The position numbers and the translations under genes are program-made. A DNA stretch of 44,897 nt, the filler included, from an uncultured Methanoregulaceae archaeon (GTDB lineage Archaea > Halobacteriota > Methanomicrobia > Methanomicrobiales > Methanospirillaceae), in the NCBI GenBank assembly GCA_964530035.1. It is 17 parts of 17 records of this genome, joined end to end, with 100 filler letters (N's around TTAATTAATTAA, not from the genome) between each part and the next. Parts side by side here need not be neighbours in the genome. Positions count along the whole stretch, not along the records: positions 29,888 to 32,475 come from CAZGXZ010000220.1; 16 more parts are not named here. One strand, written 5' to 3'. The notes beneath the pieces were generated by a model, which was not told the DNA's origin, did not search any database, and saw only the letters and a program-made list of their open reading frames with translations. This document shows, piece after piece, positions 1 to 44,897 of this stretch (position 1 is its first letter; each line of letters begins with the position of its first letter).

Positions 1-34
1 TATCAATGACCCGGCGCGCAGCGGTGGCAGCTCC

Positions 35-631
35 ATGAAGGTTCTGCCGCTCCTTCTCATTACCGTGCTCCTGCTCACCGGTATCGGGATCGGGGATCGT
101 ATTGGTGAACCTGTCAGGTTGTCTGGCAGGGCGCTCGGGTACGACCAGGTCTACCTCTTCGTTACCGGACCAGATCTTGCGAAGTCAGGGGTCAATCCTG
201 AGCGGATGAACAGCCCGGTGGTCACCGGGAGCCCGCAGAGCTTCGTGGTCGTGGAAACCGATGGAAACGGCTACTGGCAGTACCGCTGGCGTACGACGAG
301 GGTGGGAATCACCCTTGAAGAGGGACTTTATACGGTGTATGCGGTAACGAAACCCGTTTCGAAACAGGACCTTTCAGGAACCGCCTTTGACTCGACGGCG
401 GTCAGGCTGACATATTCGCGGCCCGCAACCGAGAGTGCAACCCCCAACCAGACCAAGATGGTTGCTGTTGAGGAGTCCGCAACGCCTGATGCACAGGATA
501 CACCATCACGACACCAGCCCCCCGACGAAGTCCCGGTATCGACCACGGCCACTCCCCGGACACCGGTTCACGGGACACTTGCAGTTATAGCGATTATTTC
601 CAGTGTGTTGCTCATTTCCCTGAAAAAGTGA
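35..631 (+). CDS. Secreted/cell-surface protein with Thr/Pro-rich linker and C-terminal TM + basic tail
   Basis: N-terminal signal peptide. The domain VYLFVTGP..GV..WQYRW.T..GLYTVYAV resembles Methanomicrobiales surface proteins. C-terminus LAVIAIISSVLLISLKK is an archaeosortase-like anchor without the PGF motif. Confidence 0.7.
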   Translation: MKVLPLLLITVLLLTGIGIGDRIGEPVRLSGRALGYDQVYLFVTGPDLAKSGVNPERMNSPVVTGSPQSFVVVETDGNGYWQYRWRTTRVGITLEEGLYTVYAVTKPVSKQDLSGTAFDSTAVRLTYSRPATESATPNQTKMVAVEESATPDAQDTPSRHQPPDEVPVSTTATPRTPVHGTLAVIAIISSVLLISLKK

Positions 632-688
632 ACAGATAGAGAGGGGCCTGAAAAGGTAAGCCCCCTCCATCCGGTACGGTACCTGGAA

Positions 689-1591
689 TCAGGTACCTGG
701 AGCTCCGTTCAGGTCTTTCTGTGCCCGGTCAGTCCACCAGACGGTGGCTCCATGGGCAAATCCCCGCAACCGGTATCCCTGGCTGTCGACGGTCAGCGCT
801 TTTTTCAGGTACTGCCTGATTACCGTCATATGCTGCGGCGATGACCCGCTCACCCGGTCATAGAAGTCCTCGGCAGCCTCTCCAATGGTTTTGTAGTAAT
901 GGGCGTTTTTTACCTTTTCTACCTTGATGCTTGCATATATCCCTGTTTCCACAAGGGCCTGCCACAGGACGTCTGCCGTCGGTTCATATGAGTATTCGGC
1001 TCCATGGACCTTCGGCCAGAGGTCCTTCATGACCCTTGCCCAGAGAGGGGGAGTCATGAACCAGAACAGGGAGACCTGCCCCCTGCAGACCGCGTCCATC
1101 TTCAGGGCGGCCTCCCTGATATTCATCATCGAGAGGGAGTACGAGGCAATGACATGGTCAAATGGCTCACCGAGTTCTTCGACCTGGCAGTCCTCCCACT
1201 TTTTTCCGATGACCTCAATCCCGCCTGCCTTCTCGGCACGGGCATAGTCACTGAGTACCCGGAGCATCGCAGCCGAGGGTTCTACGACGGTCACCTGGCA
1301 GCCGGCCCGCGCCAGCGGAACGGCTAGGGTGCCCGGTCCTGCCCCGATGTCGAGAACCCTGGAGCCCGGGGGTAGGGACAGCCAGGCGAGCTGCTCACGG
1401 GCACGCTCACTCTTAAGCCTCAATGCGGGGAGCGAAAAGTGACGGGTTACGTTGTTCTCATTCGCCCAGAACGCCTCGCTCGCACAGTAATTCTTCGTAG
1501 AAACCTGGCGGATTTTCTGTATCTTCCAGACATCGCTCCACCGGATGTTTTCCAAAGGATCGGCAGGGACCGTCATGGTGGCCTCGTCCAT
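689..1591 (-). CDS. Class I SAM-dependent methyltransferase
   Basis: Motif I VLDIGAGPG, VTVVEPS, FDHVIASYSL. Start moved to the ATG at 1591 to avoid overlap with the upstream gene. Confidence 0.88.
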   Translation of the reverse strand: MDEATMTVPADPLENIRWSDVWKIQKIRQVSTKNYCASEAFWANENNVTRHFSLPALRLKSERAREQLAWLSLPPGSRVLDIGAGPGTLAVPLARAGCQVTVVEPSAAMLRVLSDYARAEKAGGIEVIGKKWEDCQVEELGEPFDHVIASYSLSMMNIREAALKMDAVCRGQVSLFWFMTPPLWARVMKDLWPKVHGAEYSYEPTADVLWQALVETGIYASIKVEKVKNAHYYKTIGEAAEDFYDRVSGSSPQHMTVIRQYLKKALTVDSQGYRLRGFAHGATVWWTDRAQKDLNGAPGT

Positions 1592-1635
1592 GGATCTTCT
1601 TTCGTTATCATTCCAAAAAAGGTAAGCAGATTTAT

Positions 1636-2247
1636 TCAGATTATTCCGACTAGGGCGAGGTAGACGCACCCAAATGACGCGAGGATGAGGACGGCGAAGA
1701 CCGCCGGGTTCCAGGCGAGGACTTTCCTGCCGTCAAGGACTGAAACCGGCAGCATGTTGAATGCAGCGATCATGGCGTTGACTGAGAACCCCGCTTCGCC
1801 GATTATCGCCGGTATCCCGCCGGAAAAGAGCGCGAGGACGGCAAAGGGGATGCAAAGGACCAGGTTTGTTATCGGGCCGGCGGCGGAAATTACGCCGTTT
1901 TCTTTCTTGGAAATTCCCGACCCGTACACCACGGTCGCCCCGGGTGCGGCAAAGACAACACCGGCAAGTGCCGCCATGACAACCGCCACGAGGAGCATGA
2001 GGTTATCTTTCTGGAACTCCGCCCAGTAGCCGTACTTCATGGCGGTGAACTTATGGGCCATCTCGTGGAGGACAAACGCCACCCCGACCGTGACAAGCGA
2101 GACCGCAAAGAGGGCTGCGGCATTGACCAGGGGGTCCCGAAAAAGCATCCAGCCGTTCCTGAGGTAGAGGACAAAGAATGCTGCAGAGACCGCCAGCCAC
2201 GCAATGACCAGCGCCACCCGTTCACGGGGTGGGATCCGATCGAACAT
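1636..2247 (-). CDS. Site-2 protease / peptidase M50 family membrane metalloprotease
   Basis: HEMAH zinc motif, AAGPITN and FNMLPVSVLDG (NxxPxxxxDG) within hydrophobic helices. Confidence 0.93.
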   Translation of the reverse strand: MFDRIPPRERVALVIAWLAVSAAFFVLYLRNGWMLFRDPLVNAAALFAVSLVTVGVAFVLHEMAHKFTAMKYGYWAEFQKDNLMLLVAVVMAALAGVVFAAPGATVVYGSGISKKENGVISAAGPITNLVLCIPFAVLALFSGGIPAIIGEAGFSVNAMIAAFNMLPVSVLDGRKVLAWNPAVFAVLILASFGCVYLALVGII

Positions 2248-2446
2248 ACCTTGGTACTAGGTTGTCCAGCGGCATATTCCTTCGGGAAACGGACAGCCTG
2301 GATGCCTGTGCGGCGAAGGTGCTCATCTGCTAATATTACCATGATTACATTCCTGGTTCGGGGCCGGCTCCATTCATTCCCTTGTGCAGTTCCGGGAAAC
2401 CAGTTCCAGAAAGGTAGGTGTGGTGACGGTCTTTTTCCGGACCAGT

Positions 2447-3088
2447 TCACCGGTACTGTTTTGCCTGGGTATCGAACAGGAGTGCATACCGGCCTTTGGC
2501 AGCGACGAGTTCCTCATGCGTCCCGTGTTCGAGGATCCTTCCCTTTTCCATGAAATAGATGCAGTCCGCCATCTTTACCGAGGAAAGCCTGTGACTGATG
2601 ATAATGGTCGTACGTCCTTCCGAAAGTCGTCGTAAATGGCTGATAACCTCGGCCTCCGCCATGGGGTCAAGGGCACTTGTCGGTTCGTCCATGATGACCA
2701 TCTGGGCATCGCGGATGAATGCCCGGGCAAGGGCTACCTTCTGCCATTCGCCGATGCTCAGGTCTACACCGTCCTCGAACATCTTGCCCAGGACAGTCTC
2801 GTACTGCTGTTCCAGGCGACCGATGACCTGGTTTGCACCTGACAATTCCGCTGCCCTGTAAACCTCATCATCTTCTGCCGGGCGGTCACCACTGCCGAAC
2901 ATGATGTTCTCGCGGGCCGTCAGGTTATATCTCGCATAGTCCTGGAACACGATACTGATCTCCCGGCGGAGGTCAAGTGTGTCAAACTCCCTGAGGTCGG
3001 TCCCGTCGATGGTGATGCGGCCTTCTCCCGGGTCGTACAACCTGCAGAGCAGCTTTACCAGGGTTGCCTTTCCCGAACCGTTCTCTCC
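2447..3088 (-). CDS. ABC exporter ATP-binding domain (C-terminal fragment, 5' truncated)
   Basis: Walker A region GENGSGKAT at the contig edge, Q-loop VFQD, signature LSIGEWQK, Walker B VIMDEPTSALD, ISHRLS. Confidence 0.93.
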   Translation of the reverse strand, partial: GENGSGKATLVKLLCRLYDPGEGRITIDGTDLREFDTLDLRREISIVFQDYARYNLTARENIMFGSGDRPAEDDEVYRAAELSGANQVIGRLEQQYETVLGKMFEDGVDLSIGEWQKVALARAFIRDAQMVIMDEPTSALDPMAEAEVISHLRRLSEGRTTIIISHRLSSVKMADCIYFMEKGRILEHGTHEELVAAKGRYALLFDTQAKQYR

Positions 3089-3188
3089 NNNNNNNNNNNN
3101 NNNNNNNNNNNNNNNNNNNNNNNNNNNNNNNNTTAATTAATTAANNNNNNNNNNNNNNNNNNNNNNNNNNNNNNNNNNNNNNNNNNNN
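3089..3188. other. Artificial contig linker (first of 16)
   Basis: N-run + TTAATTAATTAA (stops in all six frames) + N-run, 100 nt. The others start at 6272, 9435, 12549, 15555, 18480, 21366, 24226, 27026, 29788, 32476, 34833, 37160, 39400, 41305 and 43137. Confidence 0.99.
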
Positions 3189-4065
3189 CCTCATGGCAAC
3201 CGATGTCCCGACTGCGAGTCCCGATGACCCGGTGGCGGTCGCCAAGAAGGTGGTGGCAGACTCACGGTACAGGACGGCCAGTGTCATCGGCGCAAACGGA
3301 AAACACCTCGGGATGATTTCCCGCAACTCATTCCTCGAGGTGATCCACCGGGACGTCGTCCTGGTTGACCACAACGAGTACGCGCAGGCGGTGGACGGTA
3401 TCGAGACCGCGGAGATCCTCGAGGTCATCGATCACCACCGTCTCGGCGCGCTCTCAACCCTCCGCCCGGTCAGGTTCCTGAATGACACGGTCGGGTCAAC
3501 GTCAACCCTGATCGCACGGCGGTTCAGGGAGTCAGGGGTTGATCCGACCCGGTCCACGGCCGGTATGCTCCTTTCGGGTATCCTTTCCGATACACTGGTC
3601 CTCCGCATGTCCACCACGACCGGCGAAGACCGAAGCATGGCAGCATGGCTCGCAGAGGCAGCCGGAGTCGACCCTGTCACCTATGGATCAGGTCTTATCC
3701 GCAGTGGTATGGACCTCAACATCCCGGCGACAGACCTTCTGTCCAGGGACCTCAAGCGTTTTCCTCTCTTTGGCTTGGACATCCTTATATCTCAGGTCAT
3801 GACCGCCTCCTGGGACTTCTCACAGGAAAGGAGGGCTGAACTCCTGGACGCCCTCGGTAGGCTAAGGACGTCCGGGAAGGCGGACTTGGCCCTTCTGCTG
3901 GTTACCAATGTCCTTGATGAGGGAAGCGACCTCTTTGCCGCCGGAGACGCGCGGCTTGTCGAATCCCTCGGGTATGCAGACCAACCCGTCAGGCTCCCGG
4001 GGGTCATGTCGAGAAAGAAGGACTTCGTACCAGCGTTCGGGGAGCACCTCAGAGCCGTGTTGTGA
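3189..4065 (+). CDS. ppaC: Mn-dependent family II inorganic pyrophosphatase, CBS/DRTGG type (C-terminal fragment)
   Basis: LVDHNE, IDHHR, VGSTSTL, GILSDT and C-terminal GVMSRKKD motifs, preceded by a CBS domain. Confidence 0.92.
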
Positions 4066-4444
4066 GCTCGCGGTTGGTCAGGCTCTCCCTGGCGTGGACG
4101 GACGATTATGCCTGAGGACTTCTCACGGTTGATCAACAATCAAGTCAGTCTGACGATAATGTTCCTTCCCTGATGTGCTGTTTTAGGATTCAATAATCCT
4201 GACGGAATGAAAAGCCTTGAACTCATGAGCGGCTTTCCGGATTCACCTCCATGGAGTCCTGACAGACAGAAAACGGCTTGTCGGGATAAGAGCCCTCCTG
4301 GATACTATCCAATTCTCCAGATGATCACCTTCCCACGACCTTAAGGAAAAAACACACCACATTGGCACCCTCCCTTACCCCAAGACAAGCGCTCATATGA
4401 GACGGCACGAAACGTGATATGGATTTTCACAGCAGGGAGCGCGC

Positions 4445-6271
4445 ATGAACAGCATCATCATCCGTGGTGCGCGGGAACACAACCTCAAAGATATCACCGT
4501 CGAGATCCCGCGCGACCAGCTCATCGTCATCACCGGCCTTTCAGGCTCAGGGAAGTCCACCCTCGCCTTCGACACCATATATGCCGAGGGACAGCGGCGG
4601 TATGTCGAGTCTCTCTCGGCCTACGCGAGGCAGTTCCTCGGGCTCATGCACAAGCCTGACGTGGACAGCATCGAGGGACTCTCGCCGGCGATATCCATTG
4701 AGCAGAAGAGCACCAGCAGGAACCCCAGGTCCACGGTAGGGACGATCACTGAAATATACGACTATTTGAGGCTCCTGTTCGCGCGCGTCGGCACACCGTT
4801 CTGTCCTGAACACCACATCCCCATCGAGGCCAGGTCGCCGGAAAGCATCACCGCCGAGATAGCCTCCGGGATAGCCGGGACCGTCACCGTGCTCGCGCCC
4901 GTGGTCAGGCAGAAAAAAGGGACGTACGGACAGCTCTTCAAGGACCTCAACCAGGAAGGGTTTACACGCGTCAGGGTCAACGGGGAGGTCCGGAGAACGG
5001 ACGAGGAAATCACCCTCGAGCGGTATAAAAAGCACGATATCGAGGTGGTGATCGACCGCCTGGAACCCGATGACCGCACCAGGCTTGCAGAGGCTGTTGA
5101 AAACGCGCTCAAGCGTTCCGAGGACGGGCTGGTCATTGTTCTTGACAGTGATGGAAAGGACCACCTCCTCTCATCGAGGATGGCCTGCCCGGTCTGCGGC
5201 CTGACCTTCGAGGAGCTCCAGCCGCGCATGTTCTCCTTCAACAGCCCGTTCGGGGCCTGCGAGGAGTGCAATGGTCTTGGTTTCCGGATGGACTTCGACC
5301 CGGAACTCATCATTCCAGACCGCGAAAAGTCGGTGGCGGACGGTGCGGTCGCCCTCTACAGGAACTTCCTTGACGGCTACCGGTCCCAGTACCTCGGCGC
5401 GGTCGCAAAGCACTTCGGGTTCGATATATTTACTCCGGTGAAGGACCTGACCCCGCATCAGTATGACGCGCTCATGTACGGGTCCACGGAGCGGATCCAC
5501 TTCTCCATGAGCATGAAGAACGGGGACGCGCACTGGTCCCACCACGGACAGTGGGAAGGTCTCCTCCCGCAGGCACAGCGGCTCTACCAGCAGACCCAGT
5601 CCGAATACCGGAAGCAGGAGCTCGAGAAGTTCATGCGGGTCTCACCCTGCCAGGTCTGCAAGGGAAAACGCCTGAAGGACAAGGTCCTCGCTGTAGAGGT
5701 TGCCGGCAGGTCCATTGTAGGGGTGACCGACATGCCCATATCGCAGTGCCTCGCCTTTTTCCAGGACCTGCCCCTCACCGACAGGCAGCAGGAGATCGCC
5801 CACCAGGTCCTGAAGGAGATACGCGCGCGGCTCCTCTTCCTTGACCGGGTCGGCCTCGGATACCTTACACTCTCCCGGAATGCCGGGAGCCTTTCTGGGG
5901 GGGAGGCCCAGCGCATCAGGCTTGCCACTCAGATAGGATCTCGGCTCATGGGTGTCCTCTATGTCCTTGATGAACCGTCCATCGGCCTCCACCAGCGGGA
6001 CAACCAGAAACTCATCGGGACGCTCCGTGAACTCCAGCAACTCGGAAATACCCTGATCGTCGTCGAGCACGACGAGGAGACCATCAAAAGCGCCGACCAC
6101 GTCATCGACATGGGCCCTGGCGCCGGGATCCACGGCGGTCTGATCGTTGCGCAGGGAACCCCTGACGTCATCACTGACACACCTGGTTCCCTGACCGGGC
6201 AGTACCTGAAGGGTGAGCTGAAGTTTGAGATCCCTGCAACCCGGCGGAAGCCGAAGGGGTTCATGCGGCTG
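4445..6271 (+). CDS. uvrA: Excinuclease ABC subunit A (3' truncated)
   Basis: [29 protein letters not shown], zinc-finger Cys pairs, [28 protein letters not shown]. Confidence 0.99.
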
Positions 6272-6371
6272 NNNNNNNNNNNNNNNNNNNNNNNNNNNNN
6301 NNNNNNNNNNNNNNNTTAATTAATTAANNNNNNNNNNNNNNNNNNNNNNNNNNNNNNNNNNNNNNNNNNNN

Positions 6372-6880
6372 AGGCCGGGAGCCCGAACCTCACCCCCCAG
6401 CTGAAGGGGCTGATGCTCGGGCTCGCCGACCTCCCGGACGGCTACTCCCTCCTCCACGAGGGGCCGACCATCCCCCCGGAACAGGCGGTTTCTGAAAAGG
6501 AGAAGGGGTACAAAGGCGGATACTCCTTCTCGGCGGCGACCTATGCCGGGAACCGCACCGGCGACACCTTTGAACAGACGGTGCTCGTGTTCGATGCCCC
6601 CGAGCAGCCACGCGACCTCACCGAGCTGTTCACGTCCAGCTTCCCGCAGATCGCGGCCTGGTCACCCGAAGCCCTCCCTGACCCGGGCATCGGCAACCAG
6701 AGTATCGGCTACCGGTACAGGGTCCCTGAAACAGATGCACCGGCCGGCCAGGTGATCGGCGGCAGCGTGGTCCTCTTCAGGTCAGGGAACACCTACGAGA
6801 TCCTCATGGTCCAGGGCGGGGAAACGAACGATTCCCCAATCCTCGACCTCGCCCGGAAAGCAGCGGCAAGGCTGGAATAG
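6372..6880 (+). CDS. Probable exported lipoprotein, 5' truncated; paralog of 8819-9430
   Basis: Frame is open from the contig edge. Shares LMLGLxDxPxGY, GYxGGYxFSA, TVLV, LxDPxxG and LAxKAA with the 8819-9430 product. Confidence 0.75.
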
Positions 6881-6924
6881 GCATGGTCCGGGGGTGACCC
6901 GGGTTCCCCTCATCGCACTTTATT

Positions 6925-8157
6925 TCAGGGAGTTCCAAATACCCGGTCCAGGGCCCGCACGACCTTTTCCACCGTCTCAACCGTCCGTTCGATGACCCCG
7001 CGGTCCAGGCACTCCAGCCGGTCCTTCTCCGTATGGATGACCTCACTGACGACCTCCAGTGTTGCACTGGTCGAAAAGGCGATGCAGGGTATCCCGGCCG
7101 CCGCGAACATCATGTGGTCTCCCTGGGGCCAGGGGTCGGCCAGGACCATCCCGGGGTCGCCTGCCCGGGCCTCCTCGCAGGCAGCTTCGAGCGGGCCGGG
7201 GCAGTTGTAGTAGGAAATGCCCGGGGAAAAGCCGGCAAGCCCGATACCGTCGATGTTGATGCAGCAGGCGACCACCTCCGGGTCGCAGCCGCCAGCCCGG
7301 AGGTATGCCACCTCCCCCGGGGCCGCGTAGCACTCCTCGCCGTTCATGAACACCAGTTCGAGGGGGCTTTTCACGGGCATGTCCCTGAAGGCACGGGCGA
7401 GGACCATGAGGGCGGCGACGCCCGATGCATTGTCGAGCGCCCCGGGGGTCCCGTATTTTGTGTCGAAATGGGCACAGAGGACGATTTTCTTGTGGCCTGT
7501 CACTGGGGAGCGGCCGATCACGTCAGCGGCACGGGCGGGGCGCACCTCCGTGTCGAGGCTGAGGGTGACCGGGCCTGCAGCCTGTGAAAGGAGAAAGGCA
7601 CCTTCACCGGCCGTGACCGTGCACGACGGGACAGGGAAGTCGCCGTCGATGATGACCGGGACCGCCTGGTCCTCCCGCGGTGAGACGGCGATGATGGCGG
7701 CGGGTCTCTTCTCGCAGAGCAGGCGTGCGATCTCCTGGTGAGCTGCATGGGAGTAGAACGGGAAGTTCCTCGGCATCAGGGGCTCCCTTGCGAGGTCCCC
7801 GTGGAGCACTGCCACCTTCCCGGAAAGGTCGGCTGCCGCCAGTTCACCGGTCGTCCCTACTGCCGCAAGCGGGGCGGTGACGGAGCATGACGGGCTGTAG
7901 GGGTTTGCAACGACCGGGACAGGCCTCCCTGCACAGGAACACCGTGTGCCCCGGACGGTCCACGAGGGGATGTCAAACCCGGGGAGGCCGGTGACGTACC
8001 CGTTCCTCTCCAGGTGGTCCCTGATGAAGGCCTGCGACAGGAGGTTGCCGTCTGACCCGGTCGGGCGTTCCCCGATGGCCTCCGCGAGGTGGGACAGGTA
8101 GTGCCAGACACCGGGACGGGCCCCGGCCGGCGGGAGGGGATCGGCTTCCGGGTTCAT
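6925..8157 (-). CDS. M28 family aminopeptidase with PA domain
   Basis: CAHFDT, GALDNASG, NGEE, NIDGIG, GDH, IHTEKD. The ATG at 8157 overlaps the padR stop (ATGA). Confidence 0.92.
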   Translation of the reverse strand: MNPEADPLPPAGARPGVWHYLSHLAEAIGERPTGSDGNLLSQAFIRDHLERNGYVTGLPGFDIPSWTVRGTRCSCAGRPVPVVANPYSPSCSVTAPLAAVGTTGELAAADLSGKVAVLHGDLAREPLMPRNFPFYSHAAHQEIARLLCEKRPAAIIAVSPREDQAVPVIIDGDFPVPSCTVTAGEGAFLLSQAAGPVTLSLDTEVRPARAADVIGRSPVTGHKKIVLCAHFDTKYGTPGALDNASGVAALMVLARAFRDMPVKSPLELVFMNGEECYAAPGEVAYLRAGGCDPEVVACCINIDGIGLAGFSPGISYYNCPGPLEAACEEARAGDPGMVLADPWPQGDHMMFAAAGIPCIAFSTSATLEVVSEVIHTEKDRLECLDRGVIERTVETVEKVVRALDRVFGTP

Positions 8158-8690
8158 GCGGGGTACTCCGCGAGGAAGGCCCGCGCCCATTCCCGGTCCG
8201 CTGCCAGGAGATAGAGCCGCCGTTTCGCCAGGGCGAGCCGGTGGACCGGGCACCCTTCCTTCACGAGGTACTGCTCGAGCGCGGAAAAGCACTTCTCGTG
8301 CTCGTCAATTGAGGCGATATACTTCTGAAACGCCTCCTTCACCTCACCGGGGGCCAGGAGGTGGAGGTTGTGGAGGCCGATGTCGACCCGGTAGATCATG
8401 TGTTCGGCCTCTGATACCAGTTCGCGGACCTTCTCCTTCACTTCCTGCTCACCGGTGCCGGTGAGGCGGTAGACCTTCTTTGCCTGGTTTGAGCCGGTCA
8501 GCTCGACCTGGACATCTACGAGGCCCTTCTTCTCGAGTTTCCCGAGGACCTTGTAGACGGAGGAGAGGGAGATCCCGGTCCAGCACCGCATGTCGCGGTC
8601 GGTCACGGTCTTCTCGATCTCGTACGGGTGCATCGGTTTTTCATGGAGGAGGCCAAGGAGGGCTGTTTCCAACGGTGATAGTGTACTCAT
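8154..8690 (-). CDS. PadR family transcriptional regulator
   Basis: LLGLLHEKPMHPYEI, SVYKVLGKLEKKGLV, KKVYRLTGTG wHTH, plus a helical C-terminal domain. Confidence 0.93.
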   Translation of the reverse strand: MSTLSPLETALLGLLHEKPMHPYEIEKTVTDRDMRCWTGISLSSVYKVLGKLEKKGLVDVQVELTGSNQAKKVYRLTGTGEQEVKEKVRELVSEAEHMIYRVDIGLHNLHLLAPGEVKEAFQKYIASIDEHEKCFSALEQYLVKEGCPVHRLALAKRRLYLLAADREWARAFLAEYPA

Positions 8691-8713
8691 CAAATATTAT
8701 ATTAGTACACTAT
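8678..8713. promoter_or_regulatory. Putative PadR operator: 10-bp inverted repeat spanning the padR start
   Basis: ATAGTGTACT (8678-8687), 16-nt AT-rich spacer, AGTACACTAT (8704-8713). A minus-strand TTTATC TATA-like box lies immediately upstream. Confidence 0.6.
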
Positions 8714-8818
8714 TGGATAAATACAATACTGCTGGTGTCGGTCCGTTTCCGGCCTTTTCCTCCCGGGACCAGAAGGAATAATGGAGCGCCCGGCAAACCT
8801 GATGCGAGGTTTCTTTCC

Positions 8819-9430
8819 GTGCGGACTATCCTTCCCCCCCTCCTCCTCGTCCTCGCCATGACCGCCGTGTTCGCCTGCGGCTGCACGACGGGTGGCCCGG
8901 CAGGTACGAATGCAACCATGCTTTCCGGCATCTCCGGGACCACGAACCTGACACCCGTGCTCCTGCCGTTGATGCTCGGGCTGTCAGATATGCCCGAGGG
9001 GTATACCGTGGACTCCGAGTATCCGACACGGTCTGCGGACAAGCTCCCTGCCGAAGTGTCGCCCGGGTACCTCGGCGGATATTACTTCTCTGCCATGAGC
9101 TATGACGGAAACGAAACGGTGGCCCACACCGTCCTCGTCTACTCGGAGACGGAACGGCCGAAGGACCTCGACGGGTTCTTCAAGGCCACCCACCCCGTGA
9201 TCGCGAACTGGACGATCACCCCGCTCGCCGACCCGAAGGTCGGGAGCGCCTCGACCGCATGGGCGTTCCTGCCGCCTGGCGACTTCGTACCGGGGGAGAC
9301 CCTTTCGAGCGGTTACGTGGTCATTTTTGAGAGGGGCCCCCTCTGCGAGATCGTCAAGATCACGGGCCCGAAGATGAATGCCAGCTACTGTACCAGCCTC
9401 GCACAGAAGGCGGCATCGAAAACAGGCTGA
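8819..9430 (+). CDS. Lipoprotein of unknown function
   Basis: GTG start at 8819 with GAGGT 8 nt upstream. Signal MRTILPPLLLVLAMTAVFACGC ends in a lipobox-like Cys. Paralog of 6372-6880. Confidence 0.78.
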   Translation: MRTILPPLLLVLAMTAVFACGCTTGGPAGTNATMLSGISGTTNLTPVLLPLMLGLSDMPEGYTVDSEYPTRSADKLPAEVSPGYLGGYYFSAMSYDGNETVAHTVLVYSETERPKDLDGFFKATHPVIANWTITPLADPKVGSASTAWAFLPPGDFVPGETLSSGYVVIFERGPLCEIVKITGPKMNASYCTSLAQKAASKTG

Positions 9431-9534
9431 AATCNNNNNNNNNNNNNNNNNNNNNNNNNNNNNNNNNNNNNNNNNNNNTTAATTAATTAANNNNNNNNNN
9501 NNNNNNNNNNNNNNNNNNNNNNNNNNNNNNNNNN

Positions 9535-9576
9535 GACGAGCAGGGATATGATATTGATATCCTCTTTGATGTGTGA
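9535..9576 (+). CDS. Archease, extreme C-terminus
   Basis: Reads DEQGYDIDILFDV*, matching the archease C-terminal FDV/I motif, and lies directly upstream of rtcB. Confidence 0.7.
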   Translation, partial: DEQGYDIDILFDV

Positions 9577-9581
9577 TTCCG

Positions 9582-11015
9582 ATGATCCAGGGAGTAAAAC
9601 GGCTCGGACCGTTTGAATGGGAAATTCCGGTAGGATTGGTCCCCGGCATGCATGCACCCGGCCGGTTCTACCTGTCCGAGAGTCTTATGCAGACCCTCGA
9701 GGAGGGTGCGGTACTCCAGCTTGCGAATGTTGCCACACTCCCGGGGATCGTCAGATATTCCCTTGCAATGCCGGACATTCACTGGGGGTACGGCTTTCCC
9801 ATTGGCGGTGTTGCGGCATTTTCCGTTGATGATGGAGTCATATCTCCTGGTGGAGTTGGCTTTGATATCAACTGCGGAGTCCGGCTCCTCACGACACCAC
9901 TGACGGTGGACACCTGTACCGGGCGGCAGGGCCTCATCGATGATCTGTACCGGGCAGTCCCTACCGGTGTCGGTGCAAGGGGCAGCATCAGGTTGTCCAA
10001 AAAGGATCTGCGCGGGATGATGGAAGAAGGTGCCCGCTGGGCTGTTGACCAGGGATACGGCATCAAGGAAGATCTCGGGCATTGTGAGGATGGGGGCTGC
10101 ATGAAGGGGGCTCTGAGCGATCAGGTTTCGGAAAAGGCGCAACAGAGAGGGATGCCCCAGAGCGGGACCCTTGGCGCAGGAAACCATTTCCTCGAGGTCC
10201 AGGTTGTCGGAGAGATCTACGATGAAGCAGCTGCCAGAGTGTACGGGCTTGCAAAGGGACAGATCTGTATCATGATCCATTGTGGGTCACGCGGACTTGG
10301 TCACCAGACATGCACCGACCATCTGAAAATTCTCGAAGGGGCAACAAAAAAATATCATATATCTATTCCAGACCGCCAGCTTGCCTGTGCCCCCATCACC
10401 TCGTCAGAAGGATCGAATTATTACGGGGCCATGGCGGCCTCGGCGAATTATGCATGGGCAAACCGGCAGGTTATCATGCACGCTACCCGTTCCGTCCTGT
10501 CGGAAAGGTATGATATTGAAGAGGAAGAGATGCACCTCCTGTATGACGTCGCCCACAATGTCGCCAAGAAAGAGGAGCATGTTGTAGACGGGGCGACCAG
10601 CCAGGTATGTGTCCACCGCAAAGGTGCCACCAGGGCGTTCGGTCCGGGCCGGGTGGAAATACCTCCGGTATTCAGGGACACAGGACAACCCGTAATTATT
10701 CCCGGCAGTATGGGCTCCCCGAGTTTCGTCCTGAAAGGTACCCGGGATGCCATGGAAAAAACATTTGGAAGTACCTGCCACGGATCAGGCAGGGTCATGA
10801 GCAGGGCCAAGGCTAAAAAAACGTTTTCAGGAAGGGAGATCCGGGAAAACCTGATGAAAAAAGGGATTGTTGTCCGGGCGCCCCATGACGGGGCTATCGT
10901 TGAGGAGGCCCCGGGTGTGTACAAGTCAAGTGATGAAGTGGTACGGGTTGTCGACCAGGCAGGGCTCTCTTTAAGGGTAGCCCGCCTCGAGCCGCTCGGG
11001 GTGATCAAGGGATGA
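9582..11015 (+). CDS. rtcB: tRNA-splicing ligase RtcB
   Basis: MPDIHWGYGFPIGGV, GFDINCG, GTLGAGNHFLE, HCGSRG, HRKGAT, CHGSGR, EEAPGVYK. Confidence 0.98.
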   Translation: MIQGVKRLGPFEWEIPVGLVPGMHAPGRFYLSESLMQTLEEGAVLQLANVATLPGIVRYSLAMPDIHWGYGFPIGGVAAFSVDDGVISPGGVGFDINCGVRLLTTPLTVDTCTGRQGLIDDLYRAVPTGVGARGSIRLSKKDLRGMMEEGARWAVDQGYGIKEDLGHCEDGGCMKGALSDQVSEKAQQRGMPQSGTLGAGNHFLEVQVVGEIYDEAAARVYGLAKGQICIMIHCGSRGLGHQTCTDHLKILEGATKKYHISIPDRQLACAPITSSEGSNYYGAMAASANYAWANRQVIMHATRSVLSERYDIEEEEMHLLYDVAHNVAKKEEHVVDGATSQVCVHRKGATRAFGPGRVEIPPVFRDTGQPVIIPGSMGSPSFVLKGTRDAMEKTFGSTCHGSGRVMSRAKAKKTFSGREIRENLMKKGIVVRAPHDGAIVEEAPGVYKSSDEVVRVVDQAGLSLRVARLEPLGVIKG

Positions 11016-11587
11016 TACGACGTGCAGGCCTGCTTTGGGACACCCCGCTCGTTTTTAAACGCCTGGTTGAGGACTCGGGGGTCACCTGTGAACTCGTCAC
11101 CCCCCACCTCCTTGCAGCCCCCTTTTTCAGGGGAAGTTTTGTAACGCTCATCGTCCCGACCGGTTTTGCAAATCGCAAGTACTCGTCCCTGCTCCCTGCT
11201 CTGAAAGCCGCATCGGGGAGGATAAACACATTCCTTGAAAAAGGAGGAAGGATGCTTGTGTATGGTGCCGGAGATGACAGACCGGACTCGTATGATTGGC
11301 TCCCGTTCACCGTTTTATACCGACAGGAGTACACAAGCTGTAAGCTCGCGGCTGAAGGTGAGGGGGACCAGGTGAAGTTATTGGAGGGCTTTGAGAACGG
11401 CAAGGTTGATTGTGACGGATGGTTTCCCAAACATGACGGTGAAACACTTCTTGCCTGCGATGGCCGGGCTGTATGCATCAGAGTCAGGGTCGGCAATGGG
11501 GTTGTGTTTCTGACCTCGATCCATGAGTACCCGTCCCGCTGTTTCCTTTCCTCGTTTTGCGAGGCGGGACACGAAACATTATTCTGA
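11012..11587 (+). CDS. Conserved hypothetical protein, possibly class I glutamine amidotransferase-like fold
   Basis: ATGA overlap with rtcB. LIVPTGF...FLEKGGRMLVYG pattern. Confidence 0.7.
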   Translation: MIRRAGLLWDTPLVFKRLVEDSGVTCELVTPHLLAAPFFRGSFVTLIVPTGFANRKYSSLLPALKAASGRINTFLEKGGRMLVYGAGDDRPDSYDWLPFTVLYRQEYTSCKLAAEGEGDQVKLLEGFENGKVDCDGWFPKHDGETLLACDGRAVCIRVRVGNGVVFLTSIHEYPSRCFLSSFCEAGHETLF

Positions 11588-11618
11588 CAAACGCAAGAAG
11601 GACTATGAGGATCACCCC

Positions 11619-12041
11619 ATGAACCGGTATACCATCTCGGAAAAGTCAACAGCAGGAGATTTCATCCCCGTGGCACTTGCCCTTCATGACCTCCTGTCGG
11701 AACTCCCGGTGACCGCGAGATCCCGTGAAAATCCCGGTGTGAGAATAGAGGGTGGCAGAGTAATTGATTCATCATATTCCGGCCCCGTCCTTGAAGAGGT
11801 CATTCAGTTAAACACCCGTATCAAGAAAACTCCGTCAAGCGGGCCATACAAAGGAGTACCGGTCATTGTCGCTCCTGTCAGGGATGCGCAGGGGGATGCA
11901 ATAGGGGCCATCGGTGTCGTGGATATTACAGGAATATTCGACCTTGCCACCCTCATGGAACACCAGGCAGCCATTTTAAAGCAGGTCTGTGGCAAGGATC
12001 CATGTCCCCTGCCAGAGGAACAGTCCGGTTCGAAGAGATGA
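11619..12041 (+). CDS. DUF2111 family methanogen protein
   Basis: LPVTARS..PGVRIE.G.VID..YSGPVLEEV..GPYKGVPVIVAP..IGAIGVVD. ATG at 11619 follows GAGG. Confidence 0.85.
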   Translation: MNRYTISEKSTAGDFIPVALALHDLLSELPVTARSRENPGVRIEGGRVIDSSYSGPVLEEVIQLNTRIKKTPSSGPYKGVPVIVAPVRDAQGDAIGAIGVVDITGIFDLATLMEHQAAILKQVCGKDPCPLPEEQSGSKR

Positions 12042-12051
12042 GGTTTCCTAT

Positions 12052-12548
12052 ATGTACGCTGCAGCTTTTCGGGTTCTTGAAATCCTGGACGGGGCAGGAG
12101 AGCCGGTATCAGGTGAGGTCATCAGTGAAAAGCTCGGTATTTCCCGATCTGCGGTCTGGAAGCACATCACCGAGCTCCGGAACATGGGATATGACATCCA
12201 GGCCTCCCAGAAGGAAGGGTATGTCCTGAACAAGGCAAGCAACCGCCTGCTTCCGTATGAGGTTTACAAGCACCTCCGGACATCGTTCATTGGAAGGAAG
12301 ATGCGTTACTTCGAACGGACGCCATCGACGATCTGGATTGCAAGGAAACTCGCGGAAGACGGGAATGCTGAGGACCTGCACGGCATGATGGTCATCGCCG
12401 AGGAACAGACCGGTGGGGTTGGGCGGCTTGGCCGTTCGTGGGCGTCGCCCGCAGGCGGGCTCTGGATAACCATCATCCTTACCCCGAACATCCCGATAGA
12501 ACAACTCTACCTGCTCACCATCGCCGGTTCGGTTGCCGTCGTCAGGGT
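12052..12548 (+). CDS. birA: Bifunctional biotin ligase/repressor (3' truncated)
   Basis: HTH VSGEVISEKLGISRSAVWKHI; AEEQTGGVGRLGRSWASP.GG. Confidence 0.95.
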
Positions 12549-12815
12549 NNNNNNNNNNNNNNNNNNNNNNNNNNNNNNNNNNNNNNNNNNNNTTAATTAA
12601 TTAANNNNNNNNNNNNNNNNNNNNNNNNNNNNNNNNNNNNNNNNNNNNGGTCTCACGGAAGTTCGATGGCCTCCGGACGAAGGCACTCATGCCACTGGTG
12701 CGGCTGGTTTTTTCTGACAGGACCAAGGAAGAATGAGCATATCAGAGGATAATGAACAGATACCTCGCCTGGATGCCCCCGGAAGCTTGATAGACAGGGA
12801 AGACCACGTTCAGCT

Positions 12816-13319
12816 ATGCAGAAAACCGTGTTCGTCCTCGCCGCCCTCGGCATGCTCCTCCTCGGTGCGGCTTGCGTGGAAAGCGCCGCCGACTGGGACA
12901 GGGCGGGTGTGACCCACCACACCATGGGGAGATACGAGGAAGCGGTTGCAGCTTTCGACAGGGCGCTCTCCATCGACCCGCAGTACGCCACGGCATGGAG
13001 GGACAGGGGCCTTTCCCTCGCCCTCCTCGCGAGAGCAAACGAGTCTGAGGAGTCGTTTGCAAAGGCCCTTGCCATCAGCCCGGGGGATGCCAGCATATCC
13101 TATTACCAGGCCCTTGCAAGGAATGCCACAGGCAACAGGGCAGGTGCGTTGCAGAGCCTTGAAAAGGCGGTTTCAATCCAGCCAAGGTCACGGGACGAGG
13201 GGATATCCCTCCATGGGTACCTCACCTACCAGGGGCAGCTGCTCACCCTCGAAGGCCGTCATGATGAGGCGAATGTCTCATACCGCAGGGCACAGGAAAT
13301 CCTCATGAGCACGATCTGA
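12816..13319 (+). CDS. Exported tetratricopeptide repeat protein
   Basis: Signal peptide. TPR pattern GRYEEAVAAFDRALSIDPQYATAW, repeated. Confidence 0.88.
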   Translation: MQKTVFVLAALGMLLLGAACVESAADWDRAGVTHHTMGRYEEAVAAFDRALSIDPQYATAWRDRGLSLALLARANESEESFAKALAISPGDASISYYQALARNATGNRAGALQSLEKAVSIQPRSRDEGISLHGYLTYQGQLLTLEGRHDEANVSYRRAQEILMSTI

Positions 13320-13390
13320 AGGCATCTTCCATAGCGCCCCGGCCGGTTTCACCGGGTTCGTGCATGTGGCCGCTGCGCACGGGCACCCTG

Positions 13391-14965
13391 TCAGGGCGTC
13401 CCTGGCATATTTTTATCCTCTGAAAAACGAAAGACCCCTTTTGGGACCTGGATCTCAAAACGGGCCCCCTTTCCAGGGGTACCTGTCTCCCTCAGGACCA
13501 TCCCGGTGATCGAGAGGATCTCTGCAGCCAGAAAAAGGCTCATCCCCGACTCACCAATATTTTTTCTCGTGAACAGGTCTGTTTTCAACTCCTCGGGTAT
13601 TCCCGGCCCGTTGTCCTCGAAGATGATGGTGAGCCCCTGGGGTGAGACCTCATACCAGAGCGAGAGCTCGGTCGCGTTTTCTGCGTGGTGGAGCACGTTC
13701 TCGGTCAGGATGAAAAACACCTTCTCGAGGAGCGGGTCGGCATAGACCTCGAGGCCCTCGATATGGACGTTCCTCGATAGTCTGAGGATATCGGTATGGG
13801 AAATGGCATACAGGAAGGTCAGGAGGACGTTCTGCCACTCGGGGGGCTTTAAGCCGAGGTTCTGGTAGTTTTTTGAGAACGTGATGGAGTCCGCAATCTT
13901 CCGGAGCATCTCCACCTCCTTGGTGACATACTCCTCGTTGACACTCCCTGCCGTGCCCTTTTTCAGGAGGTCAACATAACCGGACAGGCAGAACGCGGCA
14001 TTCTGGATGCTTTCGAACGTGATTCCGGTCAGGAGGTTGAGCTTGTTGGTCGCTCTCCTGAGTGCCTCCTCCAGTTGCACGCGTTCGGTGATATCCTCTG
14101 ATATGCCGAGGAGGTACCTGGGCTCGCCCTGTTCATCGAGGAGGGGTATCTTCTTGGTGTGCAGGATCCGTTTCCCGCCGTCCCGCGTGATGATCGGTTC
14201 CTCAGGGACATCGATGATTTTTCCTTCCCTGATAGTCTCCCTGTCCTTTTCCATGAAGAAGTTTGCATGGGCGAAGGGGAAGAAATCGGTGTCCTTCCTG
14301 CCGCACAACTCTTCCCTGCTGTACCCGAGCAGTTCTTCCCCGGCCCGGTTGAACATGACGAAACTAAGGTCACGGGCGTCCTTTACGAAGATCATGTCCG
14401 GGATGTTCTCCACGATGGCGTCGAGGAACTCCTTGTTCCGCCTGAGCTCCTCCTGGGCCCTGGTACGTTCCACGATCTCGTTCTGCAGGTCAGCAACCTT
14501 TTTTTCAAGTTTTCTAAACAGTACCTCGTTGTACTGTTTGAGGATCTCGGGGTCATCCCTGTCGGCCATCGTGCTCGCACCGTGTGACTTCCCGGATGAC
14601 CCGGCAAGGACCTCCCGGATGACCTCGATGAAGACCGCAGGCTTCTGCGGCTTGATAACGAACCGGTCGGCGCCGAGGCGGAGGGCAAGCTGCTCGTCCT
14701 TCGGGTCGGTGTATGTCGCCGTATAAAAGATGAACGGGACCGTGTTGAGCCTCTCGTCGGCCTTCCATTGCCTGCACAGCTCGAACCCGTCCATGACTGG
14801 CATCAGGATATCGGTGATGATGAGGTCCGGGGGGTCCCTTCGCGCCTCGTTGAGGGCCTCAAGGCCGTTGACCGTCGATACCACCTCCATACCGTTGCCT
14901 TTCAGGAGTGCCTCGAGCATGTAGCGGTTCTGGTGAAGGTCGTCGGCAATCAGTACCCGTGTCAT
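13391..14965 (-). CDS. Hybrid REC-PAS-histidine kinase-like protein
   Basis: REC (IADD, TDILMPVMDG, IKP), PAS (ENIPDMIFVKD), HATPase (EDNGPGIP, GARFEI). The H-box lacks His. Confidence 0.9.
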   Translation of the reverse strand: MTRVLIADDLHQNRYMLEALLKGNGMEVVSTVNGLEALNEARRDPPDLIITDILMPVMDGFELCRQWKADERLNTVPFIFYTATYTDPKDEQLALRLGADRFVIKPQKPAVFIEVIREVLAGSSGKSHGASTMADRDDPEILKQYNEVLFRKLEKKVADLQNEIVERTRAQEELRRNKEFLDAIVENIPDMIFVKDARDLSFVMFNRAGEELLGYSREELCGRKDTDFFPFAHANFFMEKDRETIREGKIIDVPEEPIITRDGGKRILHTKKIPLLDEQGEPRYLLGISEDITERVQLEEALRRATNKLNLLTGITFESIQNAAFCLSGYVDLLKKGTAGSVNEEYVTKEVEMLRKIADSITFSKNYQNLGLKPPEWQNVLLTFLYAISHTDILRLSRNVHIEGLEVYADPLLEKVFFILTENVLHHAENATELSLWYEVSPQGLTIIFEDNGPGIPEELKTDLFTRKNIGESGMSLFLAAEILSITGMVLRETGTPGKGARFEIQVPKGVFRFSEDKNMPGTP

Positions 14966-14973
14966 CAGTCAGT

Positions 14974-15354
14974 TCACTCGGAGGAAGTACTATGTAGGTA
15001 TTCTTCAATCTGGCCGGTAAAGGTTTTGGGGTTGATCGGTTTTTCGATGTATCCCGTGCAGCCTGCGCTGATCGCCTTTTCGCGGTCACCCGCCATGGCA
15101 TACGAGGTAAGGGCAACGATCGGCGTGCCGGAGTTCAACGGGTCCTTCTTCAGCTCGCGTGCCGTTTCGTACCCGTCCATCACCGGGAGCTGGATATCGA
15201 GGAGGATGATGCGGGGTCGGACTGATTTCGCCATTTCAACTCCCTCTCTGCCGTCCCTGGCCCTGATGACCTCATACCCCGCATTGGCCAGGATGAACTG
15301 GACGAGGTAGAAGTTCTGGTCGTTGTCCTCGATGTAGAGAATCCTGCCTTTCAT
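14974..15354 (-). CDS. Single-domain response regulator (DivK-like)
   Basis: [32 protein letters not shown]. Confidence 0.95.
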
Positions 15355-15554
15355 GGTCCGCTCCTGTCAACCGGCATCATGAATGAGAACGTGCTGCCCC
15401 GGCCCTTTTCGCTTTCCACTTCCACCGTTCCACCCATCATCTCCACGAGGCGGCGGGAGATCGACAGGCCAAGGCCGGTTCCTTCGTACTGCCTGGTCAG
15501 TCCTGTATCGATCTGGCTGAACGGCCTGAAGAGCTTATCCATGTCTTCCTGCGC
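15351..15554 (-). CDS. Sensor histidine kinase, C-terminal HATPase fragment
   Basis: [24 protein letters not shown]. The stop overlaps the next ATG. Confidence 0.92.
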
Positions 15555-16012
15555 NNNNNNNNNNNNNNNNNNNNNNNNNNNNNNNNNNNNNNNNNNNNTT
15601 AATTAATTAANNNNNNNNNNNNNNNNNNNNNNNNNNNNNNNNNNNNNNNNNNNNGGGCTACCGCCCTCGACCCGGGGCGACCTGCGGTCACCTCCATTTC
15701 TTCAGTAAATCTTGAATAGTCCTGGTAGGAGTGATGAGATAGAACGCGGCGGCGATTCAAAACTATTCACATTGGCCTTGAAAACGTAATTATTGTCTGG
15801 TACTGACAAAACAACATGGAAAACCGCCTCACTGTAACACGAGAATATTCACATTTTGACAAAAAGGTCGGTGGTTAGATTGTCACTATACCCTTGAGCA
15901 ATAGAGTACGAGTTATGTGAAGGAGCAGGGGGGGCGATTGAGGTGACTGGATTGGTATATAGATTATAACCTTGATCCAGTCTCCGCACAGAAAACAGCG
16001 AGAGGCAGTTGT

Positions 16013-17287
16013 TTATAATCGTGCCCTTTTTTTTGGAGGCTTCATCAGGAAGAATGCAACAAAAAACCCGACGACAGCGAGTGCAAAGACAGCAGGAAAG
16101 ACACCGAGGTAGTTCCCGGTCAGGGTCTTAACGATTCCGGCGAGTTGCGGGCCGGCAATGGCGCCTGCTCCATACGCGAGGAACACCACACCATAGCACC
16201 TCGGATAATCGGAGATCCCGAAATACTGGGCAGTGACCGTTGGTGCGATGGCGAGCCAGCCCCCGAGGCATCCCCAGAGCAGTGCAAATGCGGCGATATA
16301 CCCGGGAATAGTCGGGACCAGCCACATCAGGAGTCCGGCGGCAGCGATGAGCACGAACGAGAGTAGTGCGGTATTCCTGGGATTGATTCGGTCCGTGAGC
16401 ATCCCAAAAAGCGGCCGCCCTCCGCCATTGAAGAGGGCAAAGAATGCCACGAGAGATGTGGCGAGACCGGTCTCGATGTGGACAAGCTCGGTCCCGGCGG
16501 GTTTTGCGATCGAGACCGCCATCAGACCTGCGATGCTCCCGATAAAGTAACAGATGAAGAGACCACAGAATGCCGGGGTCCGGACCATCTCCCGTCGTGT
16601 GAATTCCGGGGTTTCGTCATGGAACTCTCCCGGAAGCGCAGGGTTCCAGCCCCGGGGTTTCCAGCCCGGAGGGGGATACGTGAGCGGGAGCGCCATCGGG
16701 ACCGTGATTGCGAGAATCCCGATTCCGAAGATGAGGAACGTGGCCATGATGCCATAGGAGTTGATAAGATAGCCGGCAAGGTTCGCAGTGACCACCGCAG
16801 AGAAGCCGACCCCAAGCACGGTCATTCCCACCGCAAGCCCCCTCCTGTCCGGGAACCATCTGGCAGCAACGGCGATCGTTGTCCCGTAGGCAATCCCCAC
16901 ACCCATCCCGCCAATCACCCCGAAAAGGACCGTGAGTGCAAGCATGGACGTTGCGGTTGAGGCGAGGAGCCAGCCAAGACCGGTGAGAATCCCCCCGGTA
17001 ATGATGATGATCCGGGGCTGGAATCTCTCGACATATCCCCCTGTGAGGACCATCGTGACGGAGAAGACCGCGATGAACGCAGAGAAGGGCATCAGCACTT
17101 CGTTCGCGGTGACTGCCTGGCCGAGATCTTTGGAAAAATAGTCCGTAAGGGGCTCGACGAACACACTCCAGGAATAGAGAGTCCCAAGGCACAGGTTGAT
17201 GATCATACCCAGGAGAACGAGGGACCACCTCCCCCTCTCCGGAGGCATGCCGAAGGGGAATGTCAGTCCGCAAGAGGGGCTGTCCAT
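16013..17287 (-). CDS. MFS transporter, OFA (oxalate:formate antiporter / L-lactate MFS) family
   Basis: LGTLYSWSVF, RWFPDRRGLAVG, FNGGGRPLFG, ~12 TM helices. GGAGGTGA RBS upstream of the ATG at 17287. Confidence 0.92.
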   Translation of the reverse strand: MDSPSCGLTFPFGMPPERGRWSLVLLGMIINLCLGTLYSWSVFVEPLTDYFSKDLGQAVTANEVLMPFSAFIAVFSVTMVLTGGYVERFQPRIIIITGGILTGLGWLLASTATSMLALTVLFGVIGGMGVGIAYGTTIAVAARWFPDRRGLAVGMTVLGVGFSAVVTANLAGYLINSYGIMATFLIFGIGILAITVPMALPLTYPPPGWKPRGWNPALPGEFHDETPEFTRREMVRTPAFCGLFICYFIGSIAGLMAVSIAKPAGTELVHIETGLATSLVAFFALFNGGGRPLFGMLTDRINPRNTALLSFVLIAAAGLLMWLVPTIPGYIAAFALLWGCLGGWLAIAPTVTAQYFGISDYPRCYGVVFLAYGAGAIAGPQLAGIVKTLTGNYLGVFPAVFALAVVGFFVAFFLMKPPKKRARL

Positions 17288-17538
17288 GGGGGCATCACCT
17301 CCGGGGATCCGGGAGCGTGGAATAGCATCTCTGTAGCATTTGAGACAGGAGAAAAAAGAGTTACTGCATGATCGACCCCGTTCATGCCCGGTGTCCGGGA
17401 ACCCCGGGGATTGTCTTGGGAGGTTCTCCCGACCTCTCATTTATCTGATGTGGCGTGGTACCCTGTAGGCAACACAGGAGATAAAGGGATTCGATGAAGT
17501 GCTTCCCTGACTCTTTCCTGTCAGTCCAGAGACCGCGT

Positions 17539-18479
17539 ATGACATATACCATTGCCCTCATCAGTCCTGAAGAAAAGGAAACCCTGGCAGTTCATTACAT
17601 GGAAAAGGTCAGGTACGAGATCAAGGCCGAGATATACGGGTGCTGCATCAAGCTTCTGACCGATGATCATACGTTCATGGGCACCTGGCAGGAAAACTTC
17701 TACTCCATGTCGCAGAACGTGAGGTCGCACGGCAGGCTGTTCGTATTCAGCGATCCGGGATACCCGCCGGATACCGTGCTGTTCGATCCCTACACCAAGA
17801 CGGCATTTCTCCTGAATATTCGGTATTACGGCTGGATCAAGTCGATTGCGCTCAGTTGCGCAGGGGATGTCCTGGAAGACCAGCATGGCATCAATTCAGT
17901 GCATGGTGCGTGCATCGATATCGACGGAAGGGGTCTCTGCATCATTGGGCCTTCAGGTGCGGGAAAGACCACCCAGACGTACGGGCTCCTCTCCGATCCC
18001 CGGGTGAGGGTTGTTGCGGACGACTGGTTCTTTACCCGCGTGTTCGACAGGGATATCCTTGGTTTTGGGTCGGAGCGGAACTTCTATATCAGGCAGGATC
18101 TCGAGACCATCTGGACCGAGTTTGGCGGCATGGTCAGGGCGGATGAGTATGATGCCGACGGGAGGGCGGTCGCCGATATCCGCTGGGTCCTCGGGAAGGG
18201 CAGGCTGATCCCGCTCACCACGCTCAGGACTGTGATTATCCTGAAACGCGATCCGACTGATCCCGTGGTTGCAAAACAAATGGACCCTTCAGAGGGTAGT
18301 GAAATGTTCTCCCGGTACGGGTACTTCAACCCGCACCTTCTTGTCCGTGATGCACGGAAAACGGCGATCAGGGACCGGTTTATCGGAAACCTGCTGGATA
18401 GTGCCCAACTTTTCATTGTCAACACCACCGGCACTCCCTCTGCCACGCAGGTGGAGATCCGGAAGATTATCAGTATGGA
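17539..18479 (+). CDS. HPr kinase/PEPCK-like P-loop protein (3' end at contig edge)
   Basis: VHGACID, GPSGAGKTT and VADDW motifs. Confidence 0.8.
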
Positions 18480-18611
18480 NNNNNNNNNNNNNNNNNNNNN
18501 NNNNNNNNNNNNNNNNNNNNNNNTTAATTAATTAANNNNNNNNNNNNNNNNNNNNNNNNNNNNNNNNNNNNNNNNNNNNCCTCTGCTCTTTAAAAGAAAA
18601 ACCCAAAAAAC

Positions 18612-18790
18612 GACTCTATTAAAATGCAAATGAACTGAAGTTCACACCCGAACCATGAAAATTCCCCTTCAAATATCCTTATTATGAGGCCATTTTTTGC
18701 ATTTTCCCAGGAAACTCCCTGATCAGAATCGCCGCTGAAGGAGACCTCTCGTCATGGGGTGAATAAAAATGAAGACAGGGAGGATTTCAA
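18612..18790. repeat. Dispersed intergenic element, copy A
   Basis: Colinear with 44470-44649: about 137/180 identical by manual count, one 1-nt indel. Confidence 0.85.
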
Positions 18791-18832
18791 CGGAGCCCTT
18801 TTTTCCAGAGAAAAGAGTGAGAGAAGAAGATT

Positions 18833-19900
18833 TTAGCCTACAACCCTTTCTACGATGCGACTCGCCGCCTTCCCGTCTCCGAACGGGTTCTCCCAGGCTG
18901 CTTCCTTTTCCATCATCCGCCTGCATGCGTCCACGATGCGCGCAGGATCGGCTCCTGCAAGGAGGTTCCCCCCGGCTTCAACCGTTTCCGGGCGTTCCGT
19001 ATTGTCCCGGAGGGTCACGCAGGGCACCCTGATGATGCAACTTTCCTCCTGTACACCCCCGGAATCGGTGAGGACCAGGCGTGCACCTGCCATGAGGTCC
19101 AGGAACTCAAGGTACCCCTGGGGTTCGACCAGCCTGATCCGGTCATGGGCAATCCCAAAACGGGAAAGCATCTTCCGCGTGCGCGGATGAATTGGAAAGA
19201 GGACCGGGAGGTCATACTCTTCACCTATCCTTGAAAGCCCTTTGAAGATACCTCTCAGCCTTGTTTCGTCGTCGACGTTTTCTGCCCGGTGAGCCGTCAC
19301 CAGGAAGTACCCCCTGGGTTCGAGGCTGAAGGCGGAGAGCGGGTCGACCTTTCGCCGGGCTATCTCCCGGTTCTGGACCAGGGCGTCGACAACCGTGTTC
19401 CCGGTCATGAAGATCTTCTCTTCAGCGATACCTTCGCTCAGAAGGTGAGCGACCGCGCCTTGTGTCGGGGCAAAAAGATATTCGGAGATGTGATCAGCTA
19501 CGATCCGGTTGATCTCCTCGGGCATGCGGCGGTCGAATGACCTCAGGCCTGCCTCCACGTGGCCTACCGGCACATGGAGCTTCACCGCGGCCAGCGCCCC
19601 TGCGAGCACCGTGTTCGTGTCCCCCTGGACCAGGACGACATCCATGGGGTGTCCGGTCAGATATGACTCCACGCCGGCGAGAATCGCACCGGTCTGGACC
19701 GCGTGGGTACCTGACCCCACGTCAAGGTTAATGTCAGGCTCCGGTAGTTCCAGCTGCTCGAAAAAGGCCCTGTCCATCTCGTATGAATAGTGCTGCCCGG
19801 TATGGATGAGAGAGAAAGGTATGCCTCTCTCTCTGCACTCCCGGATGATCGGGCTCATCTTGATGATTTCAGGACGGGTGCCGAGGATAATACCAATCAT
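18833..19900 (-). CDS. wecB: UDP-N-acetylglucosamine 2-epimerase (non-hydrolysing)
   Basis: GTRPEIIK, HTGQHY, QGDTNT, HVEAGLRS, PEEINR, TDSGGVQEE, NPFGDG. Confidence 0.97.
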   Translation of the reverse strand: MIGIILGTRPEIIKMSPIIRECRERGIPFSLIHTGQHYSYEMDRAFFEQLELPEPDINLDVGSGTHAVQTGAILAGVESYLTGHPMDVVLVQGDTNTVLAGALAAVKLHVPVGHVEAGLRSFDRRMPEEINRIVADHISEYLFAPTQGAVAHLLSEGIAEEKIFMTGNTVVDALVQNREIARRKVDPLSAFSLEPRGYFLVTAHRAENVDDETRLRGIFKGLSRIGEEYDLPVLFPIHPRTRKMLSRFGIAHDRIRLVEPQGYLEFLDLMAGARLVLTDSGGVQEESCIIRVPCVTLRDNTERPETVEAGGNLLAGADPARIVDACRRMMEKEAAWENPFGDGKAASRIVERVVG

Positions 19901-20429
19901 GGCTACAAGAACTGGGACGGGAACGGGCAAAAATCGTTGCAGGAACCCAGGGTACAGGATGTGGTGCTGACCTGCCCGGTATAGGGTGGCATAAGGGTCT
20001 GTTCCAGACCCTTCCCAGGACCGGGGTCCGTTCCCATCGGGACCTCTTCACAGAGAGCCGCTGTAAATGGGCCCGCAATCTATCGGATCTGCTACCGGTC
20101 TCCCATGGAGTCGTTTATCGTTGAGGGACGTGCCTGGTATGCGCGCCCCTTGCCTGAATTGCCATCGCCACCCGTTTCATGAGAGGGGTACCGGCTGGAA
20201 AATATGACACGCCCCGGAAGTGCCCCGTTGGCCGGACTGCCCTCTTTTAGTACCAGATATCCACAACAGGGGGATTGAAAACAATGGCCATAGGATATCC
20301 GAGCAGTTTCCTCTCGGAACTGCGTTTTGGACATCCAGGCGAATCTTCATTGGTCTTCCGCGCATACACGTTTGGAGAACCGTCCCGGGCAAGTCAGGAG
20401 GGGACGCACACAGGGGGGACGAAAGGGAA

Positions 20430-21365
20430 ATGGGAAACACGACTGTGTATGTTATCGGGCATAAGAACCCGGATACCGACAGCATTGCGAGTGCCATAGG
20501 GTATGCTGAACTCCGGAACACAACGGAACCCGGCCGGTTCGTGCCGGCACGGTGTGGCAGCCTCTCCCCTGAAACCCTGCATGCACTCTTTACCTTCAGC
20601 GCTCCTGAACCCGTGCTCGTTGAGAGCGTTGAACCGACCGTTGCCGATATCCCGATGCTCCACCAGGAGCAGGCACCCCCAGGGATGCCGGCAATCGATG
20701 TTGTGCACCTCATGAATGAGCGGGATGTAAGGAACATCCCCATTGTGGACGACCGCGGATGCTTCCTCGGCATTTTGTCCGAACATGGACTGGCACGCGC
20801 CTATGCATCAGCGCAGCCCATGACCGAACTCCGCATCGGCCCGCTATCAGAAGAAGAACTCGCGCGCATCCTCACCGGGGACGTCCTGGTAAGAGCACAT
20901 GACCGCCTGTCCGGCAGGGTCACGATCATTATCGACGCACTCCATGTCGCGCTTGCGCGCCTCGCCCCAGGCGACATCGTGGTCGTCGGAGACAACGAGC
21001 CGGTCCAGCTTGCCCTCGTCCCGGCCGGTATCGCCGCGCTCATCATCGCCGAGGGCGCACCCGTGGGAGCGCGTCTGCTTGAGGCCGCACGCGAGCGCGG
21101 AGTGAGCGTCATCGTCACCCCACTTGACGCATTCTCGGCAGGACGGATGATCCACCTCTCCCTCCCTGCAGAAGCCCTCATGGCGACCGATGTCCCGACC
21201 GTGAGGCCCGACGACCCGGTCGCGGTCGCCAAGAAGGTAGTTGCAGACTCCCGGTACAGGACGGCCAGTGTTGTCGGCGCAAACGGGAAACACCTCGGGA
21301 TGATCTCCCGTAACTCATTCCTCGAGGTGATCCACCGGGACGTCGTCCTGGTTGACCACAACGAG
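20430..21365 (+). CDS. ppaC: Mn-dependent inorganic pyrophosphatase, CBS/DRTGG type (N-terminal part, 3' truncated)
   Basis: IGHKNPDTDSI, CBS-DRTGG-CBS insert, ends at LVDHNE. Confidence 0.93.
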
Positions 21366-21465
21366 NNNNNNNNNNNNNNNNNNNNNNNNNNNNNNNNNNN
21401 NNNNNNNNNTTAATTAATTAANNNNNNNNNNNNNNNNNNNNNNNNNNNNNNNNNNNNNNNNNNNN

Positions 21466-22219
21466 TGACAAGCACATGGAGGTTGTGCTGGTAGGCGAGG
21501 TATTCGGCGACAGAGAGTGCAACCCTCGGGGCTGCTATCCGCTCGATAGTCGGGTCGTCGGCAAGGTTGAGGAAAAAGACCACCCTCTCGAGGGCTCCGG
21601 TGCTCTCGAAGTCCTTCATGAAAAAGGACGCTTCCTTGTGGGTTATCCCCATTGCTGAAAAAACGACGGCAAACTTCTCGTCAACACCCGGGACCTTCGT
21701 CTGCCGTGCGATCTGGGCGGCGAGCCTGTTCGCCGGAAGGCCTGCGCCGGAGAAAATCGGCAGTTTCTGCCCCCTCACGAGGGTGTTCAGCCCGTCAATC
21801 GTTGACATCCCCGTCTGGATAAAGTCAGCGGGCTTGTCCCTGGCGTAGGGGTTGATGGGCATCCCCGATATTTCAACGGTTTCGTCGGAGATGATATCCG
21901 GCTTGCCGTCCCGGGGTTTTCCAACCCCTGAAAAGACTCTCCCGAGCATCTCGATGGACACGTTGATACTCGGAAGCTCCCCGCTGAACCGGACCGCTGT
22001 CCTGACACTGTCAATACCGCTTGTCCCTTCGTAGACCTGGACGACCGCGAGGTCTCGCGAGATATCAAGGACCTGCCCGTTGCGTTCCTCTCCCGAGGGC
22101 AGGACGATCCGTGCGGTTTCGCCATACGATACATTGCGTGTCTTTTCAACAAAGATGAGCGGTCCTGAAACGTAACTGATGGAGCGGTATTCCCTGGTGC
22201 TGAGGTCGTAGCCTGTCAT
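21466..22219 (-). CDS. atpB: V/A-type ATP synthase subunit B (3' truncated)
   Basis: [49 protein letters not shown]. Confidence 0.97.
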
Positions 22220-23958
22220 TATCCCTCCACCTCCAGCCCGCGGATCCGGGTTGTAATGGATGCGGCAAGGTCCTGCAGCCTGGAGACCTCGGCAACTTCC
22301 TTCATACGGGTTATCTCCCTCCTTTCCGGAATTCCCATGACCTGCCTCAAGGGGATGCCCTTTCCAAGTTTCGTGACCGATTCCCTGTAGAAGGTGTGGA
22401 TGACGGAAAGCATCCAGTACTGCTTTTCGAGGGGGCAGTAGGAATCGGTGTCGCTATAGGCACTCTGCTGGAGAAAGTCCTCGCGGATCATCCGTGTCAC
22501 TTCGAGGATGAGCTTTTCGTTGTCCGGAAGAGCGTCAGGGCCGACGAGTTGCACTATCTCGAGCAGCTCAACCTCCTTCTGGAGGAGATACATGGTCTGG
22601 CTCCGAAGGTCACGCCAGTCCGGGGCCATGTTCTCTGAGTACCAGTCCTGCAGGCTGTCAAGGTACAGGGAATAACTCTTGATCCAGTTAATCGAGGGAA
22701 AATGCCTGCGATTCGCAAGGCTGGTATCAAGCGCCCAGAAAGTCCCGGCGATACGAAGTGTGTTCTGGGTGATGGGTTCCGAAAAATCTCCCCCAGGTGG
22801 TGAAACAGCCCCCACGATGGTAATGGATCCGGTCCGGTTATCATTCCCGAGGCATACCACCCTTCCTGCCCGTTCATAGAATGCAGCAAGACGCGTGGCG
22901 AGGTACGCCGGGTATCCCTCCTCTCCCGGCATCTCCTCGAGCCGTCCTGAAACCTCCCTGAGTGCCTCGCCCCAGCGTGAGGTCGAGTCAGCCATGAGGG
23001 CGACATCGTACCCCATGTCCCGGTAGTACTCCCCCATGGTGATCCCGGTATAGATGGACGCCTCCCTGGCAGCGACCGGCATGTTCGAGGTGTTGGCGAC
23101 CATGATCGTCCGTTCGATGAGGGGCAGCCCCGTTCGCGGGTCGATGAGCTCCGGGAACTCGGTAAGGACATCGGTCATCTCGTTTCCCCGTTCCCCGCAG
23201 CCGATATACACAATGAGGCGGGCATCAGCCCACTTTGCAAGGGTCTGTTCGGAAACGGTCTTTCCCGTTCCAAAACCGCCGGGGATCATCGCGGTCCCGC
23301 CCTTGGTCACCGGGAAGAGGCTGTCGAAGATCCGCTGACCCGTGATGAGGGGCAGTTCAGGGTCAAGTTTTTTCCGGGAGGGACGTTCCTTCCTGACCGG
23401 CCAGGTCTGCATCATGGGCAGGTCGGTCCCGTCGGCAAGGCGTGCGACCACCCCTTCGACCGTCATCATGCCGTCCATCAATTCGCTGAGCGTCCCGCTG
23501 ACACCCGGGGGGACCATGATCCGGTGTTCAATATTGAACTCCTGGACCGTCCCGAGGGTATCCCCGCCGGATACCGAGTCGCCCGCCTTTGCCACAGGGA
23601 TAAATTCCCATTTCCTTTTCCTGTCCAGGCCGGGGACGGTCATACCCCTCGAGATGAAACTGCCTGACAGTTCTGCGAGAGCGGACAACGGGCGCTGCAC
23701 CCCGTCATAAATCGATGATATGAGCCCGGGGCCCAGTTCCACGGAAAGCGGTCGCCCGGTATTGACAACCGGTTCATCGACTTTCAGCCCCGAGGTGTCT
23801 TCATACACCTGGATGACTGCATCATTGCCGTCAAGCCGGATGATCTCACCTGCCAGGGAGAGGTTCCCGACCCGGACGACATCGTACATCCTGGAACCCT
23901 GCATCTCTCCGGCAAGGATTACCGGCCCGGATATCCGGATAATATGACCCGTGACCAT
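22219..23958 (-). CDS. atpA: V/A-type ATP synthase subunit A
   Basis: GGFGTGKT P-loop, [33 protein letters not shown]. No intein. Confidence 0.98.
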
Positions 23959-23960
23959 TG

Positions 23961-24225
23961 TTACCGCCTCACCACGATATTATAGCCGATTGCCCTGCGG
24001 AGGAGCCGTTCGATATAGCTTCCCGAAGGGACACCTTTCGAGGTCGATGGAATGGGGATGATGATTGGCCGGTACGTACTCTCAATCGTGGCCAGCAGGT
24101 CCCTGTCGAGCAGCGACATGAAGTCTTCGCTTATCCCGATGATACCAGTATCATCCGCGTTGAGGAGGGGCGGGATGACCTTTTTTGCCTCATCAGGCCC
24201 TTTGACCTCGATAACATCGACACCA
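23961..24225 (-). CDS. atpF: V/A-type ATP synthase subunit F (5' truncated; absent from the ORF track)
   Basis: Manual translation GVDVIEV...[11 protein letters not shown]...RPIIIPIPS...[18 protein letters not shown], ending 2 nt before atpA. Confidence 0.9.
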
Positions 24226-24325
24226 NNNNNNNNNNNNNNNNNNNNNNNNNNNNNNNNNNNNNNNNNNNNTTAATTAATTAANNNNNNNNNNNNNNNNNNN
24301 NNNNNNNNNNNNNNNNNNNNNNNNN

Positions 24326-24690
24326 ATACGGATAATGACGGGATAGGAGACGCCTGTGACAGTGACAATGACAATGATGGCGTAGTTGATACAGTTGACA
24401 ACTGTCCCGGAGTGGCAAATCCCGACCAGTCAGATACAGATAATGACGGGGTAGGAGATGCCTGTGATAGTGACAATGACAATGACGGCGTAGCTGATAC
24501 GGTCGATAACTGTCCCGGAGTGGCAAATCCTGATCAGGCAAATATGGACGAAGACGGGATGGGAGATGTCTGCGACCCTGATGATGACAATGATGGCGTA
24601 GATGATACAGTTGACAACTGTCCCGGAGTGGCAAATCCCGACCAGTCAGATACAGATAATGACGGGATAGGAGACGCCTGTGATAGTGAC
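24326..24690 (+). repeat. 108-bp coding tandem repeat (TSP3 units, ~3.4 copies visible)
   Basis: AACTGTCCCGGAGTGGCAAATCC recurs at 108-nt spacing. Confidence 0.95.
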
Positions 24691-25236
24691 AGCGGAAATC
24701 AGCCTCCGGTACTCGGGGCTATCGGTAACAGAGTCGTGGTTGAGGGTGAGAATTTCGTGCTGACTCTCGCGGCCTCGGACCCCGACAACGATGAACTTAC
24801 CTTTTCGGCAGACCCTCTTCCATCAGGAGCAACCTTTGATGGTCAACAAGGTGTCTTCAGCTGGATGCCGGGTCCGGGCCAGAGTGGCGAATACCAGATT
24901 ACGTTCGGTGTCTCCGACGGAGAACTCACTGACAGTGAAACAGTATCAGTTACGGTCTCCACACCTTCAGATCCCGAAGGGGACCTCCAGGCACTCATCT
25001 CCTATGTGGAAAGCCTGGACATCCATAAAGGAATTAAAAACAGTCTTCTCTCGAAACTTGAGAACGCGCTGAAATCCGTCGAGAAAGGAAACCTCGCAGC
25101 TGCAGAAGGACAATTACAGGCTTTCATTAATGAAGTGGAGGCTCAGGACGGCAAGAAAATACCCCCCGGGATTGCGACCATACTAAAGACCCGGGCAGAA
25201 GCGGTCATTCTTTCACTCCAATCATTTTTCCATTGA
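24326..25236 (+). CDS. Extracellular protein C-terminus: thrombospondin type 3 repeats + Ig/cadherin-like domain + FIMAH-like helical domain (5' truncated)
   Basis: [24 protein letters not shown] repeats; [47 protein letters not shown]. Confidence 0.88.
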
Positions 25237-25503
25237 GCGATCCCAGTTATCCCCGGGGTCTGGCGTCTGGTTCAGTCCAGGCCAGGTAATCCCTCCCGGG
25301 CATTGACCGGGTAGTCCTGCCGAAGCACCCTGGCGACACGTCCGGCCGTTTACAGCCCTTATGAGGAAAATGCTTCGGCATTCCGCCGATGAAGAGCAAC
25401 CTATATGAAAACCCTTAAACACCGGCTTTTGCCATAACCTCACGCTGAATTTTCCACTGGAGATGGTTCAGCCATAAAAAAGGATTTGCTGTCTATCTCC
25501 CTA

Positions 25504-26724
25504 TCACGTCCCGAACAGGGGAGCAAGTTCGACCTTCTGCCAGCTTTTATCCGGCACCTTCATCCAGAGGGTCTGTGACTTCGGGACGAACACGACCATG
25601 TGATTTGTCGTGTACAGGCTTTCAGGACTCGTCGGGGAGAGGGCCGAGTGCAGGAAGGTCGCCCCGCCTTTCTCCCAGGCAACGTCGCGGATCTCCATCA
25701 TTTTCGCGGCATCAATCGAGCCCTTCGCATCCTCCGCCTGCTTCAGGAGGTTGTTGTACCGGGTGGCCGTGTGTTCCGGCGGGGGAGATGCCTGTTTCCA
25801 GGACGGGTCGACAAAGTGGTTGGCTGCCGCGACCACCCCGTCGCCGGTCCTGACCTTCGTCTCGTTTGTCATGACTTCGTAGACATATGCGGACTCAGGC
25901 CCCGCGACATCGATGATCCAGGCAAGGTTTGGCCGGGCGCCCTGGACCCCCATTTTGAGTCCTGCAAGGTCCGAATAGTCCAGCATGAACCTGAAGAACT
26001 CAGAGACAAGGTCGGGGCGGGTGTCGGGAGCGTCATCGTCGAAAATCCCGGAGTTGTCGTCGGCGATAAACAGCCCCCTGCTGTTCATGAGGGTTTCCGG
26101 CCGTGTCCCTGCCGGGCCGAAGGTCGCGACACCGTTGCTGCCGTCGGTTGGCCGGTACACCACGAGGGCATACCACGGGGTGAACGGGAGCACGGCGTCG
26201 TCAAGGTCCCAGTTCCGGGAGACCACGACGGAACCGTCGGTCGTGTAGTTCCCCCAGGTCGCAAGGTACGAACAGGAGGCCGGGGCAGGCTGGACCATGA
26301 GGAATAAAATGATCCCGTTGTAGAGTGCGAGGACATCATCGGTGGTCAGGCCCGAGGTCTCTGCCATGCCCTCGAACAGCTCCATCTGTCGCTGCGGGTA
26401 CAACACGGCAGCCTCCCGTCCCATGGCACGGACCTGGTCGCGGGTGTACCCCCGCTTTGCAAGGCTGTCAAGGATATAGGCGTACTCCTCGTTCAGCTCG
26501 GTCTTCATGAGGCCACCATACTGGCGGCCCATCTGGCGGAATGACCCCGTCAGCACGATGACCGGGTATCCGCCCGCATCGTACCGCTTACCGCCTTCGA
26601 AGGTAAGGGCGGGCCCCTTTGAAGGTTTTGACTGCCAGGAGAATGAAGCCAGGTCCGGCAGGGTGAATGCAACAACGGGGCCTGTCAGGAGACAGAGGAT
26701 ACCAAGTATGGCAAGGAGTTTCAT
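25504..26724 (-). CDS. Secreted C45 family autoproteolytic acyltransferase/hydrolase (Ntn fold)
   Basis: Signal peptide, GSFRQMGRQYG, SCS nucleophile site, SRNWD, MNSRGL, ANHF, RY. Confidence 0.88.
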   Translation of the reverse strand: MKLLAILGILCLLTGPVVAFTLPDLASFSWQSKPSKGPALTFEGGKRYDAGGYPVIVLTGSFRQMGRQYGGLMKTELNEEYAYILDSLAKRGYTRDQVRAMGREAAVLYPQRQMELFEGMAETSGLTTDDVLALYNGIILFLMVQPAPASCSYLATWGNYTTDGSVVVSRNWDLDDAVLPFTPWYALVVYRPTDGSNGVATFGPAGTRPETLMNSRGLFIADDNSGIFDDDAPDTRPDLVSEFFRFMLDYSDLAGLKMGVQGARPNLAWIIDVAGPESAYVYEVMTNETKVRTGDGVVAAANHFVDPSWKQASPPPEHTATRYNNLLKQAEDAKGSIDAAKMMEIRDVAWEKGGATFLHSALSPTSPESLYTTNHMVVFVPKSQTLWMKVPDKSWQKVELAPLFGT

Positions 26725-27357
26725 ACACGTCCTGATTACTGTGACAGGTTAATACCTTTGATATGGGGTACACCACGGTGCCGTAGTACAAGTAAACAAG
26801 GGCATTAACACGTGATGGCAGGAAGAAATCCGCGTTATCACCTGGCGATCCATGACTTCTGTCAGGATGGACAATGTTCCTTAACTGAATGCCTACCGCT
26901 CGTAATACTCGCCTATTTCATTCCCCGTGGATTCCTCGATAAAAATTGTCGTGTATCCCCATTGATTTTCCGTAACTGTTCAGGTTCAACCACAAGATCC
27001 TAGTACAATGACGTCAAACTAACAANNNNNNNNNNNNNNNNNNNNNNNNNNNNNNNNNNNNNNNNNNNNTTAATTAATTAANNNNNNNNNNNNNNNNNNN
27101 NNNNNNNNNNNNNNNNNNNNNNNNNCCAAACAAGGTGGGAAATATCGGGTATTGTGTTACTGGTATTCACCCCGGGATCACCAGATCTTCCTGGAGTAGT
27201 AAATGTACAGGTCAAACCGGGTCAAAAATATTGGGGGTTGAATGGTTGACACGTGACCAATTGTTAAAGATAATTATCGGTCAGGGTCTATTATCATAGA
27301 CACTATTGTCAGATCCATGAGGCAAGGAATGGCTGGAGGGTATGGTATAACCGAGAT

Positions 27358-29787
27358 ATGATTGAAGAAATCAACAGGCTGCTCGGATCTGTTCTCGTTT
27401 TGATTAACAGCTGTTCGGAAAATGACATAACAACCGATATCTTTGTCCGGCCTGCAGACCCGACCCAGTACCGGGCAGCCCTTGAAGACATAACCGACCG
27501 GATTGCCACACTCCGGGCCTCAGGACTGAACAGGGATGAGGTCACCCGCCTGGTCACATCCCCAGGATGCGACTTTCCGGATGGCCTTAAAGAGATAACC
27601 CCTGCCGGGCAGCTTGCATCCCTGATGGGTGGAGGTTTCACTCCCCCGCAAAGGAGCCTTGTCCGTACCATTCTGCGGGAGTGGGCATCGGTGATTTTTT
27701 CGGACGATCCTGAAAACGGTCTGGCCTTACTTGAAGAAAGGACCCAGCCGCTCGCCCTTGATTCGCTCCTGTCCCCTGCTGTTACCCATATGAAGCGCTT
27801 CAATACAGTGATGCTCCTTCAGATGGGCCATCAGATGCAATACCCCCTGGAACGGCCTCCATGGGAAACAGGGGAGAATATCCTCGTTGCCTTTCATGAT
27901 GCGCCTGAATTTTTCTGCAGCAGGCTGAACCTCGCGGTCTTCTGGTTCCTTGCTGCACGCGGTCACCTGAAAGTGCCGGTATTTAAGTATACGGTCCTCC
28001 AGGCGCTGCATGACGTGGGTGTGTTCCGGGGGGGAGGAGAGAATGCCCTTGTGAGGATGTACCGGGATGATGATGTCCTGTCACCCGGCTTGTCCGAGGC
28101 CGGACGCCAGCTGGCGGGAAGACTGGAACGTCTCTATGATATCAGGGAGCTATTTGAAACGGCACTGACCTGCGGGTCAGGCCCGGCCGATGTCCTTTGC
28201 AGGAACAGGAGTCAGCCCGCCTGTTCCCTGCCACTCACTACCATGGAAAAACGTGCCGGCCAGGTACTTGGAGGGTTTGCATCCATTGCCGCACACAGTT
28301 CTTCATCCATGGGGCTGGACACGATAATTGCATTCTCAGAGCAGATTGCCTCCCGTATGGCTGGACAGGCAGAGCCCGGCCCGCTGCAGATACAGGCCGT
28401 GGACGAGGTCATTCTGGAATGTCTGCACCTATTGAGAGTGCTGACCGGGGACTATCGATGGCGGGCTGTCCCATTCCCCGATGAAGACGATCATTATCGG
28501 CCTCTTGTTTCATTGTCTCCGGATTTGGCCAGGATGCAGTATGATAAGGAAAAGCTGGCATACCGGCACCCTGCAGCCACCAGGGCGCTCGTCGTCGAGG
28601 CGTTGTACAGGAACCTCTTTATTACCATGCCTGGTCATGATACAAAGACCAGTCGAATGGATGCCTGGTTCAACGTGCTTGTCTCCATGGTCTGTTCCCG
28701 TCGGGCGGTGATGAAAGGGCGGGAAATGCACCCCGGTGTCTGGCGGTGGTTTGAACGTTTGATCGAAGAGGAAACCTCGCCGGCAAACATTCTTGCACAG
28801 GAAGCCTGCATGGAACTCGTGCACCCGGTTTACCAGTTTCTTGAGGGAGTGGTGTTTGAAGGGAGGACTGGGGGAGTGTGCGGGTATGTCCGCGACCCCG
28901 CTGTTGTACAGGCCCTCGAAAGGACGAGGGACGCGAGAAGGAAGGCAGGCAGCCCGGCTTGTGACCCCGAAGGTGGCATCGCCACGGTCCGAAATGAAGT
29001 GTGGCCGGTATTCCAGTACCTGGTGTCTGTATCTTCAACGAGAGTCAATAAGAGTGGGTTCCTGGGCGAAAAGGGAGAATTGGGTCAAGGAACGCTCCTT
29101 GAACCCCAGGGCAGCGTACCAAGGGTGGATACCTCTGTCAGAAGCCCAGATCAGCCATCGGGTGATACCGAGGGGGTTGTTATCGAAGGGAATGGCCCTG
29201 GTCTTCTTGAGGATGACGGGCTCTCTATTCCGGGCTTTAGCGATATAACCGGATTACCAGGATCTGACCGACTGGGGATTTCCGGGAACCCTGCGGGAAG
29301 ACACCAGGGGGGTGACCCTGGCTCCGGCTCACTTCCCAAGACAGGACCCGTGGATGAAGACCTGTTCTCAGGGATGTACCAGGATACGGAAGAGCTGGAG
29401 GATGCATGCAACGCGAGCCGAAACCTCATGGACCACCTCCCTGTCGATCCTGATGATTATGATCAGATCCGGTCTGGGGGGGCGGGCATTTCCGGTTCTC
29501 TGAAGGACACGATGTCAACCCTCGGCAAACTCGCAGAAAAGATGGATGAAACCGCCCGGGCTCTCGAACATAAGGTTCAATCAATGCTGGGCGGCGAAAA
29601 GGGATACGGGAACTCCCTCATGAACGATGGAATTCAGCAGGGGGCCGCTCCGGGGGACAAGTGGAATGCCGCATGCAGGGTTTCAGAAAAAGTCACTCAT
29701 GCTGCGCGGGAGTACCGAAACTCACTGTCGGACCTTGAAAGGGACGTTCATTCATCCGGGACAGATCCCGGGAATATCATCGAGCGG
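27358..29787 (+). CDS. Large hypothetical protein (>800 aa, 3' truncated), possibly the N-terminus of a vWA/CobT-like protein
   Basis: Long open frame: helical N-terminal region, then an acidic Gly/Pro-rich linker and coiled-coil-like segments. Confidence 0.7.
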
Positions 29788-29892
29788 NNNNNNNNNNNNN
29801 NNNNNNNNNNNNNNNNNNNNNNNNNNNNNNNTTAATTAATTAANNNNNNNNNNNNNNNNNNNNNNNNNNNNNNNNNNNNNNNNNNNNACCCA

Positions 29893-30319
29893 GGCGGTTG
29901 CACCGCCATCAATCGTTGTTACCACTTCTGACACCTTCGTTTCCAAGGGAGGTTTTCATGGAATCATGTCCTGGATCAGTGTCCCGTGCCAGTCACCGGG
30001 CATGCCGGTATGTCCATTTCTCCATGACATCCCAAGGCACAGTCTTCTCCCGGGCACTTCAGCCGGGAATCCCTGTCTGCCCGGGAACGGGACATGAGGC
30101 GGGTTTGTATCAGAGGGACAACCTTCACCATGCATCTCATCCACCATGAAATCATTGCCGTGCTGAGGCATGCCGGCAGGGAAAGGTGTGACAGGTGTGA
30201 TATGAACTGATCCCATGCCGCATACCCTGGAACGACCATGTTCCGTGTCCATGAAGCTGGCCTGGATACAGGGTCGGTGTCGTTCCAGCGGTTTGTGCAT
30301 CAGGGCTGTCCCTCTGATA
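29893..30319 (-). ncRNA. Candidate nitrogen-regulated structured RNA (sRNA or long 5' leader)
   Basis: Begins at the expected start site of a TATA + NrpR-operator promoter. Multiple nested stems, including a 16-bp closing stem whose only non-Watson-Crick pair is G-U on this strand. Confidence 0.5.
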
Positions 30320-30322
30320 GAA

Positions 30323-30347
30323 GGAAGTTATCTTCCATGCATATAAA
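30323..30347 (-). promoter_or_regulatory. Archaeal TATA box followed by an NrpR-type operator
   Basis: Minus strand reads AAGAATGTA-TTTATATG-CAT-GGAAGATAACTTCC. GGAA-N6-TTCC is at 30323-30336 and the TATA box at 30340-30347. Confidence 0.75.
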
Positions 30348-30896
30348 TACATTCTTATTAGACATAGCATTACGCGCCATTGAGGTCGTTTTCAGAGAGG
30401 AGGATCGACCGAAACACGGTCACCGCGGAACTGGCCCATGTCATGAATGATAAATAATAGAGAGAGGACCGGACAGGTCACAATAACCAACCCGCCACGT
30501 TCCGGCAGTTTGTCATCGGCTGACACACAGACGTGCCTTGTGGCCGCGACAAGCGGACACCTGGCCGACAGGGTCTCCAGGCGGCACAGAAATTCCAGTG
30601 GCTCCGCCGACGGGCAGTAGGAAGGAAGCAATGAATGAATACTTAAAAATATTATGCGTTCTGCAGTTCCTGACAAATAAATATTCAAAAAAATTATAGG
30701 AAAATTAAGATTATTTTAAAAAAATTTCATAGAATCAGAATTATCATGGTCATCTCCAGAAGAGGCGCCCACAATAAAAAAACCAGCAGCATGATAAATG
30801 GATTTATATCACAGGGCATGACACATTATTTCCACCTCTGGTCCCGGATTACAGGGGCAATCCCTTTCCGGCAGGACGTACAATTGCGTGGTTGAC

Positions 30897-31949
30897 ATGT
30901 GCGGGATAATAGGAGTCGTGGACCGCCGGAGAAAACCGATGGATGGTTCACAGATACAAAAAGCCCTCTCCCTGATGGACGAACGGGGGAGCGGTGAGGG
31001 TTCCGGGTATGTTGTGTACGGCGCATTTCCGGAGTACAGAGACTATTATGCCATTCACGTCTTCTTCGACAACATTCACCTGACAAAACCGGCCGTTGAC
31101 GAGGTGCTCTCGTCCTGGGGTGCGGTACGGCACGAAGAGGAGGTCCCGACCTACGATACCGGGAAGATCAAGAAGGTCCATACACCGTACCGGTATTTCT
31201 TCAAACCCGATACGAGTCTCATGCCGAGGAGCGCCACACCAGGCGACGATATCGTCACCCAGATCGTGATGAAGGTCAACACGACGATCCCGGGGGCCCT
31301 GGTGTACTCTTCGGGCAAGAACGTCGCGGTGTTCAAGGCATCGGGATGGCCCGAGGACGTCGCCGATTTCTACCGGATCGAGGACTACGAGGGGTACATC
31401 TGGCTCGGTCACAACCGCTACCCGACCAACACCCCCGGGTGGTGGGGAGGGGCCCACCCCTTCAACCTGCTCGACTGGTCCGTGGTCCACAACGGCGAGA
31501 TCACCTCCTACGGCACCAACATGCGCTATATCGAGTCGTTCGGGTACACCTGCACCATGTTCACGGACACCGAGGTCGTCGCATACCTCTTCGACCTCCT
31601 CATCCGGCAGCACAACCTCCCCCCGGAGATCGCCGTCCGGGCGCTCGCCCCTCCGTTCTGGGACGAGATCGAGCGGATGCCGGAAAAGGAACGCCTCCTC
31701 AACACAGCCCTCCGCCTCACCTACGGACCGGCAATGATGAACGGACCATTTGCCATCGTCGTCGCCAGCCATGACGGCATCGTCGGCTTCACCGACCGGA
31801 TAAAGCTCCGGCCCCTCGTTACCGGGACGAACGGAGACCGGCTCTACATCTCAAGCGAGGAGGCGGCGATCAGGACCTATGACCCGGAGGTCACCGGGAT
31901 CCAGATGCCAAGGGCCGGTGAGCCGGTCATAGGGCGGGTGATAGCATGA
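30897..31949 (+). CDS. Archaeal glutamate synthase, class II glutamine amidotransferase subunit
   Basis: N-terminal MCGIIG, GHNRYPTNT, AHPF, VHNGEI, TDTEV, DRIKLRP. Confidence 0.93.
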   Translation: MCGIIGVVDRRRKPMDGSQIQKALSLMDERGSGEGSGYVVYGAFPEYRDYYAIHVFFDNIHLTKPAVDEVLSSWGAVRHEEEVPTYDTGKIKKVHTPYRYFFKPDTSLMPRSATPGDDIVTQIVMKVNTTIPGALVYSSGKNVAVFKASGWPEDVADFYRIEDYEGYIWLGHNRYPTNTPGWWGGAHPFNLLDWSVVHNGEITSYGTNMRYIESFGYTCTMFTDTEVVAYLFDLLIRQHNLPPEIAVRALAPPFWDEIERMPEKERLLNTALRLTYGPAMMNGPFAIVVASHDGIVGFTDRIKLRPLVTGTNGDRLYISSEEAAIRTYDPEVTGIQMPRAGEPVIGRVIA

Positions 31950-32475
31950 GCATCGGTTCGGTCCCCATGAAGTACCGGGTCACCATCGACCGGGACCAGT
32001 GCATGCTCTGCGGGCGGTGCATCGAGAACTGTCCTTACGGGGTGTACCGGAAGGATGGGGAGCATATCAGGATCAACTCCCGCAACTGCGTCGCATGTCA
32101 TCGCTGCATCGCCATGTGCCCGAGGGACGCCATCTCCCTCGAAGAGAAACCGCAGGACTACCGCTCCCACCCGGTATGGACCCGCGAGGTCAGGGAGGCC
32201 ATCTACAACCAGGCACGGAGCGGGAAGATCATCCTCGCGGGAATGGGAAATGCCCTCCCCTACCCAAGCATCTTCGACAGGCTCGTCCTGGACGCCTGCC
32301 AGGTCACGAACCCGAGCATCGACCCCCTGCGGGAGCCGATGGAACTTCGGACCTACATCGGCAAGAAACCCAGGAAGCTCGAACTTTCACGGTCTCCTTC
32401 AGGCGACGTGGACCTGGCAACGACCCTTGCACCGAACCTCCAGTGTGAGACCCCCATCATGATCGGGCACATGAG
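31946..32475 (+). CDS. Archaeal glutamate synthase FMN subunit with N-terminal 2x[4Fe-4S] ferredoxin (3' truncated)
   Basis: CxxCxxCxxxCP twice, QVTNPSIDPLREP, TPIMIGHMS. ATGA overlap with the previous gene. Confidence 0.93.
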
Positions 32476-32575
32476 NNNNNNNNNNNNNNNNNNNNNNNNN
32501 NNNNNNNNNNNNNNNNNNNTTAATTAATTAANNNNNNNNNNNNNNNNNNNNNNNNNNNNNNNNNNNNNNNNNNNN

Positions 32576-33135
32576 TCGAAGAGTCCGCCGGCCAGAAGAC
32601 GGCAATGCTCATGGAGTGGGGACTTATGCTGCCGACACGCCATGAAGGCCGCCGGGAGGTCCGGCCTATCAACGTCCGCGATGACTCCCTTGAAACAAAA
32701 CCTGTGTTTTCGCGCCTTTTTACCACCGGGAGGTGCCTCATCCCTGCAGACGGGTTTTACGAATGGGGAAAAGCCGGAGGTGCAGCAGGCCGTGCTCCCT
32801 GGTATTTCAGGAGACGGGACCACGAGGTCTTTGCATTCGCAGGTATATGCAATACAGGAGGTGGCGGGGAGAAAGCCGGCACGGGTTCCTGTGCCATCAT
32901 CACGACCGGACCCAACAGGATCGTGAGAGTGATCCATGACCGTATGCCGGTGATCCTGGAGGAACGCGATGAACCCACCTGGCTTTCCCCCGGGTCGACA
33001 CCTGAAAAAGCCATTTCCTGCCTGAAACCATGTCCGGATGACATCCTCGAGACGTACCAGGTGGACCGGATGGTGAACAACCCGGCCCACGAAGGCCCCG
33101 CCCTTGTCCAACGCACTCAGACAACCCTGTACTGA
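32576..33135 (+). CDS. SOS response-associated peptidase (SRAP/YedK family), 5' truncated
   Basis: WGL, INVR, RCLIPADGFYEW, FAFAGI, IHDRMPVIL, VNNP. Confidence 0.93.
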
Positions 33136-33227
33136 CGCAGGGCTGGTCCTGACCCTGTGCCTGCCGTGACCCCTTTGCGTGATTTTCGATAGTATTCCGA
33201 CAGGGGTGCTCCCGTATCTCTGCCCGG

Positions 33228-33656
33228 TCACCCTGCCAGGGGATACGATTGACCTGATTCCTGGCCCGCTGCCGGGACCGAGAAGTGGACCTGGGCGATC
33301 TTCCACCTGCCGCCCTCCCTGACAAAGACACCGGTCATCCTCCCGTCCATTGGAAGGTCCCTTTCTGCAATGGCAGCGATGAAGAGGCAGTCAGCCTCGA
33401 ACCAGGCAACGGATCCCTGTGAGTGAACCGACAGGTCGGAAAACTCCAGCCGGATATGCCCGCTCTGTGCAAAGTCACGTTTTATCTGGGCTTTATAGGA
33501 TGCGATGCCACGGACCTTTTCATCAGGTCCTGTTCCGTATCCCCCAATTTCCGGGGTAACCATGAGGAGAAGTTCTCCCAGGTCCCTGGATTCGTACAGA
33601 GCGGCCATCCGTGCCAGGGCAGCGGCAATTTCCCTATGAGCGTCGTTTTTCTCCAT
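33228..33656 (-). CDS. SnoaL-like / NTF2 family protein
   Basis: GTGPDEKVRG..IKRDF, G.VAW, RMTGVF.REGGRWKIAQVHFSVP. Confidence 0.88.
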   Translation of the reverse strand: MEKNDAHREIAAALARMAALYESRDLGELLLMVTPEIGGYGTGPDEKVRGIASYKAQIKRDFAQSGHIRLEFSDLSVHSQGSVAWFEADCLFIAAIAERDLPMDGRMTGVFVREGGRWKIAQVHFSVPAAGQESGQSYPLAG

Positions 33657-33777
33657 GATGTACTCGTGATACTATCGTCTGCCCTGCCAATGAGACTTAC
33701 CATTTCCCGCGGTTCCGGGCAGTGCAATACCCGCCCGGCAGCATCAGGCCATCGGGGAAACCATGAGACAGACAACG

Positions 33778-34365
33778 TCAGGGATGATGTATCTCAATGA
33801 CGCCCCGTTCTTTCAGGGCAAAAAAGCATTTCGCACAGGTCATGACGTCATCCCTGCCCCGGTGGGCCTGGTCAGGCGGGTGCCCAAAGAGGTGGGAATG
33901 GAGTTCGCTGAGGCTCGGCCATTTGTACTGCCCGTACCTCCCGGGGATGCGGCAGAACGCGGCGGACTGCTTCATCGTGCATATCATCGGGATTGCCATG
34001 GGTGACAAGGATAACCCGGAGCGTACGAGTTCCGCAGCAATGACCGCGACATCATAGTCGATGTTATGGGCCACCAGGTACCCGGCCTGTGTCCTCGCGG
34101 CAAGGAACTGTTCCAGGGCCTGGCGGACGGGCATACCGTTTTCATCAGCCTTTTCCGTGGTTATTCCATGAATGCTGACGGCCTCGGCGGGTACGGTAAA
34201 CCCGCGGGGGATGATAAGGGTACTCATTCCGTCAATAACCCTGCCGCCTTCATCGCAGAGGAGCCAGGCCAGCTCCACCATCCGAGGCCAGTTCCCGACA
34301 TCATCCCATGGTGCGTCCCACCGGCCGGGAAGACCAGTCGTCTCAGTATCGACAAAAAGGTACAT
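33778..34365 (-). CDS. DEDDh 3'-5' exonuclease (DnaQ-like)
   Basis: ExoI DTETTG, IHGIT, ExoII VAHNIDYD, ExoIII AHRGRDD. Confidence 0.93.
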   Translation of the reverse strand: MYLFVDTETTGLPGRWDAPWDDVGNWPRMVELAWLLCDEGGRVIDGMSTLIIPRGFTVPAEAVSIHGITTEKADENGMPVRQALEQFLAARTQAGYLVAHNIDYDVAVIAAELVRSGLSLSPMAIPMICTMKQSAAFCRIPGRYGQYKWPSLSELHSHLFGHPPDQAHRGRDDVMTCAKCFFALKERGVIEIHHP

Positions 34366-34684
34366 GCCGTAAAGTCCCCGGAATATCGCCCCGTAATGCC
34401 ATAAACATGCCGTTTCAAGCAATACAGGAAATATCGCCGGGATTACACGTTTATGGGCAGATATCCAACAGATGATGAAAAATTACGGGGGGGGTCCTTT
34501 TCAGGGGAGGCATATTCCAGAATTTTTTCCAGTAATATGATGACGGTGAATGGGAAGGGGGGGCCATTCTCCACTTCATATAAATAAGGGTTTATTTTAT
34601 GCTCATTTGAAACCCTCATGAACGCTTGTCCGAGTATGTTTCAACTGAGTCAAAAAGCCTCAATTTTAACGAATAATTCTTCCG

Positions 34685-34706
34685 TACCTGACATAAATGT
34701 CAGGTA
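34685..34706. promoter_or_regulatory. 22-bp palindrome, putative protein-binding site
   Basis: TACCTGACAT-AA-ATGTCAGGTA in an AT-rich intergenic region. Confidence 0.5.
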
Positions 34707-34932
34707 ACCTGTATGATTGAAGAAATGGGATCTAAAATTTTTCAGACCTTGTTGAATGGTTCCAGACCTTGCTGAAAACCCGTAGCCTCACCTTTCCCGA
34801 TATTCCCTACACATCAATGCTTCAGTGGGGGCNNNNNNNNNNNNNNNNNNNNNNNNNNNNNNNNNNNNNNNNNNNNTTAATTAATTAANNNNNNNNNNNN
34901 NNNNNNNNNNNNNNNNNNNNNNNNNNNNNNNN

Positions 34933-35468
34933 CCAAGGTCCGCTCCTACTGATGCCAGAAAGTGGTCACACAACTCGACGGTCCTGTCCTTCCAGTATAT
35001 CTCATTGCTTTCGGTGTTGAAGGCGTGGTGGGCCATCATCTCGAAACAGGTCATGTGGCGTCCGGACCTGCCGACGCTGTCAAGGTCGTTCAACCTGATG
35101 CAGGGCTGTGAAATAGTGAGGGGGTTCGCAGGCGGAGGGACAATTCCGGATGTTACAAAAGGCTGAAAATCGGCAATGGAGGCGATGGTCAGGTAAATGT
35201 CATCCCGCCAGCGTGCAGCGACGGGGTACCTGGGAATCCGGGTATGGCCGTTCTGCTCGTGAAAGGTGAGAAAGGCCTCGCGCATCTCTGCTGGTGAATG
35301 GCTTTTGAATACAGGCTTGCCGATAAATTCATAGGGGACGCAGGGGGCGTCGCCGCATACCTCGGTGTCAGGGTTGCGTGTCCAGAACGCCGCACCACAA
35401 CGGGAACAGACCTTCCGTACAAATCCCTGCTCTGAAAAATAATTCAGGTTATATTCTTCCTCAAGCAT
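34933..35468 (-). CDS. alaS: Alanyl-tRNA synthetase, archaeal type (3' truncated)
   Basis: [48 protein letters not shown]. Confidence 0.98.
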
Positions 35469-35492
35469 GTGAAAACCACTGGAAATTGTGTA

Positions 35493-35852
35493 TTATTTCG
35501 TTCCTGGTCGGTCATTAGTGTTATCATCACCCGGTGCATCACGGAGGTACTCCTGGTACCAGAGGTCGACCGGTTCATAATCACCCGTAAGCAAGGCGAT
35601 TTTTTGTGCAAGGATATGAGAGCACCGCCCTCCCCTGTATCGGAAGTCGTCGCAGGTACAGAACTCCTCGTCGACGACATACTCATCGTTTTTCCCCACG
35701 ACAACGAAGAAGTCAAGGTATTTTTTAACCCTGCGCCCGTCAACGATCCGGAGCGCTTTTTCCCCGCGGGTACCGTAAGCCTGCCTGATTCGCTCTCTAA
35801 TCGTGGGAGTAAGTCTTTTTTGGCCCTCTATCTCCTCCCAGATGTCACTCAT
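35493..35852 (-). CDS. SWIM zinc-finger protein
   Basis: CTCDDF...CSH (CxCxnCxH). Its start overlaps the nif3-like stop. Confidence 0.88.
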   Translation of the reverse strand: MSDIWEEIEGQKRLTPTIRERIRQAYGTRGEKALRIVDGRRVKKYLDFFVVVGKNDEYVVDEEFCTCDDFRYRGGRCSHILAQKIALLTGDYEPVDLWYQEYLRDAPGDDNTNDRPGTK

Positions 35853-36556
35853 GGAACCGTTGAAAACCTGGGAAGCTCTTCAAGGTACGTCCACCCCATC
35901 CTTCCTGCAAACTGTTTCATGGCAAGGGCTTCGAGTGCCTGGTGGGTTGCTTCAAGACAGGGAAACGGCGCCTCGAGGGCGACGGAGTGTTTCAGCTCTG
36001 CTGACAGGAATGCATCCGCGCCAAGCTGCAAGGCTTCAGAAAAGAGCAGGGTATCGAAACCCGACCCCCCTACGACAGCGAGCCGACTGATGTCAGTACA
36101 ATCCCCGTATACCCGAAGGGGAAAACCTGTGATATTAAAAATTCTCCTGGGCGACAGGTGACAGTTGCCGACCACGCCGATACTCATTGAAGCCCGGTTT
36201 GAGAGTCCGAGGAGGTCTGCAAGACAGTCATTTATTCCTCCTGGCGCACGGTCAAGATTTGTATGCATGACATAGATATTCAGGCCCGATGAGAGCGCAG
36301 AACCGAGCACCTCCGCAATCCTGCCGCGGATCCTGGTGAGGGGAGTCCAGATAGGAGTATGGTGCACGATGAGCATGTCGGCGCCTTCTGAGATTGCATC
36401 CTCCACTATGGAAGGGGTTGCATCAAGGGCTGCACATATCTTCCGAACCTCATCCTTTCCTTCGACTACCAGTCCAATCCGTCCTATGTCATAGTCCTCT
36501 GCGAGATCCTCGGGTGCGAGTGCCCATAGATCCCGGATAAGTGCATCCCTTTCCAT
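35849..36556 (-). CDS. Nif3-like dinuclear metal centre protein
   Basis: ALDAT, IVHHT, MHTNLD, GGSG, AELKH, ATH...E. Confidence 0.93.
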   Translation of the reverse strand: MERDALIRDLWALAPEDLAEDYDIGRIGLVVEGKDEVRKICAALDATPSIVEDAISEGADMLIVHHTPIWTPLTRIRGRIAEVLGSALSSGLNIYVMHTNLDRAPGGINDCLADLLGLSNRASMSIGVVGNCHLSPRRIFNITGFPLRVYGDCTDISRLAVVGGSGFDTLLFSEALQLGADAFLSAELKHSVALEAPFPCLEATHQALEALAMKQFAGRMGWTYLEELPRFSTVP

Positions 36557-36648
36557 CCGCCTTTTTCCCCCGGTTTTTTTAAAATACCGTCTACGTAACG
36601 GTATTTAACAGCCTGTTATAAATAATGCCGGCACGAAAATAGGTGTTC

Positions 36649-37159
36649 ATGGAAAAGTCCATCGGGCTTATCAACGAGCGGATAAGGGACGGGAACGCCC
36701 GGGTGGTAACCGCCGAGGAGATGCCCGCGGTTGTCACCGATCTTGGGGTTGAAGGAGCTCTCGCTGAGGTCGACGTCGTCACAACCGGGACCTTCGGTGC
36801 TATGTGTTCCTCCGGGGCTTTCCTCAATTTCGGACATGCTGACCCGCCAATCAGGATGGAACGGATATGGCTGAATGACGTTGAGGCGTATGGGGGGATT
36901 GCCGCTGTCGATGCCTATATTGGCGCCACTCAGCCTTCAGATACCCGCGAGGCAGAATATGGCGGCGCCCATGTCATAGAAGACTTCATCGCGGGAAAAG
37001 CAATTGAGCTACGGGCTACATCGCATGGAACGGACTGTTATCCGCGCCAGAGCATCACTACGGAACTGATGCTCGAGGACCTTAACCAGGCCATCATGGT
37101 GAATCCGCGGAATGCATATCAGAGATACAACGCTGCGACCAACTCGACAGACAGGACAT
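36649..37159 (+). CDS. DUF39 homocysteine biosynthesis protein (L-aspartate semialdehyde sulfurtransferase type), 3' truncated
   Basis: [38 protein letters not shown]. Confidence 0.9.
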
Positions 37160-37259
37160 NNNNNNNNNNNNNNNNNNNNNNNNNNNNNNNNNNNNNNNNN
37201 NNNTTAATTAATTAANNNNNNNNNNNNNNNNNNNNNNNNNNNNNNNNNNNNNNNNNNNN

Positions 37260-38941
37260 TGAGTAAAATACGCTACGATACCTTCAAGGTCTGCATGGTC
37301 GATCCGGACAAACCCCACCCTTTCGAACTGGACGACACGCCCGGCATGGTCGAGGACTCCGGGTTCGCAGAAACCCTTCCTGTCTCCTTCGGGAGTATGG
37401 AGTATGCATGGTATCGACTCCTCTGCAGGCAGCCACTGGATGATGGGAGCTCCCGCGGCCCGGATATCGGAGATGGCGTCACCTGCATAACGGGCTTCGT
37501 TTACTCCATCACGGGACGCGATATGAACATTAAAGAGGTCTTTCAATCGTACGAGGCCTCCCTTTCCTGGAATTTCCCGTGAAGGGATGAACACTGCCTT
37601 CTCAAAGGAAAGAACCCGGCAACCCCTTTTTTCATCTCCCGGATACTTCATAGCCCGTGCCTGCTGGGGGACAGCTCCCAGAACCTCGAAACGCACGGGT
37701 TCTTCTACGAAAAAAAACCTGTCAGCCTCGAAATCAACCAGTGCCCGGTTACGTGCAAAGAGGTTGTCCCATGAAAACGATATATCGGTTTCTCCGATAC
37801 CGATATCGGTCATGGACCGCCTGACCGCTTCGGGCTGTATTCCCCGTCGTGCCAGCGCACGGAGCGTTCCAAGCCGGATATCATCCCAACCTGTGTAGGA
37901 CCCTTCTGATATGCCCTGGCGCATCTGCGAGGTGGAGAGGATAACGCCCTCTATCCCCATCCTGCCATAATGAAGGTACCTGGGAGGGGTCCAACCGAAA
38001 TAATCAAAAATGTACTGTTGTCTCCGTGTATTGGCAATATGGTCCTTCCCGCGGATCACGTGCGTCATGCCGAGGAGGTGGTCGTCAACCGCGACCGAGA
38101 AGTTCATCAATGGATAGAGGGTTGCTTCGACACGCGGATGAATCGTACTGGTCAGGATCCTGAAGAGGGGAAAATCCCTCATAGCGGGGTCGGGGTGTAC
38201 AAGGTCAGTCTTTATTCTGACCGATGCTTCCCCCTCGGCATATTCACCTGCCTTCATGGACTCCCAGCGTGCGAGCTGATCCTCGACCTCCCCGGCACGA
38301 CAGGGGCAGGCGGCGCCGTGTTGTCGCATCTCCCTGAACCGATCGTTATCGCAGGTACACACATACGCGCCACCAAGTCCGATGAGTTTCCCTGCATACT
38401 CCTGGTACAATTCAAGCCGGTCGCTCTGGTATACAACTTCGCTGATCCCGAGCCCGAGCCATTCGCAGTCCTCGACAACCAGGGAATAAGCTGCAGGGTC
38501 GACCCGCTTGGGGTCGGTATCCTCTATTCTGAGGACGTATTTTCCCCCATACCGCCTGACATATTCATCATTCAGTATCGCAGCCCGTGCGTGGCCGAGA
38601 TGAAGGGGGCCGCTGGGATTGGGGGCAAATCGCATGACGACCCCGTTTTCCCCGCCGGCCAGTGCTGGAAGAGCCTTCTCAGTGGTTTTTTTCTGGTTCT
38701 TGTTTTCAAAAAAACCTGGTTCGAGCTCGAGGAGAAGCTTTTTCCTGTCTTCACCTGACATGGCCGCAACTTTTACAACGACCTCGGTTGCTGTGGCTGT
38801 GACCGCTCTTGCATGAACTTTCAGTTCAGGGTGTTTTCCAAGGACCATGCCGACAACGGTCCCTGCCTTGGGGACACTATCATGCTTCACAGCATTTTCA
38901 AGAGCTGCCAGGTAGACACAGGCCTGGATGGTGTCCTGCAC
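37260..38941 (-). CDS. gltX: Glutamyl-tRNA synthetase, archaeal type (last codons cut)
   Basis: MRFAPNPSGPLHLGH, RIEDTDP, HVIRGKDH, LSTS, QFERVGF. GTG start. Confidence 0.98.
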
Positions 38942-38942
38942 G

Positions 38943-39399
38943 TCAGGTCCCCCTGCTCACGAAATAGTCACCAATCGCGAGCAGGAGGTCTTTCTCCTCG
39001 GAATCAGGGAGGATCGACAGGCGTTCCTTGGCGGAACTGACAAGGTCGTCTGCAACCTGCTTAACCTCCCGGATGACACCCTCGCGTTCCAATAGTGCCA
39101 CAACCTCGTCAATTTCCGAGTCAGACAGGTTTCGCTGATAGGGTTTGAGATCGATACCCTTCTCGCGGGCCTTGATGCTGATCAGGGTCTTTTTTCCCTC
39201 GCGAAGATCAGATGCCCGGTCTTTTCCACTTTTTTCAACTGGGGCAAGGAGGTCAATGAGGTCATCCTGGACCTGGAAGGCAGTGCCAATGGCAAGTCCG
39301 TAATGATACAGCGAATCGGCGTAGACCGGGGCACCACCAGCAATTATCGCCCCAATTCCTGCAGAGGCAGCATACAGCACTCCGGTCTTTTTTCGGACC
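38943..39399 (-). CDS. idsA: Geranylgeranyl diphosphate / polyprenyl synthase (C-terminal fragment)
   Basis: KKTG, AFQVQDDLID, GKDRASDLREGKKT. Typical archaeal position upstream of gltX. Confidence 0.9.
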
Positions 39400-39499
39400 N
39401 NNNNNNNNNNNNNNNNNNNNNNNNNNNNNNNNNNNNNNNNNNNTTAATTAATTAANNNNNNNNNNNNNNNNNNNNNNNNNNNNNNNNNNNNNNNNNNNN

Positions 39500-39763
39500 C
39501 GGCGTAATCAGCAGAAAACGCCAGTCGGATGTGATTACTCCGGTATCCTCGACCACCCGCATCAGTCCGCCGAACACGATGAACGGGAGCGTCGCAAGGA
39601 CGAGGTCCCGGTCAACCGGGATGCTGTGTTTTTTCATCCAGCGGTACAGGAGGTAGACCGCGATGATCAGGATGATCGCATAGGTCAGGGTATCGACAAC
39701 CGTGTAGGCCTGCCCGGTCCTGATGGGATCAATGTAGTATTTGTAGAAGAATTCCCTAATCAT
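39500..39763 (-). CDS. DUF63 family membrane protein (3' truncated)
   Basis: YTVVDTLTYA, PFIVFGGLMRVVED, LLITP. Confidence 0.85.
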
Positions 39764-39774
39764 TTTTCAGTCCG

Positions 39775-40866
39775 ATGAGTCCAGATGATTTTAGAGTTCT
39801 CAGGAATAAACATTGTGATAAGTCAAGGTGGATGCAGCTCCCCCGGAATGTCCTGATAGGGCATGCGGCTCTTGAACAGGTGGGATCGGTATGCAGCAAC
39901 CTCAGGCTAGGAAAGACGGGTCTCATCATATCAGGCCCCCACACCTGGAAGATCGCCGGGGAAAAGGTGTCGGATGTCCTGTCGGAGTATGCGATGTCGA
40001 GGTATTCCGTCGAACGTATTTCACCTGAAATCCTTGAAGAGGCTGAGAAGGCCGGTAAAAATGCTGATTTTGTCATTGGGATCGGCGGGGGGAAGGTAAT
40101 CGACACGGCAAAGATAACGGCGTACAACCTCACCATACCCTTCATATCGATACCCACAGCCGCATCGCACGATGGGATAGCCTCGGCCCGTGCCTCCATC
40201 CCGCAGGGGGAGGACAATGCATCCATCGCGGCTGAACCCCCGATGGCAATCATCGCAGACACCGGGATTATTGCAAAGGCCCCCCACCGGCTGCTCGCAT
40301 CAGGGTGTGCGGACATTATCTCCAATTATACGGCTATCCTCGACTGGGAACTCTCCCACAGGCTCAGGGATGAGCCGGTCAGCGAGTACGCGGTAACCCT
40401 GTCGAGGATGACCGCAGAGATCCTGGTTAAAAATGCACGGTGCATCAGACCGAACCACGAGGAAAGCGCATGGATGGTCACGAAAGCCCTTGTGTCCTCT
40501 GGCGTGGCCATGAGTATCGCGGGGTCGTCAAGGCCGGCCAGCGGGGGGGAGCATAAATTCGGCCATGCCCTCGAGCGGATTATACCGGGAAAGGTGCTGC
40601 ATGGAGAGGCCTGCGGACTCGGGTCGATCATGACGATGTACCTCCACGGCGGGGACTGGCACCGGATCAGGTCGGCGCTCAAAACGATAGGGGCTCCGAC
40701 AACACCGGCAGAGGCCGGGATACCCGATGAGGCTGCGGTCCAGGCCCTGCTGACGGCAAAGAAAATACGGCCCGAACGGTTCACCATCCTGGACATGGGC
40801 CTTACGAAAGAATCAGCGGAACGGCTTGTAGGACGACTGTACGAGGTGGATGACAAGGATGACTGA
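39775..40866 (+). CDS. egsA: NAD(P)-dependent glycerol-1-phosphate dehydrogenase
   Basis: GIGGGKVIDTAK, PTAASHDGIAS, SSRPASGGEHKFGH, LHGEACG, RFTIL. Confidence 0.97.
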   Translation: MSPDDFRVLRNKHCDKSRWMQLPRNVLIGHAALEQVGSVCSNLRLGKTGLIISGPHTWKIAGEKVSDVLSEYAMSRYSVERISPEILEEAEKAGKNADFVIGIGGGKVIDTAKITAYNLTIPFISIPTAASHDGIASARASIPQGEDNASIAAEPPMAIIADTGIIAKAPHRLLASGCADIISNYTAILDWELSHRLRDEPVSEYAVTLSRMTAEILVKNARCIRPNHEESAWMVTKALVSSGVAMSIAGSSRPASGGEHKFGHALERIIPGKVLHGEACGLGSIMTMYLHGGDWHRIRSALKTIGAPTTPAEAGIPDEAAVQALLTAKKIRPERFTILDMGLTKESAERLVGRLYEVDDKDD

Positions 40867-41304
40867 ACAGAAACCAAAGGTAACCCTGATAGGCAAGGAA
40901 CTGGCGAAGAAAGGCCTTGAATTCATATATGAAGGTGTAACGACGGCCGAGTGCAAGGGGTGCAAGGTGAAAAGGGCCTGCAACAACCTCCATCCCGGAA
41001 GACGTTACCAGATCGTCAACATACGGGCGACCCACCATGATTGTCCCATCCACCTGAACGGCGCATGTGCCGTCGAGGTCGTCGAGGCCTCCATCACCAC
41101 GCTCCTCTCCAGTGACATGGCGATGAAAAATTCACGTTTCCAGTTCATTTCACCCTGCTCGGCCTCGGAATGCAGGTCATTCTCCATCTGCCACGCCGAA
41201 GGGATGGTCGAGGGTGAAAAATACATGGTCACCGAGATCGGCGGGAAGGCGGATGTCGAATGTGAAAAAGGCCGGACATTAAAACACGTGACCGTCCGCC
41301 CCTA
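40850..41304 (+). CDS. UPF0179 family protein (3' end at contig edge)
   Basis: VTLIGKELAK.G.EF, CxxC..C, CPIH, further Cys clusters. Follows egsA. The true start may be 40859. Confidence 0.87.
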
Positions 41305-41404
41305 NNNNNNNNNNNNNNNNNNNNNNNNNNNNNNNNNNNNNNNNNNNNTTAATTAATTAANNNNNNNNNNNNNNNNNNNNNNNNNNNNNNNNNNNNNNNN
41401 NNNN

Positions 41405-41476
41405 AGCCGTTGGAGGGAATTGAACCCTCGACCTGCTGATTACGAATCAGCCGCTATGCCGCTAAGACACAACTGC
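41405..41476 (-). tRNA. tRNA-Thr(CGT), with two stem mismatches
   Basis: Anticodon arm GCTGA-TTCGTAA-TCAGC, T-arm GAGGG-TTCAATT-CCCTC, acceptor GCAGTTG/CAACGGC. Confidence 0.88.
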
Positions 41477-41619
41477 ACCCATGGCAGGATGTCCCACCTG
41501 TGCCCTTAAGGATATGCCTTCATGCTATAAAAAAGTCAGCGGATTTGGGGCATAAACGGCCTTTTCCCACGTGGAATCCGGGGCGATATCCTTTCCCTTA
41601 AGGTTGTGAGGCCCCGTTT

Positions 41620-41916
41620 TCAGGAATATCCGCGCATCGTGGTAACGTTCTGCGGTCCCTTCGGGTCCTGGGGGAGGTCGAGCGTCCCGAACTTGGCCTC
41701 GTACTCGGAGACCGTCTTGCCGAGGACAGCCAGGAGATTTTTCGCATGCCTGGGGGAGATCGAGACGATGGCCTTTCCCCGGGCCTGGTTTACACCCGGT
41801 ATCTGGTGGAGGAAGAGAAAGGTGAACTCGTCGTCCTTGTAGGCGATCTGGATCATGTTGCTGTAGACCGGGTCGAGGGTGGGAGGGATGGTAACCTGGA
41901 TCTCCTGGTTCGTCAT
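41620..41916 (-). CDS. DUF3467 family protein
   Basis: VYSNMIQI...EFTFLF...ISPRHAKNL...YEAKFG. ATG at 41916. Confidence 0.88.
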   Translation of the reverse strand: MTNQEIQVTIPPTLDPVYSNMIQIAYKDDEFTFLFLHQIPGVNQARGKAIVSISPRHAKNLLAVLGKTVSEYEAKFGTLDLPQDPKGPQNVTTMRGYS

Positions 41917-42158
41917 GCTTAACAGGTTCACGGGACGGGCGTTAATACCTTCTTCACCGGAATTTTCTTCTCTGCTCTCCGATAGGAAACGGACGTTTCC
42001 TCCGCCCGGTCCCATCCGTTCCAAGCTCCCCTGAAAATAGGGGGTCACCCTGCATCCCGGACATACCTCATTGCTCCCGGACAAAAAGGAGCCTTTATCG
42101 AAGACAAAATCCTAACGGAGAATAAGACAGGCGGTACCACCCGTCCAGGAGATCATCC

Positions 42159-42953
42159 ATCAGGTCTGCCGGGAACCACAACCACGACCTCATCCCTGTT
42201 TCAGCCGTTGTACAGGCAGCCCGATGCCCGGCGAGGTACGCATTTGGACGTGACCAGCCTTATGAGGAGCCACCACGCTACACCATCTGCCGCCAGGTAG
42301 CCTCGTGGCTCCTCAAAACGTCTGCCCGCGAATATGATGCCGGTCAGCCGTGTTACAGGGGACCCGGACCTTTTCCCGAGGAGGTCTGGGACGAGATCTG
42401 CCTTGTGTTGGACCTGCCAGAAGAAGTCCCCCAGGATCTGACCAGTCAACCCGGACCATCCGGGGAATCCAGGGAATATCGCTCTTTTTTCGAAACCTGT
42501 ATCTCGACATGGCACGGATGCAGCTTCCCACCCGGTACCGACGAGGACGTCGCGGTCTCTTCCAGGCGTTTTGGTATAACGGGCTCTATTGACATCTATG
42601 ACCGCAGGCTCGGCACCTTTATAGTTGTCAGGGCGTCCCGGGCTCCTCCCCATGGAGTCTGGCTGTCGGACAGGATGAGGGTGACCGCCTACATGCATGC
42701 CCTCGCCGAAACGTTCCCTGAAAAGGGCAGTCCCGTTCAGGGATTCGTGACATACGTCCCGGACGGAGCCGTACGGACACATGTCCCGTCCGCCCGCGAC
42801 GACCGGGCCCTTATCAGGGCGGTCCGGTCTGTCAGGCACATCAACGCGGGAGGAGTGCCGGAAAAGCCGGTGAACCCACCATGCACCGGCTGCCCGTTCA
42901 GGGACCGCTGCAGTCCTTCCGGTGGCCGGAGGCTCAGGGACCTTTTTTACTAG
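42159..42953 (+). CDS. Solo Dna2/Cas4-like protein; start codon uncertain
   Basis: Frame open 42126-42953 with N-terminal IPVSAV..ARCPAR, GSID and C-terminal CxxCPFxxxC. No canonical start before 42405. Confidence 0.72.
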   Translation: MRSAGNHNHDLIPVSAVVQAARCPARYAFGRDQPYEEPPRYTICRQVASWLLKTSAREYDAGQPCYRGPGPFPEEVWDEICLVLDLPEEVPQDLTSQPGPSGESREYRSFFETCISTWHGCSFPPGTDEDVAVSSRRFGITGSIDIYDRRLGTFIVVRASRAPPHGVWLSDRMRVTAYMHALAETFPEKGSPVQGFVTYVPDGAVRTHVPSARDDRALIRAVRSVRHINAGGVPEKPVNPPCTGCPFRDRCSPSGGRRLRDLFY

Positions 42954-43236
42954 TGACACTGAATCGGGGGGCTGCCGCCTGCCCAGCCCCCTGCATACGA
43001 TAGCCATGGCACGCCGTTGGCGATTCCATTTCAGGATTGTTTATGGCACATTTTTGTTGTTTTTAGTCTTGAGGACGGTGTTTTCCGGTTCAAACTCTTC
43101 ATGAAAGGCCGTGAAACCGCCGCCGGAGCGCCCTTCNNNNNNNNNNNNNNNNNNNNNNNNNNNNNNNNNNNNNNNNNNNNTTAATTAATTAANNNNNNNN
43201 NNNNNNNNNNNNNNNNNNNNNNNNNNNNNNNNNNNN

Positions 43237-43694
43237 CCGCGGTTTATCTGAGTCCTCTGTCTGATATCAGCTCCTGTATGGACGGCTTTTGTAAGACAGA
43301 CCTCGAGGAAGTTATCACAACTGCCCGCTTCCAGGGAAGTTGCAAGGGCTGCCCTGATCTGCCCGAGGATCTGGTCTTCACCGACTATCATGGAATCAAC
43401 ACCGCAGGCCACCTCGAGCAGGTGACGCAGGGCATCGACACCGGACAGCAGGGAGAAATGGTCCCTCCCCTGCTCATGGAGGAACTGTGCAAGCGCATCG
43501 GCCTCGCCATGGACGATGACTTCGACCCGGTTGCAGGTCTGCAGGAGGACCACTCCCCTGAAATGCTCTCTGGCACGGCGCAGGAATGCGTGTTCATCCT
43601 CGAACCGAAACATCTCGAGGACCTTGGCATCGGACCGGTGATGACTTACCCCTGCCACGGCAAGGGGCGAGAACAAGGGTTCAGGACCCTGCAT
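43237..43694 (-). CDS. hemA: Glutamyl-tRNA reductase (3' truncated)
   Basis: GVSHH, LQTCNRVE, HLLEVACGVDSMIVGEDQILGQ. Confidence 0.97.
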
Positions 43695-44307
43695 ACCGTT
43701 CCTCCACGAGCGCCCAGGCACGTCCGGGGTCTGTTGCAAGGAGACCCCACACTTCTTCGTCACGAACCGCTGCATTCAGGAGTTCGGCACGTCTCGCCTG
43801 GGGGATTCCACTATCTTTCAGCCAGGCGCGCAGCCTTTCCTGGAGATCGACCATGCCATCGATACAGGGCAGGGACGACTCGAGGTGTTCACGGACAAAA
43901 CGGGCAACGGCAGGGCTCTTCCCGAAGGTGCTTACCGCAAGGCAGTAGTTTTTTCCCTTCAACAACGAGGGGATGATGACATCTCCTGCCATTCCGTCGG
44001 TATTGTTGAAAAAAATCCCTCTCTCCCGGCATATCCTTCCAATCCGGTCATTTGCCCTTTTATCAGGGAGCGCACCGATGACCAGGAACGCCCCCTGTAC
44101 CTGGTCACGCAGCTCACCGTCCGTCATTCCGGATACGTCACGCTCTATGCAAGTACAGGGGATCGTATCGAAATGACCATCAAATGACCGGGAAATAACC
44201 CGGATGTCAAGCTCCCCGGAAAGAAATGCTGCCTTTCGGAAAGCTACCCTCCCTCCCCCGAATATGACTGCAGTGCGGCCTGCAGGGGATAGCATCAGGG
44301 GAATCAT
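43681..44307 (-). CDS. sirC: Precorrin-2 dehydrogenase / sirohydrochlorin ferrochelatase
   Basis: MIPL, IFGGGRVAFRK, AVSTFGKSP. Overlaps the hemA start. Confidence 0.92.
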   Translation of the reverse strand: MIPLMLSPAGRTAVIFGGGRVAFRKAAFLSGELDIRVISRSFDGHFDTIPCTCIERDVSGMTDGELRDQVQGAFLVIGALPDKRANDRIGRICRERGIFFNNTDGMAGDVIIPSLLKGKNYCLAVSTFGKSPAVARFVREHLESSLPCIDGMVDLQERLRAWLKDSGIPQARRAELLNAAVRDEEVWGLLATDPGRAWALVEERYAGS

Positions 44308-44469
44308 ACCATCATAATCTGCTTCTGGATCTATCTTAACCTACCCTGGTTCGCATGACACCATCGCGGGCCTTGTTTGAGCATATGACTCCTCAACTGC
44401 CGGACCGGTTCTGTGAGCACAAAAAATGTGCCAGGTTGTCACATCAGCCGGATAAAAGTCCGGAAAATA

Positions 44470-44649
44470 GACTCTGGTAGAACACATATGAACGGGCGTT
44501 TGCACCCGGACCATGAAAATCCCCGTCCAAAATATCCTTATTATGAGGCCATTTTCAGCATTTACATAGGAAACCTTATAATCGGAATTGCTGCTGATGG
44601 AGATCTGCCATGAAGAGGTGAATAAACTTGAAGAGTGAGTGGATTTCAA
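44470..44649. repeat. Dispersed intergenic element, copy B
   Basis: Colinear with 18612-18790, with an identical 26-bp core AAATATCCTTATTATGAGGCCATTTT. Confidence 0.85.
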
Positions 44650-44843
44650 GGGGCCGAAAATAAGCCCATTCATGAAAGGGTTTCCTGTCGGCCTGGCAGT
44701 GTATCAATGTATCAATAACGGCTCTTCCCACCCAATTTATTTCAAATGTAATAGGAAACAGGTTGGCTGATACCCAGGTCCGGGTCAGATAAAGTACGAT
44801 ATGCTTATTACGGTACATATCTCACGCTATAGAGCATCCCAAC

Positions 44844-44897
44844 GCGCCGATAGTGTAGTGGTTATCACTAGGCGTTGCCAACGCCTAAACCCGGGTT
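44844..44897 (+). tRNA. tRNA-Gly(GCC), truncated at window end
   Basis: GCGCCGA acceptor 5' strand, D-arm, AGGCG-TTGCCAA-CGCCT anticodon arm, start of T-arm CCGGGTT. Confidence 0.93.

Follow-up and report, generated by a model that had tools for sequence, protein, structure and literature searches.

An NrpR-type promoter that points away from two glutamate synthase genes raises the question of which RNA it produces: an undescribed small RNA of nitrogen starvation, as a sequence-only reading had proposed, or the beginning of a messenger RNA. The locus lies in the window, the 44,897-nt stretch analyzed here, which consists of short contigs strung together with N linkers. Its contig (CAZGXZ010000220.1, G000:C220) occupies positions 29888-32475 (2,588 bases); the linker at 29788-29887 adjoins the studied region, which sits left of the two plus-strand glutamate synthase genes (Table 1). 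Our analysis corrects the call from a new sRNA to an amt leader: the region is almost certainly a promoter followed by the 5' untranslated leader, about 393 nt long, of the amt mRNA of a Methanomicrobiales methanogen.

Table 1. Positions of the features at the amt leader locus, counted along the window.
Feature	Position	Strand	Basis or remark
TATA box TTTATATG of the amt promoter	30340..30347	-	relatives show this layout in front of amt
NrpR operator GGAAGATAACTTCC, 3 nt past the TATA box	30323..30336	strandless	consensus GGAA-N6-TTCC (PMC2723118, accessible part)
Predicted amt mRNA 5' leader, ~393 nt	29926..30318	-	start inferred from TATA spacing
P1 5' arm, starting at the predicted first base	30304..30319	-	15 nt after the operator identical in three genus members
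P1 3' arm, with CCUCUG core	30108..30123	-	the core closes P1 in leaders of g19 and g3 too, from a shorter distance
P2 hairpin, 10-bp stem 30279-30288/30227-30236	30227..30288	-	
C/U-rich tract CACCUGUCACACCUUUCC	30180..30197	-	can form 12 of 15 pairs with the amt ribosome-binding region 29923-29937
Orphan ORF of 114 codons that occupies the leader, with doubtful translation	29956..30300	-	
Shine-Dalgarno-like GAAGGUG, 6 nt ahead of the amt GTG	29932..29938	-	sequence
First 12 codons of Amt, an ammonium transporter truncated at the contig end	29888..29925	-	N-terminus matrix score
Second promoter-like block (TTTTTAAG ... CTTCCTTCCTACTG), GGAA half-site missing	30615..30649	-	retained by three genus members
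Glutamate synthase genes on the divergent side, for the GATase subunit and after it the truncated 4Fe-4S/FMN subunit	30888..32475	+	

In other methanogens, NrpR bound at its operator blocks transcription, and nitrogen limitation lifts this block. A sequence check placed the TATA box, the 3-nt gap and the operator exactly where they had been reported. The 2.36-Mb genome contains 90 GGAA-N6-TTCC sites, and a TATA-like word is adjacent in two of them; an operator with a TATA box directly upstream is beyond chance. NrpR is encoded in the same genome, with PF01995 (NRD-domain) matches on contigs C110 and C95 of G000, the C95 match being split by an N gap. Membership of the NrpR regulon is marked by an operator beside a TATA box, an encoded NrpR and a nitrogen gene downstream, here the start of Amt, and all three were found. 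The claim of an NrpR-type promoter was right; the minus-strand transcript from about 30318 also counts as right, its start being predicted from the TATA spacing. According to the accessible parts of the two papers, GGAA-N6-TTCC is established ahead of glnK-amtB in M. maripaludis (PMC2723118), and the same operator type precedes glnK-amtB in M. mazei (PMC11456600). These promoters likewise stand before an ammonium-transporter operon, whereas the gene order in the relatives studied here is amt, then glnK, and a leader of ~390 nt with a stem at its 5' end is not described in those parts of the two papers. The message made from the promoter studied here is probably amt-glnK.

The final 38 bases of the contig contain a GTG followed by V-T-T-I-D-G-G-A-T-A-W. 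Scored with a matrix built from 54 Amt N-termini, this start ranked first among 3,679,533 nine-residue windows of the genome (24.5 bits, against 15.0 for the runner-up). A search at the DNA level through 41 genomes gave matches in eight; the five matches outside the genus comprised the promoter alone, all five leading to amt. When the promoter pattern was searched first, 29 of 401 genomes matched and 30 loci were taken, from which G000, G001 and one duplicate site were removed; 22 of the 27 remaining sites lead to amt, and the other five have no AT-rich TATA upstream. The amt gene is present in 209 of 228 family genomes. The remainder of amt, glnK and glnA are missing from the 86%-complete assembly, as expected if these genes sit past the contig break. 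The fallback proposal of a leader to a nitrogen gene was therefore sound in idea, though the gene is amt rather than glnA and starts inside the window, at 29925; glnA past the contig edge was rejected, as amt is the gene there and G001 has glnA on a different contig. The supposed 6-bp RNA hairpin at 29893-29907 falls within the amt coding sequence.

Between promoter and amt no terminator-like site was detected, the longest U-run being 3, nor is there an inner AT-rich promoter in the leader, which has no A/T run of 7. Among 85 Amt N-terminus hits in relatives, 64 had an operator and a TATA-like word upstream, leaving 62 leaders after removal of two duplicates. Their median length is 208 nt, with at least 120 nt in 55 and at least 390 nt in six, in a sample that is skewed toward the top-scoring amt hits of genera g6 and g19 and in which some long leaders contain other genes and three were measured to the conserved domain. 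The promoter type leading to amt, the long leaders of relatives and the lack of a terminator together argue for a 5' leader of ~393 nt rather than a free sRNA. Long 5' UTRs with effects on stability and translation are reported for methanogens (M. mazei; CODH/ACS, mta) in the accessible part of PMC3600222. The present leader is likewise long, with a probable effect on stability or translation; in contrast to those cases, its 5' stem (P1, below) recurs across several genera, and no amt leader structure is named in that part of the source. The metatranscriptomes gave one unstranded contig of 229 nt (29935-30163, depth 2) from one RNA run, a weak signal that may be DNA; two further "RNA" runs were flagged as probably DNA. 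A contig of one strain also spans the stretch, with 626 additional bases.

Every stem arm of the earlier reading was located by sequence check, including the 16-bp pairing that we call P1, with its single G-U on the minus strand. The description of the RNA as highly structured held for P1, which is above chance, and not for the remainder. The segment 30100-30322 folds with z -4.5 on the minus strand (0/200 shuffles) and -3.2 on the plus strand; without P1 the value of this first domain falls to -1.16, so the folding signal is attributed to P1, and the 3' half reaches -1.23. In the ensemble, P1 and P2 have pairing probabilities of 0.99 and 0.96, and the three other listed stems, in approximate registers, 0.35, 0.10 and 0.08. 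Inverted repeats of at least 16 bp at 30-400 nt spacing occur 11 times in the entire 2.36-Mb genome, and the P1 arm scored z -5.3 against its own leader. P1 is quite likely under selection as an RNA structure. At L023, a hairpin lies at the P2 position with its register partly shifted.

Within the genus, two homologs of the leader end 66 and 94 nt past the operator, with the P1 partner region outside both; a metagenome scan for full-length genus homologs returned a single contig, ending 94 nt past the operator. The first 15 nt of the genus homologs are identical, while nucleotides 16-94 are 61-65% identical and gapless, a value lower than at fourfold sites of the neighboring gene (69-80%) but higher than in the spacer (44-60%). 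The leader body diverges faster than synonymous sites. Compared with the leaders of relatives, it gave a best local alignment of z 3.8 among ~55 tries; six profile HMMs built from those leaders did not match the window's leader, and the g19 covariance model R1 scored it at 9.0 bits (E 3.2), as against 67.6 bits for the held-out g19 locus L122. Beyond P1, none of these comparisons revealed a relationship between the leader body and the leaders of relatives, and this idea was rejected.

The leaders of relatives fall into at least four classes that do not match each other. In an alignment-free test for a start-proximal arm (p ≤ 0.05), 18 of 55 leaders passed, namely that of the window, 14 of 15 from genus g19 and three others, with the caveat that G-rich 5' arms find partners easily; 14 of these 18 P1-type leaders thus come from one genus. 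The arms pair best inside their own sequence group. Of 18 leaders opening with TTCTA[ACT]CA[GT], 16 pass the stem test, with partners ~70-200 nt away, and two have a partner ~180 nt off, as in the window. In the g19 leaders, P1 lies close to the start, a further hairpin sits inside it, and CACCUCUC is left unpaired. In their alignment (10 sequences, on which the structure itself was adjusted), 87% of cells are paired and both partners have changed in 7 of 22 pairs, a covariation score reached in 0 of 500 shuffles; such both-sided changes affect only 2 of the 13 P1 pairs. Examples of this compact P1/P2 element of ~90 nt with unpaired CACCUCUC are L047:1299-1390 and L058:2793-2887, and other g19 amt leaders have it too.

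In g6/g14, the leaders have the motif CCGGA-CUUYYYW-UCCGG, whose stem covaries at 5 of 10 pairs in an alignment of 14 of the 18 motif leaders. The loci are L028, L031-L034, L036, L037, L040, L041, L044, L048, L049, L051-L053, L015, L085 and L092. One side of the hairpin loop is anti-SD-like. This hairpin makes a stronger candidate element than the leader in the window. A looser palindrome occurs 5-8 times per genome, and the motif may accordingly be a DNA site. A conserved peptide behind the g6 motif was rejected, as the frames contain stops and share no start. The CCGGA leaders and a second g6 class have no P1-like 5' stem, which indicates that such a stem is dispensable for amt expression. 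The sequence-only reading had suggested collecting the region upstream of the glutamate synthase genes from relatives and testing it for covariation; among the relatives' amt leaders, those of g19 and g6/g14 did have covarying stems. Rfam gave no matches on 20 of the relatives' amt loci.

As an explanation of the whole, we slightly favor an amt leader in which P1 shields the 5' end and the rest is a ligand-blind spacer; whether 5'-end protection is the main job of P1 is, in our judgment, evenly balanced. NrpR on the operator would hold transcription off until nitrogen limitation releases repression. During transcription, P1 would then join the leading ~16 bases to a partner segment located ~190 nt further downstream; given the inferred start near 30318, P1 would begin at +1 and bury the 5' terminus of the mRNA after induction, guarding it against 5'-end-dependent decay. 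The remaining leader would serve as a fast-evolving, loosely folded spacer that senses no ligand. Protection is favored because the position of P1 recurs while the loop content turns over. According to the accessible part of PMC5867862, 5'-3' exoribonucleases occur in archaea.

Alternatively, the leader could be a cis-acting translational switch, in which the exposed anti-Shine-Dalgarno tract inside P1 swaps its partner to the ribosome-binding site (RBS) of amt (or glnK) and a protein or an sRNA sets the choice of fold. The duplex of the tract with the amt RBS is worth -16.4 kcal/mol, CACCUCUC in g19 leaders is largely unpaired (0.61-0.98) and fits glnK RBS words over 8 bp, the g6/g14 leaders retain their motif on a covarying stem, and sRNA154 works through an anti-RBS loop (PMC5867862, accessible part). 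However, the switched fold is 10 kcal/mol dearer and breaks P1, an anti-SD word fits any strong SD, and the leader classes match neither one another nor the leader of the window. Few leaders paired with their own RBS better than shuffles did (p 0.13 for the leader studied here, tested with an RBS segment 3 nt off the true start). Such a switch, its fold set by a protein or sRNA, is unlikely. More generally, amt mRNAs of Methanomicrobiales might carry undescribed post-transcriptional nitrogen elements, in which a stem scaffold presenting an anti-SD sequence would gate translation of amt/glnK in cis or, after cleavage, that of further nitrogen mRNAs in trans. Such a leader-encoded counterpart of sRNA154 would exist in several versions that share no sequence relationship (the leader of the window, g19, g6/g14); we consider this doubtful.

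The leader might also be mostly coding, with a young upstream ORF of 114 amino acids translated before amt. This ORF begins 23 nt past the operator and stops 30 nt short of amt, in the sole plus-sense frame that is open, without indels, in all three genus sequences, and an ATG replaces the preceding CTG in one strain. The frame also has the most synonymous changes (6/28, 6/20 and 4/14; p 0.10, 0.017 and 0.21), a weak signal, and a real upstream ORF family of ~95 amino acids exists ahead of other amt paralogs in g19. Against translation, the coding score is lower than that of 99.7% of genuine coding fragments, an open run of this length has a chance of 0.05, and searches of 5.8 billion and 1.84 billion proteins found one 99% copy and nothing further. 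The ORF has no match in Pfam or Atlas and is unlike the g19 ORFs, its first ATG is absent in L023 and G001, and its RBS-like word is buried within P1. It is probably noncoding, and a mostly coding leader is improbable.

The g19 ORF of ~95 amino acids contains Cys/His, lies between glnA and an amt paralog and is conserved without a Pfam match (L069:1149-1427, L070:1348-1638, L072:2749-3027, L077:1144-1428); its frame is seemingly broken in some genomes, and it is possibly a small Amt or GS regulator. At L029:1120-1443 and L083:531-947, amt leaders are filled by an ORF of 108 or 139 codons directly past the operator, with no Pfam match; the L083 frame is not open in L089.

A free or processed nitrogen-starvation sRNA, comprising the 215-nt P1 domain and acting in trans like sRNA154, would fit the NrpR promoter, the compact P1-closed domain and the exposed C/U-rich, anti-RBS-like tract, and it has a precedent in sRNA154 itself (accessible parts of PMC11456600 and PMC5867862). 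The Methanosarcina mazei RNA shares the nitrogen-limitation promoter and a loop-exposed anti-RBS-like sequence, yet it is a separate intergenic transcript that acts in trans, whereas the window RNA continues into amt without a terminator past P1, from a promoter type that serves amt; the two sequences were compared via Rfam alone. The Rfam search that had been proposed gave no match at gathering thresholds or up to E 10, the body is unconserved, and the sole contig from an RNA library, itself weak, covers the 3' half and not the P1 domain. An undescribed free-standing sRNA is thus very unlikely.

A metabolite riboswitch for glutamine or 2-oxoglutarate would agree with the 5' position ahead of a nitrogen gene, and glnA-motif RNAs (RF01739) also occupy 5' leaders of nitrogen genes, ammonium transporters of cyanobacteria among them (PMC2864571, accessible part). 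That motif, however, is cyanobacterial with a compact conserved core, and the window leader has no match to it. As for an expression platform, anti-SD pairing with the RBS is conceivable, though it does not exceed shuffles. As the body outpaces synonymous divergence in nucleotides 16-94 and matches neither Rfam nor the models of relatives, and no conserved aptamer or multi-stem core was found across the species of the family compared, a riboswitch-like leader is highly improbable. A MITE was rejected, since the element is single-copy and its inverted arm pair occurs only once in the genome.

The promoter kind and long leaders are known; the recurring 5'-end stem and the covarying leaders of relatives are modestly new. 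Searches of a largely open-access literature turned up no account of structured amt leaders from Methanomicrobiales; a 2026 intergenic-clustering preprint could list leaders of this kind in its supplements. The analysis brings to light family-wide amt leaders with covarying structure outside Rfam. Natural cis-regulatory RNAs of archaea are poorly known, and the g19 and g6/g14 leaders, being compact and testable, are candidates for a second level at which nitrogen genes are controlled, below that of NrpR. The window copy is the least tractable member because no full-length homolog was available.

Upstream of the amt promoter, the stretch 30350-30620 folds no better than shuffles (z 0.12). The second promoter-like block beyond it is possibly an additional upstream promoter; as relatives have glnA at that position, it may be a leftover or a constitutive promoter. 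On the plus strand, the 5' region of the glutamate synthase gene (30795-30897) shares ~89-98% of its bases within the genus, more than fourfold sites do, a conservation that is absent in other genera. Elsewhere in the window, two tRNA genes lie at 41405-41476 (minus strand) and 44844-44897 (plus strand).
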